A DNA stretch of 63,179 bases from an uncultured Bacilli bacterium (lineage in GTDB: Bacteria; Bacillota_I; Bacilli_A; RF39; UBA660). A program made the position numbers and the translations under genes. This document shows positions 1 to 63,179 of the stretch, piece by piece (within the stretch, counting starts at the first letter, position 1; the number at the start of each line of letters is the position of its first letter). Under the pieces are notes generated by a model, which had not been told where the DNA came from, made no database searches, and worked only from the letters and a program-made list of their open reading frames with translations. The stretch lies in NCBI GenBank assembly GCA_949841325.1, contig CATKZK010000004.1, positions 1 through 63,179 of the forward strand, given 5' to 3'.

Positions 1-2
1 AA

Positions 3-92
3 CTTGATGTACTACAAGGATATTATCATGGGGATATTAGCATAAATCATGCAGATGATTATGTTGAGAGAATAAAGAGATTAGTTCGCTAA
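3..92 (+). CDS. 3' end of a gene entering from outside the window (partial, ...LDVLQGYYHGDISINHADDYVERIKRLVR*)
   Basis: Open frame from the window edge to TAA at 90-92, translated by hand; product unknown. Confidence 0.5.
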   Translation, partial: LDVLQGYYHGDISINHADDYVERIKRLVR

Positions 93-211
93 ATTACAAT
101 TTTTCGAGCAGATTAATTTATAAAAATTAGTCTGTTTTTGTTCCTAAAATTATAAAATTATGCTATATTTATATTAGTTAGTAATTTTTACTACCTACTA
201 TTGCTTTTGAG

Positions 212-244
212 AAAAGTTATTCGACTTCTTCTTCACAGGCACCA
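212..244 (+). repeat. tRNA-3'-end-like repeat copy A (AAAAGTTATTCGACTTCTTCTTCACAGGCACCA)
   Basis: Ungapped 20/33 match to copy E; ends in GGCACCA; followed by the AAAACAAAC/GTTTGTTTT hairpin. Confidence 0.5.
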
Positions 245-401
245 TGTGGTTATAAAACAAACAAAAATGTTTGTTTTTAGATAAATTTATAGGTGTGATT
301 TTATGATAAAAAGATTGATATTTGAGTCAATTTATGAAAAAAATGATAGTCTATGTAAGTTATATTTTTATAATTAATGCAAATCCACAACTAAATACGA
401 A

Positions 402-433
402 GTAGTTTGTTTTTGATTTCGTCAGGTCCACCA
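402..433 (+). repeat. tRNA-3'-end-like repeat copy B (GTAGTTTGTTTTTGATTTCGTCAGGTCCACCA)
   Basis: 26/32 identical to copy C; ends in TCCACCA. Confidence 0.7.
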
Positions 434-495
434 ATTGTGATTTCTATTCGAGTATTGAATTTTAATAATATATAATTAGTTTAGAAGGTGGGTAT

Positions 496-1140
496 ATGCG
501 ATTTGAAAATGAACACTTTATAATAAAATATACAGAATCTGATGTTGGATATATAGATGAGGCTATAGAAAGACTAAATAATAAATATGATGAATATACA
601 GAATTTTTTGGTGTTGGAGAATTGCCAGAGAAAGTTAAATTTATTCTTTATAATGATTTGGGAACGTTTAGAGAAAAAATGCTAGCTAGTTATGGGCATG
701 TTAAAGAAACTACTGTTGGTCATGCACATGGAAATTTAGTTGAAATATTAACATTAAATGAGCGAAAGAAAATAGAGATACATAAAAATAGTACTAAAGA
801 GATAATTATTATGACATTTGCTCATGAATTATTACATATTTTTCATACGTTTTATAAAGGAAATAATAGAAATTCTTGGTTTGCGGAAGGATTAGCGATA
901 AATTTAGGTAGTCCAAGATATGAGCTAGGTTTAATTGATTGTACTCCTGCTGATTTAATTAACAGAAAGGGTAAGTCTCGTCATTTCTTCGCTATGGTTA
1001 AATATATGTTAGATAACATGTCTCATGAAAATGTCCTTGAATATTCTAAAAATGATGATTTAGTTATAGAACACACCGAAGAAATATATAATTTAGCTAA
1101 CGAGTGGATAAAAAGTTTAAACAAAGGTAATAGCAGATAA
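496..1140 (+). CDS. Gluzincin-type zinc metallopeptidase (peptidase MA-like)
   Basis: HELLH (HExxH) followed by WFAEGLA third-ligand motif; RBS GAAGGTG. Confidence 0.75.
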   Translation: MRFENEHFIIKYTESDVGYIDEAIERLNNKYDEYTEFFGVGELPEKVKFILYNDLGTFREKMLASYGHVKETTVGHAHGNLVEILTLNERKKIEIHKNSTKEIIIMTFAHELLHIFHTFYKGNNRNSWFAEGLAINLGSPRYELGLIDCTPADLINRKGKSRHFFAMVKYMLDNMSHENVLEYSKNDDLVIEHTEEIYNLANEWIKSLNKGNSR

Positions 1141-1205
1141 ATGTTGCTGAATAATCGTATGAATTATATTTTTATAATTAATAGGAAGCCATCATTAAAA
1201 ACTAT

Positions 1206-1237
1206 GTAGTTTGTTTTTGACTCTATCAGGGCCACTA
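1206..1237 (+). repeat. tRNA-3'-end-like repeat copy C (GTAGTTTGTTTTTGACTCTATCAGGGCCACTA)
   Basis: Direct repeat of copy B; shares CTCTATC-GGGC with copy D. Confidence 0.7.
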
Positions 1238-1412
1238 ATATTGAAATTTTATTATTTTTAATTTTATATGAATATAGATGATTTAAATGGGATTGGGGCA
1301 TTTAAGATTAAGAAAGATTCTAAAACAAAGAAACAATGTATAATGAAATCATAACACTAGAGGAAATGGTTACTGATCTTTATAAATAATTGACTATTTA
1401 ATATCAGAGAGA

Positions 1413-1490
1413 TAAGTTGTGTTGTACTTCTCTATCGGGCACCAGATAGATAGGAAACTCGAACTTTCTATTTTTGCGGAGTTCGAGTTT
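1413..1490 (+). repeat. Repeat copy D with trailer (…GTTGTACTTCTCTATCGGGCACCAGATAGATAGGAAACTCGAACTTTC…AGTTCGAGTTT)
   Basis: 1442-1468 is 26/27 identical to the reverse complement of 25079-25105 (tRNA-Cys CCA plus trailer); perfect 11-bp inverted repeat AAACTCGAACT/AGTTCGAGTTT. Confidence 0.8.
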
Positions 1491-1618
1491 TAATGTACTT
1501 AAATTTATGGTATAATGTTTTTGAAGATTAAATTAAGTTATGTCAATTTAGTAAATACACTTGCTAATAGACAGCAGTCAATTAGCGTGTTAATTATTTT
1601 TGGAGGTATAAATTAATT

Positions 1619-2337
1619 ATGGATAAAGATTTAATTGTTAAAGATATTTCACAAATTGATTTGAAACACTCTTTTTTCATTATACAAATAAACAAAATTT
1701 AGATACTATTCTAAAAAATGGCCTTGAACCAAGAATTGGAGAAAATGCTTTATATGTTGAAAAAACACCAAAAATATTCTTTGCTGAAGGTGAAAAAGGG
1801 ATTGTAACTATTATGGATGTTTGGTTGAAATGGTTAACTGGAAAAATTAGTACTAGCAAATTTAAGTATTGGTTTGGAACAGCAATTTATATGAAAATAC
1901 CTTTTTGTATTAAAAGTATTCCAAATAATATGGTTAAAAAATCTTTAGATTCTAAAGAAAAGCGTTTAAAGGCATATGTAAAAATGAAAGAAATTTTGGA
2001 TAACAGTATTTTTCTCGTTTTAGATTTAAAAGAAAATATTGACTTTGATTATAACGATACAGATGAAGTGAAGAAGACATACTATGAAAGCTTTTTAAAA
2101 TTATTGTATCTTAGTGATAGCGACTTAAAAGATAATAAAATGGAATATTGGAATATGCATACTTATTCAAATAAAGCTATAAAACCTCAAAAAATTTCAT
2201 TGCTAAAGCATAATGATAATTATGATGTGAATAACATATTAATTAGTATAATAGAAAAAGATATAAAATATATCAAAAATAATTACGAATTTTTATATGA
2301 ATATTATATTTATATTCAGAGTTTAAAAAGTTGTTGA
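1619..2337 (+). pseudogene. Frameshifted gene with an ADP-ribosyltransferase-like N-terminal motif (FHYT-x4-L-x2-IL-x2-GL-x-P)
   Basis: RBS GGAGGT at 1602-1607 and ATG at 1619; one extra T in the T6 run at 1672-1677 joins this start to the 1813..2337 frame (…KHSFFHYTNKQNLDTILKNGLEPRIGEN…). Confidence 0.65.
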
Positions 2338-2380
2338 ACGTCCTTCCTTAGGGCAGCAGATTGATTATTAGTTGAACTTT
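2325..2380 (+). repeat. Repeat copy E with trailer (AAAAAGTTGTTGAACGTCCTTCCTTAGGGCAGCAGATTGATTATTAGTTGAAC)
   Basis: 28/34 identical to copy G (reverse complement of 24075-24108); overlaps the TGA stop of the upstream gene. Confidence 0.8.
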
Positions 2381-2464
2381 TTCGGCTATTAGCAAACAGA
2401 AAATTTAGAATTTGACATATCGATATAAGTATAGTAAACTTATACCAGTTGGAGGTAATAGACT

Positions 2465-2557
2465 ATGAAAAATATAATTGTAAATAATAACTTATTATTA
2501 GCCTTATTATTAAACCGATTATGTAGTAATGGGTCTATTTTGAGTGCTATTAAATAA
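2465..2557 (+). CDS. Leu-rich leader peptide MKNIIVNNNLLLALLLNRLCSNGSILSAIK (30 aa)
   Basis: RBS GGAGGT about 8 nt upstream; TTA TTA TTA GCC TTA TTA TTA AAC CGA TTA; directly upstream of LeuRS; absent from the ORF track. Confidence 0.8.
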   Translation: MKNIIVNNNLLLALLLNRLCSNGSILSAIK

Positions 2558-2614
2558 AAAAATAAAGCAATTCAATAGAGTCAATACTACATTTAAGTAT
2601 TGGCTCTATTTTTT
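2523..2614 (+). promoter_or_regulatory. Transcription attenuator (antiterminator 2523-2548 with 2566-2590; terminator 2574-2614)
   Basis: 15-bp stem AATAGAGTCAATACT/AGTATTGGCTCTATT (one G-U pair) plus U tract; its 5' arm can alternatively pair with GTAGTAATGGGTCTATTTTGAGTGCT inside the leader ORF. Confidence 0.75.
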
Positions 2615-2638
2615 ATTAAAAAGAAAGGAATGATTAAA

Positions 2639-5050
2639 ATGTATAATTTTAGAGAAATTGAAAAGAAATGGCAAGGTAAATGGTATAACGAAAAGAGTTT
2701 TAAAGCAATAGATTTTCATCCAACCAAACCAAAATATTATGTTCTATATGAGTTCTATAATATTAGTGGTAATCTACATATGGGGCATTTGAAAGGAACA
2801 GTCCCTGCAGATGCATTAGCTAGAATGAAAAGACTTCAAGGATATAATGTATTGTTTCCAATAGGTGGGGATTCTTTTGGATTACCTGCAGAAAATGCAG
2901 CTATAAAAACTGGTATCAATCCTAAAGATTTTGTTGATAATGGAATGAAAAATGCAATAGAGCAATCTAGAAAAATTGGACTTTCATTTGATTATGATAG
3001 AAGTTTTTGTACTAGTGATGAAGATTATTATAAATGGACACAATGGATTTTTCTTCAACTTTTGAAAGAAGGTAAAGCATATAAGGAGAAAGGTGTTGTA
3101 AACTATTGTCCAAATTGTAAGACAGTACTTTCGAATGAAGATAGTCAAGGTGGAGAATGTGATAGATGTCATGGTCAAGTCGTACAAGAAGAAAGATGGG
3201 TTTGGTTTCTAAAAATGAAAGAATACTCTGAAAAACTACTTGGAAATATTGAGAGAATTGATATGAATGAAAATCTAAAAGAACTTCAAAGAAATTGGAT
3301 AGGAAAATCAGAAGGTATGCAAGTGTCTTTTGATATAGTAGATGAAAATAATAATGTAATTGATAATGCTGGTATATTTACTACTTGTGTAGAAACTATT
3401 TATGGTATTACTTTTCTTGTAATGGCTCCAGAGCATAATTTTATTGAAGAACACAAAAATAAAATTCTAAATTATGATGAAGTATGTGAATATAAAAAAG
3501 AAACATCATATAGAAGTGAACTGGATAGAATGGCTAATCAAAAGGAAAAAACAGGTTGCCTTGTTCAAGGAATCTATGCAATAAATCCTGTTAATAATAA
3601 AAAAGTTCCTATATATCTAGCTGACTTTGTTCTTTCAGGATACGGTACAGGTATAGTTATGGCTGTTCCTACTCATGATCAAAGAGATTATGAATTTGCA
3701 AAAAAATTTAATATACCAATGATTCAAGTAATTGAAGGAAATACTGAAAATCAAGCAGTTGAAAAATACGAATATATAAAAGATAATAGTAAAATGTTAA
3801 ATTCTGAAGAATTTACTGGAATAAATGTGAAAGACGCTAAAGAAAAAATTGCAGATAAACTTATTGAAATGGGTGTTGGTAAAAAGCAAATAAATTATAA
3901 AATGCAAGATTGGTCATTTAATAGGCAAAGATATTGGGGCGAACCTTTTCCAGTCGTTTTCTGTGATAAATGTGGTATAGTCCCGGTTCCAGAAAATGAA
4001 CTTCCAATTACTTTGCCTAAAACAGAAGATTATATGCCAAATGAAAAGGGAAATTCTCCACTTTCTAAAATAGAAGATTGGGTAAATTGTAAATGTCCTA
4101 AATGTGGAAAAAAGGCAAAAAGAGAAACTGATACTATGCCAAACTGGGCAGGTTCTTCTTGGTACTGGCTTAGATATTGTGATCCTCATAATAATGAATC
4201 ACTTGCTGATATAGAAAAACTAAAATATTGGGGAAGTGTTGATTGTTATACAGGAGGTACTGAGCATATAACTCGACATGTTCTATATGCATTCTTTTGG
4301 CAAAATTTTTTATATGAAATAGGTGCAGTTCCTACAAGAGATCCATTTAAAAGAAAAATGGGAAGTGGATTGATTCTTGATGATACTGGAAAGAAAATGA
4401 GTAAGAGTTCTACAAATGGTGTATCACCAATAGAAGTAATTGATAAATATGGTAGTGATGTTGCAAGACTTCATGTTCACTTTTTGGCGGCATATGAAGA
4501 TAATACTCCTTGGACATATGATGGAATAAATGGCATAACTAATTTTATAGATAAAGTTTGGAATTTGCAAAATATGATTAAGGGTACTGAAATCTCTACT
4601 GAACATATTTATGAAACCAATAATTTGATAAAGAAAGTAACAGAAGATATAGAAAATCTTAAACTTAATACTTGCATATCAGCTTTTATGACTTTTATAA
4701 AAAAAATTAAAGAAGATAAATTTATAAGTAAAGAAGAACTAAAAACATTCCTAGTATTATTAAATCCTTTGGCTCCCCATATTACAAGTGAAATGTATGA
4801 AATAATTTTTAAAGAGAATATTATAGATGTAGAGTGGCCTAAATTTGATGAGAATTATTTAATTCGTGATGAAATTAATCTTCCTATTCAGATAAATGGA
4901 AAAATGAAAAAAACACTGTCTGTTAGGAAAGATGCTACCCAAGATGAAGTTATAAATTTCATAAAGAATACATATCCAGAATTAATATGTGGTGAAATTA
5001 AAAAAATTATTTACATTCAAGGTAAAATAATCAATATAATGTGTAAATAG
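2639..5050 (+). CDS. leuS: Leucyl-tRNA synthetase, divergent
   Basis: HMGH and KMSKS class I motifs; GDSFGLPAEN; CP1 editing motif GYGTGIVMAVPTHDQRD; Zn knuckles; C-terminal PIQINGK; start moved to ATG 2639 behind RBS AGAAAGGA. Confidence 0.92.
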   Translation: MYNFREIEKKWQGKWYNEKSFKAIDFHPTKPKYYVLYEFYNISGNLHMGHLKGTVPADALARMKRLQGYNVLFPIGGDSFGLPAENAAIKTGINPKDFVDNGMKNAIEQSRKIGLSFDYDRSFCTSDEDYYKWTQWIFLQLLKEGKAYKEKGVVNYCPNCKTVLSNEDSQGGECDRCHGQVVQEERWVWFLKMKEYSEKLLGNIERIDMNENLKELQRNWIGKSEGMQVSFDIVDENNNVIDNAGIFTTCVETIYGITFLVMAPEHNFIEEHKNKILNYDEVCEYKKETSYRSELDRMANQKEKTGCLVQGIYAINPVNNKKVPIYLADFVLSGYGTGIVMAVPTHDQRDYEFAKKFNIPMIQVIEGNTENQAVEKYEYIKDNSKMLNSEEFTGINVKDAKEKIADKLIEMGVGKKQINYKMQDWSFNRQRYWGEPFPVVFCDKCGIVPVPENELPITLPKTEDYMPNEKGNSPLSKIEDWVNCKCPKCGKKAKRETDTMPNWAGSSWYWLRYCDPHNNESLADIEKLKYWGSVDCYTGGTEHITRHVLYAFFWQNFLYEIGAVPTRDPFKRKMGSGLILDDTGKKMSKSSTNGVSPIEVIDKYGSDVARLHVHFLAAYEDNTPWTYDGINGITNFIDKVWNLQNMIKGTEISTEHIYETNNLIKKVTEDIENLKLNTCISAFMTFIKKIKEDKFISKEELKTFLVLLNPLAPHITSEMYEIIFKENIIDVEWPKFDENYLIRDEINLPIQINGKMKKTLSVRKDATQDEVINFIKNTYPELICGEIKKIIYIQGKIINIMCK

Positions 5051-5108
5051 TATTAAAAATTGTTTCGATTCTTAGAAATAGTGTTATAATTATTTTAATA
5101 TTCATTGG

Positions 5109-5204
5109 TAAAGTTGTAGATTACTTCTCCAATGGCACTAGATTGATTGTTACTCGAACCTTTCAGTGAGAGTGAAAGCGACTTGATAAAAACACGTTTT
5201 TATG
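5109..5204 (+). repeat. Repeat copy F with extended trailer
   Basis: TAAAGTTGTAGATTACTTCTCCAATGGCACTA-GATTGAT..ACTCGAAC; 5179-5204 is 22/26 identical to the tRNA-Cys terminator hairpin (reverse complement of 25037-25062) at nearly the same spacing from the CCA-like end. Confidence 0.75.
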
Positions 5205-5288
5205 ATATCACGAATTTTGTAAAGGGCACTTGCATAACAAAAAAAGGGAATACTTAACATTGAAAAGTTGAGTACTCACCAAATTGGT

Positions 5289-5328
5289 ATGCACTTAATC
5301 TTGTTTTGATTGAGTGCATTTTCTTTTT
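5289..5328 (+). terminator. Intrinsic terminator
   Basis: ATGCACTTAATC/GATTGAGTGCAT stem followed by TTTCTTTTT. Confidence 0.7.
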
Positions 5329-5413
5329 ATAATTCATTATTATTTAATAATAGAAGAATAGGTAGAATGGCAATAACGATTAAAGTAACGATTAGAGAAT
5401 CTTTCATAGTCAT
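5327..5413 (-). CDS. Putative 28-aa hydrophobic peptide MTMKDSLIVTLIVIAILPILLLLNNNEL
   Basis: ATG 7 nt after the stop of the 5421..6353 gene; one TM-like stretch; weak RBS. Confidence 0.35.
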   Translation of the reverse strand: MTMKDSLIVTLIVIAILPILLLLNNNEL

Positions 5414-5420
5414 TTTTCAA

Positions 5421-6353
5421 TTACTTTCTTCTTTTTTCAGTTGTATAATCTGAAAATTTACTTATTTTTGCTGATGATAGTTTGGATAATAAATCTTTTT
5501 GTAAAATTTCTATTTCTTTTTTTGTTATTTCTTGATTTTCTAAATAATATAAATTTTTAACAAAATCATATATACTTATTTTATTTTTCTTTTGTAAAAG
5601 TGATTTTGCAAAAACAAATCTTCCAACTTGGGATATTAAATCATAAAAATTCTTTTCTATTCCTTTTTTTTCAAAGAAATTGTATATAGTATCAAAAAAT
5701 ACATCCCATTGACTATTGGAAATTTCTAATGGTGGTAGATTATACACAATAGCATAAGCATCTATTTCTCTTACTACTTGTACCATAGTTTCCTCTTTAT
5801 CTAGATAATTTGTATCATTTTCAATAAGTGTTAAGTTTGGATAGTCCTTATTTATCTGTCTTTGTTGTTTTTCTAAAGCTTCTCTATATTTTTTTTCTTT
5901 TTCCGTTTCAACATAAGTTTCTTCTTTCTTTATGAAGGATTCATATTTTTCGCTATAGAAATCTTTTCCTTTTGCTTTTCCAATACCTTCTTGCAATATT
6001 TTATCTACGTCCTTTTCTTGTTCGATTTCAAAAATATTAGAATTGGATTTATAATGATTTGAAATTAAACTTTTTGCTTCAATAATAAAATCTTTAGTTA
6101 AAGTTGCAATAGTTCCAACACCAGTTATACTTGAACCGATGATTAATATAGTCGGATTTTTAAAAATTAAAAATCCAATATATGATAAAATTAGTGGACC
6201 AATAAATAAAACAACTTTCTTTAATCTACTTCTTAAATCTTTTTTCATAGCATTATCAAAGTTGTTTATAAAATCTTCCATTTGAACTAATTGAATTTCT
6301 GCATTTAAATTTTTAATTTTCTTTTTATCGTTTTTTTTATTCATATAAATCAC
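5421..6353 (-). CDS. Hypothetical membrane protein (two N-terminal TM helices)
   Basis: 310-aa ORF with two hydrophobic segments; no family recognised. Confidence 0.6.
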   Translation of the reverse strand: MIYMNKKNDKKKIKNLNAEIQLVQMEDFINNFDNAMKKDLRSRLKKVVLFIGPLILSYIGFLIFKNPTILIIGSSITGVGTIATLTKDFIIEAKSLISNHYKSNSNIFEIEQEKDVDKILQEGIGKAKGKDFYSEKYESFIKKEETYVETEKEKKYREALEKQQRQINKDYPNLTLIENDTNYLDKEETMVQVVREIDAYAIVYNLPPLEISNSQWDVFFDTIYNFFEKKGIEKNFYDLISQVGRFVFAKSLLQKKNKISIYDFVKNLYYLENQEITKKEIEILQKDLLSKLSSAKISKFSDYTTEKRRK

Positions 6354-6525
6354 ACTCTTTTTCTATCTATTGTAATTATATCATGAATAAGTACATTTTT
6401 TTAAAGATTTTGTTTACAATCGAAGTCTATGATATAATTAATGTGGTTTTATATATCGTATAAAAATGAGGTTATTCTAATAAGCTCTATTTTAAAATAT
6501 GTAAATGTAATGGAGGAGATCTATA

Positions 6526-7502
6526 GTGATTGGATTTGAAGATTCTCAAAAAAGAATATTTGAAGAAAACATAATAATCATACAGGTGGGGTATTATATA
6601 AGTGTCCTGCTAACATCAGTAAAGGATTCAACTTTGAATATTGCATATTTATACCAAATGGTGTAAATATGCAAACAAGTCTTTTAATTCAAATTCCTAA
6701 TTATAGTGCAAGTATAAGAACAACTGATATTGATGAGCGGACAGATTATATATTTGAAATTTTTAAAGGATTCAAATCGCATATTCACTTATGTAATAAC
6801 AGTTCTAAGTTTCCTATTTTATATCCTTTGTTTCCAAGAAAATGGGATGATTCTAAAAGGGAAGAAATATTTACCCATATGTTGTCAAGTAATGCTTTAT
6901 TTTATAATGATGAAAAATTTACTAGAGTGGATATTCAATTAATTAATATCATTAATGACGTCAAAAAAAGACTTGAATCGAATAATATTAACATAGATGA
7001 AAAAATTATTATTGAAGGCTTTTCGGCAACTGCTAAATTTGCCAACAGATTTACTTTATTACATCCAGAAATAGTAAAATTATGTATTGCAGGTGGTATT
7101 GGTGGCTGTTTAACTTTACCAATTCGAAAAATAGAAGGTGAAAATTTAATATATCCAGTTGGGATAGGGAATATTAAGGAAATAACTGATAAAAAAATAG
7201 AAGAATTTAAAAAGATTAAGCAATTTTATTACCAAAGTATAGACGATAATATTGATGCCTTTATTAGCACTACTAAAACATCTTATACGCCTGCTAATCC
7301 AGGAGTAATAAAAGAAGAATTAAAGCAGCTTTATAATTATTTAGGTAGAGATATGATGAATGAACGTTTCAAAAATACAAAAAAGATTTATATAAAGAAA
7401 AATGTAAATGCAACATTTAAAATATATCAAACTGGTGGGCATAGTCCTATGGTGGCAGTAGAAGATATAACAGATTTATTTTTGAAAGAGGTTAGAAAAT
7501 AA
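6526..7502 (+). pseudogene. Alpha/beta-hydrolase-like gene with a 5' frameshift
   Basis: RBS GGAGGAG then GTG 6526; adding one base near GAAGAAAACATAAT (about 6564-6575) joins it to the 6669 frame (…KGFNFEYCIFIP…); nucleophile elbow-like IEGFSATA, IAGG, C-terminal GGHS. Confidence 0.55.
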
Positions 7503-7557
7503 TAAATTATTCATTATGTAATTATATGGGAAAAATTAAAAAAAGCACATAAGAAAA

Positions 7558-7605
7558 CCTATAAAGAAAACTCGTATAAGATGAGTTCCTTTATAGGTTA
7601 TTTTT
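7558..7605. terminator. Hairpin between convergent genes
   Basis: CCTATAAAG…CTTTATAGG stem with adjacent T tract. Confidence 0.6.
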
Positions 7606-7606
7606 T

Positions 7607-8812
7607 TTACTTTCTCATTCTTCTTTTTTTCCTATTATGTTTTCTTCTCTTTTGAATATATAAAACAAGTATTAAGATTACTATAAGGATATATCCATAT
7701 TTTTTTACTACTTTTTTCCAAGAAATTTTTAAGTCTTCTTTTAAGAATAATTCTTCTTCTTTTATCAATTCACCATTATAAAAATATTTGATAGAGCCTA
7801 ATTTAGATTGCTCTTTATCACGAAATGACAATTTTTCTTTGCCATTATACTGGTAATCAAATAAGCTATTATCAAAATCCTTTGGTAAATATTTCGTAAT
7901 GTTTTCATTTGGGTGGACTTTATACATATCAGTTTTTGAAAGAGATACAGGAAGTTCAATAATAGTGTCCTCTGTTGTCATGAGATTTTGATTTTGAAAA
8001 TGCGAATCAAGAAACTGAGTGAGTGCAAGTGCATCTTTTAAATTGTAAAAATTTCCATAGACATAAGGAGCTCCCATTGTGATGATGAGTACTTCATGTC
8101 CGTTTGTAGATATCAAGGCTGCAATACATACCCCAGCTTTAGAAGTATATCCAGTCTTACTTCCTAGAATTCTTGAAGTATCTAGATTCATAAGACGATT
8201 ATACACTTTAATTGTAGCATTGATTGTTTTCCCATTCGCTAGAGTATATTCTTTCGTACAATATATTTCTTTAAATGTCGGATTTTGTAAAGCATATTTT
8301 AAGATGAGTAATACATCAGACGCTGTACTATAGTGATTTTCTATATCAAGTCCTGTAACGTTTACAAAGTGTGTATTTTTAGCTCCTATTTTTTCTGCAA
8401 GCGTATTCATTTTTTCAACAAAAGCAGCAATGCCATTAGAACTTGTAAACGCTAATGCTTGGGTAGCATCTGCTCCTGAAGGCAAAATAGAGGCATAGAG
8501 TAAATCACGTGCCGAGAAAGTTTCTCCAATGTTTAACCCTGCAACAGAGGCATCATAAGGGATACCTGCAAGCATGTCACTAGTAATCGTAACTTCTTTT
8601 TCTAAATCAGGAATTTCTTCAATTGCCGTGATAGTTGTCATTATTTTAGTTAGAGAAGCAATATTTGCTCTTTCATCACTATTCTTTTCTAATAGAAGTT
8701 TATCTTCTGTTAAATCATAGAGTAATACTTTGTCCGAATAAGTGTCTGGCAAGGCAATCGCACTTACAGATATGGGAATTAAACATAAAATGAATAAGAC
8801 TATTTTTTTCAT
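7607..8812 (-). CDS. D-alanyl-D-alanine carboxypeptidase (peptidase S11, low-MW PBP)
   Basis: SLTK (SxxK), SGA, KTG motifs; signal peptide; C-terminal TM anchor. Confidence 0.9.
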   Translation of the reverse strand: MKKIVLFILCLIPISVSAIALPDTYSDKVLLYDLTEDKLLLEKNSDERANIASLTKIMTTITAIEEIPDLEKEVTITSDMLAGIPYDASVAGLNIGETFSARDLLYASILPSGADATQALAFTSSNGIAAFVEKMNTLAEKIGAKNTHFVNVTGLDIENHYSTASDVLLILKYALQNPTFKEIYCTKEYTLANGKTINATIKVYNRLMNLDTSRILGSKTGYTSKAGVCIAALISTNGHEVLIITMGAPYVYGNFYNLKDALALTQFLDSHFQNQNLMTTEDTIIELPVSLSKTDMYKVHPNENITKYLPKDFDNSLFDYQYNGKEKLSFRDKEQSKLGSIKYFYNGELIKEEELFLKEDLKISWKKVVKKYGYILIVILILVLYIQKRRKHNRKKRRMRK

Positions 8813-8932
8813 AGTACAACCTCTTTTTTTCTAAAACTATTGTATCAAAAATAAAGAATATTTTAAATAGGAGAAGTATAAGAAATTCTTTCTATTGTGA
8901 TATAATGTATGTATGACCCGAGGAGGCAGTAT

Positions 8933-11320
8933 ATGGACTTTTTGAAAACGTTAGAAGAGAATGCACTTTTACTTGTAAGTCAGGATATGAAAGAACCTAT
9001 TCTTCATTATATCCATGAAGAACATTTATTAGTAAACATTAAGTTTATTTCTTTTCAAGAATTAAAGAAGGGACTTCTTTTTGATTATACAAATGAAACT
9101 ATATATGAAGTGATGAAGTATTATCATGCGTCTTATGGTGTAGCAAAAAATTGGATTGAAAATCTTTATTATATCGAAGATAAAGTCTATGATAATGAAA
9201 AACTTTCCTTTTTAAAAGAAATAAAAAATTATCTTCAAGAAAAAGAGTTATTAAAAAAAGATCTTCTTTTTCCTTCTTTTTTAAAAAGTAGAAGTAAATT
9301 ATATCTTTATGGTTTTCATTCTTTTGATCCTTTCCAAAAGTACCTATTGAGTTTAGCTCATTCTTTAGTTACAGTAGAGCCTTTAGAGATGAAATCATTC
9401 TCTCATGAACATGATGTTCATTTGTTTTCAACACTTGAAAAGGAAGTCGTTTATGTTGCCGATAAAATTGCTACTCTTCTAATAGAGGGAATTCCTTTAA
9501 ATAAAATATATCTAGTTCAATATCCAGAGGAATATACATTCACGATTCATCGTATTTTTAAAGCCTATGGTATACCCTTTAGTGGTAATCATCATCCTAC
9601 CCTTTATCATACAGCAATCGGTACATATTTTTTAAATCATTTAGAGGAAAATATGGATTCTCTTCTATATAAAATAAAAAAGCATTTCAAGATAAGTGAG
9701 AATCCTTATAACGAAAAAGTCTATAATATCCTTGTTAATCTTGTAAATACTTATTATTGGTGTGATTCCTTTCTTGAAGTTCGTGAAATGTTGGAACAAG
9801 AAATGCGTCAGAAGAAATTGAATATATCTCATTCTATACACGAATTAAAAAAGACTTCCTTTTTAAATCATGTCTTTTCATCTGATGAATATATTTTCCT
9901 ATTAGGATTTAATTTGGATGAAGTGCCTAAAATGAAAAGAGATGAAGACTATCTGTCAGATGATGAAAAAACGAACATTATGGAAACAAGTGTTGCCTAT
10001 AATAAGCGAGTAAAGGAATCTTGGATAAGTGCTTTAAAAAATACGGCAAATGTTACCATTACTTTAAAAGAAAAAAGTTCCTTTTCTTCTTACTTTCCCA
10101 GTTTATTAATAGAACAGGATTTTCTTCATTTAAAGAAATTACCATTTGAAATGGCTTCCCACTCTCATAAAATAAACAGGGAATGGTATGCGAAAAGACT
10201 TGATCGCTTTTTAAAATTTAATGAGTATAGTCATGAACTTGAAATGAGTAACCAATTATATAAGATTCCTTATCGAACTTATCAAAATAAATTTACAGGA
10301 ATTGATGAGAATAGGATTCAAACTTTCTTAAATGGACAGATTGCATTTTCTTATACTAACATTTCAACGTATTATGAGTGCCCCTTTAAATTTTATTTAA
10401 AGTACGTTTTAAGAATTGATTCTTTCGAACAGACAATCTATACCTTCATAGGAACCTTATTTCATCACTGTTTAGAAAGATGTTTAGATTCTCATCTTTC
10501 TGTAGATGAGGTTTATGATGCCTATGTAAAAGAACAAATGACTGGAAAACAGGAAACTTATGAAGAACAATTCTTCTTAGCTTTTTTAAAAAAAGAAATA
10601 AAGTTTATTATTGAAAGTATTCGGCTACAATACACACATTCATCTCATACAGAATCATGGCATGAAAAGGAAATTACCATACCTATGAAGAGAAAAATTG
10701 AAACTACTTTAAAAGGATATGTTGATAATGTATTAGTTTTAAACAATAAAGTACTTATTATCGATTATAAAACAGGACATATAGAAATGGATCCTGCATT
10801 ATTTCCTTTTGGTATTGGCATTCAATTGCCTATTTACTTGTATTTACTTACCTGTATTGATAAAAATACGGAAGTAGTAGGCATGTACCTTCAACATATT
10901 TTAGATTTGAATGAGGAGTATCAACCCAAAAAAGATCTATTAGAAGAAAAACGCAAGAAACTTCGATTAGATGGAATTACCTTTGCCAATATGGAAGATA
11001 TCAAACTTTTTGATGAAACTTATGAGGCTTCTGAAGTGATTAAGTCTTTAGGTGTCACTAAGAAGGGAGAATTTAAGAAGAGTAAAAAAGTCATTGCTCT
11101 TTCTGAAAGAGAAAACCTTAGTGAAATGATGGAGAACTTAATTATACAGTGTATTGATCGTGTATCTTCTGGAGACTTTTCTATTGCACCTATAAAAATT
11201 GAAAAAAAAGCCGATGGATGTGCCTATTGCAAATTTAAAGATATTTGTTATGTCAGAGAAAAAGATTTTCATCGTGAAGAACTTGTAGAGGATAGAAAAG
11301 AAGGTGATGATTTTGAGTAA
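8933..11320 (+). CDS. addB: AddB/RexB-like PD-(D/E)xK nuclease subunit
   Basis: YYECPFKFY, IIDYKTG, QLPIY and C-terminal CAYCKFKDIC Fe-S cysteines; overlaps addA; start set by RBS GAGGAGG. Confidence 0.8.
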   Translation: MDFLKTLEENALLLVSQDMKEPILHYIHEEHLLVNIKFISFQELKKGLLFDYTNETIYEVMKYYHASYGVAKNWIENLYYIEDKVYDNEKLSFLKEIKNYLQEKELLKKDLLFPSFLKSRSKLYLYGFHSFDPFQKYLLSLAHSLVTVEPLEMKSFSHEHDVHLFSTLEKEVVYVADKIATLLIEGIPLNKIYLVQYPEEYTFTIHRIFKAYGIPFSGNHHPTLYHTAIGTYFLNHLEENMDSLLYKIKKHFKISENPYNEKVYNILVNLVNTYYWCDSFLEVREMLEQEMRQKKLNISHSIHELKKTSFLNHVFSSDEYIFLLGFNLDEVPKMKRDEDYLSDDEKTNIMETSVAYNKRVKESWISALKNTANVTITLKEKSSFSSYFPSLLIEQDFLHLKKLPFEMASHSHKINREWYAKRLDRFLKFNEYSHELEMSNQLYKIPYRTYQNKFTGIDENRIQTFLNGQIAFSYTNISTYYECPFKFYLKYVLRIDSFEQTIYTFIGTLFHHCLERCLDSHLSVDEVYDAYVKEQMTGKQETYEEQFFLAFLKKEIKFIIESIRLQYTHSSHTESWHEKEITIPMKRKIETTLKGYVDNVLVLNNKVLIIDYKTGHIEMDPALFPFGIGIQLPIYLYLLTCIDKNTEVVGMYLQHILDLNEEYQPKKDLLEEKRKKLRLDGITFANMEDIKLFDETYEASEVIKSLGVTKKGEFKKSKKVIALSERENLSEMMENLIIQCIDRVSSGDFSIAPIKIEKKADGCAYCKFKDICYVREKDFHREELVEDRKEGDDFE

Positions 11321-14300
11321 TTTAACTTTAGAACAACAACTCGCAGTAGATAAAAAAGATACGAATATTATTGTTTCAGCAGGTGCAGGATCTGGAAAGA
11401 CGACGGTTTTAAAAACTCGTGTACTACGTGAATTAAAGGAAGGAATTTCTATTTCTAATCTAATTCTTTTGACTTTCACTAATAATGCAGCAGCAGAAAT
11501 GAAGAAACGTATTAGAGATGCTATGATGGAGGAAAAAGAGTTAAAAGAGGAAGTTGAAAAAATTGATTCTGCATATATTACAACTTTTGATTCTTTTGCG
11601 CAAAGTATTGTAAAAAAATATCATTATTTACTACATATTGATAAAAACTTTTCTATTATTGATTCTTCTCTTTTACAAATGGAAATGAAAAGAATATTGG
11701 ATGAAATATTTGAAGAATATTATGCTAAAAATGATGAAGATTTTAATGCACTTATTCTGCATTTCTGTATTAAAGATGATAAAGCGATTCGGAAAAGTAT
11801 TGTTGAAATCATGCATCTTTTAAACAATCGAATTGAAAAAGAAAAGTATCTCATGCATTACCTTGAAAATGCTTACCATGAATCATTTATTCAAGAAACT
11901 TTTGCGATATATGAAGAGTTATTGTTTGAAAAAAGAGATGAAATTATCACTTTACTAGATGAGTTAAATGAGGAAACAAATGATTCAGAAAAAGCGGTTA
12001 AAAACGATTTAATGTCGGCTAATCTTAAAGAAGCTACGACCTATGATGAATTAAGAGATTCTCTTGACTTTTCTTTAGCTTCAAATCGAAATCATTTATA
12101 TAGTGAAGAAGGAGCGAAAATAAAGGATGCGATAGGAAAAGAACTAACATCTTTAAAAAAGCAGATGCTCGATGATAAAAAAACAATCATCCATCATTAT
12201 AAGGAAACAGAAAAATATGCTAAAGTATTAGTTGATATTTTACTTATTTTTGATAAACGTTTAATGGAATTTAAAAGGGGGTATAATGCCTATACTTTTA
12301 ATGATATTGCTTTTTTTGCAATTGAATTAGTTCGTGATTATCCTAATGTTAGACAAGAATTAAAAGAGAATACTTTTGAAATTATGATTGATGAATATCA
12401 AGATACGAGTGATATTCAAGAAACGTTTATCTCATATATTGAAAATAATAATGTCTATATGGTAGGAGATATTAAACAATCCATTTATCGATTCCGAAAT
12501 GCTAATCCATATTTATTTAAAAAGAAATATGATGCATATAAAGAGAATAAAGGTGGATTTAAAATTGATTTAAATAAAAACTTCCGTTCTAGAGAAGATG
12601 TAGTTGCTAATATTAATTTGATTTTTAATCGAATCATGAAAGATGAGATTGGTGGAGCAAAGTATAAGGAAGAGCACCAAATGATTTTTGGAAATATATC
12701 GTATTCTTCTGTAAAAGAGAAACAAGACTATGACATGGAAGTTCTTCATTATACAAATGAAACGGAGCATTTTAATGAATTAGAAATTGAAGCATTTGCA
12801 ATCGCTAAAGATATAGAAAAGCGAGTAAAAGATGAGCAAGTTACTTACTTTAACGAAGGAAGTATGCAGTTGCGTCCAACAGAATATCGGGATTTTGCTA
12901 TTTTGATTGATCGAAGTAGTCATTTTGAATTATTTAAAAAAATTCTAGAGAGTAAGGGAATTCCCGTTACGATTGAAAAAGACATTAGTATAAAAGAAGA
13001 AGATGAACTTTATCTATTAAAGAATATGGTACTTTTACTTATTAAAATAAAAGAAGAAAAATATGATAATGAATTTAAGCATGCCTATCTTTCTATTGCA
13101 AGGTCTTATCTTATGTGTATGAGTGATGAAGAACTCTTTTCTATTATCACAGAAAAGACATGGAAAGAAACAGAACTCTTTAGAAAAATTTTAGAGGTTA
13201 TTCCTTATTTAGATTCATCTTCAAATAGAGAGATATTATATCGCTTATTGGAAGAGTTTGATATTTTTAATAAGATGATTTTAGTGGGGGATGTTGAGGA
13301 GAGAACAAGCAAACTTGAGTATTTTCTTCAAAGTATGGATCAATTAAACGATTTTGGTTTGGACATTTATGCTTTAAAAGATTATTTTGATGTGGTTTTA
13401 AATGGTGATTATGAAATGAAAATGTCTTCATTAAAATCATCAGGAAATGCCGTGTTAATTACAACGATTCATAAGTCAAAAGGTCTTGAATATCCTTATG
13501 TATATTTACCAGATTTAAATCATAGTTTTCAAAATAATGGCTCAAAAAATTTAATTCAATATGCGCCTTCTTTAGGATTTTTAATTCCTTTTTATGATAA
13601 TGGAAAGGGCGATACTTATTTGAAAAGTGTCTTTAAAGCTGAAGAGAAAAAAGAAGAACTTTCAGAAAAAATTCGCTTATTTTACGTGGCTTTAACGCGT
13701 GCAAAAGAAAAAATAATTCTGCTTACTTCTTTTGATAAAGAAAAAGAGTATGAATTGAGGAAAGCAAAGTCAATGAATGATTTATTGGGTGTTTTGAAGC
13801 ATGATTTAAATCCTTTTATGAGAGAATTAGAGTTAGATACACTTTCTTTATCAAAAGACTATCAGATGGTAAAGGCGACAAATTACCAAGAGTTGATTCA
13901 AAAAACGCCTGATCATTACCCTGTTACAGAAATTCAAGTAGAAGAGAAACTAGTAGATCATTTTCATTTTTCTAAACCTCTCTCAAAGCGAATGGATAAG
14001 GAATTAAAGTCGCGATTAGACTTTGGAACAATGATGCATACTGTTTTTGAAATTGTCGATTTTAAAAATCCAAATGTTTCAGACTTACCAATTGGTAATG
14101 ACTTGAAAGAATGTGTTCAAAAATTTTTAAGTCATGAGGAAGTGAAAGAAATAAAGAAGGCTACTATTAGAAAAGAATATGAAATTTATTATACGAGTGA
14201 AAAAGGAATCTTTCATGGGTTCATTGATTTGTTACTCGAATATGAAGATCATTTTGATATCATTGATTATAAGTTATCGAATGTGAATAGTAGTGAATAT

Positions 14301-14408
14301 GAGGCTCAGTTAAATGGATATAAAGAGTATATTGAAAAACAGTTTCATAAGCCAGTTCATCTTTATTTGTATTCGATAAAAAAAGATTTTTTTAAGAAAA
14401 TTTGTTAA
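11304..14408 (+). CDS. addA: AddA/RexA-like UvrD helicase-nuclease
   Basis: AGAGSGKT, DEYQD, VGDIKQSIYRFR, TIHKSKGLE, YVALTRA and C-terminal IIDYK nuclease. Confidence 0.88.
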   Translation: MMILSNLTLEQQLAVDKKDTNIIVSAGAGSGKTTVLKTRVLRELKEGISISNLILLTFTNNAAAEMKKRIRDAMMEEKELKEEVEKIDSAYITTFDSFAQSIVKKYHYLLHIDKNFSIIDSSLLQMEMKRILDEIFEEYYAKNDEDFNALILHFCIKDDKAIRKSIVEIMHLLNNRIEKEKYLMHYLENAYHESFIQETFAIYEELLFEKRDEIITLLDELNEETNDSEKAVKNDLMSANLKEATTYDELRDSLDFSLASNRNHLYSEEGAKIKDAIGKELTSLKKQMLDDKKTIIHHYKETEKYAKVLVDILLIFDKRLMEFKRGYNAYTFNDIAFFAIELVRDYPNVRQELKENTFEIMIDEYQDTSDIQETFISYIENNNVYMVGDIKQSIYRFRNANPYLFKKKYDAYKENKGGFKIDLNKNFRSREDVVANINLIFNRIMKDEIGGAKYKEEHQMIFGNISYSSVKEKQDYDMEVLHYTNETEHFNELEIEAFAIAKDIEKRVKDEQVTYFNEGSMQLRPTEYRDFAILIDRSSHFELFKKILESKGIPVTIEKDISIKEEDELYLLKNMVLLLIKIKEEKYDNEFKHAYLSIARSYLMCMSDEELFSIITEKTWKETELFRKILEVIPYLDSSSNREILYRLLEEFDIFNKMILVGDVEERTSKLEYFLQSMDQLNDFGLDIYALKDYFDVVLNGDYEMKMSSLKSSGNAVLITTIHKSKGLEYPYVYLPDLNHSFQNNGSKNLIQYAPSLGFLIPFYDNGKGDTYLKSVFKAEEKKEELSEKIRLFYVALTRAKEKIILLTSFDKEKEYELRKAKSMNDLLGVLKHDLNPFMRELELDTLSLSKDYQMVKATNYQELIQKTPDHYPVTEIQVEEKLVDHFHFSKPLSKRMDKELKSRLDFGTMMHTVFEIVDFKNPNVSDLPIGNDLKECVQKFLSHEEVKEIKKATIRKEYEIYYTSEKGIFHGFIDLLLEYEDHFDIIDYKLSNVNSSEYEAQLNGYKEYIEKQFHKPVHLYLYSIKKDFFKKIC

Positions 14409-14460
14409 AAAGGAGTAATTCTTCTTTTTTTTGTGTATATAACTTGTAGGAGGTGATATT

Positions 14461-15849
14461 TTGAACGATCTTTTTAGCATCCAAAATAAACGATTAGATG
14501 ATACGTAAATAGAGGCTATTCAAAGTGATAGCTTATCCACTTTAGTGGTAGCAGGAGCAGGATCTGGAAAAACATTCACCATAATGGGAAAAGTTAAATA
14601 TCTGATTGAGAAAGAAGGCTATAAGGAAGATGAAATTTTATGTATTTCTTTTACAAATGAAACAGTTAAAAATTTATATGAAAAACTTTTGGAGCTTGGA
14701 TATGAAATTGAAGTAAAAACTTTTCATAAATTAGGCTTGAAGTTTTTAGAAGGGGAAAACTATACGATTGTAGAAGATTCTTATTTAGGTTACATTATAG
14801 ATGAATATGTTCGCTCATTTATTCAATATGACAAGAAGAGAGTACGTCTTTTTAAAAATATTTTATATACAGAAAAATCATTTTCAAATCTTTTAAAAAG
14901 CCAAGAGTATAAGAATTTAAAGAAAACAATGATGAATTTTATTAAGTTGGCTAAGAGTAATCACTTCACTATTCGAGATATTTATGATGTTTATAAAAGA
15001 AGCTGGTTTAATGAAAAATCACTACTAAAGAATATTTTAGATGTTTATATGATTTATGAAAGAGAGTTAGAATCCTCTTTGAAAATTGACTTTGATGATA
15101 TGATTACAAAGGCAATAGAAAACGTTAGAATTACTGATATGCGATATAAATATATTATTATAGATGAGTTTCAGGATACTTCGATGATTCGCTATGAACT
15201 GATTCAAGAAATTGTAAAATATACCAATTCGCGTGTTTTTGTTGTTGGTGATGATTGGCAATCTATTTATCGATTTAGTGGATGTAATTTAAAACTCTTT
15301 CTTCATTTTAATCAGTATTTTAAAGAGAGTAAATATTTCTATTTAAAGTATACTTATCGAAACAGTAACGAGTTGATTCATGTATCATCTCAGTTTATTA
15401 TGCAAAATAGAAAACAATTAAAAAAAAGTATTCTTTCACAGAAGAATTTAACAAAACCCATTGTTATTCTTTTTTCTTATACAGTTTCTGAAATACTTTC
15501 CCTTATTCAAGGGGAAGAAATCTTAATATTAGGCCGAAATAATGCTGATATTGCTTCTGTTGATTGGGAAAACAAGCTTACCATTCATCGATCTAAAGGA
15601 TTAGAGGAAAAAAATGTTATTTTAGTTAATTCAGATTCGATTCCCAATGTCATGCAGCAAGAAAGAATCATGCGTCATGTTTTAAAAGACAACGATTATA
15701 TTTTATACGAAGAGGAAAGAAGACTTTTTTATGTCGCATTGACAAGAACAAAAGAACGAATCTTTATTCAGGTTAATAGAAAGATAAGTCCTTTTGTCAA
15801 AGAATTGATGCGAGATTATAGGCAATATGTTACTGTATTAAAAAAGTAG
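14461..15849 (+). pseudogene. UvrD/HelD-like superfamily 1 helicase with in-frame TAA at 14506-14508
   Basis: RBS AGGAGGTG plus TTG 14461 in frame with ORF 14545; LDDT*IEAI where the Q-motif Gln is expected; AGAGSGKT, DEFQD, YVALTR. Confidence 0.75.
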
Positions 15850-15865
15850 AGAATCTTCTCTACTC

Positions 15866-16408
15866 TTAGTAATTTTCTGCTTTAACTTCAAAATAAGCTT
15901 GAGGATGAGCACATACTGGACAAACATCAGGTGCTTGTTTTCCAATAACGATGTGACCACAATTGCGGCATTTCCAAATGGTATCTCCATCTTTTGAGAA
16001 AACGAGGCCACCTTCGATATTTTCAATTAATTTACGATATCTTTCTTCGTGTTCTTTTTCAATAGCCCCAACACTTTCAAATAAAAATGCTAAACGTTCA
16101 AAACCTTCTTCGCGAGCTGTCTTAGCAAATTCATCATACATGTCGGTCCACTCAAAATTTTCTCCTTCAGCAGCGGCATTTAAGTTATCAAGAGTAGACG
16201 GAATTTCTCCTCCATTTAACTCTTTGAACCACATTTTTGCATGTTCTTTTTCATTATCTGCAGTTTCTAAGAAAATGGCAGCAATTTGTTCGTATCCTTC
16301 TTTTTTTGCCTTACTAGCAAAATAAGTATATTTATTTCTTGCTTGGCTTTCACCAGCAAAAGCAGTCATTAAATTCTGCTCAGTTTTTGTTCCTTTATAA
16401 TTTTCCAT
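15866..16408 (-). CDS. rbr: Rubrerythrin
   Basis: [21 protein letters not shown] diiron motifs; C-terminal CRNCG…CPVC rubredoxin-like domain. Confidence 0.95.
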
Positions 16409-16484
16409 TTTTTTTACTTCCTTTCCATTTCCATTTTACCTGTTTTTTTGACAATTTTCAACAATAATGATTTCAGGAGGGTTT

Positions 16485-16763
16485 ATGAAAAACTACACTT
16501 ATGATAATTTTAACCAAGATGTTGCTAAATATATTGAACTTAATTTGCTTCCTCATCTTTTAGCGTTTAGTTTTGCCATGCTTTACTCACATCACATGCT
16601 AGAGGAAGAAAGTTTTGATAGATACTATAATTCTATTCGCAGTCTAGTGAATGTCATTGGGGAAAATAAAGCACTTGTTCAAACAATTATGAAGCAAATC
16701 CTTATAGATAAGTATAGACTTAAATGTGTTTCTATTTCACCGCTTAAGTTTAAAAAAATCTAA
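16485..16763 (+). CDS. Hypothetical protein
   Basis: ORF with RBS AGGAGG before ATG 16485. Confidence 0.55.
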   Translation: MKNYTYDNFNQDVAKYIELNLLPHLLAFSFAMLYSHHMLEEESFDRYYNSIRSLVNVIGENKALVQTIMKQILIDKYRLKCVSISPLKFKKI

Positions 16764-17382
16764 GTTTTTTGATATTTCCTTCTCGTTTACTTGGTTTAAA
16801 GGCATCTAATTTTATCTCGATTCCATATTGAAGCATATTGAAGTAATATTCTAAAGTGTTATCTCCAAGTCCATCGAGAATATAGAAAAGTTCTCTTGGG
16901 AGAATAGGATCTTCCTCCATGGGTGTATACGTAAAAAAATCATTTTTGTCTACTTTTTGATAACCAAATAACTCACAGTGTTTGCGAGCAAACATTCCTG
17001 AGAAGAAGCGCCTTTTAATCTCCTTTATTTCTGTATATCCTAAATATTCACAATAATCAAAGAAAGCAAGTAATCTTTCTAGAGAATAGGCTCCTTTAAT
17101 AATAAATGGGTACCTCTCTAGTTCTGTATATAAAGTTTCATCATCTGTTATATTAATAACGGGATAATGTGGGGACTTATAGATTAAATCAATTGCCTTA
17201 TTCTCTTTATCAAGAGTAAATAAAATGCTTCTAGAGGTTTGATAGTTTCCTACATGTAACTGTTCAGGTTCTGTTCTAAAGTAATTGTCATCACCTAAGT
17301 ATCTATAAATACTTCTTAGAGTAGTTGAAACGACTTCTCCAATATAGAGGTCATTTCTTTTTATCGTGTATTCTTTTTTCAT
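16750..17382 (-). CDS. Hypothetical protein
   Basis: 210-aa ORF with RBS AAAGGAG. Confidence 0.6.
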   Translation of the reverse strand: MKKEYTIKRNDLYIGEVVSTTLRSIYRYLGDDNYFRTEPEQLHVGNYQTSRSILFTLDKENKAIDLIYKSPHYPVINITDDETLYTELERYPFIIKGAYSLERLLAFFDYCEYLGYTEIKEIKRRFFSGMFARKHCELFGYQKVDKNDFFTYTPMEEDPILPRELFYILDGLGDNTLEYYFNMLQYGIEIKLDAFKPSKREGNIKKLRFF

Positions 17383-17516
17383 ACTGTCTCCTTTGTCAAG
17401 CCCTTTTATCTTAGCATATTGAAAAAGAGTTGTCTATTCTAATTTTTAAATTATTCTATTCTTAACAAAAAGTGATTCAAATGATATACTATACTTAACA
17501 GAAAGTGGGGATAACA

Positions 17517-18404
17517 ATGTATGATGTGATTATTGTTGGCGCAGGAATGGCCGGATTAACAGCTGGCATATATGCAGCACGTGGTAAAATGAAAGTGTTA
17601 ATTCTAGAAAAAAATGTTTATGGAGGACAGATTATTAATTCTCCTCATGTTGAAAATTATCCTGGATATTCAGATATTTCTGGAGTGTCTTTAGCAAAAG
17701 AATTTTATGATCAAGCCCTTTCTTTAGGTTGTGAAATATCTTATGAAACGGTAAAGAGTATTGAATCTCATGTGGTAAAAACGGACAAAAATACATATCA
17801 GACAAAAACAATTATTTTAGCAACAGGACTTCAAAGACGAAAACTTGGTATCCCTAAAGAAGCGTCTTATATAGGAAGAGGACTTTCTTACTGTGCCACT
17901 TGTGATGGACGCTTTTTTAAAGATAAAACAGTTGCAGTCGTTGGCGGAGGAAATACAGCATTAGAAGATATTCTTTATTTAAGTCACCTTGCAACAAAAG
18001 TCTACGTCATTTTGCGTAGCAATCAATTTAGAGGAGATAAGATTTTAGTTGAAAGAGTAAAACATTGTCCAAATGTTCAAATAGTAAAAGAAACAGTTGT
18101 GAAAGAGATTATAGGGGATTCTCAAATTGAGGCGATTAAAGTATTTTCAAATCAAGAAGATAAGACTATTGAAGTTCAAGGACTTTTTGTCGCGATTGGT
18201 TTAATTCCCGATCATGCTTTTTTAGATTCCTTTATTGATTTAGATGAGAGTGGATTTATAAAATCGAGTGACTGTACAACGAATATTCCCAATATCTTTG
18301 TAGCAGGTGATGCAAGAACAAAGAACTTAAGACAGATTATTACAGCAGCAAGTGATGGGGCGATTGCCGCCATGAAAGCGATTGAATATCTTCATAAGAA
18401 TTAG
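17517..18404 (+). CDS. trxB: Thioredoxin reductase
   Basis: GAGMAG FAD motif, CATC, GGGNTA, AGD…RQIITAASDG. Confidence 0.93.
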   Translation: MYDVIIVGAGMAGLTAGIYAARGKMKVLILEKNVYGGQIINSPHVENYPGYSDISGVSLAKEFYDQALSLGCEISYETVKSIESHVVKTDKNTYQTKTIILATGLQRRKLGIPKEASYIGRGLSYCATCDGRFFKDKTVAVVGGGNTALEDILYLSHLATKVYVILRSNQFRGDKILVERVKHCPNVQIVKETVVKEIIGDSQIEAIKVFSNQEDKTIEVQGLFVAIGLIPDHAFLDSFIDLDESGFIKSSDCTTNIPNIFVAGDARTKNLRQIITAASDGAIAAMKAIEYLHKN

Positions 18405-18449
18405 AGTCGAAGTTGCTATTTTTAAGGAATTGTATTAAAATGAAGTTAG

Positions 18450-19271
18450 GTGAACATTATGAGTAGTACAAAAAGTTTTAAATATATGTTAATTCTAATT
18501 GGACTTTTACTAATAGGTTTTGTATTCTATAGTAAGTCTAATAACCAAATAAGGAAAGTGCAATATTCTAATTTATTAAGCACGGTAAAAAGTAATGATT
18601 ATTCTATTGTCTATTTTGGAACACTTATGGAAAGTCGTGAAAGGGCGATTCGAGAGACAATCGATGATGATCGAATTCATTTATATCAGACGATAACAAC
18701 ATTAGATGAATTAAATATTTTACTTCGTCAATATGATTTATCTTCTACAAAAGAGAATATCTTTGTATTGTTTATTGGTGATCAAGTGGTAGGAGTTGTG
18801 AGTGAATTTGAATCACAATATCAATTTTATGGTCAAGTTCGTAAGTATTTTTTTAATGAAATTCCTGCTGAAGAAGTGGCGTATAAAACATTGTCGAAGG
18901 CAGATGATTTCATTAAAAAGTTTAATAGTAAGAGCTATACTGTTTCAGTGTTTGGGTATGAAGGGTGTACACATTGTACTCTGTATTTACCAACCATTAA
19001 TGAAATTGCTCGTGATGAGTTAATTGATATTTATTACTTTGATCGTGATCATTATGATGAAGAAGAGTACAATAAAATAATGCAACTTGACTTTGAAATC
19101 CCTAGCAAATGTACAAAAGATGGCATAGCAACAACAAGTACAGAAGCTTTTCCAAAGCCAATGACTATTATCTCAAAAAAAGGTAAAGTTGTTGATTGTA
19201 TTATGGGAAATGTAAAAAAAGAGGAAGTTCTTCAAATGTTAAAAAAATATAAAATAGTAAAGAGGAAGTAG
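18450..19271 (+). CDS. Membrane-anchored thioredoxin-fold protein
   Basis: N-terminal TM; CTHC followed by a later FPKP cis-Pro-like segment. Confidence 0.65.
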   Translation: MNIMSSTKSFKYMLILIGLLLIGFVFYSKSNNQIRKVQYSNLLSTVKSNDYSIVYFGTLMESRERAIRETIDDDRIHLYQTITTLDELNILLRQYDLSSTKENIFVLFIGDQVVGVVSEFESQYQFYGQVRKYFFNEIPAEEVAYKTLSKADDFIKKFNSKSYTVSVFGYEGCTHCTLYLPTINEIARDELIDIYYFDRDHYDEEEYNKIMQLDFEIPSKCTKDGIATTSTEAFPKPMTIISKKGKVVDCIMGNVKKEEVLQMLKKYKIVKRK

Positions 19272-19272
19272 T

Positions 19273-19719
19273 ATGAAAAATAATGCCTATAAGATGCTTA
19301 GTCTATTTAAAACCAAGTACCCTAAATCAGTGACTTGGTTTCGTTTAAAAAAACATTGTGCTATTGTTGATCGTCATCTGAATCCTAACGAAGAAATTCG
19401 CTTTTGTATGGCTGGACAGTTAGATGATAACGCACTTAGTTTTTTTAATACAGGAGTTCTTGTCATTACGAATGAAAGATTAATTGTTGCCCAAAATCGT
19501 CTCCTTATAGGATATAAATTTTCCTCTGTGACTCCTGATTTATATAATGATTTACAGGTAGATGCAGGACTTATTTGGGGAACTCTTACCATTGATACAA
19601 TAAAAGAAAAAATCTACATATCGAATTTGGACAAATCGTCACTTCCAGAAATTGAAACACAAGTAACGATGTTTATGCAAGAAGCAAAAAAGAAATATAA
19701 AGGGCACACTGAAAAGTAG
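19273..19719 (+). CDS. Bacterial PH-domain-like protein
   Basis: GVLVITNERLIV motif. Confidence 0.6.
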   Translation: MKNNAYKMLSLFKTKYPKSVTWFRLKKHCAIVDRHLNPNEEIRFCMAGQLDDNALSFFNTGVLVITNERLIVAQNRLLIGYKFSSVTPDLYNDLQVDAGLIWGTLTIDTIKEKIYISNLDKSSLPEIETQVTMFMQEAKKKYKGHTEK

Positions 19720-19739
19720 ATTTTCTTTAGGAGTATAAC

Positions 19740-20816
19740 ATGAAGAAGTTAATTTTATTTTTAAGTATTGTTATGGTCATTGCAGGTTCTTTTTGGTGGT
19801 ATTTACATAGTCCTAAAGATTATGAACTCACTTATTTATTGGATGATGCAGAAATTACAGAACGCTATGAAAAAAGTTCTCAGTACTATTTTTTTACCAT
19901 AAAAAAAGAAGACCATTCGTTTTATTATTCTATTCCTATGGATTATAAGTTTCATCGAAAAAAGATAACAAAAGTAATCACAGAGGCAAATGATAAGACG
20001 ATTTGTATCACGCCAAAGATAGGAGACTTAAAGATTGATACCATTTGTCATAATGGTGAAGAGTATTTAGATATTGCTTTGACTGAATTAAAACAACAAG
20101 AGGAAGCAAAAAAGATAAATAGTTATCAAAATATTACAATCTATAATCAAAAATACCATTATTTTATTTGGAATAACAAAGGTTTTACTGATATAAAAAA
20201 CAATAAAGAGTATTCCTTTTTAGAGAGTGAAATGTATGCTAATTCTTTAACCTATCAATGGAGAGATTACCTTCTTGTTCCCGATTATGATGAGCCAAGA
20301 AAGTTTAATACATTTTATATTTTAGATTCTTCTAAGGAAAAAGTAGAAGAATGGGAAATCCCTTATGAAATTTCATTTGATTCTTATTTTATGGGAGATG
20401 TGAATGGAAAAATCTATCTTTTTGATACTAAAGAGAAGTGTCAGTATGCTATTGACATAGAGAATAGAAAAATAGAGATAACAAGTGATCAAGAGGGTGG
20501 GGTTGTTTATCAAAATAAATGGACACATAAACCACTAAATGAACTTGCTTATTATCCCGAAACCTTCACTTATGAAAAACAATACAATTTTGAAGTAAAG
20601 GATAATACATTATTTATGCATTATTACCAAAGTAATATTCAGATAAAGCTATCAAATCAAAAAATAGATCATATTATTTATATGACAGATAAAGTAATTT
20701 ATTATCTAGTAGATGAGAATCTTTATGGTTATGAAATGGGGATAGGAGAACAATTATTGCTTACAAATTTTGAATGGAAGTTCTCTTATTTAAATAAAAT
20801 ATTTGTCTTTGATTAA
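19740..20816 (+). CDS. Hypothetical exported protein
   Basis: N-terminal signal/TM; 358 aa. Confidence 0.6.
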   Translation: MKKLILFLSIVMVIAGSFWWYLHSPKDYELTYLLDDAEITERYEKSSQYYFFTIKKEDHSFYYSIPMDYKFHRKKITKVITEANDKTICITPKIGDLKIDTICHNGEEYLDIALTELKQQEEAKKINSYQNITIYNQKYHYFIWNNKGFTDIKNNKEYSFLESEMYANSLTYQWRDYLLVPDYDEPRKFNTFYILDSSKEKVEEWEIPYEISFDSYFMGDVNGKIYLFDTKEKCQYAIDIENRKIEITSDQEGGVVYQNKWTHKPLNELAYYPETFTYEKQYNFEVKDNTLFMHYYQSNIQIKLSNQKIDHIIYMTDKVIYYLVDENLYGYEMGIGEQLLLTNFEWKFSYLNKIFVFD

Positions 20817-20858
20817 CATAATGGGTATTTTATCATATCCTATAATAGGAGTGATAAT

Positions 20859-21182
20859 ATGTATTTTAGAGCAATAAATAATGACACTTATTTTGATTAT
20901 TATACTATTGAAAAAGGAGATACCTTATATAAAATAAGTAAAGAATATAATATAAATCCAACGTTGCTTGCGAGTCTTAACGGACTAAATACGACAGATT
21001 ATATTTATCCTGGACAAGTTTTATTAGTTCCTAATCAGAATTATAGTTACTATATAACAAAGTCAGGAGATACTTTAGACACTGTTGCTAAGACTTTTGA
21101 TATTGGTATCGATAAGTTAATTCACGATAACAATGTGATTTATTTATTAGAAGGTCAAATGATTGTGAAAAAGAAGAATTAA
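20859..21182 (+). CDS. LysM-domain protein (two LysM repeats)
   Basis: YTIEKGDTLYKISKEY…IYPGQVL and YITKSGDTL. Confidence 0.85.
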   Translation: MYFRAINNDTYFDYYTIEKGDTLYKISKEYNINPTLLASLNGLNTTDYIYPGQVLLVPNQNYSYYITKSGDTLDTVAKTFDIGIDKLIHDNNVIYLLEGQMIVKKKN

Positions 21183-21233
21183 TATATTTTTTCTTTTTTT
21201 TATGCTATAATTTTTATGATAGGAGGGAGTTAT

Positions 21234-22829
21234 GTGGTACTAAGAAAACCGTATGCATTTATTATAAAGCATTTTAGATTGATTCATATTCTTTTACTTG
21301 CCTGTTTAATTTTTTTAGTTGTGCATCTTAATGACCTCCACCATTTTTTCGCTAATTTACAAGCGACGAGTACCTATATTTATGCAGGAGCTGATGTCTA
21401 TATTGACCGTACAGTTTACTTGTTTGCTATAGGAGGACTTGCTTTAAGTGGCATAGTTTTTTGGCTATTAAGAGAGAAGAAGAAGCCTACGACTTTATAT
21501 ATGAGTCTTATCTTTTATTTTATCGTTTTAATTATTGGCAATTCATATTTGTTTTCTTTATTACGTAGATTAATGGAAGAAGTATTAGAGATTGATACGA
21601 TCATCTTTGCTAAAGATATTTCGAATATTTTAATGCTTCCTGGATATGTTTTTTTAATCTTCTGTTTTATTCGAGGAATTGGGTTTAATATAAAACAATT
21701 TAACTTCAGTAAAGATATTGCAGAATTACAAATTGCAGATAAAGATTCAGCTGAATTTGAAGTGTTAATTGGGCAAAATAATTACAAATATTTTAGAACA
21801 ATTCGTCGAGTATTTCGTGAAACGAAATATTACATATTAGAGAATCGTTTTGCTATTATCATTATTAGTTCTATTCTATTCCTTTTCTTTCTTGGAGGGT
21901 GTTTCCATTACTATAATCTTTATTTAAAAAAATTGAGTGAGAGAGATATTACAACTGTTGAAGGCATTACATATGTTGTCAATCGCTCTTATATGACAGA
22001 ATATGACTATAAGGGAAATCGCATAAGAAGAGGCTATAAATATGTGGTAGTAAACATGAAGTTTTATAATTCTACGTCTACTGATAAAGCTTTAAATCTT
22101 GACTTAATTACGCTTTATGACAGTGGGTTAGTGTATTATCCAACTCTTCTTGCCAATTCAAGCTTTTATGATTTAGGAGTTCCCTATCATGAAGGCGAAA
22201 AAATACATGCTAGTGATGAATTAACGGCTACTTTAGCGTTTGAAATTCCTTCTTCTGTTAAATCAAAAGATTTTACTTTACGGGTGCAATATGGTTTAGA
22301 TAATGCATTAGATAGAGTCATTGCCAAGTATCGTCAGTTTGCAATCCATACTGTATCGATTGATGCTGAAGAATTAATTCAAAGTAGGAATATAAATGAG
22401 ACGATGAATGTTAATGCTGTTGGCGAGAATCAGTTTTCTTTGACCATTGCAGGACACGAGATAAGAGATTCATATAATGATCGTTTTGTTATTTGTTCAA
22501 AAAATTTAACTTGTACACCATCTTCTAGATTAGTCGTTCCAACAAACCCAATTAATTCTACGATGTTAGTTGTACATTATACTGGAGAGATGTTTGACGA
22601 TGCTAACTTTACAATGACTTTTGATACATATAATAAAGTATTTGCTAATATTGGTGAACTTACGTATAAGATAGCTAACAAAGAATATACGGAGTCGATT
22701 GATATTGTGCCTTTATCCAATGTAGAAGGGAAAATATTTATTAACGTGAATCGAAGAATATCTAGAGCAAGTGAAATCTTTTTAACTTTTCATTTTAGAA
22801 ATGAAACCTATAATGTTCAATTAAAATAA
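21234..22829 (+). CDS. Multi-TM membrane protein with extracellular Ig-like (DUF4352-like) domain
   Basis: About five N-terminal TM segments; YVVVNMKFYN…AFEIP pattern; GTG start behind AGGAGG. Confidence 0.55.
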   Translation: MVLRKPYAFIIKHFRLIHILLLACLIFLVVHLNDLHHFFANLQATSTYIYAGADVYIDRTVYLFAIGGLALSGIVFWLLREKKKPTTLYMSLIFYFIVLIIGNSYLFSLLRRLMEEVLEIDTIIFAKDISNILMLPGYVFLIFCFIRGIGFNIKQFNFSKDIAELQIADKDSAEFEVLIGQNNYKYFRTIRRVFRETKYYILENRFAIIIISSILFLFFLGGCFHYYNLYLKKLSERDITTVEGITYVVNRSYMTEYDYKGNRIRRGYKYVVVNMKFYNSTSTDKALNLDLITLYDSGLVYYPTLLANSSFYDLGVPYHEGEKIHASDELTATLAFEIPSSVKSKDFTLRVQYGLDNALDRVIAKYRQFAIHTVSIDAEELIQSRNINETMNVNAVGENQFSLTIAGHEIRDSYNDRFVICSKNLTCTPSSRLVVPTNPINSTMLVVHYTGEMFDDANFTMTFDTYNKVFANIGELTYKIANKEYTESIDIVPLSNVEGKIFINVNRRISRASEIFLTFHFRNETYNVQLK

Positions 22830-22852
22830 AAGAGGGCTATTTAAAGCTCTCT

Positions 22853-22921
22853 TCATTTAAAGTTTGTAAGCTCATCCATATATTTTGTAGGAATTTTATT
22901 ATCTTGTTGTAGATAAGACAT
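22853..22921 (-). CDS. Small ORF or gene remnant MSYLQQDNKIPTKYMDELTNFK
   Basis: Strong RBS AAAGGAG upstream of ATG; only 22 aa. Confidence 0.3.
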   Translation of the reverse strand: MSYLQQDNKIPTKYMDELTNFK

Positions 22922-23109
22922 TATAATATTCACTCCTTTAATTTTGTTTTATTTTAGCCAAGCAAAACATTTTTGTCAATTATTTATATGTTGAAAACTA
23001 TCTAATCTATTGAATATTTTGCTATGTCAAAATGTTTAAATAAAAATGAAAGAACACACTAAGGTTACTACTAATAAAACTTAGGCAAACAAAAATCGCA
23101 TTTCTGCGA

Positions 23110-23787
23110 CTAACTTGTTTTAGATTTTGAAAATTTGTGTTTATCTTCTAAGTGATTATTTTCACTTAACTCATCACTATCTAAAGATTCAGGAAATGAA
23201 TATAGACCTAATAATTCTGTCTTCAAATTTTCTAAATCTTTTAGTTCTGATGCAATACTTTTCTCTTGTGTTTCGGTTTCAGCACTTGAATCCTCTTGTT
23301 TTTTCAAATATGCTTTAGTTTCTTCAACAGGTGTTATTGTTTTTATATCTTTAGAGAATTGTTCAATCAAAGGTAGAATCTCATCAATTGCCTTATTAGC
23401 AAACAGATACACTTTTCTACCTAGAATGTTTCTAAAAGGCTTAATTATAGGTTCTCTTTTATCATCTCCAACATTCCAAAAAGCAATACCATAATTTTCA
23501 CTAAAAATTGTTCCTGTACCATAATCACTCATAGAACTACAAAAGTTAAATTCAAAAGGTTTATCCATTACTTGACCTTCAGTTTCTACGAATACATATT
23601 GTTCCGTATAACCCTTATAAGATGTAAATTTAACTTTTGAACCTTCAGCTGTTTTTAGTGTTGCTCTACTTCCTTCTTGATTATACATATTAGTTTTAAA
23701 TTCATCATTCATGTTTTCATATACATAAGATGTAACAGCAGACTTAATTTGCTCTAACTTGTCTGCAATTTCTTTATTATTTAACAT
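23110..23787 (-). CDS. Hypothetical protein
   Basis: 225-aa ORF, RBS AAGGGGG, hairpin terminator downstream. Confidence 0.6.
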   Translation of the reverse strand: MLNNKEIADKLEQIKSAVTSYVYENMNDEFKTNMYNQEGSRATLKTAEGSKVKFTSYKGYTEQYVFVETEGQVMDKPFEFNFCSSMSDYGTGTIFSENYGIAFWNVGDDKREPIIKPFRNILGRKVYLFANKAIDEILPLIEQFSKDIKTITPVEETKAYLKKQEDSSAETETQEKSIASELKDLENLKTELLGLYSFPESLDSDELSENNHLEDKHKFSKSKTS

Positions 23788-24000
23788 TATTCTTCCCCCT
23801 TTTTAAATAATGGTTGTTATAATACACTAAAATATTCATATTGTCAAATTTTATTCCTTGTGTTAATTTAGGGAAAGAAAACAATTAGAAGAAGAAAAAA
23901 ACTTAAGCAAAAGCTAGAGAAAAAGAAGAAATACTCTCGAAATATAGGGTGAGTTAGAGATTTTGACAAGTATATCAAAATATCCCATGAGGTATTTTTT

Positions 24001-24108
24001 AATTACATAAAAAATCATCTCAAAATGAGATGAACTGTATTAAAATGTTCGAAATATTCGAACAGATTCGTCAATGGAGCCCTAAGGGAGGAGGTACAAC
24101 GACTTTTT
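24001..24108 (-). repeat. Repeat copy G with palindromic trailer
   Basis: Reverse complement AAAAAGTCGTTGTACCTCCTCCCTTAGGGCTCCA (28/34 to copy E), then TGTTCGAA-TAT-TTCGAACA and a CATCTCA/TGAGATG hairpin plus TTTTTTATG; starts 2 nt after the stop of the 24111 gene. Confidence 0.8.
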
Positions 24109-24110
24109 AA

Positions 24111-24659
24111 TTATAATTTATTCATAATTTTCACAAATTCATTTTTTAAATTGTTACTTGGATCAACTATTATTTTTACGTCTTCTAGTAAATTAACAGT
24201 GTTTGTATTTCCTAGTAGCCAAACAGGAAATGCGTTATATTCTTCATTGTCAATCATACCATATATTTTCCAATAATTATTCTCTTTATACATTACAACA
24301 TAGTAATAATCATTTTGTGTAAACCCAAAGTTAGACTTTCCAACATATTGAACAATACCCCATAAATCCTTATTATTTAGTTTAATCATAGAATTTTTAA
24401 AATCCACAATTTCTTGCTTAATTTTTGGATATTTTACAAGCCATTCATCAATTATTTGATAGAAATCTTGATAAGTTTTATATCTATAATAAGGATACGT
24501 ATTAATCATATTAGTATATTCTTCAATCTTTCTTAACAAAACTTCATTCCAAACAAACATTTCTTCATTATATTTTCGATGATATTTTAAAACATTATAT
24601 TTCTTATGAGTTTCTGGAATATAAATATTACTTATAATTTTATTATTATTGAACATCAT
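24111..24659 (-). CDS. Hypothetical protein (cargo between tRNA-Cys and repeat G)
   Basis: 182-aa ORF, RBS TGGAG. Confidence 0.6.
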   Translation of the reverse strand: MMFNNNKIISNIYIPETHKKYNVLKYHRKYNEEMFVWNEVLLRKIEEYTNMINTYPYYRYKTYQDFYQIIDEWLVKYPKIKQEIVDFKNSMIKLNNKDLWGIVQYVGKSNFGFTQNDYYYVVMYKENNYWKIYGMIDNEEYNAFPVWLLGNTNTVNLLEDVKIIVDPSNNLKNEFVKIMNKL

Positions 24660-24825
24660 TCGTCTCCAATCATATTGTCTTTGACAATATGCAAGTGTAT
24701 TTTTTAAATTGACATAGTTCAGTCAATTTTATTATGTTATATAAATTTATTCAGTATAATTCTTGTAGGCAATATCAGTTGTTGAGTGTCCGCCGAATCT
24801 CTTATAGTGAAGCGGTTTGATAAAA

Positions 24826-24924
24826 ATGAAAACTAAGACTTTTGTAGTGAAAGTTCTAAAGCTCATTGCTATCATTTTATTTCTCCTTATCATTATGATA
24901 GTAGTTATAAAAAATGACACTTAA
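24826..24924 (+). CDS. 32-aa single-TM peptide, type I toxin-like (MKTKTFVVKVLKLIAIILFLLIIMIVVIKNDT)
   Basis: Hand-translated; TTGACA promoter at about 24709, structured 5' UTR (CCGC…GCGG), hairpin over the stop. Confidence 0.5.
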   Translation: MKTKTFVVKVLKLIAIILFLLIIMIVVIKNDT

Positions 24925-25036
24925 TTCTTCATTGAATTAAATGTCGATCTAATTAATTTGGGTAGACATTCAATATTGCAAAACTGAATGTTCCCTTTTT
25001 TATTTTATGCAAGTTTCCTTGACGTATTCATAATAA

Positions 25037-25102
25037 CATAAAAACGACTTTTTGACAAGTCGTTTGGTATTGTTACTCGAAAGTTCGAGTTTCCTATCAA
25101 TC
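25037..25102 (-). terminator. tRNA-Cys trailer: ACTCGAA-CT-TTCGAGT palindrome plus AAACGACTT/AAGTCGTTT terminator
   Basis: Two inverted repeats directly 3' of the tRNA CCA; homologous to repeats D and F. Confidence 0.7.
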
Positions 25103-25176
25103 TGGAGGGGCCTAACGGATTTGAACCGATGATCAGGGAGTTGCAGTCCCACGCCTTACCACTTGGCTAAAGCCCC
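25103..25176 (-). tRNA. trnC: tRNA-Cys (GCA)
   Basis: 74 nt, GGGGCTT acceptor stem, anticodon loop CTGCAAC, T-loop GGTTCAAATCC, U73 discriminator, encoded CCA. Confidence 0.97.
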
Positions 25177-25526
25177 ATGACATAATTGATTATAACATGA
25201 TTTATAAGCGATTTCAATATATTTTATGCGTTAGTCAGCGCCTTTATTCCTAGTGTATTTTAATACTAGTAAAAGTTTTCTCTTGTTAAAATAAAATATA
25301 CAGTTTGGTGATATACAAAATAAAACATGGTAGTTATACTAATGATAGTATGATGAATGATTGTTTAATATCTATTGGGGACCCTTAAGTTCAATTTTTT
25401 TTGTTGGAATAAGCACGTCCTCGAATTTATTAAGATGAAATTATATATTGAGGACATCTAGTGGGTTAAACACGTAATGGTGTCTATATATGTACCAAAG
25501 TTTTAATCTAGAAAGGAGGAATCTAT

Positions 25527-25985
25527 ATGAAATTAATTAAATTTTCTTTTTTATTCTTGGTTGCTGTTATTCTCGTAGAAACTGTTTCTGTATTTGCAGG
25601 TAATACGATTCCATCTACAGGAATTGTTCCACTCTTTGCAGAAATTCCAGCAGGAAAAACAATCACATTTAGTAATTATACAAAGGGAAGCGACTTAAAT
25701 GCACAGTCATACCAATTTAATACAGCAAAGACGACAATTACAAATCCTTGTCCAAGTTGTAAGTTTAAGATAACTCTATATAATGGGAAAAATAATCAAC
25801 TTGGTTCAGTAACGGGAAAAACTGGAGATAATATTTATTTTGATAGTAAATACAATAATGTAAGTGCAGCTCCTGGAGATTACCATATTAGTGTAAAACG
25901 TGATCAAGTAACGGCTGTTACTAGTGTTGAAACTGGCAATTGGTATATTGCTAAAGCAAATCCTAAAGCTGTTTTTCAAAATTAA
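25527..25985 (+). CDS. Secreted small beta-rich protein
   Basis: Signal peptide ending VFA; CPSC pair; first gene of the ABC cluster. Confidence 0.65.
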   Translation: MKLIKFSFLFLVAVILVETVSVFAGNTIPSTGIVPLFAEIPAGKTITFSNYTKGSDLNAQSYQFNTAKTTITNPCPSCKFKITLYNGKNNQLGSVTGKTGDNIYFDSKYNNVSAAPGDYHISVKRDQVTAVTSVETGNWYIAKANPKAVFQN

Positions 25986-26001
25986 GAATTGGAGATAAGG
26001 T

Positions 26002-26892
26002 ATGAAGTTTAAGAAGTATAGTATGATTTTGTTTTTTATTTTATTTATGGCGATTATTTATTCTTTAGGAATAATAAAATTTAATAATTGGCATAATACG
26101 ATGACCAAACTGCATATGGAACAAATTGAAGATTGTAAAAGTCGAAAGGAAGAGTATTCAAAAGAAGAAGAAAGAGAATATTGTTCTAAGAAACTGAAGC
26201 ATCAAGAATTTGTAATTAGTTATGCTGAAACAAAAAAATATTATGATGATTTCATACCTTTTTCTTCTAATTTTTTTATTATTTTTTTGATTGTACTGGC
26301 AAGTTGTTATTATAATTCAAAGTATTTAAAAAATAATATTATTTCCTATGATTTAGCAAGGGAAAATTATAAAAAAGTGAAATACAAGATATTTTCAAGA
26401 GCATGGGTTTCAGCACTTGTAGTTCCCTTTTTTATGGTCATTAAACTTATTATTTGTTTTGTGCTTTGTTTTTATCAAAAAGGAACTACGGATATTCTTT
26501 TATGGGAAACAACTAGTACTTTTAATGCTTTATATTTATTTGTAGATATCTTCATCGCTTTAGTAGATTGCTTAATTATTACAAATATTTGTATTGTAGT
26601 TATGAGAAAGCAACACCATTTTATATTATCATCTATTCTATCTTATTTGTGCGTTATAGGAATAGAATTGTTTTTAGAAATTGTAATTGATGGTCTTTTA
26701 ATAAATAAAATATTTGGTACAGATTTTGGACTTGTTTTTAACATCATCACATTTGGCCATTTCCCTGACTCTTATGGAATAGCTCCACCATTGTTAGTAT
26801 CTTTAGGAATATTTATCGTAACATCTTTATTTGTAATGCGCTCATATCAAGATAAAGAGCAATTAGTGATTGATTGTGAATCAAATAGTTAA
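26002..26892 (+). CDS. ABC transporter permease-like protein
   Basis: About six TM segments; adjacent to an ABC ATPase. Confidence 0.65.
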   Translation: MKFKKYSMILFFILFMAIIYSLGIIKFNNWHNTMTKLHMEQIEDCKSRKEEYSKEEEREYCSKKLKHQEFVISYAETKKYYDDFIPFSSNFFIIFLIVLASCYYNSKYLKNNIISYDLARENYKKVKYKIFSRAWVSALVVPFFMVIKLIICFVLCFYQKGTTDILLWETTSTFNALYLFVDIFIALVDCLIITNICIVVMRKQHHFILSSILSYLCVIGIELFLEIVIDGLLINKIFGTDFGLVFNIITFGHFPDSYGIAPPLLVSLGIFIVTSLFVMRSYQDKEQLVIDCESNS

Positions 26893-26905
26893 AAAGGAGA
26901 AAAAA

Positions 26906-27556
26906 ATGAAAATAGAAGTAAAAAATATTACAAAGAAGTTTAAAGAAAATTGTATCATCAATAAGATAAGTGCTACTTTTGAATCGGGAAAAGTTTATGG
27001 TTTATACGGGCGAAATGGATCCGGTAAAAGTGTTTTTTTAAAAATGATTGCCGGCTTATATATTCCTACTACAGGTGAAATATTATATGATGGAATAGAT
27101 TTAAATAAAGAGGATAAATACCCAGTTTCTTTAAGAGCTTTTATAGAAAGGCCCTCTTTTTTCCCCGATTTAACAGGATATCAAAATTTAAAATTACTTG
27201 CTGAAATTCAAGATAAAATAGGTGATAAAGAAATAATGGATGCCTTAGAAATAGTTAATTTAATAGAAGAAAAAGACAAGAAGTTTTCAAAATATTCTCT
27301 TGGAATGAAGCAAAAATTAGGAATAGCGCAAGTCATTATGGAAGATCCAGAAGTGCTTATTTTTGATGAGCCATTTAATGGAATTGAGAAAGAAAGTGTA
27401 AATAAAATAATGGAATATTTAAAGTCCCAAAAGAAAGAAGGGAAGTGTATATTTATAAGCACGCACATCATGGAAGATTTAAATCGTTTAGCTGATTATA
27501 TATATGAAATGGATTGTGGCAGCCTAATCGAGGTATCTAATGAAAAAAATAAATAA
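26906..27556 (+). CDS. ABC transporter ATP-binding protein
   Basis: GRNGSGKS, YSLGMKQ, IFDEP; start set by RBS AAGGAG. Confidence 0.92.
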   Translation: MKIEVKNITKKFKENCIINKISATFESGKVYGLYGRNGSGKSVFLKMIAGLYIPTTGEILYDGIDLNKEDKYPVSLRAFIERPSFFPDLTGYQNLKLLAEIQDKIGDKEIMDALEIVNLIEEKDKKFSKYSLGMKQKLGIAQVIMEDPEVLIFDEPFNGIEKESVNKIMEYLKSQKKEGKCIFISTHIMEDLNRLADYIYEMDCGSLIEVSNEKNK

Positions 27557-28289
27557 GGTAGCTTATAGAAGAGCAGTTGAATTTTTAAATAGAAAGACTT
27601 CTAGTATGATATTTTTTTATTTATTTTTTTTGACTAGCGTTCCTTTAGTCACTTATAAACCAATACAGAACTTTTGGTATAATCTTTATTATTCTTTTGG
27701 TGTTCCATTGATTAATACTTTGTTTTTTCTTTTAGTGATTGTATCGATTAATTGGTTTATCAGAAAAAGGCCAATTGAGAAGTATATAGTCCATCGAATT
27801 GGAACTTATAAAGATATGATAATATGTGATTTGGTCTCTATAATATATATTACCTCCATTTTGTTTGCTGCCTTTTCTATTTTCAATTTATCTTTTTCTA
27901 TTCTTGGTGCAGGAACTCATTACAGTCTTCTTAAAGATTCTTACGAGATCATTCTTCCTGTTTCTATTTGTATTGAACTTGTAAAATATTATGCTTATGT
28001 AGTTAGTATAAGTTTTATCACCTATTTTCTATCGCTTCTTCAAAATCAAAATATCCGTTTTCTTTTTCTTGGTTTATTATTCATGATAACCATAGTTCCT
28101 CCAAATCAACTTTTATCGGCAACGAATATTTTTGAAACATCCATTCAATATACATTCTTTATTAATCATATGGGATTTTCTAATTTTTATGTTTTTCTTG
28201 TATGTTCTATGATAAATCTGTTTTTATACTTTATTGTCACCATAATGTTATATAGAATTACATTAAAGAAGCGAGGAGATTTAGTATGA
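27540..28289 (+). CDS. ABC permease-like membrane protein
   Basis: Multi-TM, overlapping operon organisation. Confidence 0.6.
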   Translation: MKKINKVAYRRAVEFLNRKTSSMIFFYLFFLTSVPLVTYKPIQNFWYNLYYSFGVPLINTLFFLLVIVSINWFIRKRPIEKYIVHRIGTYKDMIICDLVSIIYITSILFAAFSIFNLSFSILGAGTHYSLLKDSYEIILPVSICIELVKYYAYVVSISFITYFLSLLQNQNIRFLFLGLLFMITIVPPNQLLSATNIFETSIQYTFFINHMGFSNFYVFLVCSMINLFLYFIVTIMLYRITLKKRGDLV

Positions 28290-28915
28290 AGTATCAATGC
28301 AATATACTAAAAGAAGTAATCAAAAAGTCTTTAAAATATCTATTATTTTTTTACATACTCGTCTTTTTAGATCTATTTCTTTTTTTTGTAGGAAATCATG
28401 CACATGAAGAGATTGTAATCAAACTAATGTCTTATCTATTTATTCCTACACTGGAAAGTATAAAGTCAATACATCCCTTAATTTTTCTATATCAATTTAT
28501 TTTCTTTTTATATTTTATTGTTTCATTTATCACGTATGAAAAAAAGGCTTCTGCCGAATTTACAGCATTGAGGTTACGTTCAAAACAATTTTTCCTTTCT
28601 AAATTTTGCTGCCTTTTGTTGTTCTTTGTCTTCTATTTTCTTTTCTATGGATCCTTTTTATTTTTCTTTTTTGGAAAAATAGTTTTTTATTCGATCTTCT
28701 TATTTCAATATATACTTTATGTGTTTTCTCTTTTTATTTTTTTAGCGTGTTTCTTTATTTCGACAAAACAATTTGTATATAAATTGCTTCTTTTAGTAGT
28801 CGGTGGAGTTATCTCTATTTTCTTTCCTATAGGAATTATAGTAATAAGTTCACTTATATTCTTTCTTTTACGTTTCGTTTCATTTTCTTTAAAACAATTT
28901 TATAATCAAGCATAA
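28286..28915 (+). CDS. Multi-TM membrane protein
   Basis: Very hydrophobic; ATGA overlap with the previous gene. Confidence 0.6.
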   Translation: MKYQCNILKEVIKKSLKYLLFFYILVFLDLFLFFVGNHAHEEIVIKLMSYLFIPTLESIKSIHPLIFLYQFIFFLYFIVSFITYEKKASAEFTALRLRSKQFFLSKFCCLLLFFVFYFLFYGSFLFFFFGKIVFYSIFLFQYILYVFSLFIFLACFFISTKQFVYKLLLLVVGGVISIFFPIGIIVISSLIFFLLRFVSFSLKQFYNQA

Positions 28916-28948
28916 AAAAATCCGTTTCTATTTTGAAACGAATTTTTA

Positions 28949-30850
28949 TTAATGTGCGTCTTTTTGTTTCGGATATTTATATCTTAAATATTGTATTTCA
29001 TAATCCGCTAAACTATCTCTTTTCTTGTTGATCATCTCGGTTGCTTTATCTATTGTTTCTTCCATTCTATTTATATCCTCTTGTGAGTAGTTATTTTTGA
29101 AAATAAACTCTCTTATACATTGATGGGCTATAACATCGGCATATCTTCTAAGTGGAGATGTAAAATGGGAGTAATAGGGAAGTTCTAAATTGTAATGTCC
29201 TGCATTTTTTCTTGAGTAATAAGCTTTTGGATAAGTGCTTTTGTATAAATCGATTACATCTATCATCGTTTGGTTGGATTGATTACTACGAAGTCTTTCT
29301 TGTAGATTTGTAAGCTTTTTTTGCTCTTCTTCATTTAATTTATGACAGCGGTAGATAAATGGCAATTCTCTTTCAGACATTAATTTAGCCATTTGATAAT
29401 TATGATAAATCATCGCATTTGCCACTATTTTTTCTGATAATGTTATCTCTTCTGGTTGCAAAGGACCATCCTTTTCTTCATGAATTTCTTTTAAGATAGG
29501 ATCAATATTAGCTAAGTGAATAAGAGAAGTTTCAAGAACTTCATCTTCACATCCTCTTTCTAGAAAATAGTCAAAGTCATCATAGGTTAAATTCTTTGTG
29601 ATTTTGCATTTCTCTGGCTTTACAGTGAAATTAATGAGTTTCCCCGACTTTGCATCTATATCATAATATGTACTAATTGTATGTGTTACTTGTCCCTCTT
29701 TTAAATGCATAATATTACTTGATAGACATGGAGGGAACATTGGAATTGTATCTGTATCCATATAAAGAGAAACTGTTCTTTTAAAAGCTTCATCCATTAA
29801 TATAGAATCAATAGGGATATAATCAAGAGGAGATGCGATATGAATACCAAAGTGATAAATTCCATCTTTATATTCAATAGATAATGCATCGTCTATTTCA
29901 TGAGCATCAATACCATCAAAAGAATAGATGGCTCTTTTTGTACTGGCATTTCCAATATCAGTCGTCTTATTTAAAATCATGGCAGCTTCAAGTAGATGAG
30001 CTTCCTTAAATTTTTGATGTACTTCATACTTGTAACTCAAATAATCTAAACTTTTTTCTTGTTTGTTTTCTAATATAATATTCATTGCGTTATTAATAAA
30101 GAAAGATAGTTTTTCTTTATGACGATTATAAGAATATTGTTTTTGTTCATAAAAGTCTTTTAGTTTTTCTAAGAAAAGACTTCTTTGGTGTGGATTTATT
30201 TTTATTTTTGATTTAGAAAATATGGTCTCTAAAACCTTATCAAAATAGATTAGATCATCTAATGGTCCTAAATTTTCTTCACTAAGATAAGTATCAAGTG
30301 CGAGTAAATAATGTTCAATAATCTTTTCTACTAAAGGTTTGCCTAATTCATCTTGAGAATTTATGATATAGGGAAATTGTTTACAGGCATTTCTTACAAA
30401 GTGAATATTTTTCGCTTTAAAGATGAGATGATGGATAAACTCTTCTTGGGTAATATCATAATCTAAGATATTTTCATAGGAAAAGGAAAGCATAAAATTT
30501 TCCATCTTATGGATTAACTTTTGTAAAAACTGAAATCTTTTCTGTGCTATTTCAGAATTGTTTTTCTCTTGTCTTTTTAATAAATTATGAATAGCACTAT
30601 GGATTTCTATTAAGCTTTGAGTATATAGAGATTGAAAATCCCTTATTTCGTTACTTAGCCTATACAATATATCAAATAAGTCAAATAGATAAGATTGATC
30701 GATATCTTTTTCATAATCAAATTCATAAATGTCTACTTTTAATATCTTTATTAAAGAGCTAGCCGTTTTGTTTTTATTTGTCTTAGAAAGCATTTCAATA
30801 TCATGCATTAAATAATATTTTATTGTCTCAGTATAATCCATAAAACCCAC
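28949..30850 (-). CDS. RNB-domain (RNase II/R family) ribonuclease with an atypical N-terminal region
   Basis: DGIDAHEIDDALS, HIA, SHFTSPLRRYAD motifs; about 300-aa helical N-terminus; no C-terminal S1 domain evident. Confidence 0.8.
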   Translation of the reverse strand: MGFMDYTETIKYYLMHDIEMLSKTNKNKTASSLIKILKVDIYEFDYEKDIDQSYLFDLFDILYRLSNEIRDFQSLYTQSLIEIHSAIHNLLKRQEKNNSEIAQKRFQFLQKLIHKMENFMLSFSYENILDYDITQEEFIHHLIFKAKNIHFVRNACKQFPYIINSQDELGKPLVEKIIEHYLLALDTYLSEENLGPLDDLIYFDKVLETIFSKSKIKINPHQRSLFLEKLKDFYEQKQYSYNRHKEKLSFFINNAMNIILENKQEKSLDYLSYKYEVHQKFKEAHLLEAAMILNKTTDIGNASTKRAIYSFDGIDAHEIDDALSIEYKDGIYHFGIHIASPLDYIPIDSILMDEAFKRTVSLYMDTDTIPMFPPCLSSNIMHLKEGQVTHTISTYYDIDAKSGKLINFTVKPEKCKITKNLTYDDFDYFLERGCEDEVLETSLIHLANIDPILKEIHEEKDGPLQPEEITLSEKIVANAMIYHNYQMAKLMSERELPFIYRCHKLNEEEQKKLTNLQERLRSNQSNQTMIDVIDLYKSTYPKAYYSRKNAGHYNLELPYYSHFTSPLRRYADVIAHQCIREFIFKNNYSQEDINRMEETIDKATEMINKKRDSLADYEIQYLRYKYPKQKDAH

Positions 30851-30965
30851 CTTTACTATATCCTTATTATATAATAAGTTCTCATTAAAAATCTAGTATT
30901 TCAAGGAATAAAATTTGACAATATGAAAGGATGGTCTTATAATTCAAGGTGGAAAGGTGCATTTT

Positions 30966-31898
30966 ATGAAGACGTGTGTAGTTATTTATAATCCAAATAG
31001 TGGACATACTTTAAAAAAGAATAAAATTCACATATATAAAGAATTGATTGAAAAGTATGGATACAGTGTAACTTTTATTGGAACAGAGTATAAAGGACAT
31101 GCTAAAGAAATTGTCAGTCATATTGGATATGTTGATTTGGTCATTTCGATGGGTGGAGATGGAACCTTTAATGAAATCGTCTTTGGTAATTTGCAACGAA
31201 AAACGCGTCTTATACTAGCACATATTCCAGTGGGGACAACGAATGATGTTGGCGTCATGTTTGGATATGGAAAATCAATTGAAAAAAATATTCAACTCTG
31301 TTTATCGGGGGAAGTAAAGGGGATGGATATTTGTCTTATTAATAAACGTCCTTTTGTCTATGTGGCAGGGTTTGGAAAGTTTATGACGATTCCATATGAT
31401 ACTCCTAGAAATTTAAAAAAGAAATATGGACATTTAGCTTATCTGTTAGGAGGGGCAAAGGATTTTTTAAGTCGTACAAAGAATTATGATGTGACTTATG
31501 AAGTAAATGGGGAAAAGATTTCAGGATTGTATTCTTTTATGCTCATTAGCTCAGCTAATCGTATTGCTGGATTTAATAATTTTTATAAAGATATTAAATT
31601 AGACGATGATACTTTTGAAGTTTTAATGTGTACTTATACAAGAAAAATAGATATTATTAAAGCTTTAGGAAAACTCATTACAAGTGATGCAGCTCATGTC
31701 GATGGTCTTGAATTTTATCGCACTTCCCATTTGAAAATCACTTTTAAAACACATCCAAAGAATGCATGGTGTGTAGATGGGGAAAAATTAGAAATAAGAA
31801 CAAAAACTTATGAGATAAAGAATGAAAGAAATGTTCAAATTTTGCTGCCTAAGAAAAATATTTCAAAACTATTTGTTCATCAAGATAAAGAGTCTTAA
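30966..31898 (+). CDS. Diacylglycerol/lipid kinase family protein
   Basis: YNPNSG, GGDGTFNE, PVGTTND, VDGE. Confidence 0.88.
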   Translation: MKTCVVIYNPNSGHTLKKNKIHIYKELIEKYGYSVTFIGTEYKGHAKEIVSHIGYVDLVISMGGDGTFNEIVFGNLQRKTRLILAHIPVGTTNDVGVMFGYGKSIEKNIQLCLSGEVKGMDICLINKRPFVYVAGFGKFMTIPYDTPRNLKKKYGHLAYLLGGAKDFLSRTKNYDVTYEVNGEKISGLYSFMLISSANRIAGFNNFYKDIKLDDDTFEVLMCTYTRKIDIIKALGKLITSDAAHVDGLEFYRTSHLKITFKTHPKNAWCVDGEKLEIRTKTYEIKNERNVQILLPKKNISKLFVHQDKES

Positions 31899-31913
31899 AA
31901 AAAGAAGAAAAAC

Positions 31914-34532
31914 TTATTTTTGTTTTTTCTTCTTTTCTTTTCTATGTATCTTTAATTTATTTCCATATTTTGGAAGAGTGAAGATTAGAATAAGTGTCGT
32001 ACCACTGATGATAAGTCCTACTCCTGCATAAGGAGTTTTATATTTTAAAGTAATTTTATGTGTTCCTTTTTCACAAGGAAATGTAAGTAGTGCGTCTCCA
32101 AGTTTTTCTGTTTTGACTTCTTTTCCATCGACATATACATGCCATCCTGTATCATATGGAATAGAGGTATATACCATCATATTTTCTTCTAAGGTAATGT
32201 TTCCTTTTATTAAAGATTCTTTAAAAGAAGTCATATCAAATTTATATTTATTTAAAGTATCTCTTGCTTCTAAGAATGCCGCTTGATTTATCGAGTATAC
32301 ATTAAATGCTGCTGAATAGTAGGTATTAAATCCTACATAGATTTCGATTTCTTCTTCTCCTGATGCAATATTAATCACTTTTGCTTCGCCATAATCTTCT
32401 ACATAGTCATAATAGATATCTGGATTTTCTTCCATCACTGTCGTATAGTTGTCATTTTTATAGTATAAAGAAGAACCAATGACAACAAAATCTAAATTGA
32501 CATCATCACTATAAAAATAAAGATTATCACCAGGGTTTTTATATGAATATTTTAAGACAACCATGGTATCATTAGAATAAATTTCTTCTGTTCTTAAAAG
32601 CATAGATGGTTCTAATACATTTTGTATGCCAGTTGCAAGTTCCATATATTCATTTTGTATATGGAATGGGTTTGCTTCTGTATAATGCCAATTTCGCAAG
32701 TCTTCCTTTACTCCATAAATAAGTCCCACATTTTCATCAAAGCGATTCGCAGTTTCTTCAACAGTTGCGATCTCATGATAACGTGTTGTATCATTCGTTA
32801 TACCTATAAAATATTTGATATCAAACATCAAGTCATATATTGGTGTTGATTGAACGTAATAATAGCTGTTAATTTCATTTCCTGGCATACCCAAATTGTG
32901 TTGTAAAATGGCCATGCTTTCATAAGCCATAGAGGAAAAAGTAGTCATTCCATAATAGTTATACCAAGAGGGGTCATTAAGTGTAAGCATAGACGTATTT
33001 TCAATACGATAGAATAATTCTTCATCTTGTTCTTTTACTTTGTCTAATAGTTCTTCTGTCACTTGGTAATCTTCATAGAATATGGCCATGACTTGTGTGA
33101 TATCCCAGTTATATATTGTACTTACAATGACATCAACCGCAGCAACAAATATGAATGCTAAATAGACAAGCGTATGATATTTTTGTAAGAAATGATAACA
33201 AGCATAGAAGAGGAAATAAAGACTCAAAAGAATCATATTGATTATAATCATATTTTGAGTCATTCCTTCCCAATTTTCTTGCAAGGCGAGTACGAGTAAC
33301 GAGAGAAGAAATAAATAGCTAATTGTAATGAGAGGAAACTTTAATTTTTTTATGTTAAAGAGTCCATAAGTTGCAATTGTTAAAAGAACAAAGCTATAAA
33401 GAAATGAATAGCGGTATGGCAAATCATTTGGTACATGAAAAGCATGAAGAATATAGTCCAGTTGAGGAACAAAGAACGCTAAAATAAAGAACCCTAAGAT
33501 AAAAAGATAAGCCACTTTATTTTTTAAAGGGATATCGATATTTAGTAAATATAGGAATAAAAGGGCAACAGCTAAAATACCACATGATATGTTTGGATTC
33601 GTTATGGCATCACTTGCAAATACTGTTGTATCTACGCCTGTTAAGTGTCCAAGAATATAATCGATCCATTGAAAATCATAGTACTGACTTGTAGGAATTG
33701 TTCCACCCGTTGCAGAAATGGAAGTCATAGAAGATGCCATTGGCAGTAAGAAAACAGCAACCATTGCTCCAGCAGTAATAGAACTAATACCAAAATATAG
33801 ACATCTTTTTCCTAATAATTTGAAACGACTAATCCACTCTTCTTTTTTTACCTTTTTAATCTTTAAAGGTGTTTTATAAAGTGTATAAAAGAGAAAATAG
33901 ATAACTGAAAAGATACAAACCATGTAGCCAATGAAGTAATTTGCAAATAACAATAGAGCTAAGCTAAAAGTATATAGTTTCCATTTTTGTTTATTGACAA
34001 TATTTTCTATTCCTAATGTTATGAGAGGAAGAAAAACCATCCCATCTAACCACATAATATTCCAATAATAAGCTTGAAAGTATGCTTGAAAAGCATAGAG
34101 AATCGCGATTGGTATTAAGAATAGTTCTTTACTTTCAAACTTTTTAGATAGATAGTAAACCATTGTTACTCCTGAAACGACAGCTTTTAATCCAATAATG
34201 AAGGAGTAGGAAGTTAAAAGATTTTTTCTTGAAAAGAATAACATGATTATATTAAAGGGACTGGATAAATAGTTTAAAAAATTTCTAAAGAAGGGGAGTC
34301 CCATGGCCATGTTAAAAGAGTAGGTAAATCCACTAAAGTTTTGAATTCGATCATAAAATTCTCCAAGCATTGGTCCATACTGGTGAAAAAAGTCGACACA
34401 TAAAAGTGATTGAGGACCAAAAGGAGTAACATGATTTAATCGATAAATAATACTAATAATGATAATTCCTATAATAAAGGTAAGACAATAAAGTTTATTC
34501 TCTTGTAATTTATTTCCTATTCTTTTTAACAT
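31914..34532 (-). CDS. YfhO-family membrane protein (GT-C-like)
   Basis: DFFHQY, YWNIMWLDG, PYRYSF and C-terminal SIPYDTGW…ITLKY. Confidence 0.82.
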   Translation of the reverse strand: MLKRIGNKLQENKLYCLTFIIGIIIISIIYRLNHVTPFGPQSLLCVDFFHQYGPMLGEFYDRIQNFSGFTYSFNMAMGLPFFRNFLNYLSSPFNIIMLFFSRKNLLTSYSFIIGLKAVVSGVTMVYYLSKKFESKELFLIPIAILYAFQAYFQAYYWNIMWLDGMVFLPLITLGIENIVNKQKWKLYTFSLALLLFANYFIGYMVCIFSVIYFLFYTLYKTPLKIKKVKKEEWISRFKLLGKRCLYFGISSITAGAMVAVFLLPMASSMTSISATGGTIPTSQYYDFQWIDYILGHLTGVDTTVFASDAITNPNISCGILAVALLFLYLLNIDIPLKNKVAYLFILGFFILAFFVPQLDYILHAFHVPNDLPYRYSFLYSFVLLTIATYGLFNIKKLKFPLITISYLFLLSLLVLALQENWEGMTQNMIIINMILLSLYFLFYACYHFLQKYHTLVYLAFIFVAAVDVIVSTIYNWDITQVMAIFYEDYQVTEELLDKVKEQDEELFYRIENTSMLTLNDPSWYNYYGMTTFSSMAYESMAILQHNLGMPGNEINSYYYVQSTPIYDLMFDIKYFIGITNDTTRYHEIATVEETANRFDENVGLIYGVKEDLRNWHYTEANPFHIQNEYMELATGIQNVLEPSMLLRTEEIYSNDTMVVLKYSYKNPGDNLYFYSDDVNLDFVVIGSSLYYKNDNYTTVMEENPDIYYDYVEDYGEAKVINIASGEEEIEIYVGFNTYYSAAFNVYSINQAAFLEARDTLNKYKFDMTSFKESLIKGNITLEENMMVYTSIPYDTGWHVYVDGKEVKTEKLGDALLTFPCEKGTHKITLKYKTPYAGVGLIISGTTLILIFTLPKYGNKLKIHRKEKKKKQK

Positions 34533-34655
34533 AACATCACCTTTCTTTTATTATACAGGAAAATAGAAAAAAATAGAAGAACACAGTTAAAATATCTATC
34601 GTGTAAAATAAATGTATAAATGAATAGAAATTTCTCTTGACAAAGCACTTAGGGC

Positions 34656-34685
34656 TTGCTAAAAAAAAAAAAAAAATGGTACGAT
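34656..34685 (+). promoter_or_regulatory. Promoter with an A16 spacer tract (TTGCTA-N18-TACGAT, extended TG)
   Basis: A16 at 34661-34676 between -35-like and TGn -10-like hexamers, upstream of RBS GGAGGAG. Confidence 0.55.
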
Positions 34686-34706
34686 TAATAGTGGAGGAGA
34701 CTGCCT

Positions 34707-36035
34707 ATGAAGAAATGGTCTATATTATTTATCATATTATTTTTCATGGTTATTGGATTTGCCGCCGTTAATACAGTACTAGATTATGAAGGTCTTGTCG
34801 AAATTGCAAAAAAAGTAGAAGATTTTAAAATAGTCATTACAGATTTAGTTGTTGATGATATTGATGTATTAGGGAATATAGATATAAATGAAAAAGAATT
34901 TTCATTTGAAGGAAAAAATATTGAATATACTATTTCAAATGATAGTACTTTATATGATGCAGAAGTGTATTTGAAATGTATCATTTTAGAAGAAGAATTG
35001 CTTTATCATGTTGGGGTCATTCCAGCACAAGAAATGTTGACTAAAAGTTTTTCTTTAACTGAAAAACAAGTGGGGAATTGTATGATAGAAACAACAGGAA
35101 TTGATAGAACTTCTGTTGTTTTAGATTCCTGTGAATTTAATATTGGTGACTCATTTGAATTTGCATATACGGGAAATGAACAAAAAATATTTGTCCCATG
35201 TAATGGCGAATATAAATTAGAAACATGGGGTGCTGAAGGAGGAAGTAGTTTAAAGTCGTCAAACTATTCAGGAGGATATGGAGCTTATGCAGTTGGTGAA
35301 ATTGCGCTTATTAGAAATAGACCTCTCTTTATATATGTTGGCGGTGAAGGGAAAAAAGTCATTGTTCCAAATTCAACTGTTGAAGGAGGCTATAATGGAG
35401 GAGGTTTTGGCCAAACGCTTCCTACTTCGGGGCCTGGAGCATCTGCATCAGATACTTCTGCAGGAAGTGGAGGTGGTGCTACACATATTGCAAGCTATCC
35501 AGGATTACTTTCATCTCTTTCAGAAAAAGTTGAAAATGTATTTATTGTATCAGGTGGAGGTGGAGGCGGATCTTATGTCAATTCAGGTTCTGGCGGTGGC
35601 AATTACGGAGGAGGAGGCCATGCTGGTGGAATAAAGGGTGGGAATACTAGAAATTATGGTGAGCATACTATCTTATATAATCGATATGGAATTGGCGGAG
35701 ATCAAACAGGAGAAGCAGGAACAGGTTCTTCTTATGTGATTTTTGGTAAAGCGGGAATAGGAGCTTTTAAAGAGTCTGGAGGAGGAGGTGGTGGATATTA
35801 TGGTGGACTTGCTGGAGGATTATGCGGAGGCGGTGGTGGTTCTTCTTATATTGGAAATCCTTTACTAACTAATAAAGTAATGTATTGCTATCAATGTATT
35901 ACTTCAAAAGAAGAAAGTACAAAAACAATATCCACTAATAATGTTTCGGCAAAGCCAATTGCAAACTCTGCAAAGTCTGGTGCTGGTTATGCAAAAATTA
36001 CACTTATTCGCCTAATAAATCAGAAGGAAAATTGA
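34707..36035 (+). CDS. Exported/surface protein with a glycine-rich C-terminal domain
   Basis: N-terminal TM; YKLETWGAEGG, GGGGATHIA, GGGGGGS repeats; terminal GAGYAKIT. Confidence 0.75.
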   Translation: MKKWSILFIILFFMVIGFAAVNTVLDYEGLVEIAKKVEDFKIVITDLVVDDIDVLGNIDINEKEFSFEGKNIEYTISNDSTLYDAEVYLKCIILEEELLYHVGVIPAQEMLTKSFSLTEKQVGNCMIETTGIDRTSVVLDSCEFNIGDSFEFAYTGNEQKIFVPCNGEYKLETWGAEGGSSLKSSNYSGGYGAYAVGEIALIRNRPLFIYVGGEGKKVIVPNSTVEGGYNGGGFGQTLPTSGPGASASDTSAGSGGGATHIASYPGLLSSLSEKVENVFIVSGGGGGGSYVNSGSGGGNYGGGGHAGGIKGGNTRNYGEHTILYNRYGIGGDQTGEAGTGSSYVIFGKAGIGAFKESGGGGGGYYGGLAGGLCGGGGGSSYIGNPLLTNKVMYCYQCITSKEESTKTISTNNVSAKPIANSAKSGAGYAKITLIRLINQKEN

Positions 36036-36142
36036 ATATTTCCTTTTTCTTTTGTTTAAAAGAAGAGAAAACGCCCTTTTTACTTGCAAAAGTGATGGAA
36101 AAGTAGTATCATTTAGACGTTGCTATAAAGGGAGTGGAGTTT

Positions 36143-37951
36143 ATGGATAAAATTATAAATATTGCGGTAGTTGCTCACGTTGATGCTGGAAAGTCAACTT
36201 TAGTAGACGCATTATTACAACAAAATGGTGTTTTTGGTAGTCATGAACAATTAGTAGAACAAGTAATGGATTCAGATGACATAGAAAGAGAAAGAGGAAT
36301 TACGATTTACTCAAAAAACTGTGCCATTCGTTATAAAGATTATAAAATTAATATTGTTGATACACCAGGTCATGCTGATTTTTCAAGTGAAGTAGAACGT
36401 GTCATTAAAACGGTTGATACTGTTATTTTACTTGTTGATTCGGCAGAAGGTGTTATGCCTCAAACAAGGTTCGTATTAAAGAAAGCTTTAGAACAAAAGC
36501 TTCGTCCAATTTTATTTATTAATAAACTGGATAAAAAAGATGCTCGTATTGAGGAAGTTGTTAATATGACGTTTGATTTGTTTGTTGATTTGAATGCAAC
36601 AGATGAACAACTTGATTTTCCAATTGTCTATGGTATAGCAAAAGAGGGAATCGCGACACTCGATCCAAATGATATCAGTCAAAAAAGTATTGCTCCATTG
36701 CTTGAAACAATCTTAAAACAAGTAAGTCCTTATGAAGGAAATGAAAATGACGATTTGCAATTACAAATCTCTTCACTTGCCTATGATGGTTATATCGGTC
36801 GTTTAGGAATCGGACGTATTAAATCAGGAAAAATAAAGAATAATGAACTTGTGACACTTGTTAAAAATAATGGTGAAGAAACTAGCTTTAAAGTTACGAA
36901 GCTATTTGTTAATGAAGGATTAGATAAAGTAGAAAAGACAGAGGCTTACTATGGTGATATTGTAACGATTGCTGGATGTAATCATTTGACCATTGGAGAT
37001 ACTGTTTGTACTCATGGAAAACCAAATCCACTTCCACCTATTGAAATTGAAAAGCCAACTCTTTCAATGAATTTCTTAGTTAATAATTCTCCATTTGCAG
37101 GAAAGAGTGGAAAGTTTTTAACAAGCCGTCATATAAAAGAAAGACTTGATAAAGAATTAGAGACTAATGTAGGATTAGAAGTTGAAGAACTTCCAGCAAG
37201 TGATGGCTTTAAAGTATCAGGACGTGGGGAGTTACATTTATCTATCTTGCTTGAAAATATGCGTCGTGAGGGATATGAGTTATCTGTGTCAAAACCTCAA
37301 GTATTAATTCAAGAAATTGATGGCCAAAAATGTGAACCTTTTGAAACGGTTATTGTCAATACACCAAGTGATTTTGCATCGACTATTATCAGTGATTTAC
37401 AAGAGAGAAAAGGTCAACTTATGAGTATGACAACAAGTGAAGATAATTATACACACTTGGAGTTTTCTGCACCAACTCGTGGATTAATTGGATACCGTTC
37501 TGCTTTTATTACAAATACTAAAGGAGAAGGTATTATGGTTCGTTCGTTTGATTCTTATAAACCGTATGCGGGAGAATTGACGACGAGAAAAAATGGTGTT
37601 CTTGTTTCAATGGAATCAGGTAAAACTTTAGGATTTTCGCTTTACAATTTACAAGATCGTGGGCAACTTATTGTAGGTCCTGCAACCGATGTTTATGTAG
37701 GAATGGTAATCGGTATTCATAATCGTGATAATGACTTAAATGTCAATCCATGTAAAAATAAACAGCTTACGAATACTCGTGCTTCAGGTTCAGATGATGC
37801 GATTGCTTTAATTAAACCAAGGACCTTCACATTAGAAGAGGCTTTAGAGTTTATCGAGGATGATGAATATGTAGAGATTACACCAGATGATATTCGTATT
37901 CGTAAAGCTATATTAGATCCAAATGAACGTTATCGTATTAATAGAAAGTAG
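36143..37951 (+). CDS. typA: Translational GTPase TypA/BipA
   Basis: AHVDAGKST, RGITI, DTPGHADF, NKLD, GRGELHL, BipA C-terminus. Confidence 0.96.
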   Translation: MDKIINIAVVAHVDAGKSTLVDALLQQNGVFGSHEQLVEQVMDSDDIERERGITIYSKNCAIRYKDYKINIVDTPGHADFSSEVERVIKTVDTVILLVDSAEGVMPQTRFVLKKALEQKLRPILFINKLDKKDARIEEVVNMTFDLFVDLNATDEQLDFPIVYGIAKEGIATLDPNDISQKSIAPLLETILKQVSPYEGNENDDLQLQISSLAYDGYIGRLGIGRIKSGKIKNNELVTLVKNNGEETSFKVTKLFVNEGLDKVEKTEAYYGDIVTIAGCNHLTIGDTVCTHGKPNPLPPIEIEKPTLSMNFLVNNSPFAGKSGKFLTSRHIKERLDKELETNVGLEVEELPASDGFKVSGRGELHLSILLENMRREGYELSVSKPQVLIQEIDGQKCEPFETVIVNTPSDFASTIISDLQERKGQLMSMTTSEDNYTHLEFSAPTRGLIGYRSAFITNTKGEGIMVRSFDSYKPYAGELTTRKNGVLVSMESGKTLGFSLYNLQDRGQLIVGPATDVYVGMVIGIHNRDNDLNVNPCKNKQLTNTRASGSDDAIALIKPRTFTLEEALEFIEDDEYVEITPDDIRIRKAILDPNERYRINRK

Positions 37952-37964
37952 CTTGTCTACTTTT

Positions 37965-38318
37965 TTAATTTGTATGTAAATGGTTAATTTTATCGATGAC
38001 ACTTTCTAATTCTTCTTTTATTTTTTTCATTGTCTCTTCATCTTGAGATAAAAAGTCTGTTAGAGGAGGATTGTCCATATAGGGACTTCCTCCATTTTTA
38101 AATTGTTTAGAATTTACATTAAAAGTATTTCCCTGATATTTCTCTTCTACCGCTTGTTGAATTGCTGAATTTGCTTCAAGTATTTGTCCTACGGTCATAA
38201 GCCAGTTACCAATGGCGTTTTGTTGATTCGCTGTGTAATCTCCAATCATTAAATAACCTATGACTAGGGCAGAAAGTGTATAAGCTTTGGGATTTAGATA
38301 AAGCGGTCTATTATTCAT
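37965..38318 (-). CDS. Hypothetical protein
   Basis: 117-aa ORF with QNAIGNWLMTVGQIL segment. Confidence 0.55.
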   Translation of the reverse strand: MNNRPLYLNPKAYTLSALVIGYLMIGDYTANQQNAIGNWLMTVGQILEANSAIQQAVEEKYQGNTFNVNSKQFKNGGSPYMDNPPLTDFLSQDEETMKKIKEELESVIDKINHLHTN

Positions 38319-38364
38319 ATTATATTATATAAAAAAAGAAGGCTTTTATACCTTCTTATTAAGA

Positions 38365-39606
38365 TTAATGATTGATAAATTCATCTTCAATAAAACTTGT
38401 TTTAATTAATCTTTTAAATAAATGTTCCGAACAAATTAAATCGAATTCGCCAATAAATTCATAGATAGTTGGATTGAAATCTATTTTAAATTTGTTTAAT
38501 CCATTATACTTACTTTTTTCATCAAATACACCAGTTACACCATTCATATCACAGAAGTTAAAGTATGGTTTGTATCTTTCAAAAATAGCATAGTAGAGGA
38601 AATGATGTGGATTTAAATAGGCATATTCATTACTATAGCCACTAATTAAGATAGAAACTCGATTATAATGTTTAATAACGAGTGCTCCACCTACAAAAGC
38701 TGTCCGCTGTTTCTTTAATTCATTTGTAGCTTTCACGATTTTTTCTTTATATGCTTGTAATTTTCTATCTGAGTTCATTTTTGAATTCAATGTTTTTTGA
38801 TTTACCTTTGTTTGAATCATTTCATTATAGTGATCATTAATACGCGCTTCTTTATCATGAGCTTCGCGAATAGCTGATAAGTAACGTTCAAAGTCTACTT
38901 GAACAAGGACTAAGTCAATTGAATTGTCACGGCTAAATACATTAAAGTAATTGCGATAATAAGTGATTGGGTGTTTGGTTTTTCCTTTGATAAATTGATA
39001 AAAGATATCGATATCTTTAGGAGAACCTGTAACTAACTTCATTCCATAGTCTAAGCAATGTTTAATTTTCTTTCTGTAATTGCGTTTTAATTTTTTGTAA
39101 TCAAATTGGCGTAAATTCACATAAGCATTAAACTTTGGTTGCATTAGTTCAAACTCAAAAGATTCCAATCTTCTTTTTACATTCATCGATTTTAATTCAT
39201 CAATTACTTTTACATTGTTATTGTAGTCTACAATAAAGTTTCTCGCTTTTGTTGTTTGACCAATGATGATTTCTGGATTAAATTTAATAAAGATAAAATC
39301 TTTTCCTTTATAGTACTCTCTTAGAGCATCAAAAAAACTTTGTACGAGGTCTTTATCATAATAGTTGATTAAAAAGCCTTTTGGAGCGTATCCGTATTTT
39401 GCATGATTTGTGATTTTTCTAATGAGGATAAGAGATGCAGCTTTGATATTTCCAGCATCATCTACATAGCCAATATAATCATAGTTATAGCCATATTCAC
39501 TCATTAAAAGAGCATATTTAGGAGTTTGACAATAGTTGTTTAAAGCATGAAATTTGGCAAACTCATCAAATTGTTGGTTAGTCAATTCTACTATCTTCAT
39601 AGTCAT
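38365..39606 (-). CDS. FemAB/MurM-family peptidoglycan bridge peptidyltransferase
   Basis: FemAB-like pattern: YAPKGFLINY, coiled-coil insert, CDMNG, GLNKFKIDF…EFIGEF. Confidence 0.8.
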   Translation of the reverse strand: MTMKIVELTNQQFDEFAKFHALNNYCQTPKYALLMSEYGYNYDYIGYVDDAGNIKAASLILIRKITNHAKYGYAPKGFLINYYDKDLVQSFFDALREYYKGKDFIFIKFNPEIIIGQTTKARNFIVDYNNNVKVIDELKSMNVKRRLESFEFELMQPKFNAYVNLRQFDYKKLKRNYRKKIKHCLDYGMKLVTGSPKDIDIFYQFIKGKTKHPITYYRNYFNVFSRDNSIDLVLVQVDFERYLSAIREAHDKEARINDHYNEMIQTKVNQKTLNSKMNSDRKLQAYKEKIVKATNELKKQRTAFVGGALVIKHYNRVSILISGYSNEYAYLNPHHFLYYAIFERYKPYFNFCDMNGVTGVFDEKSKYNGLNKFKIDFNPTIYEFIGEFDLICSEHLFKRLIKTSFIEDEFINH

Positions 39607-39871
39607 CCCCTCTTTTCTTTATTGTATCATAGATTTTCTGTTTTTTCACTGAATAAACATCATCTTTTCTGCTCTTTACAAAATCATTGTATTTCTCTTT
39701 CAATTATGTTACGATATGTCAGTTGGAGGAAGTCGAAGAAGCAATCGCCCAAGATTATGAAATAATTGGATATCCTCTTATTAAATGTTTTTCAGGTGAA
39801 GAAAAAGAGATTGAAGGCGATGTAAAAGCAAATACATTGATGCTTACAACTTTTAGATAGGAGAAGAGAAC

Positions 39872-40180
39872 ATGGCAACTACGAAAGAAGAAAGAGATTA
39901 TATTGAAGAGAAATTGCAGTGTTTGGGGGACTTTTTAGTTCGTCCTATGATGGGAGAATACTTACTTTATCACAATAATATCTTATTTGGGGGTATTTAT
40001 GATGGAAGAGTACTTATTAAAATAGTCGATGAGAATAAACTGTATGGATTACAAGAAGAAATCCCTTATAAGGGAGCAAAATCGATGTTTATGTTGGAAG
40101 ATTTAGAAGATGAGGAAAAAATAAAAGAGATTATTTATACGACTTGTCGTGCACTTCCTGTAAAAAAGAAGAAAAAATAA
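39872..40180 (+). CDS. TfoX N-terminal domain protein
   Basis: RPMMGEYLLY…FGGIYDGRVLIK. Confidence 0.8.
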   Translation: MATTKEERDYIEEKLQCLGDFLVRPMMGEYLLYHNNILFGGIYDGRVLIKIVDENKLYGLQEEIPYKGAKSMFMLEDLEDEEKIKEIIYTTCRALPVKKKKK

Positions 40181-40195
40181 TAGCAAGACTTTTAT

Positions 40196-40788
40196 ATCTT
40201 GCTATTATTTTTTGCCTCTGTAATTGCTTTTTGGAATGAAACATAAAAAGATTCTAATTCTTCTTTAACTAAAGGCAAAGAAATTGTATCATGTTTCTCG
40301 TTCAATTTAAATTCTAGCTGTTCTAGTTCTTTTGTATAATGATGAAATCTGCGCCCTAGCATAGAAGCGTAGTAGAATAAACCCTGTGGATGAACAAACT
40401 TATAACAATCTGCATTGGCAACTACTTCCGATTCAATACTAGAGTATTCTTTTGCGCCATGATGTTACTTAACGCATTTTATAATTATATCTTTTTCGTC
40501 TTCAGTTAAGGAATTTTCGTGTTTAAGAAATACTTTTGTTGCTTCAAGTGACATGTTAATATGTTCTTTTGGAGTTTTTAAATAACTTGCCTCAGGTAGT
40601 TTTGAGTCCATCATTGCCAATGCAATTCTCACTATATTTTCATCCGCTTTATATTCTTTGGCTAATCGAATGCCCGCATTTAAAGAGATTTTATATAAAA
40701 ATTCGATATCCGATTTGTATTTTTTTATTTCTTCTCGATTAAACGTATCTGCTTTTCTTACTAATTCTTCTATATTCATCTTTTTCAC
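40196..40788 (-). pseudogene. HD-like metal-binding protein interrupted by in-frame TAA (40465-40467)
   Basis: Frame continues …CVK*HHGAKEYSSIESEVVANADCYKF… for about 90 more codons. Confidence 0.65.
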
Positions 40789-40819
40789 ATTTTTCTATTT
40801 TATATTATAGTTTTTTGTA

Positions 40820-40926
40820 TAATAAAAGTGAGAGCCAGTTAATCGTGGCTCTCTTCAGGGGGTTTTGGTTGATACTCATATAATGACATTATATGAGGTA
40901 TCGAGCATAGCGTATTGCTATGCTAC
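40820..40926 (-). ncRNA. Candidate ~105-nt three-hairpin sRNA or leader
   Basis: TTGACA(40959-40954)-17-TATATT promoter; stems AGCATAGC/GCTATGCT, GATACCTCATATAATG/CATTATATGAGTATC, GAGAGCCA/TGGCTCTC plus U tract; C-rich linker. Confidence 0.55.
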
Positions 40927-41031
40927 ATTAAATATATACAAATTTTTAAAATTTGTCAATTAATTTAAATGAATTGAGGCCTTTTTATAAAATTTATTGC
41001 AATAAAAAAGGTTTGAAACAAAAAATAGACG

Positions 41032-41691
41032 TTAAGTTTCATCTATTCTTTTAAACATTCTTTTTCCTACCTTACAAGTTGGACATACCCAGCTGTCAGG
41101 CAATTTTTCAAAAGCGATAGGTTCCTTGCTATCATCATAAATATGTCCACAGATAATACATTGATAAACAGGTTTATCTGATTCTCTTTTTTCTTCAATA
41201 AATGTGGGAGCTTTTTTAGGGGAGGCTCCTTTTAATACTTCATGATAGTAGGCATAACTCATAGGAAATGACTTGCTCACCTTTTCTGCCTTTTTGATTA
41301 AACACAGGAATAAATCGTGTGTACCACAGTCTAAAACTTTATTTACTTCTGCTATCATATAACCACAAATGCCTTTTTTCAAAATAGGTAGATTTTCTTT
41401 TATTTCATATTCCCCTTCTTTAAACTTCTCCTCTTCTTTAGAAGACTGATAACCAAAAGTAGATATAACTTCTTTTGAGGCGTCTTCAGAAAGAATCATA
41501 AGAGCAAGTCTCTTTGTCTTTTTTATAACTTTATTTGTATAATTTTCTTTATTTAATGATATCGAAATAAGTGGATCATTCGATGTGATTTGTGTTGCTG
41601 TATTGATTATACATCCTACTCGTTTATTTTCATCACAACTACTTACAACATACATGCCGTAAGTCATGTCCTTAAATAATTCTGAATTCAT
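41032..41691 (-). CDS. Flavin reductase-like protein fused to a C-terminal rubredoxin
   Basis: TYGMYVVS, GTHDLF; CIICG…CPTC. Confidence 0.85.
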   Translation of the reverse strand: MNSELFKDMTYGMYVVSSCDENKRVGCIINTATQITSNDPLISISLNKENYTNKVIKKTKRLALMILSEDASKEVISTFGYQSSKEEEKFKEGEYEIKENLPILKKGICGYMIAEVNKVLDCGTHDLFLCLIKKAEKVSKSFPMSYAYYHEVLKGASPKKAPTFIEEKRESDKPVYQCIICGHIYDDSKEPIAFEKLPDSWVCPTCKVGKRMFKRIDET

Positions 41692-41928
41692 TTTATCACC
41701 TAACCCTATTATACTTTTGAAAAAAATTGAAATGCAAATCTTTTTTTAGTTATTGACAATGCTTTTGTAAAGCGGAAAAATGTTGAAAAGGCAATGTTTT
41801 TGAATGCTTGATGAAAGCAATCTAAAAAATAAAATCATCTTTTTTTCAAAAAAATTAAATAGTTGCACCTGCAACAATTTAGACTGATTAAAAATGATAT
41901 ACTTGTGCCAAGATGGAAGGTAGTTACG

Positions 41929-44091
41929 ATGAGAATAATTAAAAGAGATGGGGCTATTGTAGATTACAGCCCAGAGAAAATTGAAGCCGCAATTATGAAG
42001 GCAAACACTGAGATGATGGATGACGATGACCGTGCCTCAGCAACACAAATTAAAAATATTATCAAGTATATTGAAGGTCTTAAGAAAAGACGCATGCTTG
42101 TAGAAGATATACAAGATATTATTGAAAAAAAATTAATGTCTATTGGAAAGTATCAACTTGCCAAAGCATACATTACTTATCGCTATACGAGAGAGTTAGT
42201 TCGTAAAAGCAACACCACTGATTTAGCAATTAAAGAGTTAATCGATGGTGAAAGCGAATATTGGAATACTGAAAATTCTAATAAAAATGCGAAAGTAGTT
42301 ACTACGCAAAGAGATTATTTGGCAGGAATTACAAGTACTGATATTACGAGGCGGTTTTTGCTTCCTAAAGATATTGTTGAAGCGCATGATGCTGGTATTA
42401 TTCATTTTCATGATGCTGATTATTTTGCCCAAAACGCATTACACAATTGTGATTTGATTGATTTAGAAGATATGCTTCAAAATGGAACTAATATCAATGG
42501 TGTTATGATTGAAAAACCACATCGTTTTTTAACAGCAATGACGATTGCTACGCAGTTAATTACAGCTGTTAACTCAAGTCAATATGGTGGATGTACAATT
42601 ACGCTTTCCCATTTGGCACCTTTTGTAAGGGAAAGTTATAATCGTTATTTAGATAAATATAAGAAACGCAAATTTAAACGTGAAGATTGTGAAAAATATG
42701 CTAAAGAGGATTTGGCAAAAGAAATTAAGGATGGAGTACAGACATTTCAATATCAAATTAACTCAATGACAACAACAAATGGTCAAGCGCCTTTCTTGAG
42801 TGTATGTCTTTATTTAGGAGAAACAACGGAGTATAAAGAAGAGCTTGCAATGATTATTGAAGAAGTTTTAAAACAGAGAATTGAAGGAATGAAAAATGAA
42901 AAGGGATTCTATGTAACTCCAGCATTTCCTAAACTTCTTTATGTATTAGAAGAGGATAATATTCATGAAAAGAGCAAATATTGGTATTTAACTAAACTAG
43001 CAGCAGAATGTACTGCAAAGAGAATGGTACCAGATTATATTTCTGAAAAAGTAATGAAGCAACTTAAAGTGGATAAAAATGGCAATGGAAATTGTTATCC
43101 ATGTATGGGGTGTCGTTCTTTCTTAACTCCTTATGTAGATAAAAATGGTAAACCTAAATATTATGGTAGATTTAACCAGGGTGTTGTTACGATTAACTTG
43201 GTTGATTTAGCTTTATCTAGTGATAGAGATTTAGATACCTTTTGGAAAATCTTTGATGAGCGTCTTGAGCTATGTCATCGTGCTTTGCAATTGCGTCATG
43301 AAAGACTTTCTCATGCGACAAGTGATGTTGCGCCTATTTTATGGCAACATGGAGCTCTAGCAAGACTTAAGAAGGGAGAATCTATCCATGAGTTATTACA
43401 TGGAGGATATTCGACTATTTCACTTGGATATGCTGGATTGTATGAATGCGTGAAGTACATGACAGGACATTCACATACGGATGAAGGCAAGGGAAGGGAT
43501 TTTGGACTTGCGGTTATGCAACATTTAAATGATGCTTGTAATAAGTGGAAAGAAGCAGAGAACATGGACTACAGTGTCTATGGAACACCTATTGAATCGA
43601 CGACTTATAAATTTGCTAAATGTTTACGTGATCGTTTTGGAAAAATCAAGGGAATTACAGACCGCGATTATATTACAAATTCGTATCATGTTCCTGTATT
43701 TGAAGAAATTGATGCCTTTACAAAATTAAAAATTGAAAGTGACTTTCAAAAGTTAAGTCCAGGTGGGGCGATTTCGTATATTGAGACTCCAAATTTAACG
43801 AACAATTTACCAGCAGTTATTGAAGTCATTAAGTTTATCTATGATAACATCATGTATGCTGAGTTAAATACAAAGTCTGATTATTGTCATGAATGTGGCT
43901 ATACAGGAGAGATTTTAATTGATGATAATCTTGAATGGTATTGTCCAAATTGTGGAAATAGAAGCCATGACAAACTCAATGTTGCTCGACGTACTTGTGG
44001 CTATATTGGTACGAACTTCTGGAATAAAGGTAGAACACAAGAGATAAAAGAGCGCGTTATTCATATTGATAATAAGGACGCGGAAGAATAA
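41929..44091 (+). CDS. nrdD: Anaerobic ribonucleoside-triphosphate reductase with ATP cone
   Basis: IIKRDG ATP cone, HDAGIIHFHD, CMGCRS, RFNQG, CHECG/CPNCG, RRTCGYIG glycyl-radical motif. Confidence 0.95.
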   Translation: MRIIKRDGAIVDYSPEKIEAAIMKANTEMMDDDDRASATQIKNIIKYIEGLKKRRMLVEDIQDIIEKKLMSIGKYQLAKAYITYRYTRELVRKSNTTDLAIKELIDGESEYWNTENSNKNAKVVTTQRDYLAGITSTDITRRFLLPKDIVEAHDAGIIHFHDADYFAQNALHNCDLIDLEDMLQNGTNINGVMIEKPHRFLTAMTIATQLITAVNSSQYGGCTITLSHLAPFVRESYNRYLDKYKKRKFKREDCEKYAKEDLAKEIKDGVQTFQYQINSMTTTNGQAPFLSVCLYLGETTEYKEELAMIIEEVLKQRIEGMKNEKGFYVTPAFPKLLYVLEEDNIHEKSKYWYLTKLAAECTAKRMVPDYISEKVMKQLKVDKNGNGNCYPCMGCRSFLTPYVDKNGKPKYYGRFNQGVVTINLVDLALSSDRDLDTFWKIFDERLELCHRALQLRHERLSHATSDVAPILWQHGALARLKKGESIHELLHGGYSTISLGYAGLYECVKYMTGHSHTDEGKGRDFGLAVMQHLNDACNKWKEAENMDYSVYGTPIESTTYKFAKCLRDRFGKIKGITDRDYITNSYHVPVFEEIDAFTKLKIESDFQKLSPGGAISYIETPNLTNNLPAVIEVIKFIYDNIMYAELNTKSDYCHECGYTGEILIDDNLEWYCPNCGNRSHDKLNVARRTCGYIGTNFWNKGRTQEIKERVIHIDNKDAEE

Positions 44092-44092
44092 G

Positions 44093-44587
44093 ATGCACTA
44101 CAATAAAATAAGAAAGATGGATATTTCTAATGGTCCAGGGGTTCGGGTATCCATCTTTATGCAAGGTTGTGTCTTTAACTGTAAAAATTGTTTTAATCCA
44201 GAAACGCATGATTTTAATGAAGGAAAAGAACTTGATGATGAGGCTATCGAAAAAGTGTTAACTTTATGTGAAAATACTTATGTAAAAGGACTTTCTATTT
44301 TGGGAGGGGAACCATTGCATCCTAAAAATATCGAAGGGACGACAATCCTTGCCAAACGCTTTAAAGAGAGATTTCCAAATAAAACCATCTGGTTATGGTC
44401 AGGATTTATCTACGATCGTGACTTAGTTGGCAAAGAAATATTTCAATATATTGATGTATTAGTGGATGGTCAATATCAAGATGAACTAAGGGATCCTACC
44501 CTTAAATGGTGTGGGTCGCGAAATCAACGAGTGATTGACATAAAGAGGACTTTAACCAAAGGAGAAATCGTTTTGTTTAAAGATTAG
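44093..44587 (+). CDS. nrdG: Anaerobic RNR activating radical-SAM enzyme
   Basis: NGPGVRVSIFMQGCVFNCKNCFN, GGEP, GSRNQR. Confidence 0.95.
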   Translation: MHYNKIRKMDISNGPGVRVSIFMQGCVFNCKNCFNPETHDFNEGKELDDEAIEKVLTLCENTYVKGLSILGGEPLHPKNIEGTTILAKRFKERFPNKTIWLWSGFIYDRDLVGKEIFQYIDVLVDGQYQDELRDPTLKWCGSRNQRVIDIKRTLTKGEIVLFKD

Positions 44588-44597
44588 GAGGAAAACG

Positions 44598-45344
44598 ATG
44601 GAACAAAATATTTATGATAATGCGCATTTTTTTAAAGAATATCAAGCGATGAGAAAGGGAACGTTAAGTGCGAATGATTTAATAGAAATTCCTGAAATTC
44701 GCTTGATGATGCCCGACTTAAGTGGGAAAAGAGTATTAGAGTTAGGCTGTGGAGCAGGAGGCAATGCTTCTTTCTTTATAGAAAAGGGCGCAAGCTTCTA
44801 TTTGGGAACAGACATCTCTGTAAATATGATAAATGAAGCTAAGAACTCGTTTGAAAACGAAAAAGTATCTTTTCAAGTGTTGAAAATGGAAGACTTATCA
44901 ACATTACAAGAACAATTTGATGTCATTATAAGTTCCCTTGCTATTCATTATGTAGCGGACTTTGATAAATTATGTAAAGATGTTTATCGTTTGTTACCTA
45001 AAGAAGGATATTTTATCTTTTCCCAGGAACATCCTATCGGGACTGGAACTATTTTAAATGAAGAATGTCAAAAGGAAGATAAGACAAAAATTGGAGATAA
45101 AGAGTATTATTTAGTATCAAACTATAATGAGAATGGAAAAAGAATTGTTGATTGGAATGATTGTAAAGTTGTGAAATATCATCGTAATTTCAGTTATCTA
45201 ATCAATACTATTTTACTTAATCAATTTAAAATAGTTGAATTTAGGGAACCAACTCCCTCAGAAGAATTATTAAAGATCAAGCCTAAATTAAAAAACCAAT
45301 TTGATAAACCTTACTTTTTATTTGTTAGTTTAAAAAAGGAATGA
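44598..45344 (+). CDS. Class I SAM-dependent methyltransferase
   Basis: VLELGCGAG; FDVIISSLAIHY. Confidence 0.88.
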   Translation: MEQNIYDNAHFFKEYQAMRKGTLSANDLIEIPEIRLMMPDLSGKRVLELGCGAGGNASFFIEKGASFYLGTDISVNMINEAKNSFENEKVSFQVLKMEDLSTLQEQFDVIISSLAIHYVADFDKLCKDVYRLLPKEGYFIFSQEHPIGTGTILNEECQKEDKTKIGDKEYYLVSNYNENGKRIVDWNDCKVVKYHRNFSYLINTILLNQFKIVEFREPTPSEELLKIKPKLKNQFDKPYFLFVSLKKE

Positions 45345-45386
45345 AGTCATTCTTTTTTTTGACTAGTAAGATATAGTATAATAAAA

Positions 45387-46283
45387 ATGGAAAAGAGGAA
45401 TAATATAGAAAACCCAAAAGTATATTTTACAAAAATTCTTGAGCCAAAGAGTTTAATAGATGTGTATAATGCCTTAGACCTTCCTTTAAACGGGAAGGTA
45501 GCTGTTAAGTTACATTCTGGATAAGAGGGAAATCAAAACTACTTAAAACCAGAATTTGTAAAACCATTAATTGATTATGTTCATGGTACAGTTGTCGAAT
45601 GCAATACAGCGTATGAAGGCGCTAGAGATGCGACTGAAAAACACGAAAAATTAATGGAAGATCATGGATGGAAAAAATATTTTAATGTTGATATTTTAGA
45701 TAGTGAGGGACCTGATAAAGTACTTGAAATACCGAATGGAAAAGTAATTAAGAAAAATTATGTAGGAAAAAATATTGATGATTATGATTCTGTTTTAGTC
45801 CTCTCTCATTTTAAAGGACATCCAATGGGCGGCTATGGAGGAGCTTTAAAGCAATTATCTATTGGCTTTGCTTCTAGTCATGGGAAAAGTTATATTCATT
45901 GTGTAGGAAATGAAAATGGAACTTTTGAGGAAATGTTTCAAGTGGATCAAATAAAGTTTTTAGAAGCGATGGCCGATGCTGCTTCTTCTGTTCATAAAGC
46001 ATTTCAAAATCGTATTGTGTATGTTAATGTTATGTGTAATCTTTCAGTGGATTGTGACTGTTGTCATGTTGCAGAAGATCCATGTATGAAAGATATTGGA
46101 ATTCTTGCAAGTTTAGATCCGATTGCATTAGATCAAGCTTGTTTAGACTTAGTTTATCAATCAGATGATGAAGGAAAAAATCATCTCATTGAACGTATTG
46201 AATCGAGACATGGAAATCATGTTGTTGAAGCTGCTCTAGCGCTTAATTTTGGAACAAATGAATACGAACTTATAGAAATTTAA
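45387..46283 (+). pseudogene. DUF362-family Fe-S protein with in-frame TAA at 45522-45524
   Basis: KVAVKLHSG*EGNQNYLKP, VECNTAY, SHFKGH..GYGGALKQ, VDCDC; the RBS-spaced start codon appears as ATA at 45405. Confidence 0.75.
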
Positions 46284-46329
46284 TATAGAAAAAAGATGAC
46301 TATCAATTCATAATATTGGTAGTTTTTTT

Positions 46330-46345
46330 CTTACAAAACTGTAAG
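46330..46345. promoter_or_regulatory. Bce-type response-regulator operator (CTTACA-AAAC-TGTAAG)
   Basis: Matches the TNACA-N4-TGTAA consensus described for BceR-like regulons; upstream of the response regulator. Confidence 0.6.
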
Positions 46346-46392
46346 GTTAAAAAGGAAAAAAAGGTGGTATAATAAAGGGAGTAGGTGATACG

Positions 46393-47055
46393 ATGAAAAA
46401 GATTATGATTATTGAAGATGATGTAGGAATTAGACGTGAGCTTCAAGATTTATTGCTTCATGCAGGTTATCAAGTGGAATCTGTTGATGATTTTGAGCAT
46501 GCCCTAGAAGTTCTTTTGAAGAGTCAAGCAGATTTACTTTTAATGGATATTAATATTCCTTATTTAAATGGCGAACTACTTTTAAAAGAGTTTCGTAAAA
46601 AATCAGATACACCTGTTATCATGCTTACTAGTCGTACAAGTGAACTTGATGAAGTTTTATCTATGACTTATGGTGCAGATGACTATATTATAAAACCTTA
46701 TAACCCTACAATTCTTCTTTTAAGAATACAAAATATTTTTAAACGAGCTGAAGGTAATCATTATCAGTCTTTTTATAAAGATGTAGAAGTTTTGCCTAGT
46801 AAGGGTATTTTAAAAAGAGGAAATGAAGAGCTTGAATTAACAAAGAATGAAATGATCATTTTTCAATATTTATTAAATCACTTAGGAACGATTGTCACAA
46901 GAGATGAATTAATGGCGGATTTGTGGAATAACGAAGAGTATATCAATGACAATGCTTTAACTGTAAATATTAGTAGACTTAGAAATAAGCTCGCCTCTTT
47001 TGGTTATGAAGAAATTATTGAAACAAGGAAAGGACAAGGATATATTTTGCTATGA
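46393..47055 (+). CDS. OmpR-family response regulator (BceR/GraR-like)
   Basis: IEDD, LLMDINIP, GADDYIIKP, TVNISRLR, GQGY. Confidence 0.9.
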   Translation: MKKIMIIEDDVGIRRELQDLLLHAGYQVESVDDFEHALEVLLKSQADLLLMDINIPYLNGELLLKEFRKKSDTPVIMLTSRTSELDEVLSMTYGADDYIIKPYNPTILLLRIQNIFKRAEGNHYQSFYKDVEVLPSKGILKRGNEELELTKNEMIIFQYLLNHLGTIVTRDELMADLWNNEEYINDNALTVNISRLRNKLASFGYEEIIETRKGQGYILL

Positions 47056-48065
47056 GTTTTTTAAGATATATAAAAGATAGATTGATTTCTATCGTTGTAT
47101 TTTTTCTTTATTATTTTTTCTTTCTCATGATTTTGTTCGTATTTAAAGTGCCTAGAACTCTAGTTATTGTTTTTACTCTTTTTTGCCTATTTCTCTTTTC
47201 TTTTTCTTTTCTTTATGATTTTTTCCGAAAGAAAAAATTCTATGATGAGTTATGTCAAAATGTTGCCCTTTTAGATAAGAAATATTTAGTCGTTGAAACT
47301 TTATCTACTCCAAACTTTTATGAGGGCGAGTTATTTGTTCAAAACTTGTATGATATTAACAAATCGATGATTGAGAGAGTGAATAAAAAGGAAAGAAGTA
47401 TAGAAGATTTTAAAGACTATATTGAAATGTGGATTCATGAAGCTAAGATACCTATTTCAAGTTTAACTTTAATGTGCCATAATCATCAAGAAATTGATAA
47501 AAAAGTTTTAGAGCAGATTAAACGTCTTGATAATTATGTTGAACAAGTTCTCTATTATGTAAGAAGTGAACATGCAGAGAAAGACTATTTAATAAAAGAA
47601 GTGTCGCTTAAAAAGATGTTAAATACTGTTGCATTGAAAAATCGTGAAGATTTATTAGAAAATAAAATTGATTTGCTTATTGAAATAGATGATGTGAAGA
47701 TTAGAACAGATGAAAAATGGCTTGAGTTTATCGTAAATCAGATAATAAATAATGCTATAAAATATAAAAATAAGGAAAATGCCTATATTAAAATCAATAC
47801 AAACTTAAAAGGGGAGCAGGTTTTTTTAATCATAGAAGATAATGGAATGGGAATATCATCATCCGATTTACCTAAAGTTTTTGAAAAATCATTTACTGGT
47901 AAAAATGGTAGAATTATGACTAAGTCAACGGGAATGGGATTATATATTGCATCTTCTTTGTGTAAGAAATTAGGACATAAAATACAAATAGATTCTAAAG
48001 AGGGCATCTATACGAAAGTTACGCTTACTTTTTCTTTACACTCTTTTTATGATGTAGTGAAATAG
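47052..48065 (+). CDS. Intramembrane-sensing histidine kinase (BceS/GraS-like)
   Basis: Two adjacent TM helices; WIHEAKIP, QIINNAIKY, DNGMG, STGMGLY. Confidence 0.88.
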   Translation: MSFLRYIKDRLISIVVFFLYYFFFLMILFVFKVPRTLVIVFTLFCLFLFSFSFLYDFFRKKKFYDELCQNVALLDKKYLVVETLSTPNFYEGELFVQNLYDINKSMIERVNKKERSIEDFKDYIEMWIHEAKIPISSLTLMCHNHQEIDKKVLEQIKRLDNYVEQVLYYVRSEHAEKDYLIKEVSLKKMLNTVALKNREDLLENKIDLLIEIDDVKIRTDEKWLEFIVNQIINNAIKYKNKENAYIKINTNLKGEQVFLIIEDNGMGISSSDLPKVFEKSFTGKNGRIMTKSTGMGLYIASSLCKKLGHKIQIDSKEGIYTKVTLTFSLHSFYDVVK

Positions 48066-48150
48066 CTCGTCAGAATAAGTGTGGAGTTTACTCAAAAAAT
48101 GATTGTAAAACTAGGATAATCATGCTATCATAAATGGAAATGCAAAGGAG

Positions 48151-49428
48151 ATGTTATTTATGTCAGATTTTAATTTATTAATGGAAGCAGTGAAAAAAGA
48201 GAATAAAGAAACACTAATTCAAGAATTAAAAAATACAGGAAATGTCTTAGCTGATGAACAGAAACTATTAAGAAGTGAAAGAAAGTCAATGAATGATATT
48301 CTAAGAGATATTGAAAAGCTTAAGGGAAGAATCCCATTTGATGAATATGTAAAACTTATGTCAGAATATGAGAATATAGAGAATGGTTTACAACAAAGAG
48401 AAAAACATTATATTGATTTATATTTGAAGAAGAGAGAAGAAGAGGATGCAAGACCTTTGAACCAATTTTCTTTAGATGAAAGAAAAGCTTTACATAAATA
48501 TGTTTTGGCGACTTATAAAGCAATTGACAGAGTTTCTGGAATTTCATATGAAGTTATCGCTGATAGAAGACCAAAAGAGTATTTAAGTAATAAGGTAAGA
48601 ACGGCTCATTCTGATGGCAGAAGACCTATAATTTATGTTCCATCGCATATCGGAAAGAACGATATTCAGGCGATAAGTGAAGCGATAGGTGGCAATTATT
48701 ATTTATTATCTGGTGATTTTGAGCATATTCAAGGAGGGATTAATGCACCTTTTCTTGCAGTACTTGGTCGTTACTATTTTAATGAATGGATTAAAGAACA
48801 ACGTCAAAGTATTCCACAAAAGACGATTGACCATTTGAAAAGTGGTGGGGATTTGATGTGGTTTTTTGAGGGAACATGGAATATGTCTGAAAATGGTATT
48901 TTACTACCAGCATATTGGTCTATTGTTTCCGTTGCTCAGGAAGCTAATGCTATTATAATACCTATTGGTGTTGATCAATATGACTATAGAGTGTTTAATC
49001 TTGTGCCTATCAAGACTGGAAATCATTTTAAAATCAATATTGGACAACCTTTTGATATGAATTTGTATGGTAAAAGTAATGAAGAAAAAACGGCTGCAGT
49101 AAATGCTTTAACCGATGCGCTTGCAACTCTTAAATATGAAATTTGGTGTACTGAGCCTATGAAAAAGAGAAAAAAATTAGATATGTCTTCATGGGATAAG
49201 TTTAAAGAAAAAAGATATAAAGAGTGGCCTTATTTTTCAGATGAATATATAGCAGATTTAACGTTTAAACCAAAACAAGTTTTAGAGGATGGAAGCAAAA
49301 TTCCTATTTCTAAACCATATGATGTTTTTGAGCCTTTGAAAAATCTTGATTTTATTGGAAAAGTTCCAACTGTGGCGGGAATGAAACGAAGATTAGATGA
49401 GAAACAAAAAGTTTTACAAATGAAATAA
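48151..49428 (+). CDS. PlsC-like glycerolipid acyltransferase with an N-terminal coiled coil
   Basis: SHIGKND (HxxxxD), FFEGT, IIPIG. Confidence 0.65.
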   Translation: MLFMSDFNLLMEAVKKENKETLIQELKNTGNVLADEQKLLRSERKSMNDILRDIEKLKGRIPFDEYVKLMSEYENIENGLQQREKHYIDLYLKKREEEDARPLNQFSLDERKALHKYVLATYKAIDRVSGISYEVIADRRPKEYLSNKVRTAHSDGRRPIIYVPSHIGKNDIQAISEAIGGNYYLLSGDFEHIQGGINAPFLAVLGRYYFNEWIKEQRQSIPQKTIDHLKSGGDLMWFFEGTWNMSENGILLPAYWSIVSVAQEANAIIIPIGVDQYDYRVFNLVPIKTGNHFKINIGQPFDMNLYGKSNEEKTAAVNALTDALATLKYEIWCTEPMKKRKKLDMSSWDKFKEKRYKEWPYFSDEYIADLTFKPKQVLEDGSKIPISKPYDVFEPLKNLDFIGKVPTVAGMKRRLDEKQKVLQMK

Positions 49429-49536
49429 CAGAGCTGAAAGAGTTCTGTTTTTTATTTAAAGGATTATAAACACTTGAAAATATATCTAAAATAATGTAGA
49501 GTAAATATAGGAATGATATGAAAGAAGAGAGTTCTT

Positions 49537-51822
49537 ATGGCGAATGGTTATTTGACAGGTTGCGCTTTGGCGATTTGTATTCTAATTTGTATTGTATATT
49601 TTTTAAAAGAGCGAGTTGATAATAAAGAAACAAAATTATTTCAGTATATGATATTTTGTAATCTAGCAGAGAGTTTTTTTACGAATATGATTGTTTTAGT
49701 TGCTATGACAGTAAATTCAACTTTTCTATTTAAAATTTTGAATCGCCTAGATGTAATGGCTATTATTTCATGGTTAACTCTTATGTTTTTATATATTAGC
49801 AATGTTTATAATGGGAATGAATATGATAAAACGAAAAGATTTATAATGATAGTAGATTCTATTTTTTTCTTATTTACTTTAATTTTAGATGTGGAAATCA
49901 TTGCATCAAATGAAGTCTTAGATTCAAAAGGACCTCTGCCAAATTTTGCGTTACTCGTAGGAGGGTTTTTCATTGTTCTAATGCTTTTGCGAGTTTTTAC
50001 AAATAAGAAAAAAGATTTTTTTAATAAGAAATTAGTGCCTATGTATTTCCTTATTTTTTTCCTTATTGCTATGGTTTTCTTGCGACTTGCTTTACCAAGT
50101 GTAAATTTCGTATCAATCATTATCAGTTTTGTTAATTTAATCATGATCTTTACTATTGAAAATCCAGATATAAAAATGATAAATGCATTAAACGAAGCTA
50201 AACTTTCTGCGGAAAAAGCGAATAGGGCTAAGTCAGAATTTTTAAGTAATATGTCACATGAAATTAGGACACCTTTAAATGCAATTGTTGGGTTTTCAGA
50301 TTGTATATTAGATGAAGACACATTAGAAAGTGCTAAGGATGATGCTAAAGATATTAAACTTGCTTCTGAAAATTTGCTAGAAATAGTAAATGGAATTTTG
50401 GATATTTCCAAGATTGAGGCAGACAAGATGGAAATCGTTGAAACAAATTATCATCCAGTCGAAATTCTTGATAATGTAGCGAAACTTATAAAACCGAGAA
50501 TAGGGGAAAAGCCAATCGAATTAATCGTTAAGTATGCACCTGATATACCTTATACGATTTATGGAGATGGTGGAAAGTTAAGGCAAATCGTTACAAATAT
50601 TTTAACGAACGCTGTTAAATATACAGAACAGGGACATGTTGTTTTGTATGTGCATTGTGTTAATGAAGGGGATTTTTCTAAATTAATTATCTCTGTTGAA
50701 GATACGGGTAGAGGAATTAAAACAGAACAAATTGATAAGCTATTTACGAAGTTTCAAAGACTTGATGAAGATAAAAATACGACTTTAGAGGGAACGGGGT
50801 TAGGACTTGCTATCACAAAACGTTTTGTTGAGATGATGGGTGGAAAGATAGTGGTTCAAAGTAAATATGGTGAAGGATCTAAATTTACTGTTTATATAAG
50901 ACAAAAAATAGTGGCGATGAATAAACTTGAAGATGAAGAGATAAATGAATTCAATACGACACAGATTAAATTATACGATTTTTCTGCAGCACGTGTTTTG
51001 GTAGTTGATGATAATAAAGTAAATATTAAAGTAGCTTTAAAACTATTATCAAATTATGGTATTAAAGCAGACTCATGTGATAGTGGCTTTGAGGCTGTCT
51101 CAAAGGTTCAAACAGGTTCTAGCTATGATCTAATCCTACTGGATGATATGATGCCAAAAATGAGTGGGGTAGAAACGTTACAAAAGATTAGAGAAAGTGT
51201 AGTATATGATATTCCCGTTGTTGCTTTAACCGCGAATGCATTGTCTGGTATGCGAGAAAAATATTTAGCTGAGGGCTTTGACGATTATTTAGCTAAACCT
51301 ATTGAAAAAAACGAACTGTACCGTATTTTAATTACCTTCTTAAATAGAGAAACCAAGAAAAAGGAAGAAGTGATTGATACATCAGTCAATATAAATGAAG
51401 AAAAAGAGAATGTAGAAAACACTACTATAGTTCAAAAAACAGTAGATGATGAGAATAAGAAAAACATTCTAGTAGTTGATGATAACAAGATTAATATTAA
51501 AATCGCAAAAAAACTATTGAGTCATAATGAATGTTTAGTAGTTGATTCAGCCTTATCAGGCGCAGAAGCTATTGAAAAGGTAAAGAGTAAAAAATATGAT
51601 TTAATATTTATGGATATCATGATGCCTGAGATGGATGGAGTGGAGACTCTTCATAGATTAAGAAGATTGGGCTTTACCAATCCAATTGTAACTCTTACGG
51701 CAGATGCGGTTTCTGGTTCACGTGAAAAGTATTTAGCTGAAGGCTTTGATGAGTACATATCTAAACCAGTAAGTACTGAGGAAATCGATATTATAATAAA
51801 TAGATTTGTTATGAAGGATTAA
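49537..51822 (+). CDS. Hybrid sensor histidine kinase with 7 TM-like segments and two receiver domains
   Basis: [26 protein letters not shown]; two REC domains (LLDDMMP, FMDIMMP). Confidence 0.9.
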
Positions 51823-51949
51823 GTAAAAACTTTGCTGACTATTTTGTGAGGATTGAAAGTCTTCTTTGATATACTTAACATAAATGAAAAAACAAAGCCA
51901 ATATGGTAGGGACTAGGTTCTCTGCTTTTTTTCTGGTAGAATATATATA

Positions 51950-51963
51950 TTACAAAATTGTAA
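51950..51963. promoter_or_regulatory. Bce-type operator (TTACA-AAAT-TGTAA)
   Basis: Same inverted repeat as 46330-46345; upstream of the ABC ATPase. Confidence 0.6.
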
Positions 51964-52035
51964 GATTGTGTAATATTAAACAGACGACTAAAAATAAAAT
52001 TGGCATTAAAATAGGGATTAGAAAGGAAAGATTAT

Positions 52036-52803
52036 ATGGAAAATATATTAAAAATTGAACGAATAGAAAAATACTATGGGAATCGTTCTAGTTTAACAAA
52101 AGCCTTAGATGGATTATCTTTTGACGTCGAGAAAGGTGAATTTGTCGCGATTATGGGAGCTAGTGGATCAGGTAAAACAACCTTACTGAACTGTATATCA
52201 ACGATTGACAAAGTAACATCAGGACATATTTATGTTGGTGGAGATGATATTACGAAACTTAAAGGGAACCATTTAAATCGCTTTAGAAGAGAAGAGTTAG
52301 GCTTTATATTTCAAGATTTTAATTTGCTTGATACCTTAACAGCTTATGAGAATATCGCGCTTGCGTTATCTATTCAAAATGAAAAAGCTAAAATAATAGA
52401 TGAAAAAATTAAGAAGGTTGCAAGAGAGTTGGATATTAAAGAAATTCTCCATAAATATCCTTATCAAATGAGTGGTGGACAAAAGCAAAGAGTCGCAAGT
52501 GCACGTGCGATTATTACAAATCCTAAGTTAATATTAGCCGATGAACCTACAGGAGCTCTAGATTCAAAATCGTCAAAAATGCTTTTAGAAAAAATGAACT
52601 ATTTAAATGATGCTTTAGAAGCTACTATCTTAATGGTTACACATGATGCCTTTACAGCTTCTTATGCCAACCGTGTTATCTTTATCAAAGATGGGAAGAT
52701 TTTTAATGAAATTTACAAAGGAGAAAATAGTAGAAAAGCATTCTTTGATCAAATTATTGATGTAGTTACAATGTTAGGTGGGGATTTAAATGATGCTCTT
52801 TAA
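52036..52803 (+). CDS. BceA-like ABC ATP-binding protein
   Basis: [30 protein letters not shown]. Confidence 0.92.
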
Positions 52804-54844
52804 ATTGTCTTTGAAAAATATTCAAAAGAGTGTAAAAGACTATGCCATTTATTTCTTTACTTTAATTCTAGGGGTTGCCATCTTTTATATTTTTAATTCA
52901 ATTGAATCTCAAACAATTATGATGAATATTTCTAAGAATACATTAGATATTATTGAACTTATGAACAATATGCTATCAGGTGTAAGTGTATTTGTATCTT
53001 TTATTTTAGGTTTTTTAATTGTCTATGCAAGTCGTTTTTTAATTAAGCGAAGAAATAAAGAATTTGGCGTATATTTAACTCTTGGGATGAGTAAGAAAAA
53101 GATCTCTTTTATACTTCTTATAGAAACTCTTATGATTGGTATTATTTCACTAGTTATAGGACTTGGAATTGGTATTTTACTTTCACAATTGATGAGTGTA
53201 TTTGTTGCCAATATGTTTGAAGCCGATATAGAGGAATTTCAATTTGTTTTTTCACAAAGTGCCGCTATTAAAAGTTGTCTATATTTTAGCATTATGTATT
53301 TAATTGTCATGGTATTTAATACCTTTAGTATAAGTAAATGTAAACTAATTGATTTGTTGCATGGTAAGAAGAAGTCAGAAAAGATTAAAATAAAAAATCC
53401 TTTAGTTTGTATTCTTGTATTTTTAATTTCTAGTAGTTTTTTGGGATATGCATATTACTTAGTTACTGGAGGATTAGTGAAATTACAAAATGCGAATGAG
53501 ATTTATATTCCAATCGCGATAGGTTGCTTTACAACGTTTTTAATCTTTTGGTCTTTATCAGGACTCATATTAAAAATTGTCATGTCGTTTAAGAATATTT
53601 ATTATAGAGGACTTAATAGTTTTACTTTAAGACAAATTAGTTCTAAAGTGAATACGACAGTTTTTCAAATGACTATTATTTGTCTCATGTTATTTGTTAC
53701 AATATGTGTCTTATCTAGTGCATTGTCTATTAAAAATTCAATGACGGCAAATTTAAATACTTTAGCTCCAGCTGATATTCAACTTTTACAACCTATGAAT
53801 ATAAAAGAGGATAGAGCAGCTAAATATACAACGAGTCAAATTAGTCATTCTAATCTAACTTCTCTTGAAGTTTTAAATGCATTAGGAATTTCGTTAGAAC
53901 ATGATTTAAAAGATATTGTCTCAATTAACTATTATAGTACACCTGCCTTAACTTTTAGAGATACTTTTGGAACGACTTTAGAGCAGGTGCAAAAACAATT
54001 TCGTTTTCTATCTTTTGATACACAGGAAAATATTATTAAATTAAGCGATTACAATAAATTAGCTACTCTTTTTGAAAGAGAAACGTATACTTTGAATTCT
54101 AATGAGTATATGATTATAGGAGATTTTGATTCGATGACTTCTTTACGTAATATAGCCTTGGCTAGTGGTGAAAAAATCTCGATTTTTGGAGCAACTCTTT
54201 TTCCTAAGTACTCTGAATGTAAAGATGGCATTATTGAAATGTCTTCTGGTCATATTAATTCAGGGATGTTTATTGTACCTGATGAAATAGTAGATGAAAA
54301 TTTTCTTGTCGCAAACTTACTTACAGCAAACTATAAGGCAAATACAAAAGAAGAAAAAGTGAAAATAGAAAAACAGCTTTTAGATATAGAAGAAAGCAAT
54401 GTCTATATTTTGCCAGAGGGAACAACTAGGTTAACTATTGCTGAGGCTAGCCTAGGACTTGGAGGTTTAGTTACTTTTATTGGACTTTATTTGGGCATTA
54501 TCTTTTTAATTTCTAGTGCAGCTATTTTAGCTTTAAAAGAGTTATCTGAGTCAAGTGATAATAAAGAAAGATTCCGTATTTTAAGAAAAATTGGTGCTGA
54601 TGAAAGAAACATAAATCGCGCTTTGTTTTCTCAAATTGGTATTTTCTTCCTGTTCCCGTTATTGCTTGCTATCATTCATTCTATTTTTGGTATTCAGTTT
54701 TGCAATAGTATTTTAGAGACCTTTGGAAATGATAAATTATTACCTTCGATTGTGATGACGGCCCTTTTTATTATTTTGATTTATGGTGGCTATTTTCTTC
54801 TTACATATTATTGTAGTAAAAATATCATTAAGGAAAGAGTATGA
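52790..54844 (+). CDS. BceB-like FtsX-type ABC permease
   Basis: RRNKEFGVYLTLGM, large extracellular loop, RFRILRKIG; about 10 TM segments. Confidence 0.88.
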   Translation: MMLFKLSLKNIQKSVKDYAIYFFTLILGVAIFYIFNSIESQTIMMNISKNTLDIIELMNNMLSGVSVFVSFILGFLIVYASRFLIKRRNKEFGVYLTLGMSKKKISFILLIETLMIGIISLVIGLGIGILLSQLMSVFVANMFEADIEEFQFVFSQSAAIKSCLYFSIMYLIVMVFNTFSISKCKLIDLLHGKKKSEKIKIKNPLVCILVFLISSSFLGYAYYLVTGGLVKLQNANEIYIPIAIGCFTTFLIFWSLSGLILKIVMSFKNIYYRGLNSFTLRQISSKVNTTVFQMTIICLMLFVTICVLSSALSIKNSMTANLNTLAPADIQLLQPMNIKEDRAAKYTTSQISHSNLTSLEVLNALGISLEHDLKDIVSINYYSTPALTFRDTFGTTLEQVQKQFRFLSFDTQENIIKLSDYNKLATLFERETYTLNSNEYMIIGDFDSMTSLRNIALASGEKISIFGATLFPKYSECKDGIIEMSSGHINSGMFIVPDEIVDENFLVANLLTANYKANTKEEKVKIEKQLLDIEESNVYILPEGTTRLTIAEASLGLGGLVTFIGLYLGIIFLISSAAILALKELSESSDNKERFRILRKIGADERNINRALFSQIGIFFLFPLLLAIIHSIFGIQFCNSILETFGNDKLLPSIVMTALFIILIYGGYFLLTYYCSKNIIKERV

Positions 54845-55917
54845 GTTATTTTATAGCAATTAAATGGGCCATTCTTCTCTTTCCTTTTTTTGCTCTTTTC
54901 TTTACAATCCCTTTTCTTCTTTTAGAATTACATAAAAATGGATCTGTTTCATTACTTAAAGGAGTGATTGTTTATCTTTTTATCTTTTACTTATTATGTG
55001 CTTACTTGTTAGTTATTTTGCCTCTTCCTAAAATAAGTGAGGTAGCAAATCTAACTACTCCTCGAATGCAATTGATTCCTTTTGATTTTTTATTTGACTT
55101 TTTTAAACATACTTCTTTTTCCATTCATCATAAAGAAAATTATTTGCAAGCTATAAAAGAGAGTTATTTTTATGTTCCTTTATTTAATATTTTACTTACT
55201 ATCCCTTTTGGTATGTTTCTTCGATATTTCAAGAAAGCGAGTTTTAAGAAAGTTTTGCTCTATAGTTTTTTCTTAAGTTTATTTTTTGAACTCACTCAGT
55301 TATCAGGACTTTATTTTCTTTATCCGAGAGGATATCGATTATTTGATGTGGATGATTTAATTTTAAATACAATTGGAGGAGGAATTGGTTATTTTATTTG
55401 TAAGCCTTTCTTATCTCTTTTGCCTAGTGTAGAATCTTTAAATGAGGGAAGCCGAAAACGTGCTGAAAGGGTTAGTGGTTTTAGAAGAGGAATGTCGTTG
55501 TTTTTGGATTGCTTTTTATATCAAATTTTTCTTCTTGTCTTGAAAAGTCGTTCTCCTATTTCTTCATTGAGTATAGCTGCTTTGTACTTTCTTCTTGTTC
55601 CCTTATGTAATGAATTATCTACTTTGGGAATGCGATTTCTTCATCTTTCCATTGTTGATGAGCAAGGAAAGAAAAATGTGATGTGCTTTCTTTATAGAAA
55701 AGCGATAGGACTCTTTATTTATTTCATTCTGCCTCTGTTATGTTATTGTGGAATGAATACGTGGGGAAGTTCGTATGTAAAAGAAGTATATGGGACTTTG
55801 ATTATGGGATGCTTTTTCTTATTTCAATGTGTCTCATTTATGAAATATTGTTTTACAGGAAAACGGATGTGTTATGAAAAACTTAGTAAGACAAAAATAA
55901 TAAGTACAATAAAATAA
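54841..55917 (+). CDS. VanZ-family protein with an RDD-like C-terminus
   Basis: NILLTIPFG, FELTQL, FDVDDLILNTIGG. Confidence 0.8.
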   Translation: MSYFIAIKWAILLFPFFALFFTIPFLLLELHKNGSVSLLKGVIVYLFIFYLLCAYLLVILPLPKISEVANLTTPRMQLIPFDFLFDFFKHTSFSIHHKENYLQAIKESYFYVPLFNILLTIPFGMFLRYFKKASFKKVLLYSFFLSLFFELTQLSGLYFLYPRGYRLFDVDDLILNTIGGGIGYFICKPFLSLLPSVESLNEGSRKRAERVSGFRRGMSLFLDCFLYQIFLLVLKSRSPISSLSIAALYFLLVPLCNELSTLGMRFLHLSIVDEQGKKNVMCFLYRKAIGLFIYFILPLLCYCGMNTWGSSYVKEVYGTLIMGCFFLFQCVSFMKYCFTGKRMCYEKLSKTKIISTIK

Positions 55918-55950
55918 AACGGTTCATATCAGTATGAATCGTTTCTTTGT

Positions 55951-56955
55951 TTATTCGCTGTATTCACTTGTTATACCAAAGTAGTCTTCAATCGTTAACC
56001 AATTGCCATTGTTGTATAATTTTTCTGCAAGTTCTGTACCCACATATCGAAGATGCCATGGTTCATAGATATATCCTGTTTCCTCTGTTTTTCCTTTTGG
56101 ATATCTTATGATATATCCATATTTATGAGCGTTTTGATTGACCCATTTGCCTTCGCTTGTATTGGCAAAAGAAGAGTCAATAGTATTTAAATCAAAACAT
56201 AAGCCAGTTTGATGTTCAGAACTTCCTGGTCTTGCAGAATACGTATCTGCCTTTTCTTGTCCATTATTTGTTACATTGCGATTATAGATGTTTGATTGTG
56301 TTATATAAGATCTAAAACCACTCGAAATATAAATATTTAATCCTAGAGCTGCAGCATCTGCTTTCATGTCTTTAAATGCTTGATAAGCCGTATTTTCTAT
56401 ACAAGTTGGGCATTGTTTTGCCGCGTTTCCATCTGCTTTTGTATAGGTATTGTCTGGGACATAACTTTCAGGTAAAAAATAACTTTTATTGGCAATTAAA
56501 TAGCCATCTACAAAGGTTACTCCATTAATTTCATAAATTGAATATCCTTTAGAGGTCTTACCTTTATCTGTTTTTGTTCCACTAATCTCTTTTACTTTTT
56601 CATATGTTTTTTCATTTTTTACAACTTTTGAAGTTGTTGTCGTCGTTGATGACGAGGTAGTCGTTTTGGTGGCCTTTTCACTTTTATTTTCATCCATCTT
56701 ATCTTCATCCTCTTTCTCTTCACAAACTTTATTAAGGTAACAATTTAATGGTTTGACGTTTAAAAAGTTTTCTTTTACGACTTCTTTTATACCAAAGAGA
56801 ATTAAAAACATAATGAGTGCAATGATGAATGCACGTCCATAGTTTTTCTTTTTGCTTTTATATCGTGCAAAGAGAAATAAATAGCCAAGTGGAATAAGAA
56901 AACATAAGATAAAATAGCCTGTGGAAATTACAGTGACTAACATGTTATTTTGCAT
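55951..56955 (-). CDS. M15B-family Zn peptidase (VanY/LdcB-like carboxypeptidase)
   Basis: SGFRSY, SARPGSSEHQTGLCFD, YEPWHLRYVG; N-terminal TM segments, Thr/Ser linker. Confidence 0.88.
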   Translation of the reverse strand: MQNNMLVTVISTGYFILCFLIPLGYLFLFARYKSKKKNYGRAFIIALIMFLILFGIKEVVKENFLNVKPLNCYLNKVCEEKEDEDKMDENKSEKATKTTTSSSTTTTTSKVVKNEKTYEKVKEISGTKTDKGKTSKGYSIYEINGVTFVDGYLIANKSYFLPESYVPDNTYTKADGNAAKQCPTCIENTAYQAFKDMKADAAALGLNIYISSGFRSYITQSNIYNRNVTNNGQEKADTYSARPGSSEHQTGLCFDLNTIDSSFANTSEGKWVNQNAHKYGYIIRYPKGKTEETGYIYEPWHLRYVGTELAEKLYNNGNWLTIEDYFGITSEYSE

Positions 56956-57026
56956 GATTACTTCCTTTCTAATTCTTTCTATTAAAAACAGGAATGTTCA
57001 TGACGACACTCCCGAATTTACTATCC

Positions 57027-57800
57027 TTATTTATTTTTGATTGAATTTACAACGATGACGATGATACCAATTGCTTCAATAACGAGTGATAAAATCACTA
57101 GATTATTGGTAAGTGCATATGATAGATTTAAGGAACTCGTTAAGTAAGTTGTTAAAACTAATACAAATAAACCAACGATAATAATTAGTATTCCAATATC
57201 GATAAATTTATCACTTTTTGGTGTTTTTTCTTCTTTTACGACTTCATTTTTTTTCTTTTCTTCTTTTTTTGGTTCCTCTTTTACGACTTCCTTTACAACC
57301 TCTTTTGGTTCTTCTTTAATAGGAGGTACTACTGTTTTTGTTTTAGTAGGAGTTTTTGGTACTTCTACTTTTGCAGATGTTACGTTAGATGTTTCTTTTT
57401 TAGTCGCTTCTTTTTTTACCGTTTTAGGTGTTTCTGCTTTTTTTGTGGCAACTGTCTTTTTAGGAGCTTCCTTCTTTACTGGAGCTTTAGTAGTTGTTGC
57501 TTTTTTTTGTGTTTCCTTTTTAGTTGCTTCTTTTTTTTGTGTCTCTTTTTTTACAGGAGTTGCTGCAGTTTTTTTAGGAGTCGTTTTAGGAGCTGCCTTT
57601 GAAGTCTTCTTTGCACCTTCTTTTTTTACAGTCGTCTTTACCGTTTCTTTCTTTACAGGAGTTTCTTTTTTAGTCGTTGTTGTTTTCGTACTACTTGCTT
57701 TTTTAGGAGAAGCAGTTGTCGTTGCTTTTTTAGTTGTGTTTGTCTTTTTAGCAGTCGTTTTTGTATTTGTTCCTTTCTTTTTTTGATTAGTTTCTGCCAT
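57027..57800 (-). CDS. Lys/Thr-rich low-complexity (histone H1-like) protein with two C-terminal TM helices
   Basis: KKT/KKE/TPKK repeats, then KEE-rich linker and two hydrophobic helices. Confidence 0.7.
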   Translation of the reverse strand: MAETNQKKKGTNTKTTAKKTNTTKKATTTASPKKASSTKTTTTKKETPVKKETVKTTVKKEGAKKTSKAAPKTTPKKTAATPVKKETQKKEATKKETQKKATTTKAPVKKEAPKKTVATKKAETPKTVKKEATKKETSNVTSAKVEVPKTPTKTKTVVPPIKEEPKEVVKEVVKEEPKKEEKKKNEVVKEEKTPKSDKFIDIGILIIIVGLFVLVLTTYLTSSLNLSYALTNNLVILSLVIEAIGIIVIVVNSIKNK

Positions 57801-57903
57801 AATATTTTTCACCTCTATTACAATTATACAACAAATATGTCGATTTGGGACTAAAAAAGTATATTCATTTACAAAAACTCGAATATTTTATATAATAAGT
57901 AGG

Positions 57904-58569
57904 GTGATCATCGTGAAAAAAGTATTACTTTTGGTTCTATCTTTTTTGGTAGGAACATCTATAGTATGGGGTGAAAGTGTTACAGGAAATGATTCTGCTT
58001 CCTTTAATGGAAGAAGAAAGGCTGTCCTTGTAAAGTGTCAATCTAAGGGAACTGCATGGTTTAAAATGGATAATGAAATCATTCGTACCCATTTAATTGC
58101 AGTTGATTTAGAAGATGGTGATTTAAATAAGGAGATTGATGAATACATTTGTGCCAAGTTACAAAATGGTCATAACATAGAATTAGAAATTGATGTAGCT
58201 TCATTCAAGGCAGACTCTTACAATCGTCACTTTGCATGGATTTATATTGATGGGAATCTACTGCAAAATGATTTGGTCGCGAATGGATATGGTCAAGTAG
58301 GAAATTTAGATAAGTCTTATCTACCATTGTACTCTTTGTGTCAATCCCAAAAGGTAGCCATTAAAAATCATTTAGGTATTTGGAATTATGAAGGCATTAA
58401 AGAAAAATATTGTAAGAGTGGTATCCAAATCCAAAATACCGTAAAAAAAGAAGAGGAATCAAAAGAGACTACAAAAAAATATAACCGAGACCATTTAACA
58501 TATCTAGTGTTTTTAAATGCGGGAGTTACTCTTTTAGCAGTACTTATATTACAGAATAGGAGAATTTAG
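57904..58569 (+). CDS. Exported thermonuclease (SNase)-like protein
   Basis: DSYNRHFAWIYIDG…LVANGYG…AIKNHLGIW pattern; signal peptide; C-terminal TM. Confidence 0.65.
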   Translation: MIIVKKVLLLVLSFLVGTSIVWGESVTGNDSASFNGRRKAVLVKCQSKGTAWFKMDNEIIRTHLIAVDLEDGDLNKEIDEYICAKLQNGHNIELEIDVASFKADSYNRHFAWIYIDGNLLQNDLVANGYGQVGNLDKSYLPLYSLCQSQKVAIKNHLGIWNYEGIKEKYCKSGIQIQNTVKKEEESKETTKKYNRDHLTYLVFLNAGVTLLAVLILQNRRI

Positions 58570-59226
58570 ATGGTAAAAGAAAAACTTGACATCATATACG
58601 AAGATAAGGATTTTATTGTTGTAAATAAAAAAGCTCATTTACTTACTATAGCTACAAATGATGAAAAAATCGAGACCCTTTATCACAAAGTTTATGAATA
58701 TTTAAAACGAAAGAATAAGCACAACTATGTATTTATTGTTCATCGATTGGATAAAGATACGTCAGGACTTGTTCTTTTTGCCAAACATCCAGACTTAAAA
58801 AAAGCTTTACAGGATGATTGGCAGAAAACAAAACGGGAATATATCGCTGTTGTTGAAGGATATGTAGAAACAATGCGTGGAACAATTAAAGAATATTTAA
58901 AAGAGACAAGTACACTGCTTACATATGCAACAAAGGATAAAAGTGGAAAACTTGCCGTTACACATTATGAAGTCTTATATAGAAGTAAGAGTCATTCTGT
59001 ATTGAAAATTAATATTGAAACAGGGAGAAAAAATCAAATCCGTGTGGCAATGCAAAATATGGGACATCCCATTATAGGCGATAAAAAATATGGGGCAACA
59101 AAAAATCCACTTCGGAGAGTTTGTCTTCATGCCTCTCTTTTAGAAGTCGTTCATCCATTTAGAAAAGAAGTGATGCGTTTTGAGTCAAAAATGCCAAAAG
59201 AATTTGAAATTTTTATCAGAAATTAG
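58570..59226 (+). CDS. RluA-family pseudouridine synthase
   Basis: VVNK, VHRLDKDTSG, TGRKNQIRV, GDKKYG, LHA. Confidence 0.92.
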   Translation: MVKEKLDIIYEDKDFIVVNKKAHLLTIATNDEKIETLYHKVYEYLKRKNKHNYVFIVHRLDKDTSGLVLFAKHPDLKKALQDDWQKTKREYIAVVEGYVETMRGTIKEYLKETSTLLTYATKDKSGKLAVTHYEVLYRSKSHSVLKINIETGRKNQIRVAMQNMGHPIIGDKKYGATKNPLRRVCLHASLLEVVHPFRKEVMRFESKMPKEFEIFIRN

Positions 59227-59238
59227 GGAGTGTTATTT

Positions 59239-59853
59239 ATGGCAAAAGTGACAGAAGAAATAAAGGAAGCGTATAACAAAATTGCTGATCAATATTCACG
59301 TGAATTATGGGATGATATGCCATACAACGAGTATCTAGATCAATTTGCCTCTTTAATAAAAGGGAATAAAGTGCTAGATCTTGGATGTACGATGGGAAGT
59401 TTTACAAAGTATATAAGTGATATGGGGTTTTCAGTAGATGGAATCGATATTTCAGAAAACTTTATTGCAATAGCTAAGCAGAAAGTAAAGACCTGTCATT
59501 TTTATGTCATGGATATGTTAAAGATGAATCTTAACAAAAAATATAATGGGATTATGTGTATTAATTCGAGTATTCACATTGAAAAGAAAAATATGCTTTT
59601 TTTATTTAAAGAGATTAAATCAATGCTTGAAGAAGATGGTGTTGTTTTGATTATTTTGCAAGAAGGAGAGGGAGAAAAATACATCAAAGAGCCTTTTGAT
59701 GAAACTGTTGAGGAATTTGTCAGTTTTTATACACCAGAGGAAATTGAAGAAGTATTTCATTCAGCTGGCTTTACTATTTTAAAAAAATATAAAATAAAAG
59801 ATGATGCAGAATTTGAATTAGGAAATGATCAACTCGCCTATATTTTGAAATAA
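59239..59853 (+). CDS. Class I SAM-dependent methyltransferase
   Basis: VLDLGC, VDGIDIS. Confidence 0.8.
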   Translation: MAKVTEEIKEAYNKIADQYSRELWDDMPYNEYLDQFASLIKGNKVLDLGCTMGSFTKYISDMGFSVDGIDISENFIAIAKQKVKTCHFYVMDMLKMNLNKKYNGIMCINSSIHIEKKNMLFLFKEIKSMLEEDGVVLIILQEGEGEKYIKEPFDETVEEFVSFYTPEEIEEVFHSAGFTILKKYKIKDDAEFELGNDQLAYILK

Positions 59854-59918
59854 TTCTGCTTTTTTATTTTCTTACAGTATGCTATGATAGATGGAAAGAC
59901 AGTTGAAAGGAAGACAAC

Positions 59919-60809
59919 ATGGAAAAAATAGAACCTATTTATTTGACCTATGAAGAAATTTTAGAATTATTAAAACATGAAATTGGTCATGGAACAGATG
60001 GTACAGTATTACGATATCAATACAATACTTTAATTAAGATTTATCATAGCAAGATACATGAGATATTAAAAGACTTAGAGAGATTTCAAGATGATGTTAA
60101 AATCTATAAAAGGAATCGTATAGAAAAAACAGATCAACCTATCGTTGCTTATTTTTATAACGAAGAAAACAATGAACATCTTAGATTACAAAAAAAGGAA
60201 GCCATTCGATTCGCTATTAATAAACAAAGGAATGTCAGTAGAACAAAATTGCCTGAAAATATGGTCTATATAGAAAAATTATTTGGTGGCTGCCTTTTAA
60301 GAAGAGCTCATGGAATGGAGATTCATAGATTGATAAATTTACCGCTCAAGTATCGTGGGTATATCATGTTAGAAGTTATTGAAAGTGTAAGGGAGTTACT
60401 TGAAAACTATATTTACCCTATCGATATGGGGAATTCTCTCTATGCTAAAGATTGTGTTGTTACCAAAAACGATGGAACAATCTCTTATAGTGGACATTCT
60501 CATGTGTTTGTCAATTTATTAAATAGAAAAATAAGCATTATTGATTTGGATGGACATTCTGCTATATATACAGACCGTTATAATGAAGAGTTTGAAAAAA
60601 AGGTGTTCTTTGGATTGTGTCAATTATTAGTCGAATTCTTTTTAGATATTGACGTATACGATATGCTCGATAAGGATTATGAAAAAGATACACTTGCTTA
60701 TTATTTAGAAAATGCCCAAGTAAAAAAAGAGTATATAGATTCACTAAGTATTTATGATTTAGATATAGATCAAATTGAAGATACAGTGAAGTCTTTGATA
60801 AAAAAGTAA
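59919..60809 (+). CDS. Protein-kinase-like fold protein (atypical)
   Basis: IGHGTDGTV Gly loop, LIKIY Lys, YPIDMGN catalytic-loop-like, IIDLD DFG-like. Confidence 0.5.
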   Translation: MEKIEPIYLTYEEILELLKHEIGHGTDGTVLRYQYNTLIKIYHSKIHEILKDLERFQDDVKIYKRNRIEKTDQPIVAYFYNEENNEHLRLQKKEAIRFAINKQRNVSRTKLPENMVYIEKLFGGCLLRRAHGMEIHRLINLPLKYRGYIMLEVIESVRELLENYIYPIDMGNSLYAKDCVVTKNDGTISYSGHSHVFVNLLNRKISIIDLDGHSAIYTDRYNEEFEKKVFFGLCQLLVEFFLDIDVYDMLDKDYEKDTLAYYLENAQVKKEYIDSLSIYDLDIDQIEDTVKSLIKK

Positions 60810-60811
60810 AC

Positions 60812-60841
60812 ATAAAACAACATCAAAAGATGTTGTTTTAT
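60812..60841. terminator. Bidirectional terminator
   Basis: ATAAAACAACATC/GATGTTGTTTTAT inverted repeat between convergent genes. Confidence 0.7.
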
Positions 60842-60845
60842 TGTG

Positions 60846-61070
60846 TTATAGCAAAGAGCCATCTTCATTTGATGTATATTCGATGATATCACCAGGTTGG
60901 CATTTTAATGTTTTGCAAATCGCTTCTAATGTTGAAAAACGTATGGCTTTTGCTTTTCCTGTTTTTAGATTTGATAGATTAGCGGGTGTAATTCCTATAT
61001 TCATTGCAAGTTCTTTCAATGTTATTTTTCTATCCGCCATGACTCTATCAAGTCGCATAATTAATCCCAT
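60846..61070 (-). CDS. Cro/C1-type (XRE) HTH transcriptional regulator
   Basis: ITLKELA…ANLSNLKTGKAKAIRFSTLEAIC…CQPGDII. Confidence 0.9.
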   Translation of the reverse strand: MGLIMRLDRVMADRKITLKELAMNIGITPANLSNLKTGKAKAIRFSTLEAICKTLKCQPGDIIEYTSNEDGSLL

Positions 61071-61137
61071 AAAATCACCTATCACTTTCTCTATCTTATA
61101 TACTTAATTATAACATAAAATTATTGAATATCAACAA

Positions 61138-61377
61138 CTATTTATTGTAGTTTTCGTAATAATCACGTTCTGATAGTACATCTAGTAAATTATTTAAAAC
61201 ATCATCCCCACATTGGTTATAAATCTCTTCAATTTCCAAAAACAAATCAGATAAACTTTGTTTATCTTCATAAGAAATCTGATATTCTTTTAAAATATCC
61301 ATCTGTTCTTGTGAGAGATATAGGTTTTTGTTTACTTTTTTTAACATTGTATATTCAGGATTTATTTCTATTTCCAT
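61138..61377 (-). CDS. Hypothetical protein
   Basis: 79-aa ORF, RBS GGAGG. Confidence 0.6.
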   Translation of the reverse strand: MEIEINPEYTMLKKVNKNLYLSQEQMDILKEYQISYEDKQSLSDLFLEIEEIYNQCGDDVLNNLLDVLSERDYYENYNK

Positions 61378-61407
61378 TTCTTTCCTCCATAAAAAAGGAT
61401 TGTAATC

Positions 61408-61782
61408 CTATTTAATAAAACTCATTAAATCAACTGTATTTAGAAAATAATATCCAGCAATAAAAATAATAGAGAAGATAATAACAAAGAATAAAAGAGG
61501 CATAAAATCCTTAATTGAAATTTTCTTTTTCTTTTGTTCTTGTTCTACAATATGGATACGTACGGTATCTTCTGTCATATTATCCACAAATTCAATCGTT
61601 TTTTCTAATTCTTCATTTTCTTCCATTTCAGGAAGGGTAATTAAGTTTGTATTAACTAGGGCTTCATCGACATCATAATAGTCCTCACCATGAATACTTT
61701 TTAATACTTTTTCAATTTCTTCATCAAAATTAGGAACAAAATTATTATGAATATCAAATAATTGAATGGTGTCTGTATTCAT
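61408..61782 (-). CDS. Hypothetical acidic protein with a C-terminal TM helix
   Basis: True start MNTDTIQ at 61782 behind AAAGGAGG; the track's upstream extension is not credible. Confidence 0.6.
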   Translation of the reverse strand: MNTDTIQLFDIHNNFVPNFDEEIEKVLKSIHGEDYYDVDEALVNTNLITLPEMEENEELEKTIEFVDNMTEDTVRIHIVEQEQKKKKISIKDFMPLLFFVIIFSIIFIAGYYFLNTVDLMSFIK

Positions 61783-61918
61783 GTGTTTGCCTCCTTTGCT
61801 ATTTTTAATCTTATCATAAATTCCATATGAATACAATAGGACTAAAAATATCCCGTTTTCCGACTGAATTCTTTGACACATAAAGGGAGTTGTGTTATTA
61901 TTGTTATTATAGGAGGAT

Positions 61919-63179
61919 ATGAACATGAGTACGAAAAAGACAGATGAGATGCAAGCAAGTGTTGCTAATTTTATCGATGAACTCGAAAAGCGAATTGCTA
62001 CACTTAACTCTTTAACAATGAAATCGAACTTGGATCCTAAAAAACGCGACGAAATCGTATTCATTGTACAAAAATATATTCCTTCCATAGAAGAATTGAC
62101 AGATTACGATATTACAAAGTTTTCTTATGAGGATATCCAAAGATTGTTGGTATTAATTCCCATGAGTGATGCTGAAGAAAAAAAGATTAGCAGAAAATTT
62201 AGAGAAAATGTAAAAAAGGCAAAGGCAAGTGAACATTATGCACTAGATACAGAACTTCGCTTCTTTTTTAAAGATATTCAACATAAAATAGTAACATATC
62301 TTCATGATTTTGAAGAAATCGATCGTGAGCAAGATAAGAATCAACAAGCGATGATTGAAGAATATACCAAATATATTCAATTGTTAAAAAAAGAATCATT
62401 TCAACTCTTCTTTGAAGATTTTAAAAATTTAGAAAAATTAATGGGAAAGATTTCTATTCCTATGCATGATCGTGCTTTAATATTAAAGTATTTAGCTCTT
62501 CAAAATATCAAAGTAGTAAATCCGGACTTATCTGAGATGACAGAGGAGTATTTAAATCTCTCTTGCCAGACCAGTAAGTTTTTAGCCAAATGCCAAGGAA
62601 ATTATGAGAAGGCAGAAGAAAGAAAAGTTTTGGAAATGGTAAATGATCAAGGAATTCAAATTGATGTTGATTTAATTCCTATGATTTCTTTAAATATAGC
62701 AGAGAGGATGAGCATGAGTGTTGAAGCGGTAAAAAATGTTTTACTTGCCAATGTCCTTATGAATCTGTTTGAAGGCTATCAACAGGCTACTATAAAGAAA
62801 GATGAAGATTTACAGCTATATTATAAAGAGCAATTAAATGCCCTTTTAAAGTTTGAAAAAAAGGTGAAGTGTCGTGCCATTGTGGATGCAGAAGAATTAC
62901 TTCGGAATAATCAAGAAATGTGTGAGTTGATTGAAGGGTTTGGACCTTTTGTGGATGAATATGAAAATAGACTCGTATCAGAAATTGAACAAGATTTTTC
63001 TATTGATCATGCCCTTGCTGTCCGTTTTAAAAGCATGCCAATTGTGCGGGAAATTAAAACGACCCTTGCTCATCTTAAACTATTAGATCCTAGGGATGAA
63101 CATTATGGAGAAGGGATCAAAGTTTTAAAAGAATTAATGAAAGAATATAGTGAACTAAATAAAAACGAAAAGAAAAGAA
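61919..63179 (+). CDS. Large helical hypothetical protein, partial (runs off the window end)
   Basis: RBS AGGAGG, ATG 61919 (MNMSTKKTDEMQ…); frame open as far as translated by hand; missing from the ORF track because no stop lies inside the window. Confidence 0.65.
   Translation, partial: MNMSTKKTDEMQASVANFIDELEKRIATLNSLTMKSNLDPKKRDEIVFIVQKYIPSIEELTDYDITKFSYEDIQRLLVLIPMSDAEEKKISRKFRENVKKAKASEHYALDTELRFFFKDIQHKIVTYLHDFEEIDREQDKNQQAMIEEYTKYIQLLKKESFQLFFEDFKNLEKLMGKISIPMHDRALILKYLALQNIKVVNPDLSEMTEEYLNLSCQTSKFLAKCQGNYEKAEERKVLEMVNDQGIQIDVDLIPMISLNIAERMSMSVEAVKNVLLANVLMNLFEGYQQATIKKDEDLQLYYKEQLNALLKFEKKVKCRAIVDAEELLRNNQEMCELIEGFGPFVDEYENRLVSEIEQDFSIDHALAVRFKSMPIVREIKTTLAHLKLLDPRDEHYGEGIKVLKELMKEYSELNKNEKKR

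What the first reader, a model, noticed from the sequence alone, without database searches (positions are those of the whole stretch)
212..5281. Integron-like array of single-gene units delimited by tRNA-3'-end-like repeats
Seen: at least six same-strand degenerate ~33-nt repeats (212, 402, 1206, 1413, 2325, 5109, possibly a shortened one at 5263) with the pattern AAAAGTTGTTG..AC.TC.....GGGCACCA. Each interval holds one unit: a remnant ORF, a zinc peptidase, a remnant, an ART-like frameshifted gene, and a leader plus LeuRS. Most units have their own promoter-like hexamers just after the repeat, and copy E overlaps the stop codon of the preceding gene. Known: tyrosine integrases often target tRNA 3' ends and leave duplicated fragments; integron attC sites follow cassette stop codons. 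Inference: iterative capture of promoter-bearing cassettes at tRNA-like att sites by a recombinase acting in trans (none in the window), which would be an undescribed cassette system.
Basis: partly seen in the sequence, partly recalled or inferred. Interest (0 to 1): 0.88.

Follow-up and report, generated by a model that had tools for sequence, protein, structure and literature searches.

The report
Scars of tRNA-end-targeting mobile elements
The repeats are real: they are attachment-site junctions left by small mobilizable elements that use a large serine recombinase to insert exactly at the CCA end of tRNA genes, here stacked in a decayed, recombinase-less array around the leucyl-tRNA synthetase gene of a mouse-gut bacterium.

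Summary
Six same-strand repeats (A–F) are confirmed. The seventh (5263) is not a copy. Each repeat has two parts. The left part is a hairpin that mimics a tRNA acceptor/T-arm minihelix and ends in ...GCACCA. The right part is a trailer (GATTGATAGG + hairpin, often a terminator).

The same trailer follows the real tRNA-Cys in this window. In over 120 metagenome contigs it starts exactly after the CCA of more than 12 tRNA species, tmRNA, or the same pseudo-tRNA hairpin. Downstream of it lie a small ORF, a 640-aa large serine recombinase, a Mob_Pre relaxase and one or two cargo genes. The element ends with the pseudo-tRNA hairpin. These are 4.5–7 kb integrative mobilizable elements, often in tandem.

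The window array has no recombinase or relaxase. It is best read as tandem accretion followed by decay (cis-mobilizable remnants). LeuRS is a core gene, not a cassette. A related contig (L096) carries the same junction types around different genes, and one of its hybrid junctions is broken exactly at CACCA.

It was wrong about a tyrosine integrase and an integron-like system. I found no description of this element family.

The parts
164..244 (+). Junction A, left arm: element right-end arm with a pseudo-tRNA minihelix, ending in ...CAGGCACCA
   Evidence: It aligns in the same register with the right ends of intact elements with a serine recombinase, L167 (87-90% in blocks) and L129 (90% in one 30-nt block). 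It folds as a hairpin with a free CCA tail, z=-2.9.
245..289 (+). Junction A, right side: trailer TGTGGTTATAAAAC plus a terminator hairpin
   Evidence: It is 94% identical to L096 7933-7983, which follows the right end of the element inserted at tRNA-Thr(GGT).
360..433 (+). Junction B, left arm (B/C type), ending in ...GGTCCACCA
   Evidence: 90% identical to L096 8885-8956 and 78% identical to copy C. In run X23, raw reads diverge exactly at 432/433 into two other trailers (18 reads).
434..470 (+). Junction B, degenerate trailer (ATTGTGATTTCTATTCGAGT...)
   Evidence: Read directly from the sequence. It is absent from the L096 hybrid junction.
496..1140 (+). Cargo gene, 214 aa, HExxH motif, function unknown
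   Evidence: No Pfam family. Only a distant tblastn match, in L051.
1164..1237 (+). Junction C, left arm (B/C type), ending in ...GGGCCACTA; the trailer is degenerate
   Evidence: 81-nt direct repeat with B at 78% identity. 74% identical to L096 8885-8958.
1403..1444 (+). Junction D, left arm: pseudo-tRNA hairpin ending in ...TCGGGCACCA
   Evidence: Regular-expression and profile hits.
1445..1563 (+). Junction D, trailer GATAGATAGGAAACTCGAAC plus terminator hairpin, then a promoter and operator-like region
   Evidence: The 20-mer matches the search pattern that lands right after the CCA of tRNAs in over 120 contigs. 79% identical to L096 8954-9080. The operator motif is shared with other loci.
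1619..2337 (+). Cargo gene, disrupted here (two in-frame stops and a frameshift)
   Evidence: Three ORF pieces in the window. An intact 239-aa gene sits at the same place in L213 and L216. No Pfam or PDB match.
2321..2358 (+). Junction E, left arm (E type, AGTTGTTGAACGTCC...GGGCAGCA), overlapping the stop codon of the cargo gene
   Evidence: The same arm sits right after stop codons in L096, L108 and L120. Raw reads diverge at 2355 into other trailers.
2359..2400 (+). Junction E, diverged trailer GATTGATTATTAGTTGAAC plus hairpin
   Evidence: 80% identical to the F trailer over 30 nt (family D6). The hairpin AGTTGAA/TTCGGCT covaries with ACTCGAA/TTCGAGT (read).
2408..5050 (+). leuS locus, a core gene and not a cassette: promoter, Leu-rich leader peptide (2465-2557), terminator (2574-2610) and LeuRS (2639-5050)
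   Evidence: Pfam LeuRS domains. Nucleotide homology to L005, L006 and L008 spans 2408-2458 to 5047-5061 only. The leader is conserved in L005 and L007.
5063..5140 (+). Junction F, left arm: promoter (TTGTTT-N17-TATAAT) plus a pseudo-tRNA minihelix ending in ...GGCACTA
   Evidence: The fold has z=-3.1 with a 7-bp outer stem. It is conserved in L007 and L151, which also carry the GATTGAT-N-ATCAAT inverted repeat.
5141..5420 (.). Junction F, trailer of the toxin-antitoxin class: hairpin, terminator-like hairpin, about 150 nt of + strand RNA ending at the terminator 5289-5319, and a convergent 28-aa hydrophobic ORF (5327-5413, - strand)
   Evidence: It is a paralogue of the region downstream of tRNA-Cys (L007 5894-6316 matches window 25105-24674 at 71%). 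The same module is in L107, L108 and L209. Terminator. ORF.
24674..25176 (-). Reference copy: real tRNA-Cys (25103-25176), followed exactly after CCA by the trailer GATTGATAGGAAACTCGAAC..., then a toxin-antitoxin-like module (32-aa ORF at 24826-24924, + strand)
   Evidence: ARAGORN and Rfam tRNA. Sequence. Translation.

Best explanation
Each repeat is a recombination junction of a family of small integrative mobilizable elements found in gut Bacilli/Mollicutes-like bacteria.

An intact element (4.5-7 kb) is laid out as follows:
- It starts exactly after the CCA of a tRNA or tmRNA gene with a conserved trailer (GATTGATAGG, a hairpin, then a terminator).
- It then encodes a small ORF, a 640-aa large serine recombinase, a Mob_Pre relaxase and one or two cargo genes.
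- It ends with an arm that holds an outward-facing promoter, a GATTGAT/ATCAATC inverted repeat and a pseudo-tRNA minihelix. The 3' strand of that minihelix copies 5-11 nt of the target tRNA's acceptor end plus CCA.

Inferred mechanism: the serine recombinase crosses over inside the shared CACCA/CCA. The tRNA stays intact, and the element supplies its new trailer and terminator.

The new left junction again looks like a target site (a tRNA-like half plus a trailer half). Further elements can therefore insert there, giving tandem arrays whose internal junctions read 'pseudo-tRNA arm + CCA | trailer'.

The window holds six such junctions. The units between them have lost the recombinase and relaxase and keep only a trailer, a promoter, one gene or a remnant, and the next arm. 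They are cis-mobilizable remnants (CIMEs). The array abuts both sides of the core gene leuS.

Shown: the homology, the anatomy, the exact CCA breakpoints, tandem arrays elsewhere, and the absence of a recombinase here. Inferred: that the serine recombinase acts on these sites, the crossover position, and that the units decayed rather than arriving as minimal cassettes.
For: - The trailer 20-mer lies directly after the CCA of real tRNAs (Gly, Leu, Thr, Cys, Arg, Phe, Ala), of tmRNA 3' ends, and of the pseudo-tRNA hairpin. This holds in 6 viral contigs and in the 120 metagenome stretches the scan returned before it stopped at its limit. It includes the tRNA-Cys of this window.
- Downstream of the trailer, a large serine recombinase is found in 28 of 64 loci and a Mob_Pre relaxase in 38 of 64. 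Pfam confirms Resolvase + Recombinase + Zn_ribbon_recom and Mob_Pre.
- Two complete elements, L167 and L101, contain no tyrosine integrase.
- Element right ends carry the pseudo-tRNA arm, followed either by a native terminator (L096, L155, L104) or by the trailer of the next element (L167, L129, L126, L200, L194).
- Window arm A aligns in register with the right ends of L167 and L129. D and F hit a profile built from other contigs.
- L096 has A-, B-, D- and E-type junctions in the same order around different genes. It also has a B-arm/D-trailer hybrid whose switch point lies in CAC(C/T)A.
- Raw reads in X23 diverge exactly at the CCA of B and E into other trailers.
- Neither a serine recombinase nor a relaxase is in the window or in L001.
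- Tandem accretion and cis-mobilizable remnants are established concepts (PMC5704250).
Against: - No tRNA gene heads the array. The nearest one, tRNA-Met, lies 3 kb upstream in L001 and has an ordinary terminator rather than this trailer.
- No remnant of a recombinase or relaxase gene survives in any unit. Decay from full elements is therefore assumed, not seen.
- The units are tidy (trailer, promoter, one gene, arm), which random decay does not predict.
- Canonical large serine recombinases do not recombine two attP-like sites. Yet the difference between L096 and the window requires an event between two internal junctions.
- No recombination has been demonstrated. No empty target site for the same tRNA was recovered. 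No excision junctions appeared in the reads, although depth was only about 1-5x.
Confidence: 0.72

Rival explanations
1. This is an active cassette system driven by a serine recombinase, integron-like in function. The small units (trailer, promoter, gene, pseudo-tRNA arm) are themselves the mobile entities. A recombinase supplied in trans excises them as circles and inserts them at any junction, so the array is a gene-shuffling platform rather than a graveyard.
For: - The same junction types flank different genes in the window and in L096. One junction pair differs by a 1.0-kb, two-unit insertion or deletion with breakpoints exactly at CACCA.
- E-type arms sit right after stop codons of unrelated genes in four contigs.
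- Left arms and trailers occur in many combinations.
- Units are compact and carry their own promoter and operator.
- Small arrays without a recombinase recur elsewhere (L126, L200, L124/L198/L203, L108, L120).
Against: - Order and content are identical in all seven contigs of this species.
- No circular or deletion junctions were seen in the reads.
- Several trailers (A-C) are degenerate and two units are mere remnants.
- Recombination between two attP-like sites is not known for canonical large serine recombinases.
- There is only one hybrid junction as evidence (n=1).
Confidence: 0.17
2. The repeats are mainly RNA-level elements. They are transcribed tRNA-like minihelices plus a hairpin and terminator that act as processing, stabilising or termination signals between genes (a tRNA-punctuation-like role). 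They would have spread by duplication, and their link to mobile elements would be secondary.
For: - F and the tRNA-Cys copy have their own promoters.
- Many arms fold into a hairpin with a free CCA tail, and the outer stem covaries with the acceptor-like 3' strand (mean z=-1.28 over 30 arms).
- Trailers contain terminators.
- There is no promoter between the trailer's terminator and the small ORF and recombinase, so the arm or the tRNA is transcribed upstream of them.
Against: - No tRNA or Rfam family is detected.
- B, C, D and E fold no better than shuffled sequence.
- The motif is absent from about 1.2 Mb around leuS in 80 related genomes, apart from L007 and one tRNA-Gly.
- Its distribution follows recombinase-bearing elements and their ends.
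- RNA contigs gave no sign of processing.
Confidence: 0.08
3. These are classical direct repeats left by a tyrosine integrase: duplicated 3' fragments of one tRNA gene, left by phages or islands (the 'known' part of the first reader's idea).
For: Prophages do leave true 24-nt tRNA-Cys 3' fragments next to the same trailer. In L088, tail genes and an endolysin are followed by the fragment and then the trailer.
Against: - The window arms contain no T-loop or real tRNA sequence beyond 5-9 nt of the acceptor end.
- They fall into at least three arm types.
- No tyrosine integrase is present in the intact relatives.
Confidence: 0.02
4. The similarity arises by chance in AT-rich DNA.
For: The copies are degenerate (54% mean column identity in a naive alignment).
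Against: - The shuffle test.
- Hits from an independent profile.
- 90-94% identity of three junctions to L096.
Confidence: 0.01

Closest known systems
Tandem accretion of integrative mobilizable elements and their decayed derivatives (CIMEs), as described for streptococcal ICE/IME islands (Pavlovic 2004; Bellanger 2011; review PMC5704250)
   Same: Several units lie head to tail, each bounded by att-like repeats. The units have lost integrase and transfer genes but keep the sites. Mobilisation by a recombinase in trans is possible.
   Different: The described cases use tyrosine integrases, with repeats that duplicate the 3' end of the target gene. Serine-integrase IMEs were reported to insert within genes and disrupt them (PMC5357655). 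Here the recombinase is a large serine recombinase, the target is the CCA end of tRNA/tmRNA, and the repeat is an element-borne pseudo-tRNA arm.
Tn4451/Tn4453 mobilizable transposons of clostridia (TnpX large serine recombinase + TnpZ Mob_Pre relaxase)
   Same: Both have the same two-gene core (large serine recombinase and Mob_Pre relaxase) and a small size. Both have an outward promoter at one end that would read across the joint of the circular form towards the recombinase. I recall this for Tn4451; I infer it here from the sequence.
   Different: Tn4451 ends in GA dinucleotides and has loose target choice. The present family inserts exactly at tRNA CCA ends and carries a pseudo-tRNA arm. 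The recombinase is under 35% identical to anything in the plasmid and phage collections.
SCC composite islands of staphylococci (CcrAB/CcrC serine recombinases; repeats at the 3' end of rlmH)
   Same: Both use serine recombinases and insert at the 3' end of a conserved gene without destroying it. The target sequence is regenerated, so elements stack. Arrays include units without a recombinase (pseudo-SCC).
   Different: The target (rlmH versus tRNA/tmRNA), the site anatomy, the unit size (tens of kb versus 0.2-7 kb) and the host clade all differ. The comparison is from memory and was not tested here.
Integron gene-cassette arrays
   Same: Both are same-strand arrays of mostly single-gene units, with a structured recombination site just after the stop codon of the gene.
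   Different: There is no IntI tyrosine recombinase, no attI, no Pc promoter and no attC structure. The units carry their own promoters. The associated recombinase belongs to the serine family.

Membership tests
Integron | IntI-type tyrosine recombinase gene with an adjacent attI site and Pc promoter at the head of the array | tested here: not met
   No recombinase is found in the window or 3.6 kb upstream. Upstream genes are an alpha/beta hydrolase, a DUF3781 protein and an IS110 transposase.
Integron | attC sites: imperfect palindromes with R''/L''-L'/R' boxes and a GTTRRRY core | tested here: not met
   The repeats are a pseudo-tRNA arm ending in CCA plus a GATTGAT trailer. No Rfam or attC-like match.
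Tandem accretion / CIME array of site-specific elements | Units bounded by sequences homologous to the two ends of intact elements that encode the recombinase | tested here: met
   The trailers of D, E and F match left ends of elements. Arms A, D and F match right ends of elements that carry the recombinase.
Tandem accretion / CIME array of site-specific elements | Units lack their own integration and transfer genes | tested here: met
   tblastn with the recombinase and relaxase finds nothing in the window.
Tandem accretion / CIME array of site-specific elements | The array is anchored at the specific target gene (here a tRNA or tmRNA 3' end) | tested here: not met
   No tRNA lies next to A. 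tRNA-Met, 3 kb upstream in L001, has a different trailer. In L096 the homologous array is anchored at tRNA-Thr(GGT).
Tandem accretion / CIME array of site-specific elements | Content varies between related genomes by whole units | tested here: inconclusive
   Content is identical in seven same-species contigs. It is replaced by a recombinase + relaxase element in L007. L096 differs by whole units.
Large-serine-recombinase att sites | Recombinase with Resolvase + Recombinase + zinc-ribbon domains encoded next to one element end | tested here: met
   L167, a 640-aa ORF starting about 0.4 kb from the trailer. This holds in relatives, not in the window.
Large-serine-recombinase att sites | Only a short identity between the partner sites around the crossover | tested here: met
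   The shared sequence between the tRNA end and the arm is 5-11 nt (CACCA up to CACCCGCACCA).
Large-serine-recombinase att sites | Demonstrated recombination with a 2-bp staggered crossover | not testable with these tools
   This needs an in vitro or in vivo assay.
Tn4451-type mobilizable transposon | Large serine recombinase plus Mob_Pre relaxase | tested here: met
   (in relatives only).
Tn4451-type mobilizable transposon | GA dinucleotide ends and low target specificity | tested here: not met
   In the loci returned by the trailer search the junction is at tRNA/tmRNA or pseudo-tRNA CCA, with few exceptions.
tRNA gene or tRNA-like RNA family | Cloverleaf or a curated covariance-model match | tested here: not met
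   ARAGORN and Rfam find only tRNA-Cys at 25103-25176.
Type I toxin-antitoxin (module next to F and next to tRNA-Cys) | Small hydrophobic peptide gene with a convergent or overlapping small RNA and a shared terminator | tested here: inconclusive
   Conserved 26-32-aa hydrophobic ORFs and a convergent promoter and terminator are present. There is no Pfam match and no RNA evidence.

The most novel reading that the evidence does not exclude
The pseudo-tRNA minihelix plus conserved trailer is a self-regenerating recombination site. It would let a large serine recombinase treat tRNA ends, element ends and internal junctions as equivalent partners. That would make these arrays a true gene-cassette exchange system built on a serine recombinase and tRNA mimicry. 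The mimic may also act at the RNA level, as a processing signal that gives the recombinase transcript the same 5' end whether it is read from the tRNA promoter or from the element's joint promoter.
Probability: 0.2. Interest if true: 0.85.

Novelty: new variant of a known kind. Interest (0 to 1): 0.6.

Why it matters
tRNA 3' ends are the textbook targets of tyrosine integrases. Serine-recombinase mobilizable elements have been described as disrupting the genes they enter. Here a widespread gut family appears to use a large serine recombinase to insert exactly at the CCA of at least a dozen tRNA species and of tmRNA. Each element carries its own acceptor-stem mimic matched to its target.

If the site logic is confirmed, it would do three things:
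- explain how small gene arrays build up next to tRNA and other genes in reduced-genome gut Bacilli;
- give a natural series of serine recombinases whose target choice seems to be set by a short, readable sequence (the acceptor strand), which is of interest for genome engineering;
- show a second route, besides integrons, to arrays of single-gene units.

For annotating this window, it means that region 1-5420 is a mobile-element scrapyard around a core leuS gene.

Tried and rejected
- **Rfam and ARAGORN.** Rfam at gathering and permissive thresholds, and ARAGORN, found nothing in the repeats.
- **Near-identity searches.** Searches of the plasmid and phage collections with 1-5600 found nothing.
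- **Fixed-register pattern.** It found only D, because the copies differ by insertions and deletions.
- **First viral scan.** A scan with a long gapped pattern found nothing.
- **Riboswitch, T-box or LicT-type antiterminator (RAT) site.** These were leads from memory. I dropped them because the downstream genes are unrelated and no family matched.
- **Left end of an IS200/IS605-type single-strand transposon (target NCCA, subterminal hairpin).** I dropped this because the linked gene is a serine recombinase and no TnpA or TnpB is present.
- **Trailer as a general tRNA trailer of this clade.** Rejected: 33 of the 35 tRNAs in the window and loci held at that point lack it.
- **Copy G (5263).** Rejected as a member.
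- **LeuRS as a cassette.** Rejected.
- **Remnants of recombinase or relaxase in the units.** None found.
- **Read evidence.** The raw-read run has only about 1-5x depth for this organism, so the absence of excision joints says little. RNA runs are held as contigs and were uninformative.
- **Function of the cargo genes.** Pfam, PDB and PHROG searches gave nothing for the cargo genes or the small ORF upstream of the recombinase.

Full report
**Observation.**
Region 1-5420 of the window (29.6% G+C) holds six degenerate repeats on the + strand. Their ...CCA-like ends lie at 244, 433, 1237, 1444, 2358 and 5140. A strict regular expression matches four of them. It finds nothing else on either strand of the 63-kb window, against 0.49 matches expected (0 of 200 dinucleotide shuffles reach four). 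ARAGORN and Rfam see no tRNA or known RNA family in the repeats. The only tRNA in the window is tRNA-Cys at 25103-25176 on the - strand.

**The key lead.**
In D, E and F the similarity continues past the CCA, as GAT(A/T)GAT...(A/T)C(T/G)(C/T)GAAC followed by a hairpin. The same sequence, GATTGATAGGAAACTCGAAC, starts exactly after the CCA of the real tRNA-Cys of this window. It also follows a tRNA-Gly(GCC) in a related genome, L068. The whole F region (promoter, hairpin, trailer, about 200 nt, and a convergent 28-aa hydrophobic ORF) is a paralogue of the region downstream of tRNA-Cys.

**How widespread it is.**
I scanned public collections with the 20-mer. It returned 6 viral contigs, and it returned 120 metagenome stretches before the scan hit its limit. 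In nearly all of them the 20-mer begins right after a CCA. That CCA belongs to one of four things:
- a real tRNA: Gly-GCC, Gly-TCC, Leu-CAA, Leu-TAG, Leu-GAG, Thr-CGT, Thr-GGT, Cys, three Arg species, Phe or Ala;
- a tmRNA 3' end;
- a short true fragment of a tRNA 3' end;
- a recurrent hairpin, aAAGTTGTAGATAaCTACGaCAnnnGC(A/T)CCA, which is the family the window repeats belong to.

Most tRNAs in related genomes do not carry this trailer. It is therefore not a general tRNA feature.

**What the trailer belongs to.**
Downstream of the trailer come, in order:
- a rho-independent terminator;
- a conserved ORF of 88-96 aa with no known family;
- a roughly 615-640-aa protein with Resolvase, Recombinase and zinc-ribbon domains, i.e. 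a large serine recombinase, seen in 28 of 64 loci with enough flank;
- a Mob_Pre relaxase, seen in 38 of 64 loci.

Two fully delimited elements are L167 5127-9750 and L101 6325-11400. They add only one or two cargo genes (one carries a Phd/YoeB pair) and hold no tyrosine integrase. These are small integrative mobilizable elements.

Their right ends hold three features: an outward-facing promoter-like sequence, a GATTGAT-N6-ATCAATC inverted repeat, and the pseudo-tRNA hairpin ending in CCA. After that comes either a native-looking terminator (L096, L155, L104) or the trailer of a second element (L167, L129, L126, L194, L200). The latter are direct examples of tandem insertion.

The sequence shared between the occupied tRNA's end and the hairpin's end is only 5-11 nt (CACCA up to CACCCGCACCA). 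That fits a serine recombinase better than a tyrosine integrase.

True 24-nt tRNA-Cys fragments next to the trailer come from a different source. In L088, a prophage (tail genes, endolysin) inserted into an already occupied tRNA.

**The pseudo-tRNA arm.**
Many arms fold into a long hairpin. An outer stem of 5-8 bp has a 3' strand that is the acceptor-like core. An inner 7-bp stem (GTTGTAG/CTACGAC) has a 4-nt loop, and the CCA tail is free. The outer stem changes on both sides from element to element (for example ATTGG/CCAAT, TGCCGAG/GTCGGCA, TGTCCTAA/TTAGGGCA). The mean z-score over 30 arms is -1.28. A and F are clearly structured (z about -3), while B-E are not. Whether this matters as DNA (an inverted repeat for a recombinase dimer) or as RNA (a minihelix mimic) cannot be told from sequence alone.

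**Placing the window copies.**
- Arm A aligns in register, in blocks across about 80 nt, with the right ends of elements L167 (two blocks) and L129 (one block). Its right side (TGTGGTTATAAAAC plus terminator) is 94% identical to what follows the right end of the element at tRNA-Thr(GGT) in L096.
- D and F are hit by a profile built only from other contigs (E=2e-6 and E=1.7e-7).
- B and C are a separate arm type, which is 90% conserved in L096.
- E is a third type. It is also found directly after the stop codons of unrelated genes in L096, L108 and L120.
- The proposed seventh copy at 5263 lies in the toxin-antitoxin-like region and is conserved as part of that region. It is not a junction.

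**What lies between the junctions.**
- A-B: about 115 nt. This is what remains of a unit that still holds a gene in L096.
- B-C: a 214-aa protein with an HExxH motif and no family.
- C-D: a 28-aa ORF.
- D-E: a gene that is broken here but is an intact 239-aa gene in other strains.
- E-F: leuS. This is not a cassette. Nucleotide homology to three related species starts between the promoter and the leader (2408 in L005, 2458 in L006, 2450 in L008) and ends at the stop codon.

No recombinase or relaxase, and no remnant of one, is in the window or 3.6 kb upstream.

**Variation between genomes.**
Seven contigs of the same species (identical LeuRS or 214-aa protein) have the same order. They differ only by an IS110 insertion and by pseudogenes.

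The sister lineage L007 (LeuRS 97% identical) keeps F. Upstream of the leuS promoter, however, it has a serine recombinase and a Mob_Pre relaxase in place of A-E.

L096 has this order: tRNA-Thr | element | A-type junction | a different gene | B-type arm joined to D-type trailer | a C26 glutamine-amidotransferase gene | E-type junction | further genes. The window differs from that B/D hybrid by a 1.0-kb, two-unit segment. The segment's ends fall inside CAC(C/T)A. This points to a recombination event between internal junctions.

In a 2026 mouse-gut run, reads matching arms B and E diverge exactly at the CCA into other trailers. So arms and trailers are combined in many ways in nature. No excision joints of this locus were seen, but depth for this organism was only about 1-5x. 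RNA data were uninformative.

**Interpretation.**
The repeats are junctions of the form 'right arm + CCA | left-end trailer', from a family of mobilizable elements that target tRNA and tmRNA ends and use a serine recombinase. The window array is best explained by serial insertion at such sites followed by loss of the recombinase and relaxase modules. This is the tandem accretion and cis-mobilizable remnant pattern described for other elements (PMC5704250).

The literature I could search describes serine-integrase mobilizable elements as inserting within genes, and tRNA 3' ends as targets of tyrosine integrases (PMC5357655; PMC5704250). I found no description of this family. Its recombinase is under 35% identical to anything in the plasmid and phage collections.

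A more novel reading remains open at about one chance in five: that the small units are themselves exchanged as cassettes by the recombinase acting in trans.

**Verdict.**
The finding is a new variant of a known kind, of moderate to high interest.

Noticed in passing
window 2412-2640: leuS is preceded by a promoter, a 30-aa leader peptide rich in leucine (MKNIIVNNNLLLALLLNRL...) and a strong terminator (2574-2610). This looks like a leader-peptide attenuator rather than the T-box usual for aminoacyl-tRNA synthetase genes in Firmicutes. The leader is conserved in L007 and L005 (MKNISIKRNLLLDLLLNRL...).
   Followed up: partly
window 5141-5420 and 24674-25102: There are two paralogous modules that look like type I toxin-antitoxin systems. 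Each has a 28-32-aa hydrophobic ORF (5327-5413 on the - strand; 24826-24924 on the + strand) convergent with a roughly 200-nt transcript that starts at a tRNA or pseudo-tRNA and ends at a shared terminator. The motif AGTTGAGTnCTnACC occurs both in that transcript and in the 5' leader of the ORF. Homologous peptides (M.KKDFLIL.L..II.LL) are in L007, L107, L108 and L209. There is no Pfam match.
   Followed up: partly
window 24950-25176 (- strand): The real tRNA-Cys carries the element-type trailer, but no recombinase or relaxase follows it. The next genes (24111-24659 and 23110-23787) have no known family. This is probably a second decayed insertion in the same window.
   Followed up: partly
window 1541-1600 and 24674-24720; L096 9055-9100; L108, L120, L161, L123, L126, L177: A conserved motif, GTCAATTTAG(T/A)AAAnACACTTGCA, is followed by a palindrome (ATTGACAAAGTCAAT-like) just upstream of unrelated cargo genes. 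It looks like a shared promoter and operator for an unidentified repressor.
   Followed up: no
L001 1246-2451 (3.6 kb upstream of the window start): An IS110-family transposase, with about 280 nt of non-coding sequence upstream of it, is present in contig L001 but absent from the otherwise identical L002. This is an insertion polymorphism between a tRNA-Met and the DUF3781 and hydrolase genes.
   Followed up: no
window 1619-2337 versus L213 2513-3232 and L216 819-1538: The gene between D and E has two in-frame stops and a frameshift in the window strain, but is an intact 239-aa ORF in two other strains with identical LeuRS. The 310-aa ORF at 5421-6353 is conversely split in L213. This indicates ongoing gene decay in the region.
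   Followed up: partly
L096 3271-3543; L167 5224-5490; L088 9211-9501: A conserved 88-96-aa ORF (MTIETKELVISEELKRKVEMICRFA...) always sits between the trailer's terminator and the serine recombinase gene, with no promoter of its own. It has no Pfam or PHROG match. It is a candidate directionality factor or regulator.
   Followed up: partly
L088 7824-9130: The end of a prophage (tail fibre genes, endolysin) is followed by a true 24-nt tRNA-Cys 3' fragment and then the element trailer. The same tRNA ends therefore collect both phages and the serine-recombinase elements.
   Followed up: partly

Follow-up and report, generated by a model that had tools for sequence, protein, structure and literature searches.

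A predicted leucine leader-peptide attenuator upstream of leuS in a lineage of uncultured gut Bacilli

The window, that is, the whole stretch of DNA analysed, is 63,179 nucleotides long and comes from an uncultured mouse-gut bacterium. It carries leuS, whose product contains the Pfam families PF13603, PF00133 and PF08264, corresponding to the catalytic, editing and anticodon-binding domains of LeuRS, and has relatives of 67-97% identity encoded in gut Bacilli MAGs; no other synthetase gene was found within the window. The leader that precedes leuS is laid out in Table 1. Its promoter (2412-2440) scores 10 out of 12, and TTGAC together with a TAnAAT-like −10 element is present in nearly all of the 34 aligned copies described below, as is, in most copies and at the same site, a Shine-Dalgarno (SD) motif of the GGAG/GAGG type. 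Transcription would start near 2447. Upstream of 2401 the sequences of the window and of a contig from a related strain part company.

Table 1. Features of the leuS leader (positions in the window)
Feature	Coordinates	Strand	Details
Sigma-70-type promoter	2412..2440	+	−35 TTGACA 2412-2417, 17-nt spacer, −10 TAAACT 2435-2440
Leader-ORF Shine-Dalgarno GGAGG	2451..2455	+	9 nt before the ATG at 2465
Region 0, AAUAGAC	2457..2463	+	between SD and AUG; complementary to 2533-2539
Leader ORF, 30 codons, MKNIIVNNNLLLALLLNRLCSNGSILSAIK	2465..2557	+	ATG 2465; stop 2555-2557
Regulatory codon run UUA UUA UUA GCC UUA UUA UUA	2492..2512	+	six UUA in seven positions
Region 1, ACCGAUUAU	2514..2522	+	pairs with 2526-2534, small hairpin, then U-rich stretch
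Region 2, GUAGUAAUGGGUCUAUU, antiterminator strand inside the leader ORF	2523..2539	+	
Region 3, AAUAGAGUCAAUACUAC, strand common to both helices	2574..2590	+	terminator uses 2574-2588
Region 4 and U tract	2596..2614	+	terminator 3' arm 2596-2610; T6 2609-2614
leuS	2639..5050	+	SD about 2625-2629; ATG 2639; 803-aa leucyl-tRNA synthetase

The leader ORF uses seven TTA codons and one TTG for leucine; six of the UUA codons are clustered and two Leu codons lie outside the cluster. Beyond the ORF an intrinsic terminator (stem 2574-2588/2596-2610, 15 bp with four G-C pairs, 7-nt loop) ends 24 nt before the start of leuS, and transcripts stopped by it are expected to end at about 2612-2616. An earlier note, made from the sequence alone, had listed a promoter, a ribosome-binding site, a 30-codon ORF with seven UUA codons and a 15-bp terminator with a U tract, and all of them lie where it had placed them.

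Region 3 can pair on either side. As the 5' arm of the terminator it contributes to a structure of −18.2 kcal/mol, calculated as a hairpin, or −20.1 kcal/mol, calculated as a duplex; as the partner of region 2 it forms an antiterminator of 17 positions (2523-2539:2574-2590) with two internal mismatches and a duplex energy of −18.2 kcal/mol. The antiterminator had been drawn with its 5' strand inside the ORF, from 2523 to 2548, and this held for 2523-2539; the extension to 2548 did not stand, the inner helix that it adds being not conserved in all copies. Region 2 has two further partners. With region 1 it builds a small hairpin (2514-2522:2526-2534, −5.9 kcal/mol) that also appears in the RNAalifold consensus, and its 3' half, 2533-2539, is the partner of region 0, which repeats the AAUAGA that begins the terminator 5' arm; the region 0 pairing belongs to the minimum-free-energy fold. 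The fold of 2440-2640 has a z-score of −3.4 against shuffles.

A run of Leu codons is not by itself an argument. In sequence of 28% GC, three 7-codon windows with at least six Leu codons were found against 1.2 expected from dinucleotide shuffles. Since Leu-rich windows are not rarer than chance would have it, the case rests on the combination of the parts and on their conservation, both of which are strong; it was conservation, and not the rarity of the run, that ruled out a Leu-rich ORF arisen by chance. The pattern of region 2 occurs once in the window and in none of the shuffles, and a second copy of the cassette was not found in the window with up to three mismatches allowed.

Among related gut Bacilli, 14 other species-level genomes have the full cassette upstream of leuS; in a fifteenth, L012, part of it is present at a contig end. 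These genome copies were found through LeuRS homology, independently of the leader sequence. The cassette is also present in a further 23 metagenome contigs, a set that is biased because most of region 2 was fixed in the search pattern. The full-length copies, 34 in total, have an SD and the in-frame ATG without exception, and the distance from the ATG to the CGA takes only the values 45, 48, 51 or 54 nt, the indels being multiples of three. The reading frame of the leader is free of in-frame stops, whereas the remaining two frames contain 142 and 132 when the copies are summed. Every copy has between four and six Leu codons in the 7-codon window, most of them six. Leu codons of the run change synonymously, from UUA to CUA or CUU, and its fourth codon varies freely among GCC, GAC, GTT, TGC, GGC, AAC and others. 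Region 2 falls within a stretch of 29 nt, 2513-2541, in which there is hardly any variation even at third codon positions.

The terminator is paired in 97.3% of cells and covaries at six of its 15 pairs, with 23 doubly changed cells, a value reached by none of 500 shuffles. The two features looked for in homologs, conserved Leu codons and a covarying terminator stem, were thus both found. The antiterminator is paired in 86% of cells. Its mismatches 2529 x 2584 and 2533 x 2580 recur in nearly every copy, and of the region 3 positions it is 2584 and 2580 that show the freest covariation with region 4. The other changes in region 3 are nearly all transitions that leave the pairing with region 2 intact as G-U or G-C. 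A single compensatory change specific to the antiterminator was seen, G2523:C2590 to U:A in L075. The region 1:2 hairpin is paired in 100% of cells in the 34 copies, with a nearly invariant sequence. Both this hairpin and the antiterminator show almost no two-sided covariation, because region 2 itself is almost invariant. The region 0 helix is paired in 94.5% of cells over the same copies and the changes on the region 0 side are mostly wobble-compatible, yet two-sided covariation is absent, so that its support is moderate.

An SD-led ORF, a cluster of cognate Leu codons, a terminator and a mutually exclusive antiterminator, all of them parts of a classical attenuator, are present in this leader. 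We consider it probable that the element is a ribosome-mediated (leader-peptide) transcription attenuator that reports the charging of Leu-tRNA and controls read-through into leuS. In the proposed mechanism, transcription from near 2447 would yield a leader RNA with two mutually exclusive folds, region 3 pairing either with region 4, as the intrinsic terminator, or with region 2, as the antiterminator. When charged Leu-tRNA is scarce, a ribosome would stall on the six clustered UUA codons and its footprint would melt or cover region 1 and the other leader-internal helices. Region 2, left exposed ahead of the stalled ribosome, would then capture the emerging region 3, the terminator would not form and the polymerase would enter leuS. 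When Leu-tRNA is plentiful, the ribosome would pass over region 2 to the stop codon, regions 3 and 4 would pair and transcription would end. Should the leader not be translated, region 2 would be sequestered by region 1, region 0 or both, again giving termination. Hence, judged from the sequence and from the modelled folds, the leader most likely raises the production of the synthetase at low charged Leu-tRNA. The conserved region 1 hairpin makes this a full four-region (trp-like) design, in which region 1 would act as an anti-antiterminator and possibly as an RNA-polymerase pause hairpin; region 0 may serve as an additional anti-antiterminator on untranslated RNA.

Modelling of the folds with a 28-nt ribosome footprint reproduced the earlier proposal that stalling at UUA frees the antiterminator strand, as far as the six clustered codons are concerned. 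With the A site at 2492, 2498, 2504 or 2510, nascent RNA extending to 2595 folded into the region 2:3 helix, whereas a footprint placed at the stop codon, or a full leader free of ribosomes, gave the terminator. The seventh UUA codon (2519-2521) had been counted among the sensing codons, but it is too near the antiterminator strand to help: with the A site modelled at 2519 the ribosome sits on region 2 and blocks the antiterminator. The antiterminator is also the best thermodynamic structure of nascent RNA without a ribosome, so basal termination would depend on co-transcriptional kinetics. The stop codon of all copies lies 1-16 nt 3' of region 2 and 11-41 nt 5' of region 3; in the window, a terminating ribosome would leave region 2 just behind it and not under it, which counts against the mechanism. 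RNA polymerase runs ahead of the ribosome in Bacillus subtilis, which would likewise work against the mechanism unless the polymerase pauses. Since the mechanism needs a ribosome that keeps pace with the polymerase, the leader offers a test case for transcription-translation coordination outside Proteobacteria. Contigs assembled from RNA-labelled runs end at 2544, 2576 and 2635, and one of 7.9 kb runs across the leader; they are uninformative on termination, and may stem from DNA carry-over. The earlier suggestion of a response to LeuRS inhibitors finds no support here.

T-box regulation of aminoacyl-tRNA synthetase genes is the textbook arrangement in Bacillota, where leader-peptide attenuation is considered rare. 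A T-box or another known RNA family was ruled out at this locus by the Rfam searches and by a motif search. Rfam gave no T-box or other family in 2300-2700 at E<=10, no T-box in the whole window at the gathering score, and no match up to E = 10 to Leu_leader (RF00512) or to the Leu/phe leader (RF01743); the T-box motif GGUGGNACCGCG was absent. The same search did find T-boxes with a Leu CUU specifier ahead of leuS in two close relatives, L015 and L023, so that the earlier reading of the locus as free of a T-box is borne out. A leuS T-box (RF00230) would occupy the same position at the same gene, respond to the same signal, tRNA-Leu charging, and have the same terminator/antiterminator output. 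It differs in binding uncharged tRNA directly, with no need for translation, and its motifs and structure are absent here. Across 135 kb of leader-bearing contigs, which include few synthetase genes with free upstream regions, no T-boxes were found. The comparative evidence supports the view that leader-peptide attenuation has taken the place of the T-box at leuS.

The cassette had been described for leuS, but it is not specific to that gene. Unexpectedly, it also stands upstream of acyl-CoA ligase genes, always directly ahead of the downstream gene and on the same strand. Pfam, NCBIfam and PDB sequence searches with the ligase returned generic acyl-CoA, malonyl-CoA or oxalyl-CoA ligase relatives only, and nothing useful on its substrate came from a literature search for isovalerate activation. 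This location suggests a candidate link between leucine supply and acyl-CoA metabolism. The cassette would, in a broader reading that we hold to be possible but unlikely, be a mobile Leu-tRNA-sensing module with a small regulon in these reduced gut Bacilli, namely LeuRS, the acyl-CoA ligase and in some genomes a HipA_C-like protein, instead of a one-off replacement of a T-box. If that were true, the ligase might act on isovalerate or on further branched short-chain acids, and the activated products might feed leucine synthesis or serve as branched-chain lipid primers at low leucine; ribosome and polymerase would be effectively coordinated in this Bacillota lineage, perhaps by way of the region 1:2 pause hairpin, and the invariant NRLCSNGSI segment could add a nascent-peptide role.

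Three other explanations of the leader were weighed against attenuation. In a translation-independent riboregulator, the almost invariant 29-nt block 2513-2541 could be where a protein, a tRNA or a small ligand attaches and thereby switches between terminator and antiterminator; a TRAP-like factor, or LeuRS acting on its own mRNA, would be candidates and the ORF would be incidental. Invariance at third codon positions does exceed what the peptide needs, and the region 1:2 hairpin is compact and conserved. However, conservation extends to features that serve translation only: the SD and the ATG are kept, indels preserve the frame, Leu codons change synonymously and the placement of the stop is retained. 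Peptide coding and pairing with regions 0, 1 and 3 impose overlapping constraints that account for the invariance, and no known RNA family matches; the presence of the cassette before acyl-CoA ligase genes argues in addition against LeuRS autoregulation. This makes the riboregulator very unlikely. It seems scarcely probable, too, that the ORF stands for a small protein in its own right, complete with a terminator, and that leuS is expressed without any regulation, either by constitutive leakage past that terminator or from another promoter. The good SD, the conserved peptide and a hairpin that is a strong terminator would suit such an arrangement, but the terminator ends only 24 nt short of the leuS ATG, an interval in which no promoter was identified, the cassette always directly precedes a same-strand gene, and in all copies the terminator 5' arm is complementary to the strand in the ORF, with substitutions that preserve the pairing. 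The invariance of synonymous sites, which points to selection at the RNA level, counters it too.

The C-terminal segment NRLCSNGSI(L) is identical in almost all 34 copies, as would be expected if a small molecule such as free leucine or an antibiotic made the nascent peptide itself arrest the ribosome, in place of or besides the sensing of Leu-tRNA, in the manner of TnaC and ErmCL. The nucleotides, however, are as invariant as the residues, so that conservation of the peptide may be a by-product of RNA pairing. In the model, moreover, a ribosome stalled within the segment would occupy region 2 and prevent the antiterminator from forming, and clustered Leu codons are the hallmark of sensing at the codon level. 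We regard arrest by the peptide as extremely improbable, and attenuation by ribosome stalling at the clustered UUA codons remains the preferred reading.

Known leaders resemble this one in part. Classical attenuators have been predicted for leuS of Streptomyces (Seliverstov et al. 2005, PMC1262725; PMC8079986): the gene is the same, and a short ORF with consecutive Leu codons precedes a hairpin with a U tract and an antiterminator alternative. Those leaders belong to high-GC Actinobacteria, are transcribed leaderless and have 12 codons with three Leu, whereas here the ORF is SD-led, the Leu codons number six to eight and regions 0 and 1 add further pairings; a relationship in sequence is not to be expected. 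Apart from the Leu run, the published leuL2 peptide of S. lividans, MRAVRLLLSEPR (PMC8079986), on which this comparison is based, does not resemble the leader peptide here. The leu operon of E. coli and Salmonella (leuL, RF00512) and E. coli pheST (pheM) share the runs of regulatory codons and the 1:2, 2:3 and 3:4 helices. As pheST shows, ribosome-mediated attenuation can control an aminoacyl-tRNA synthetase (also cited in PMC1262725). Both systems are, however, proteobacterial, and the leu operon leader controls biosynthesis genes and not a synthetase.

Closer in lineage, a His leader peptide has been predicted in Bacillus ahead of a hisS paralogue and of hisZ (Naville and Gautheret 2010, PMC2965389). 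It is likewise a 'regular' leader peptide of Firmicutes, and substitutes for a T-box at a gene of a synthetase family; amino acid, sequence and lineage differ, and its target is a paralogue and not the housekeeping synthetase. The same authors remark that attenuators hop between genes (PMC2965389), and the cassette appears to do likewise. Leu-sensing leader peptides of Bacillota include the Leu-rich peptide of the Staphylococcus aureus ilv-leu operon (PMC5794164) and the Leu/phe leader of Lactococcus lactis (RF01743, PMC2864571), but branched-chain amino-acid biosynthesis operons are among the targets reported for them, and none of these targets is leuS. What is new here is the sequence family and the leuS target in Bacillota; the mechanism is already known. 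The family, delimited by exact-pattern and peptide scans of the DNA covered, is absent from Rfam, and annotation pipelines would call the leader ORF a hypothetical small protein.

Among close relatives in a single lineage of uncultured gut Bacilli, leuS thus occurs in three states, behind a Leu T-box, behind a plain promoter or behind a Leu leader peptide, a natural example of sensors of tRNA charging replacing one another. The plain promoter was seen at eight sister leuS loci inspected directly, which have short plain 5' UTRs. At more distant LeuRS loci, neither a scan for Leu-rich ORFs nor a scan for terminators revealed divergent leaders. In L015, the T-box is separated from leuS by a small membrane-protein ORF.

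In the window, leuS is preceded by the arrangement that the earlier note had described: a promoter with its TTGACA box at about 2412, a ribosome-binding site with a 30-codon ORF containing seven UUA codons, and a 15-bp terminator with a T tract just upstream of the leuS ribosome-binding site, with the 5′ strand of an antiterminator lying inside the ORF past the Leu run. All these elements were located (see table), with 24 nt between the T tract and the leuS ATG. The leader region folds better than shuffled sequence (z = -3.4).

Coordinates of the leader, of leuS and of features in the window and in related loci (L handles)
Feature	Sequence	Coordinates	Strand	Remarks
Promoter	window	-35 2412-2417; -10 2435-2440		TTGACA, 17-nt spacer, TAAACT
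Leader Shine-Dalgarno	window	2451-2455		GGAGG
Region 0	window	2457-2463		AAUAGAC, spacer between SD and AUG
Leader ORF	window	2465-2557		30 codons, MKNIIVNNNLLLALLLNRLCSNGSILSAIK
Leu run	window	2492-2512		UUA x3, GCC, UUA x3
Further leader Leu codons	window	2519; 2540		seventh UUA; UUG
Region 1	window	2514-2522		
Region 2	window	2523-2539		GUAGUAAUGGGUCUAUU, within the ORF
Region 3	window	2574-2590		terminator 5′ arm plus two loop bases
Terminator hairpin	window	2574-2588 / 2596-2610		15 bp, into T6 (2609-2614); 3′ arm is region 4
leuS	window	2639-5050	+	803-aa leucyl-tRNA synthetase; catalytic, editing and anticodon-binding domains
leuS T-box	L015	1994-2567		Rfam
leuS T-box	L023	2406-3000		Rfam
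Second T-box	L015	7561-7775		downstream of leuS
Ligase-type copy	L084	956-2800	+	
Ligase-type copy	L086	4207-6100	+	
Ligase-type copies	L087, L091, L092, L093, L097, L101, L103			
Copy before 307-aa protein	L089	1449-2600	+	
Second small ORF	L092	5150-4990	-	54 aa; also in L093, L091
DD-carboxypeptidase	window	7607-8812	-	
YfhO	window	31914-34532	-	
442-aa protein	window	34707-36035	+	PF12810 match
BipA/TypA	window	36134-37951		
FemAB	window	38365-39606	-	

Region 2 is complementary to region 3 over 17 positions with two internal mismatches, and the duplex energy of this antiterminator is -18.2 kcal/mol versus -20.1 for the terminator arms. Part of region 2 is also occupied by a small hairpin predicted with RNAalifold (2514-2522 : 2526-2534, -5.9 kcal/mol), and region 0 is able to pair with its 3′ half. 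The leader therefore follows the four-region trp/leu plan and has one more partner upstream. For the modelling, a ribosome was represented by a footprint kept unpaired, extending 12 nt upstream and 15 nt downstream of the first P-site nucleotide. When its A site is placed on UUA 2492, 2498, 2504 or 2510 the RNA up to 2595 adopts the region 2:3 antiterminator, while on the seventh UUA half of region 2 is covered and the antiterminator is lost. The terminator forms with the modelled ribosome at the stop codon, and also in the full-length leader lacking a ribosome. The weak point of the model is that the antiterminator is the thermodynamic optimum of the ribosome-free nascent leader RNA as well, and termination on untranslated RNA therefore needs earlier local pairings; on a kinetic argument, the region 0:2 and 1:2 pairings would form first in such RNA, permitting termination.

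Conservation was analyzed in two sets of sequences. The first comprised 80 species-level genomes collected by LeuRS homology, unbiased as to leader sequence; the full cassette was found at the same distance from leuS in 14 of them (L001-L011, L013, L016 and L075), and in L012 it is cut by the contig end. Across these copies the -35 box, SD, ATG, Leu run, terminator and a 29-nt block, AACCGAUUAUGUAGUAAUGGGUCUAUUUU, align; the block is nearly invariant at all codon positions, and free variation occurs in the loop, the spacer from the stop to region 3 and the N-terminal codons. The second set came from metagenome contigs searched for an exact pattern that fixed most of region 2; this set, biased for region 2 only, added 23 copies. 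An in-frame ATG is present in 34/34 full-length copies, preceded in most by a GGAG/GAGG-type motif, and the distance from ATG to CGA is 45, 48, 51 or 54 nt, so that leader indels are all multiples of three. Stops in the other two frames, summed over the 34 copies, number 142 and 132. Within the Leu run the fourth codon is free (Ala, Asp, Val, Cys, Gly, Asn, Ile or Tyr); its neighbours remain Leu, with UUA swapped for CUA or CUU in several copies, a change that alters the RNA but not the amino acid. The stop codon lies 1-16 nt past region 2 and 11-41 nt ahead of region 3 in every one of the 34. A 7,939-nt contig of run X25, from a related strain, has promoter, leader and leuS in common with the window, with about 20 substitutions in 800 nt; its sequence upstream of window position 2401 is unrelated, and homology therefore starts about 10 nt before the -35 box.

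In the same 34 copies the terminator pairs in 97.3% of cells, and 6 of its 15 pairs are changed on both sides (23 cells). The pairing, the number of doubly changed cells and the covariation score were each reached by 0/500 shuffles, the count of pairs with double changes by 2/500, and pairing falls to 34-54% when the partner is shifted by 1-3 columns. Antiterminator pairing amounts to 86% of cells versus 17-46% when shifted. Positions 2580 and 2584 of region 3, mismatched in the antiterminator, are the freest to change, with compensating changes in region 4. At the other positions of region 3, nearly all substitutions (A to G facing U, or a C/U exchange facing G) leave region 2, itself invariant, still paired, and region 4 accommodates them too. 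In L075, G2523:C2590 is replaced by U:A, and since 2590 lies in the terminator loop this compensation concerns the antiterminator specifically. Regions 1 and 2 being invariant, they speak neither for nor against the small hairpin. A 29-nt block in which every base serves the code plus two or three alternative partners would be expected to vary as little as this one does.

The conserved, apparently translated ORF, the covariation of the terminator, the retained antiterminator pairing and the modelled ribosome positions support the proposal of the earlier note, and classical leader-peptide attenuation is quite likely the mechanism at leuS. If so, the response to LeuRS inhibitors that the note suggested would be a logical prediction of it. 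The absence of a T-box, also claimed by that note, stands: Rfam 15 at gathering scores gave a single tRNA (tRNA-Cys) and no T-box in the whole window, and at E <= 10 the 2300-2700 region yielded chance-level microRNA and sRNA matches only, with no T-box, Leu_leader or Leu/phe leader. Relatives carry other solutions. L015 and L023, whose LeuRS are 73-75% identical, have a T-box upstream of leuS with the specifier loop GAA-CUU-G (Leu); in L015 a 118-aa predicted membrane-protein ORF separates the two, and leuS is followed by a second T-box. In eight other close relatives (L014, L017, L018, L019, L025, L032, L042 and L064) the 300 nt upstream of leuS show a plain promoter-like site with a short 5′ UTR; T-box and leader peptide are both absent, leaving leuS apparently without RNA-level regulation in these lineages. 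In a rough neighbour-joining LeuRS tree the leader-bearing genes form one clade with both T-box loci nested within, and L075 is an outlier. The coexistence of the three types of loci, together with the tree, implies a regulatory switch within the lineage; to judge from these sequences, T-box and leader would have replaced one another inside it, in either direction and in one or more events.

The cassette is not confined to leuS. Among the 23 metagenome copies, 10 have a confirmed leuS downstream, nine a ~520-aa AMP-binding acyl-CoA ligase, two (L081 and L089) a 307-aa protein that weakly matches a HipA_C-like kinase domain (27.1 bits, under the Pfam cut-off of 30.5) and one (L082) a gene without family match; the remaining copy, L100, is cut at the contig end before any downstream gene. 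The presence of the cassette before other genes argues against LeuRS-specific autoregulation, and the ligase copies suggest a Leu-tRNA-sensing regulon. These copies constitute a separate subtype, in which the first Leu codons are CUA and the terminator carries CAGUAC/GUACUG, and this fits a Leu-sensing module duplicated onto other genes. The ligases contain PF00501 and PF13193, with generic ligases (fatty-acyl, malonyl and oxalyl-CoA) as their neighbours in NCBIfam and PDB; that they act on isovalerate or some other branched short-chain acid is only a guess. In L092, L093 and L091 a second small ORF lies between the Leu attenuator and the ligase. In L092 it encodes a hydrophobic, Leu-rich peptide (MNHYINFSLLLFLVLKYMNDRYILC...) and ends in its own hairpin and T tract, GCCTATCA-TTAT-TGATAGGC TTTTTG. 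This ORF could represent a second attenuator in tandem with the first, or else specify a small membrane peptide.

The leader is a new sequence family, while the mechanism itself is already known: the enterobacterial trp, leu, his and pheST leaders work by the same classical attenuation. Classical attenuators have been predicted before leuS in Streptomyces avermitilis and S. coelicolor (PMC1262725), and transcriptomics revealed a leuL2 leader, MRAVRLLLSEPR, in S. lividans (PMC8079986). A full-text literature search combining leuS, leader peptide and attenuation returned the Streptomyces cases only. In Bacillota classical attenuation is rare yet has precedents. In 2005 it was stated not to be known for any Firmicutes synthetase gene (PMC1262725); Naville and Gautheret later predicted His leader peptides in place of T-boxes at a Bacillus hisS paralogue and hisZ (PMC2965389), and ilv-leu of S. 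aureus is controlled by a Leu-rich attenuator peptide (PMC5794164). As far as could be found, no earlier case concerns the housekeeping leuS in a lineage of Bacillota. What the present one adds is a comparison of three leuS states between related genomes, together with acyl-CoA ligases as unexpected targets.

The closest LeuRS relatives, 67-97% identical, come from gut MAGs (rabbit, mouse, ruminant and human) that carry the labels uncultured Bacilli, Mollicutes or Firmicutes. The leuS region of the window (G+C about 28%) occurs nearly verbatim in mouse-gut metagenome runs, and in RNA-labelled public runs the locus is present as assembled contigs only. TTA accounts for 8/50 Leu codons in leuS (CTT 20, CTA 11) versus 49% across 30 window genes, which could ease translation under poor tRNA-Leu(UAA) charging or could be mere codon bias tied to expression level. 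Elsewhere in the window, the 442-aa product of one gene has a match to PF12810, the ALK/LTK glycine-rich domain (E = 7.5e-32); YfhO, BipA/TypA, FemAB and a DD-carboxypeptidase are among the genes in its neighbourhood. Judging from these genes, the organism probably makes peptidoglycan despite the 'Mollicutes' label of the closest MAG.

Follow-up and report, generated by a model that had tools for sequence, protein, structure and literature searches.

The window (the whole stretch of 63,179 nucleotides of DNA that was analysed) carries a gene whose product is a leucyl-tRNA synthetase (LeuRS). With a probability of roughly 80%, we consider this gene to be the chromosomal housekeeping leuS of an uncultured low-GC Firmicute from the mouse gut, belonging to a deep monophyletic LeuRS lineage in which the lid of the leucine pocket has been remodelled, and controlled by a leader attenuator. 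It is most probably the only leuS of its genome.

The protein was assigned to LeuRS by several matches. It scored 842.1 bits against the equivalog model TIGR00396 (cut-off 548.4), which covered residues 2-802 of 803. Pfam domains comprised tRNA-synt_1, the LeuRS editing domain, and Anticodon_1, and the CP1 editing domain (PF13603, E = 1e-56) was full-length. The best solved relatives were bacterial LeuRS (E = 1e-194 for T. thermophilus). An AF2 model, which informs on the fold only and has active-site loops of low pLDDT, gave TM values of 0.80-0.85 to the LeuRS structures of E. coli, T. thermophilus, and N. gonorrhoeae. Domain order is that of canonical bacterial LeuRS (E. coli 4AQ7/4ARC, T. 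thermophilus 1H3N, N. gonorrhoeae 7NU*), i.e. a Rossmann core, a four-Cys ZN knuckle, and the CP1 editing, anticodon-binding, and C-terminal domains. The leucine-specific (LS) domain is missing, as it is in the LeuRS of B. subtilis and M. mobile; GLILDDTGKKMSKS carries no LS insertion. Features of the gene and its surroundings are collected in Table 1. A search for known RNAs in the 3′ region (5040-5430) returned chance-level matches only.

Table 1 Features of the leuS locus in the window (aa, residue of the window protein; Ec, E. coli numbering)
Feature	Coordinates	Strand	Remarks
Upstream copy of a dispersed short repeat (E of the preliminary description)	2352..2381	+	80% identical to 5134-5163
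Promoter-like site, TTGACA, 17 nt spacer, TAAACT	2412..2440	+	Consensus scan, 10/12 matches
Predicted leader-peptide ORF, MKNIIVNNNLLLALLLNRLCSNGSILSAIK	2465..2557	+	RBS GGAGG at 2451-2455
Putative regulatory Leu codon run, 7 TTA among 10 codons	2492..2521	+	Near-invariant columns in 15 aligned leaders
Predicted antiterminator, 5′ arm	2523..2539	+	Pairs with 2574-2590; 15 pairs
Predicted intrinsic terminator, 15-bp stem, 7-nt loop, T run	2574..2616	+	Terminator scan and MFE fold, z = -3.4
leuS, bacterial-type leucyl-tRNA synthetase, 803 aa	2639..5050	+	ATG at 2639, coding 2639-5047
YEFYNISGNLHMGH, aa 37	2747..2788	+	HIGH motif retained; Y/N/I in place of Ec P42/Y43/P44
GGDSFGLP	2864..2887	+	G in place of Ec W79; D80, which anchors the leucine amino group, retained
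Gly102, at Ec N104	2942..2944	+	Position of AgnB2 A102
FTTCVET, aa 247, T-rich editing loop	3377..3397	+	T247/T248/T252 kept; R249C, P250V, D251E
HDQRD, aa 346	3674..3688	+	Editing D342, R344, D345 kept
KMQDWSFNRQRYWG, hinge and tRNA-acceptor guide (Ec 416-RLRDWGVSRQRYWG-429)	3899..3940	+	R418Q, S423N
GGTEHITRHVLYAFF, aa 539	4253..4297	+	E532/H533/H537/Y540 kept; L538V, R542F
KMSKS catalytic loop, aa 586	4394..4408	+	Met kept (not the KQSKS of AgnB2)
Downstream copy of the short repeat (F of the preliminary description)	5134..5163	+	Within a longer copy, ~5105-5290
Terminator-like hairpin, ~240 nt 3′ of the leuS stop codon	5289..5319	+	Terminator scan

LeuRS of this type is encoded by at least 217 species-level gut genomes. 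The clade falls into a single 50%-identity cluster; the next LeuRS is just 46% identical, and identity to any LeuRS outside the clade does not exceed this value. A neighbor-joining (NJ) tree recovered the clade as monophyletic with tree-like divergence; its stem has a length of 0.29, whereas internal branches have a median of 0.019. Two subclades were found, one of very low GC labelled ‘Bacilli’, to which the window belongs, and one labelled ‘Clostridia/Christensenella’. The GC content of leuS follows that of its flanks and host over a range of 24-53%. The dN/dS values of leuS in the clade (0.03-0.17) show that purifying selection on it is strong. At 46% identity, the closest clade of canonical LeuRS (P0122 type) is likewise located on gut MAG contigs, of ~27% GC, which counts against a single leuS per genome; no synteny link was found between it and the window clade.

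All motif strings quoted in the preliminary description are present in the translation of 2639-5047, and HMGH (aa 47-50), KMSKS (aa 586-590), and the editing Asp (HDQRD, aa 346) are retained as described there. Residues were compared with a set of 147 sequences (E. coli LeuRS and one representative each of 146 LeuRS clusters outside the clade), and clade counts were taken from the best 80 of the at least 217 relatives (67-97% identity). Among these 80, the variant motifs are fixed with one exception before HMGH: GGD, TTCxET, and GGxEHITRHVLY[AS]FF occur in all 80, and EF[YFPC]N[IVT]SG precedes HMGH in 79, F replacing N in the remaining one. Such fixation in orthologs across the lineage is one of the points that the preliminary description had named, next to a single leuS and normal inhibitor sensitivity, as speaking against its own proposal of an accessory enzyme. 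As the odd motifs are common to more than 200 related species, they point to an unusual housekeeping enzyme and not to a mobile resistance copy.

Several replaced residues are near-invariant elsewhere. At Ec Y43, Asn is found in 79/80 clade sequences and in none of the 147 others. The neighbouring P44 is I, V, or T in all 80 (T in two members), I or V occurring in only one sequence outside the clade. Ec W79, a position that the preliminary description had overlooked, is Gly in 80/80 clade sequences and W, F, Y, or L in the other LeuRS (Gly in 0/147). Gly also stands at Ec N104 (79/80); outside the clade, Asn predominates (104/147), and Gly is not among the six commonest residues of the column. 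Ec R542 is Phe throughout the 80 clade sequences and Arg throughout the 147 others. Three further changes, R249C, S423N, and E558D, are absent from the comparison set, while R418Q (3/147), L538V (5/147), and D251E (7/147) are rare in it; at R418 the clade itself has Q in 65/80 and K or T in the rest. The replaced residues are located around the entrance of the synthetic site, the support of the HIGH loop, and the T-rich editing loop. Of 198 well-conserved columns, the median clade member deviates from consensus in 32, compared with 10 in other clusters, where only 2 of the 147 get as high as 32. The description of the motifs as rewritten is apt for these residues, but not for M40E, M536R, F493W, and W177D, which are natural variants common elsewhere (49/147, 22/147, and 69/147 for the first three; Glu or Asp at W177 in 121/147). 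Absence of the LS domain is likewise common among other LeuRS clusters.

The catalytic parts are intact. Of the conserved columns, 167/197 are retained; HMGH or HLGH is present in 81/81 clade sequences, and KMSKS in 78/81, with KLSKS in the other three. Apart from Y43, the leucine-site residues (M/E40, F/L41, D80, F/W493, S496, Y499, H533, and H537) are kept, as are E532 and, in the ZN domain, E169 and R178. With D80, S496, Y499, H533, H537, and E532 in place, the pocket floor and the leucine anchor are unchanged. In the editing site, T247, T248, T252, D342, R344, and D345 are kept in 80/80 clade sequences and Y330, M336, and V338 are also retained, so that every known editing residue is preserved. 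Compared with canonical LeuRS, the residues missing are the Tyr43 gate, Pro44, aromatic residue at 79, Asn104, Arg249, Arg418, Ser423, and Arg542.

A sub-hypothesis on why the changes became fixed, compatible with a single leuS, is that they are an adaptation of this housekeeping LeuRS: the altered HIGH-loop support and tRNA-acceptor guide would lower its sensitivity to a natural mimic of leucyl-adenylate, such as TM84/agrocin, or to another LeuRS inhibitor of the gut. We regard it as unlikely, although it is the best placed of the alternatives. To our knowledge, neither a producer of LeuRS inhibitors nor such an inhibitor has been described from the gut habitat, which counts against it. What speaks for it is the long stem branch, the concentration of replacements at otherwise invariant sites where they were then frozen, and a resemblance to AgnB2, the TM84-resistant LeuRS of Agrobacterium radiobacter K84 (5AH5; PMC5059758). 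Both have (i) the second Pro of PYPSG replaced (Ec P44 is T in AgnB2, mostly I/V in the clade); (ii) a small residue for Asn at Ec 104 (A in AgnB2, where the loss removes a hydrogen bond to the loop before HIGH, and G in the clade; PMC5059758); (iii) Gln at Ec R418, a residue that directs the CCA end and contacts the discriminator base, A73 (PMC3664829); and (iv) no LS domain. Four of the five joint AgnB2 resistance determinants coincide with changes in the clade. The fifth, the KMSKS to KQSKS change described as the restrictive key determinant of TM84 resistance (PMC5059758), is missing. Moreover, P45T and N105A, singly or combined, gave no resistance to A. tumefaciens LeuRS, and H. pylori LeuRS, which like AgnB2 carries Q at Ec 418 and has no LS domain, is TM84-sensitive and still inhibited at 34 nM (PMC5059758). 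LS-domain absence is also common among Firmicutes-type LeuRS in general. Unlike the clade, AgnB2 retains Tyr43, and it is no closer to the window protein in sequence (E = 8e-137, versus 1e-194 for T. thermophilus) or structure (fold rank 35) than other LeuRS.

The contacts of benzoxaboroles also speak against such an adaptation. The residues contacting the benzoxaborole-AMP adduct (T247, T248, T252, L327, Y330, M336, D342, R344, and D345; PMC5038265, PMC3747510) are all kept; only R249, which lies ~4 Å from the extra phenyl group of one such compound, is changed in the clade. A stronger form of the inhibitor hypothesis seems to us a shade less probable still: in it, a large clade of uncultured gut Firmicutes translates with a LeuRS that gave up the otherwise universal Tyr43 gate as well as Arg542 and converged on four of five AgnB2 positions; selection by a natural LeuRS inhibitor would have reshaped the ancestral enzyme, and the clade as a whole would be intrinsically insensitive to antibiotics that mimic leucyl-adenylate.

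The preliminary description had also noted an inducible leader upstream of leuS and had counted it in favour of an accessory resistance gene. Such a leader does exist: a Leu-rich ORF of 30 codons precedes a terminator, and the gene caller of JGI likewise predicted this ORF as a 30-aa gene. What the leader appears to sense is the supply of leucyl-tRNA, which fits a true housekeeping LeuRS. Nucleotide homology with related loci starts at ~2395-2460, about at the promoter-like site, and the same leader peptide lies upstream of leuS in the loci L001-L011, L013, L016, and L075. Over 15 sequences, 98.2% of cells are paired in the antiterminator (with one compensatory change from G-C to U-A) and 99.1% in the terminator (with one compensatory and several wobble-compatible changes); the two structures are mutually exclusive. 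Because the antiterminator pairing lies there, the C-terminal half of the peptide is invariant at the nucleotide level. A further 5′ anti-antiterminator hairpin was considered and rejected (85.6% paired, with comparative support no better than that of shuffles). Rfam gave no T-box or other known RNA in the leader, whether matches were judged by the gathering threshold or accepted up to E ≤ 1, and the T-box core motif was absent upstream of leuS in the window and in 78/80 loci. Transcriptome-labelled library contigs span leader and gene, although DNA may be present in that library.

On the layout of these elements, the leader is predicted to work by classical attenuation through a leucine leader peptide. 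At low levels of Leu-tRNALeu, ribosomes would stall in the TTA run of the leader; 2523-2539 would then pair with 2574-2590, blocking the terminator (2574-2610) and allowing read-through into leuS. The arrangement of a cognate-codon ORF followed by exclusive antiterminator and terminator hairpins is shared with E. coli pheM-pheST and with the predicted leuS attenuators of Streptomyces, the window leader differing from these classical synthetase attenuators in belonging to a Firmicutes lineage (PMC1262725).

The preliminary description had suggested an accessory resistance gene or specialised paralog, comparable to known mobile second-copy synthetases. On that reading, the gene would be carried by a mobile cassette and the genome would hold a canonical leuS at another site. 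The evidence on gene context makes this reading quite improbable. The gene resides on the chromosome and is not mobile: its neighbourhood is ordinary (AddAB, TypA, NrdD, RNase R), and the identical protein was found in the identical context on nine independently assembled mouse-gut contigs. In the Clostridia-labelled subclade synteny is conserved in many genomes, often with rplJ-rplL adjacent, and the divergence of rplJ-rplL parallels that of LeuRS. The plasmid and phage collections searched contained no copy of more than 48% identity (plasmid homologs ≤46.5%), and the viral collection IMG/VR none of the clade LeuRS. No integrase or transposase was detected within ~3.6 kb upstream of leuS, nor downstream as far as AddAB; the nearest such gene codes for an IS110-family transposase and was seen ~3.8 kb upstream on a single, longer contig of that strain. 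Together with the presence of orthologs in at least 217 genomes, tree-like divergence, host-matched GC, dN/dS as in an essential gene, and a leader that carries no drug-type signal, these results argue against an accessory copy.

Some observations do fit a cassette. In the low-GC subclade, the flanking genes of leuS vary between genomes, and the closest relative (L003; 95.5% nucleotide identity, dS 0.07) shares only 2401-5416 with the window. A serine recombinase adjoins leuS in four related loci, in L003 together with a Mob relaxase. Short repeats lie on either side of leuS, as the preliminary description had stated (30 nt, 80% identity). They belong, however, to a family dispersed through the genome, and their positions do not match the ends of the conserved block. 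Of the two, only the right copy falls within the segment shared with L003, the left one being beyond its edge, and the pair was dropped as candidate cassette ends. Another copy is found at 1413-1470, and 5140-5250 is 75% identical to 24991-25103, directly 3′ of tRNA-Cys; in metagenome assemblies, the upstream repeat shows up as a node where paths branch and depth is higher. Neighbouring genes were also considered as markers of transfer and set aside, namely CysRS between the subclades (erratic identity, 36% versus 61% at equal LeuRS distance within one subclade) as well as ParC/GyrA and a P-type ATPase (paralog-prone).

Known mobile resistance enzymes differ accordingly. AgnB2 is a plasmid-borne second copy beside an antibiotic gene cluster, whereas the clade gene is chromosomal and lineage-wide. 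The mupirocin-resistant IleRS MupA/MupB are also divergent class Ia synthetases; their models gave weak, paralog-level matches only (82-97 bits versus a cut-off of 1900), and, unlike them, the clade LeuRS is not on plasmids and its distribution is not patchy.

Least probable is that the enzyme, although derived from LeuRS, has altered its amino-acid specificity or lost editing, as some Mycoplasma LeuRS have. The replacement of Y43, P44, and W79 by the amino-acid site and of two T-rich loop residues would fit this, yet every genome needs a LeuRS, the leucine-site residues listed above and the catalytic editing residues of a full-length CP1 are kept, the Tyr43 gate of E. coli is no selectivity filter, the leader senses Leu codons, and the leuS equivalog model was passed. 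With Mycoplasma LeuRS (M. mobile 3ZIU) the window protein shares a low-GC, probably reduced genome and, reportedly, a short peptide in place of the LS domain (PMC3643597); CP1 is degenerate or missing there and complete with intact catalytic residues here.

The housekeeping LeuRS favoured here would owe its features to a burst of replacements in the stem lineage. These would have affected near-invariant residues of (i) the gate and its support (Y43N, P44I/V, W79G, N104G); (ii) the acceptor guide (R418Q, S423N); and (iii) the T-rich loop (R249C, D251E), in addition to R542F and E558D, and purifying selection would then have frozen the new states. As to the cause, we favour drift and compensation in a lineage of reduced genomes over selection by an inhibitor. 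Since the catalytic and editing parts are intact, the enzyme is expected to activate leucine, charge tRNALeu, and proofread in CP1. Tyr43 is a gate that stacks on bound leucine; in E. coli it acts as a mechanistic switch and not as a selectivity filter, and LeuRS lacking it loses ~50-fold in kcat (PMC13454842). Because of this cost, normal catalysis is something that we only infer for the clade. Possibly, the aromatic residue at position 42 of most members takes over the stacking function. Leucine specificity and editing are, from the residues kept, probably normal, and the substrate probably an ordinary tRNALeu (A73, long variable arm); the tRNA-Leu(CAA) genes adjoining leuS in the relatives L051 and L056 are standard, with A73.

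Textbooks use LeuRS to illustrate how substrate binding is gated and how synthetases proofread, and the enzyme is also an antibiotic target of benzoxaboroles, agrocin 84/TM84, and Leu-AMP analogues. A natural, strongly conserved family that lacks Tyr43, Pro44, Arg418, and the invariant Arg542 while its catalytic residues are intact provides a test of how essential those residues are. It also provides a test of whether drugs directed at LeuRS affect some gut commensals less than others. For annotation, the lesson runs opposite to the preliminary reading: an essential enzyme with divergent motifs should not, on that ground alone, be taken for a mobile resistance paralog. Finally, synthetase genes of Firmicutes use T-boxes, and none has been known with classical attenuation (PMC1262725); the attenuator predicted here would add a lineage of this T-box-dominated phylum to those that control a synthetase gene by classical attenuation.

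The leuS gene of the window is best read, with a probability of about 0.8, as encoding a divergent housekeeping LeuRS that has descended vertically within a large clade of uncultured gut bacteria and is controlled by a leucine attenuator. Its reading frame starts at a conserved ATG (2639) preceded by AAAGGAA, giving a protein of 803 aa. This protein matched TIGR00396, the NCBI leuS equivalog, over its full length (842 bits, cut-off 548, E = 4.6e-253) and carries the Pfam domains for the class-I core, LeuRS editing and anticodon binding. The closest solved structures were LeuRS of T. thermophilus (E = 1e-194), N. gonorrhoeae and E. coli, whereas AgnB2 (5AH5) was more distant than the T. thermophilus enzyme (8e-137 vs 1e-194). 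An AlphaFold2 model (pLDDT 79, pTM 0.69) gave TM values of 0.80-0.85 on bacterial LeuRS structures. The leucine-specific domain is absent, a trait shared with the LeuRS of B. subtilis and M. mobile; the stretch at its place reads …GLILDDTGKKMSKS…. All strings quoted in the preliminary description were found in the translation, i.e. YEFYNISGNLHMGH (aa 37), FTTCVET (aa 247), HDQRD (aa 346), GGTEHITRHVLYAFF (aa 539), and KMSKS (aa 586).

Features in and around leuS
Feature	Position	Strand	Remarks
81-nt direct repeat	360-440; 1164-1244		78% identity
Hypothetical gene	496-1140		
Hypothetical gene, split	1619-2337 (1619/1813-2337)		T tract at ~1666-1672
Dispersed short repeat	1413-1470; 2338-2400; 5105-5290		hairpin and T run
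Dispersed short repeat	24960-25105	-	hairpin and T run; directly after tRNA-Cys
30-nt repeat pair flanking leuS	2352-2381; 5134-5163		80% identity
Block shared with L003	2401-5416		promoter to 3′ region
Promoter-like site	2412-2440	+	upstream of leader ORF
RBS and leader ORF	2465-2557	+	30 codons, MKNIIVNNNLLLALLLNRLCSNGSILSAIK; seven TTA among ten codons
Antiterminator, 5′ arm	2523-2539		
Terminator hairpin	2574-2610	+	15-bp, T run
leuS open reading frame	2600-5050	+	one long frame (ORF list)
AddA homolog	11304-15849		1034 aa, with the 434-aa gene that follows
tRNA-Cys gene	25103-25176	-	

Exhaustive searching of 1.84 billion cluster representatives placed all close relatives in one 50%-identity cluster (71% identity and 1411 bits to the window LeuRS); the next LeuRS beyond it was just 46% identical (850 bits). 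Eighty clade sequences were aligned with 146 outside representatives and E. coli LeuRS (NC_000913.3, used for numbering). Among 197 columns whose conservation outside the clade was 85% or more, 167 were retained in the clade and 21 carried a different, fixed residue. Part of the motif rewriting noted earlier proved to be common natural variation, namely M40E (49/147), Glu/Asp at W177 (121/147), M536R (22/147), and F493W (69/147). The other replacements were clade-specific, with the following frequencies outside the clade: (i) on the leucine-site side, Y43N (0/147), P44I/V (1/147), and W79G (0/147), as well as N104G, in a column with N in 104/147 and G not among the six commonest residues; (ii) in the editing loop, R249C (0/147) and D251E (7/147); (iii) in the R418 motif, R418Q (3/147) and S423N (0/147); and (iv) L538V (5/147), R542F (0/147; Arg in all 147 others), and E558D (0/147). 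The original observation was confirmed and enlarged by W79G, N104G, R418Q, S423N, and E558D. All or nearly all clade members retained HMGH and KMSKS, residues D80, S496, Y499, E532, H533, H537, and Y540, the ZN-domain residues E169 and R178 together with W223, and the editing residues T247, T248, T252, L327, Y330, M336, V338, D342, R344, and D345. Departures from the LeuRS consensus over 198 conserved columns had a median of 32 in the clade and 10 in other clusters. Since only 2 of the 147 clusters were as deviant and the catalytic residues are kept, the divergence is unusual but not unique, and it spares the chemistry.

When one genome per GTDB species was scanned, relatives were encoded in at least 217 stretches. 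The best 80 of these (67-97% identity) came from gut MAGs of mouse, rabbit, ruminants, chicken, and humans, labelled either Bacilli/Mollicutes/Tenericutes or Clostridia/Christensenella/Catabacter/Onthoplasma. GGD[SA]FG[LM]P, TTC[IVPC]ET, and GG.EHITRHVLY[AS]FF were kept in 80/80 orthologs; EF[YFPC]N[IVT]SG preceded HMGH in 79 of the 80, the remaining one having F for N. Neighbour-joining yielded a monophyletic clade with a stem of 0.29 substitutions/site (median internal branch, 0.019), a within-clade depth of 0.22 and two subclades matching the taxonomic labels. Over a range of 24-53%, the GC content of leuS tracked that of the flanking DNA, and dN/dS ranged from 0.03 to 0.17 across clade comparisons. 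Gene order around leuS was conserved over many species of the Clostridia-labelled subclade, in a subset of which leuS adjoins rplJ-rplL, whose divergence parallels that of LeuRS. The tRNA-Leu(CAA) genes adjoining leuS in two clade genomes were standard (A73, encoded CCA, long variable arm). Genes around the window leuS were those of an ordinary chromosome, encoding D-Ala-D-Ala carboxypeptidase, AddB/AddA, TypA, NrdD, and RNase R. An identical LeuRS in identical context was found on nine independently assembled mouse-gut contigs, and the leuS sequence was present in many mouse-gut runs.

Several additional observations were made at these loci. The nearest canonical clade (P0122 type, loci L088-L092; 46% identity, motifs EFPYPSG and TTRPDT) occurred on gut 'Clostridia' MAG contigs of ~27% GC; its arrangement, DAGK-HD-leuS-GGDEF/EAL with no leader, differs in synteny from the variant clade. 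CysRS genes near leuS in four related loci (L040, L064, L071, L073) were just 32-38% identical where LeuRS was 69-75% identical, with one pair at 61%, which suggests two CysRS types or cysS transfer within the clade. The AddA homolog of the window reached 421 bits, well under the addA_Gpos cut-off of 708; after it comes a separate gene for a UvrD/helicase IV-like protein of 434 aa.

In E. coli LeuRS, Tyr43 acts as a gate, rotating to stack on bound leucine. R418, part of the conserved 416-RLRDWGVSRQRYWG-429 motif, makes contact with the discriminator A73 and steers the CCA end into the synthetic site, R418Q being much more active than R418E or R418D (PMC3664829). Conceivably, the frozen replacements could alter the inhibitor sensitivity of the clade LeuRS, although we consider this unlikely. 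Contacts to the benzoxaborole-AMP adduct are made by two Thr of the T-rich loop, a Leu and a Tyr of the AMP-binding loop, a Met, two Asp, and an Arg (PMC5038265; PMC3747510). All of these were conserved in the clade, and the sole altered residue near the benzoxaborole was R249, ~4 Å from the additional phenyl group carried by one compound; the sequence thus speaks against benzoxaborole insensitivity. TM84 resistance of AgnB2 is based on T42 (second Pro of PYPSG), A102 (Ec N104), Q573 (KQSKS), Q413 (Ec R418), and the missing LS domain (PMC5059758). Four of these five positions were altered in the clade, but KMSKS is retained where AgnB2 has KQSKS. In A. tumefaciens LeuRS, P45T and N105A, singly or combined, gave no resistance, and inhibition of H. 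pylori LeuRS (Q at Ec 418, no LS domain) persisted at 34 nM (PMC5059758). For TM84-type compounds, this evidence is ambiguous.

It is very unlikely that leuS is an accessory gene beside a second leuS in these genomes, even though, within the low-GC subclade, its neighbouring genes vary from genome to genome. For L003, the closest species representative (95.5% nt identity, dS 0.07), the block from promoter to 3′ region is all that is shared with the window; immediately upstream of the L003 leuS promoter lie a large serine recombinase, in truncated form, and a Mob_Pre relaxase (258-3143), which ends there. The same recombinase family adjoins leuS in three further related loci (L004; L007, 7260-9143; L013). 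These patterns suggest that the leuS neighbourhood of the low-GC subclade is an insertion hot spot. The recombinase and Mob neighbours are read as elements inserted beside a core gene, because leuS is universal in the clade with GC matched to each host, and because the window context has no integrase or transposase within ~3.6 kb upstream of leuS, nor downstream up to AddAB. The nearest transposase gene (IS110-family) was called ~3.8 kb upstream of leuS, on a single longer contig from the same strain. Clade-type LeuRS was not found in plasmid records (best match 46.5%), phage records (48.1%) or IMG/VR contigs; with the clade-wide occurrence and host-matched GC, this leaves the proposed auxiliary, mobile resistance paralog unsupported.

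The repeats reported to flank leuS are real and non-random, but not special to it, being members of a dispersed family with copies elsewhere. A copy was also seen after the 3′ end of a different tRNA, in another genomic context, and in metagenome assemblies the copies form branching nodes of higher depth. Of the two copies flanking leuS, only the right one falls within the block shared with L003. The family could represent a terminator/promoter module or a recombination site. Separately, an 81-nt direct repeat precedes each of two neighbouring hypothetical genes and might provide both with a common promoter or regulatory module. In the second gene, which lies upstream of leuS, T6 instead of T7 splits the frame in the window and four other contigs (174 aa called); on metagenome contigs L084 and L087 the gene is intact (239 aa). 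The difference is a polymorphism in homopolymer length and may reflect phase variation.

Returning to the housekeeping reading, no T-box or other Rfam family was found in the leuS leader. In 14 related loci (15 with the window), leuS is preceded by the conserved leader peptide and RNA, nucleotide conservation being far higher in the leader than in leuS. Segment 2523-2539 could form an antiterminator by base-pairing with the terminator's 5′ arm. Across the 15 sequences, pairing was kept at 99.1% for the terminator and 98.2% for the antiterminator (24-61% in slid registers); each showed one compensatory double change, and all single changes were pair-compatible. Comparative support was not found for an additional 5′ hairpin predicted in the window. 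The layout is that of a classical attenuator such as pheM-pheST, and likewise resembles the one predicted for Streptomyces leuS (PMC1262725). In Firmicutes, T-boxes are the rule for synthetase genes, none of which was known to use classical attenuation (PMC1262725); a classical leucine leader-peptide attenuator on such a gene seems to be undescribed. The inducible leader, previously taken as a sign of an accessory copy, is therefore real as a conserved Leu-rich ORF with terminator and antiterminator, but it couples expression to the supply of Leu-tRNALeu, as expected for the cell's working LeuRS.

Follow-up and report, generated by a model that had tools for sequence, protein, structure and literature searches.

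Probable attachment-site halves of small integrative elements behind tRNA genes of uncultured gut Bacilli

Results

Two halves joined at CCA

The repeated sites found in the window, i.e., the whole stretch of 63,179 nucleotides analysed here, are most probably attachment-site halves of small integrative elements that insert right behind tRNA genes. A sequence family with exact boundaries, the co-occurrence of a recombinase, one empty site, and the same cassette at two tRNAs were observed. The system is of a known kind, i.e., integrative mobilizable elements with integrase-less remnants accreted at tRNA genes, and takes a new form here.

Well over 100 genomes of uncultured gut Bacilli contain members of the site family. 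Each site has two halves that join exactly at CCA. The left half is a real tRNA 3' end (16 anticodons) or a conserved pseudo-tRNA end (PS1 or PS2). The right half, called the trailer, has ~12 nt and then a hairpin, and is of type T1, T2, or T3. The trailer and module core was found at 10-20x depth, and contigs stop there. A repeat family that breaks assemblies of widespread uncultured gut bacteria is explained in this manner, and annotation rules for such tRNA-end loci are provided.

The tRNA-Cys locus and its cassette

The tRNA-Cys(GCA) was predicted at 25103-25176 on the minus strand (ARAGORN; Rfam 59.6 bits). Its 3' end, ..CCCCTCCA, is the left, chromosomal arm of an attachment site. On the same strand, the T1 trailer, i.e., the element-borne attL-type arm, was found at 25066-25102 (GATTGATAGGAAA, then hairpin 1 at 25075-25090, ACTCGAACTTTCGAGT), and hairpin 2, the tRNA terminator, at 25040-25065 (AAACGACTTGTCAAAAAGTCGTTTTT). 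The cargo gene of 182 aa (24111-24659, minus strand) ends with a TAA stop, and copy G begins 2 nt past it, as the preliminary description had reported. Copy G (24075-24108, minus strand) is a PS1 pseudo-tRNA end and forms the right, attR-type arm of the cassette. Its terminus, CTCCA, is the same as that of tRNA-Cys. The order described before for copy G, i.e., CCA, the TTCGAATATTTCGAA palindrome, a second hairpin, and TTTTTTATG, was found to be kept. The next segment, 24009-24074 on the minus strand (TTGACGAATCTGTTCGAATATTTCGAAC.. and a second hairpin), is a T2 trailer remnant, left over as the left arm from a serine-recombinase element that is otherwise lost.

The segment 24075-25102 is an integrase-less derivative composed of the trailer, a type I toxin-antitoxin-like module, the 182-aa gene, and PS1. 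The module and the 182-aa gene are its only genes, and no integration or transfer genes lie within it. No family was assigned to the small peptides or the cargo genes in Pfam or NCBIfam, and no recombinase gene was found among the best 25 of 60 Pfam families, by frequency, in the 63 kb window.

The same cassette (89% nucleotide identity) was found behind tRNA-Met in another assembly, at locus L210. The L210 cassette carries the closest homolog of the 182-aa cargo (85% amino acid and 89% nucleotide identity), and its T1 arm is 89% identical to that of the window. The upstream flanks of the two cassettes are unrelated. Arm and cargo are in common, and the toxin types differ. The last 5 nt of PS1 are TACCA in L210, as in tRNA-Met, and CTCCA in the window, as in tRNA-Cys. 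The earlier proposal of a second cassette locus from tRNA-Cys to copy G is upheld by this cassette with target-matched ends. The empty site suggested as a check was searched in 8 DNA runs, and neither an empty site nor a circular form of the window's own cassette was found in them.

Copies A to F

Copies A-F (0.2-5.4 kb, plus strand) are a second, more decayed pile in which no tRNA is left in view. In copy A (212-244), a plain terminator comes after a PS1-like pseudo-site. Copy B (402-460) is composed of a pseudo-site at 402-433 and a T2-like arm at 434-460, and its paralogue, copy C (1206-1237; 81-nt repeat, 78% identity), is a decayed pseudo-site with the terminus CTA. In copy D (1412-1491), a pseudo-site (1412-1444) is followed by a T1 arm (1445-1491), and the toxin-antitoxin module has been deleted. 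Copy E (2325-2386), with PS1 at 2325-2358 and a decayed T1-like arm, overlaps the stop codon of a broken cargo ORF (1813-2337). In copy F (5109-5413), which is decayed (fold z of 0.1), the pseudo-site at 5109-5140 is of PS2 type. A decayed T1 arm is found at 5141-5201 and the module core at 5229-5250, and the minus strand carries a toxin-like ORF at 5327-5413. An inverted repeat at 1539-1573 is a remnant of the toxin promoter/5' UTR element described below.

The sequence matches on which the preliminary description was based were counted again. The 27 nt from the tRNA-Cys CCA (CCAGATTGATAGGAAACTCGAACTTTC) match copy D (1442-1468) at 26/27, and copy G matches copy E at 28/34, both as given before. 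The match of the terminator hairpin to copy F is real, but its count is 21/26 in the present register instead of 22/26. The hairpin starts 39 nt after the tRNA CCA and 37 nt after the CCA-like end of copy F, where 40 and 38 nt had been claimed. Matches of at least 22/27 to the 27-mer were found at two places only on both strands of the 63 kb window. A stretch of ~290 nt could be aligned between copy F and the trailer of tRNA-Cys (E = 7e-21), and because of this alignment and the recurrence in more than 100 other genomes, the matches are far beyond chance. A link between the array repeats and a real tRNA 3' end is supported, and these repeats behave as a recombination-site family, as had been supposed. 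In Rfam, tRNA-Cys was the sole match both at the gathering threshold and at E <= 10, with no tRNA signal in copies A-G at E <= 10.

The site family in other genomes

The 20-nt core pattern of the trailer was found in at least 119 stretches of species-representative genomes, nearly all of them gut Bacilli MAGs, and 46 of these stretches lie 88-92 nt past a tRNA (14 anticodons). PS1 (AAAAGTTGTTGAACGTCCTCCCTTAGGGCACCA) was found in at least 18 genomes, always directly after a stop codon and always with a trailer next. The preliminary description had considered that the trailer might be a generic terminator behind most tRNAs of the lineage. It does lie behind many of them, but as the arm that a widespread family of mobile elements brings along, and not as a generic terminator.

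The boundaries of the shared segments are exact. Loci L037 and L023 of two species have 1.26 kb in common at 95.5% identity (BLAST). This common stretch begins exactly at GCACCA/GATTG, and to its left there is a real tRNA in one locus and a pseudo-site in the other. At the far side, the similarity ends inside PS1, not at the PS1 CCA, 45 nt from a contig end. In many other locus pairs, the similarity stops exactly at CCA. The module and PS1 of L014 and L114 are common through the PS1 CCA, and the trailers beyond it differ. At L066, the DNA after a real tRNA-Leu was aligned with DNA after PS1 and was near-identical from GCACCA on. An empty site for the L066 tRNA-Arg cassette was looked for and not found. 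Of the cargo genes, MBL-fold protein, GNAT, cupin, NUDIX, TatD, and unknown proteins are examples. A route by which single genes pass between species of the clade is made visible by these cassettes.

The two pseudo-ends are differently built. PS2 bears a T-arm-like hairpin, and PS1 has neither an acceptor nor a T-arm fold. PS1 weakly resembles the 3' end of tRNA-Leu (score 12 versus a null of 7.7 +/- 1.7). The pseudo-site was also considered as a copy of the 3' half of the resident tRNA. This was rejected, as no diagonal signal appeared in the tRNA-by-pseudo-site score matrix; the likeness to the resident tRNA is limited to the last 5-11 nt. A phage origin was rejected because PS1 and the module core are both absent from IMG/VR. 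The insertions at L074 and L094 carry Abi-like and MazEF-like genes and have no relation to these sites.

Large serine recombinase elements and the empty site

The recombinase of L066 is a large serine recombinase with the Pfam domains Resolvase and Recombinase, and its relatives were found in 80 metagenome loci. A usable upstream flank was available in 69 of them, which are the basis of the left-end count. In 43 of the 69, the left end is composed of a tRNA, a T2 trailer, a 91-aa ORF, and the recombinase. The tRNA end is 570-650 nt upstream of the recombinase in nearly all 43 loci and ~1.1-1.4 kb in two. The T2 trailer directly after these tRNAs is the type found past copy G of the window. 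The right ends are PS2, mostly 5.2-6.5 kb off (4.4 and 11.2 kb in two). The element order is tRNA, T2, 91-aa ORF, large serine recombinase, PS2, and flank, over ~5-6.5 kb. The tRNA end and the right end have an identical core of 6-11 nt (nine elements), and one element, L194, has a faithful far-end copy of the tRNA with the last 31 nt identical. The L199 element additionally has a MobV (Mob_Pre) relaxase.

The recombinase family was located at the extreme 3' end of at least nine tRNA species, and the tRNAs are not disrupted. In respect of the attachment sites of large serine recombinases, the recombinase lies near the element end in related loci, and the window copies are integrase-less. The preliminary description had expected a tyrosine recombinase; the co-occurring enzyme is a large serine recombinase instead. 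The left arm is of the T2 type in every recombinase locus retrieved, and no recombinase was linked to T1/PS1-type ends among them.

An empty site was found for locus L166. A metagenome contig of run X47 joins position 9357 of L166 to position 14552, with 5,194 nt skipped. The missing 5,194 nt are the predicted element, from its tRNA end to its PS2 end. At the junction, 7 nt (CGCACCA) fit both sides.

From these observations, we infer that the events are catalysed by the serine recombinase and that the crossover falls within the final few nucleotides of the tRNA. Each junction is placed at a tRNA CCA, with either the real tRNA 3' end or the element-borne pseudo-end on its left. The pseudo-end resembles a degenerate tRNA 3' half, with its last 5-11 nt copying the resident tRNA, and the element-borne trailer, ~12 nt and then a hairpin, takes the place of the tRNA's own terminator. 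The autonomous members of ~5-6.5 kb carry the large serine recombinase, one of them also the MobV relaxase, so they may be regarded as integrative mobilizable elements. The many copies with no recombinase comprise the trailer, the toxin-antitoxin-like module, PS1, and in some cases one cargo gene; they would be integrase-less cis-mobilizable remnants, presumably moved in trans. Arrays would arise as successive insertions pile up, i.e., by accretion. In the window, this would have left tRNA-Cys, one cassette (25102 down to 24075), and then the orphan T2 of a vanished recombinase element.

It is tentatively suggested, with clearly less confidence, that the mini-cassettes, instead of being dead remnants, are a working integron-like system of gene capture and exchange, served in trans by a promiscuous large serine recombinase and with the type I module enforcing retention. 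Nearly every tRNA gene, by its 3' end, and every pseudo-tRNA end could then be used for docking.

The toxin-antitoxin-like module

The hairpin of the module was kept with at least 8 bp in 106/106 modules. On the strand opposite to the tRNA, a hydrophobic ORF of 22-45 aa was found in 88 of the 106 modules, 78 of these with a Shine-Dalgarno sequence. Its diversity at the three codon positions is 3.99, 1.69, and 4.75, so position 2 varies least. The strand opposite to this ORF has a strongly conserved consensus promoter and 5' hairpin. Judged by its sequence, the conserved ORF looks like a type I toxin. The conserved counterpart of the peptide gene proposed earlier is this ORF on the strand opposite to the tRNA. 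A 42-aa ORF on the tRNA strand, with a good Shine-Dalgarno sequence in the window, was rejected as a conserved peptide gene, because its length and end are not conserved across copies, unlike those of the opposite-strand ORF.

In the window, the toxin-like small ORF was found at 24826-24924 on the plus strand (MKTKTFVVKVLKLIAIILFLLIIMIVVIKNDT), and its Shine-Dalgarno sequence is degraded in this copy. A toxin promoter with 5' UTR was predicted at 24681-24825 on the plus strand (TTGACAATATGCAAGTG..). The covarying hairpin at 24960-24995, followed by TTTTTTATTTTATG, would be the toxin-mRNA terminator on the plus strand. The conserved 5' part of the putative antisense RNA, with its -10 region, occupies 24991-25039 on the minus strand (..GTCAAGGAAACTTGCATAAAATAAAAAAGGGAA). 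The antitoxin promoter was predicted from the consensus, with its -10 (TGTTATTAT) within 25029-25039 on the minus strand and its -35 (TTGTCA) in the loop of hairpin 2. The module was also found in RNA-derived contigs, from which neither the strand nor the transcript ends can be read.

No Pfam, NCBIfam, or Rfam match to described toxin families (Fst, Ldr, TxpA, and others) was obtained, and a literature search on type I toxin-antitoxin systems with tRNA in Erysipelotrichaceae gave nothing relevant. The module may represent a new type I toxin-antitoxin family. Its predicted antitoxin promoter is fused to the tRNA terminator, and therefore the antitoxin supply would be physically linked to tRNA transcription. 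The module may act as an addiction system.

Palindrome and trailer hairpins

The TCGAA/TTCGA palindrome had been proposed as a recombinase-binding arm, with a covariation check. Compensatory substitutions were seen, with 48 different paired stems among 97 arms. Since its changes are compensatory, the palindrome would rather be a hairpin with terminator (or insulator) function than a sequence-specific protein-binding arm, although the recombinase footprint could still cover part of it. Hairpin 2 is of the rho-independent-terminator type, i.e., a G+C hairpin and then a U run, in 53 trailers with covarying stems, and folding of these trailers gave z < -2 in 47/53.

Discussion

Alternative explanations

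The integrase-less cassettes may have been spread and shuffled by homologous recombination or gene conversion, acting between conserved trailer, module, and pseudo-site sequences, e.g., after DNA uptake, with the recombinase elements sharing the landing zone. This is unlikely, but the least so of the alternatives. Most cassettes have no recombinase nearby, and modules are shuffled, as in the window and L210 cassettes with the same arm and cargo and different toxin types. Cargo-less and toxin-less paralogues meet at module boundaries, and one similarity breakpoint, that of L023/L037, falls inside PS1. However, to the left of CCA the tRNAs offer no homology, yet the junction is nucleotide-exact in dozens of cases. 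The switch of the last 5 nt of PS1 to the resident tRNA (TACCA versus CTCCA) also argues for site-specific insertion, because a staggered site-specific crossover leaves such a trace.

It is very improbable that the trailer is the standard tRNA 3' flank of the lineage, combining a terminator with a processing signal, next to a resident toxin-antitoxin locus, the pseudo-sites being decayed tRNAs and nothing being mobile. The trailer does lie behind many different tRNAs, and its hairpins, by their folding and compensatory changes, act as RNA structures. However, the same arm follows non-tRNA pseudo-sites directly behind unrelated protein genes, and these pseudo-sites give no tRNA signal in Rfam. 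Cassettes of 89-95% identity are placed in unrelated contexts, and one empty site corresponds exactly to the predicted element. This explanation is largely refuted by the shared cassettes (L037/L023 and L210) and the empty site.

The chance is slighter still that a tyrosine recombinase captures single-gene cassettes as in integrons, by folded attC-like sites with the tRNA end as attI. The site directly past the stop codon of single-gene cassettes, the arrays, and the included hairpin are in agreement with it. However, neither in the window nor beside the arrays of the 119 loci was an IntI tyrosine recombinase with attI and Pc seen, and a tyrosine recombinase occurs in 1/119 loci only. The co-occurring recombinase is of the serine type. 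The site is an asymmetric pseudo-tRNA end with a trailer, and the R/L-box layout with GTTRRRY is absent.

Hardly more credible is a role of the pseudo-tRNA ends at the RNA level, in which a tRNA-like signal would guide 3' processing of the mRNA upstream or stabilise it, and would also set the trailer RNA free. The pseudo-ends terminate in NCCA, promoter-like sequence lies just upstream of pseudo-sites A and F, and PS2 has its T-arm-like hairpin, but PS1 lacks the corresponding folds and an Rfam tRNA match at E <= 10. The target-matched last 5 nt and the empty site are left unexplained by it. IS200/IS605-like single-strand transposition was rejected, as the hairpins at the left and at the right show no relation to each other and TnpA is missing.

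Comparison with known systems

Insertion by site-specific recombination at tRNA ends, the preferred reading, can be compared with several systems. Streptococcal IMEs are integrated elements of small size that carry an integrase and a relaxase, and toxin-antitoxin cargo is common in them (PMC5704250). CIMEs are decay products with no integrase in which both att sites are kept, and in accretion new elements enter the att site of old ones and make arrays (PMC5704250). The present family is similar in its small integrase/relaxase elements, integrase-less units, arrays, and toxin-antitoxin-type cargo. The window segment 24075-25102 has the T1 arm at its tRNA end and PS1 at its far end, as a CIME would. 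The remnants of the present family are unusually small, i.e., 0.4-1.3 kb. In the same review, tRNA 3' ends are a target class assigned to tyrosine-recombinase IMEs, whereas serine-recombinase IMEs insert inside protein genes and disrupt them (PMC5704250). Here, a serine recombinase is placed at the 3' ends of at least nine tRNA species with no disruption.

Islands and prophages at tRNA genes use tyrosine integrases, leave the tRNA intact, and carry a partial copy of the tRNA 3' end at the far end. The intact tRNA is common to both, and so is the far-end copy, which is faithful in L194. The differences are the serine class of the enzyme and the far end, which is usually a degenerate PS1 or PS2 with the last 5-11 nt matching.

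Integron cassettes are promoter-less or self-contained single genes with a recombination site next to them, stacked in arrays, and large arrays are presumably kept stable by toxin-antitoxin cassettes. Single genes, the recombination site directly behind them, and stacking are found here as well, whereas IntI, the attC architecture, and a fixed attI/Pc platform are not.

The par system (Fst/RNA I-RNA II) of Enterococcus pAD1 encodes a hydrophobic peptide of ~30 aa, its RNAs are convergent with a shared hairpin-terminator, and the leader of the toxin mRNA has an anti-SD/SD hairpin. The present module has a similar ~30-aa hydrophobic peptide, predicted convergent toxin and antisense RNAs that would share a hairpin-terminator, and an anti-SD/SD hairpin in the putative toxin leader. 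It differs in that its peptides match no Fst or other toxin family of Pfam or NCBIfam, and in that its predicted antisense promoter is fused to a tRNA terminator.

In staphylococcal SCC, integration by the large serine recombinase Ccr takes place at the 3' end of rlmH/orfX, and the gene is not inactivated. Short direct repeats are found at the flanks, and composite arrays and recombinase-less pseudo-elements occur. The present family resembles SCC in non-inactivating 3'-end insertion with a large serine recombinase, short repeats, arrays, and recombinase-less forms. It differs in its target, i.e., many different tRNA gene ends instead of rlmH/orfX, and in its enzyme. The best sub-threshold NCBIfam matches of the recombinase were CcrB and XisF, with 126 bits against the Ccr cut-off of 900 bits. 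The family of large serine recombinases docks at the very end of many tRNA genes and does not damage them, and recombinases whose targets are as short, universal, and non-disruptive as these are interesting in practice as tools for integration.

The tRNA-Cys cassette and its counterpart at tRNA-Met

The G+C content of the 63-kb window was 26-33% per 2-kb windows, mostly approximately 29%, and mouse-gut metagenomes made up the majority of runs containing it. The sole tRNA of the window, tRNA-Cys(GCA), was located at 25103-25176 on the minus strand. Its trailer, read after the CCA in the tRNA sense, began with GATTGATAGGAAA and continued with two hairpins, first a short one (ACTCGAACTTTCGAGT) and then that of the terminator (AAACGACTTGTCAAAAAGTCGTTTTT), before ATG... 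The preliminary description had linked this trailer to the repeated tRNA-end-like sites of the window, i.e., copies A-G. The 27 nt from the CCA indeed matched copy D (1442-1468) at 26/27 and nothing else in the window at 22/27 or more, and copy G (24075-24108) was identical to copy E (2325-2358) at 28/34 positions. The match of the terminator to copy F and the 2-nt difference in spacing also held, with the count corrected from 22/26 to 21/26 in the register used here. The homology between copy F and the trailer extended over approximately 290 nt (E = 7e-21).

The locus was ordered as tRNA-Cys, the cassette, and an orphan T2 arm (24009-24074), beyond which lay the promoter belonging to a 225-aa gene. 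The cassette comprised a T1 arm, a toxin-antitoxin-like module, a 182-aa gene (24111-24659), and PS1, i.e., copy G. T1, T2, and T3 denote trailer types on the right of the CCA, and PS1 and PS2 pseudo-tRNA ends on its left. The locus is an inactive-looking remnant.

For the 182-aa cargo, just 19 homolog clusters were found, all unnamed. The closest homolog (85% amino acid and 89% nucleotide identity) was carried by the same cassette behind tRNA-Met(cat) in related loci (L210-L213), whereas remoter homologs were placed outside cassettes. These loci were ordered as tRNA-Met ending ..GCGCTACCA, T1 arm GATTGACAGGAAACTCGAAC.., module, toxin promoter, cargo gene, PS1, T2, and another module. The T1 arm showed 89% identity to that of the window, but the module had a different toxin type and the sequences preceding the two tRNAs were unrelated. 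PS1 ended with TACCA at tRNA-Met and CTCCA in the window, each being the end of the resident tRNA, against a family consensus of CACCA. Therefore, 5-nt repeats copied from the resident tRNA flank the cassette. A paralogous mini-copy was also observed in host metagenomes, where contigs (runs X1, X2, X4, X6, and X13) joined window positions 24079-24100, 24681-24703, and 24991 onward. It had PS1 fused to part of the toxin promoter and, in the case of run X13, straight to the core of the module, without toxin ORF or cargo.

The toxin-antitoxin-like module

In four metagenomes, the depth across 24912-25179 was 10-20x that of the flanks, with contig breaks there. The search pattern CTTGCATAA N2-3 AAAAAAGGGAA, taken from the stretch common to copy F and the tRNA-Cys trailer, had at least 119 matches in species-representative genomes, almost all of them MAGs of uncultured gut bacteria under the labels Bacilli, Bacillales, Tenericutes, or Mycoplasma sp. 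In the alignment, a predicted consensus promoter (TTGACA or TTGTCA, 17 nt, extended -10 TGtTATTAT) was almost invariant. It was accompanied by a 5' hairpin with a GAAA cap, an A-rich stretch, and a further hairpin, of which there were two covarying versions, ACATTCAG/TTGAATGT or TACTTAAC/GTTGAGTA. Viewed on the other strand, this further hairpin had a U run 3' of it and an ORF of 27-32 aa before it, e.g., MKTKTFIVKVLKLIAIILFLLIIMIVVIKK and MKKKDLLISFLILIIILLIVSLMILCIKK. This ORF had a strong ribosome-binding site (GAGGAGG); its peptide was rich in Lys at the N-terminus, contained a hydrophobic helix, and ended with KK.

The covarying hairpin was kept in 106/106 modules and the small ORF in 88/106, 78 of the 88 with the SD. 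The diversity at codon positions 1/2/3 was 3.99 / 1.69 / 4.75, the pattern expected of a small-ORF frame under translation. With its predicted promoters, the module is arranged like a type I toxin-antitoxin locus of the convergent kind. Its peptides had no match in Pfam or NCBIfam, and its RNA had none in Rfam. The module was found in RNA-derived contigs, which were unstranded.

The toxin ORF of copy F was at 5327-5413 on the minus strand and that of the tRNA-Cys cassette at 24826-24924 on the plus strand. The latter (24800-24924 region) showed a degraded ribosome-binding site, GAAGCGG against GAGGAGG of the family, and an atypical C-terminus, ..IKNDT against ..IKK; this copy may be silenced. 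In one related locus (L018, ~5600-5700), a tandem repeat AAAGCAAATATAA of about 5 copies was placed inside the T1 trailer between hairpin 1 and hairpin 2.

The CCA junction

Of approximately 115 modules, 46 were located 88-92 nt past a tRNA 3' end, covering 14 anticodons; others were preceded by non-tRNA sequence with a tRNA-like ending. The most frequent such left half was PS1 (AAAAGTTGTTGAACGTCCTCCCTTAGGGCACCA), which was conserved across 18 or more genomes as well as copies E and G. The genes whose stop codon lay at, or a few nt from, the start of PS1 were unrelated (cupin, GNAT, TatD, and unknowns); the cargo of locus L037 was an MBL-fold protein by Pfam. PS2, AAAGTTGTAGAT..CTAC..CGCACCA, includes a hairpin and is the type of copy F.

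On the right of the CCA stood one of a few trailer types, i.e., T1 (GATTGATAGGAAACTCGAAC..), T2 (TTGACGAATCTGTTCGAACTATTCGAAC.., the type behind copy G), or T3. All bore a hairpin, commonest with a start 12-13 nt past the CCA, and 47/53 trailers folded with z < -2. Among 97 arms, hairpin 1 showed 48 different paired stems, such as GTTCGAA/TTCGAAC, ACTCGA/TCGAGT, GTTCTAA/TTAGAAC, CTTGGA/TCCAAG, and GTCCAGACT/AGTCTGGAT, and the terminator stem covaried as well. The compensatory change in its stem suggests that hairpin 1 acts as a nucleic-acid structure. Its role is probably termination and insulation of tRNA transcription, and the approximately 12 nt beside the CCA are a better candidate for sequence-specific contacts.

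Large serine recombinase elements

In locus L066, tRNA-Leu was followed by a 91-aa ORF and by the gene for a large serine recombinase of 637 aa, in which Pfam recognised the Resolvase and Recombinase domains. A search of metagenome contigs gave 80 loci with relatives of this recombinase at 60-96% identity, 69 of them with a usable upstream flank. A same-strand tRNA preceded the gene in 43/69, nearly all ending 570-650 nt away and two at ~1.1-1.4 kb. These were Gly-tcc/gcc, Thr-ggt/cgt, Cys-gca (8 loci), and Leu-tag/gag/taa/caa, and a T2 trailer lay directly 3' of the CCA at the 43 loci; several others had pseudo-sites in place of the tRNA. The right ends of the elements were PS2 sites, mostly 5.2-6.5 kb downstream (4.4 kb in L194, 11.2 kb in L156). 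The last 6-11 nt of PS2 were the end of the resident tRNA, i.e., GCTCCA at tRNA-Gly and CGCACCA at tRNA-Leu. In L194, the 3' half of tRNA-Leu was copied faithfully, with the last 31 nt identical. Beyond PS2 came a T1 cassette or a plain terminator. Locus L199, for example, read tRNA-Thr / T2, ORF, recombinase, Mob_Pre relaxase, ... PS2 / T1, gene, PS1 / T2'.

The ~91-aa ORF was always placed between the T2 arm and the recombinase gene (L066, 4126-4401; L199, 9514-9792; most of L130-L209). No Pfam or NCBIfam family matched it; directionality factor or regulator is a candidate role for its product. In locus L016 (6408-8000), a tyrosine recombinase gene lay directly behind tRNA-Arg and a module; therefore, a classical integrase element also uses that landing zone.

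Evidence for movement of the units and proposed mechanism

BLAST aligned 1.26 kb (T1, module, MBL-fold gene, and the start of PS1) of loci L037 and L023, from different species, at 95.5% identity. The common stretch started exactly at GCACCA|GATTG; on the left were real tRNAs in L023 and a pseudo-site in L037, and the flanks were unrelated. In dozens of further pairs, an arm and module of ~420 nt were 88-96% identical and the similarity ended at the CCA. L014 and L114 had the module and PS1 in common up to the PS1 CCA, beyond which the trailers differed. Within L066, the aligned sequences behind the real tRNA-Leu and behind PS1 were near-identical from GCACCA on. An empty site was also found. 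A contig of run X47 joined positions 9357 and 14552 of L166 and so lacked 5,194 nt. The missing stretch was exactly the interval between the ends of the tRNA and of PS2, and 7 nt at the join could be assigned to either side.

In the most parsimonious mechanism, the large serine recombinase would catalyse site-specific integration, with a crossover among the final few nt of the tRNA gene. The element would supply the trailer, so that the tRNA retains its end and acquires a new terminator, and the pseudo-tRNA arm would stand at the other end of the element. Loss of the recombinase would leave small units with a site half on either side, which might be mobilised in trans and stacked by later insertions.

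Integrative mobilizable elements are known to leave integrase-less remnants with both att sites retained, which accrete in tandem with incoming elements (PMC5704250). The present family fits this framework. However, in those elements tyrosine recombinases target tRNA 3' ends and serine recombinases insert within genes (PMC5704250), whereas here the recombinase at tRNA 3' ends is of the serine class. The family also differs in spanning 16 anticodons (tRNA-linked modules and recombinase loci combined), in its conserved pseudo-tRNA arm, and in its very small cassettes bearing a toxin-antitoxin-like module. No integron features were seen in the window or beside the arrays of 119 related loci.

Copies A-F and other features

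By their sequence, copies A-F (0.2-5.4 kb) read as an older pile. Copy D was a pseudo-site with T1, its module deleted and a toxin-promoter remnant left at 1539-1573. Copy E was a PS1 that overlapped the stop codon of a cargo gene no longer intact; in L011, a relative of this gene adjoined a pseudo-site. In copy F, PS2 was followed by a T1 arm and module that had decayed (fold z = 0.1). Between copies B and C, a cargo-like ORF (496-1140) contained an HELLH (HExxH) motif and matched no Pfam or NCBIfam family.

The leuS gene (2630-5050) was placed between copies E and F. Upstream of it (2465-2625) were a leader ORF of 30 aa rich in leucine, MKNIIVNNNLLLALLLNRLCSNGSILSAIK, and a hairpin resembling a terminator; Rfam gave no T-box in this region. 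This arrangement suggests leader-peptide attenuation of the LeuRS gene in a Firmicute-like genome.

Short T-rich direct repeats were dense at 57027-57812 within a minus-strand ORF, whose protein is probably repetitive and Lys/Thr-rich. Receiver domains were found by Pfam in two ORFs of the window. ORF 49537-51822, which contained an internal duplication of ~75-79% identity (50996-51767), may encode a hybrid sensor protein with two receivers. Among the related loci, the otherwise syntenic L094 and L074 were set apart by two insertions, neither at tRNA-type sites; judged from sequence alone, one resembles an Abi gene and the other a MazEF pair.
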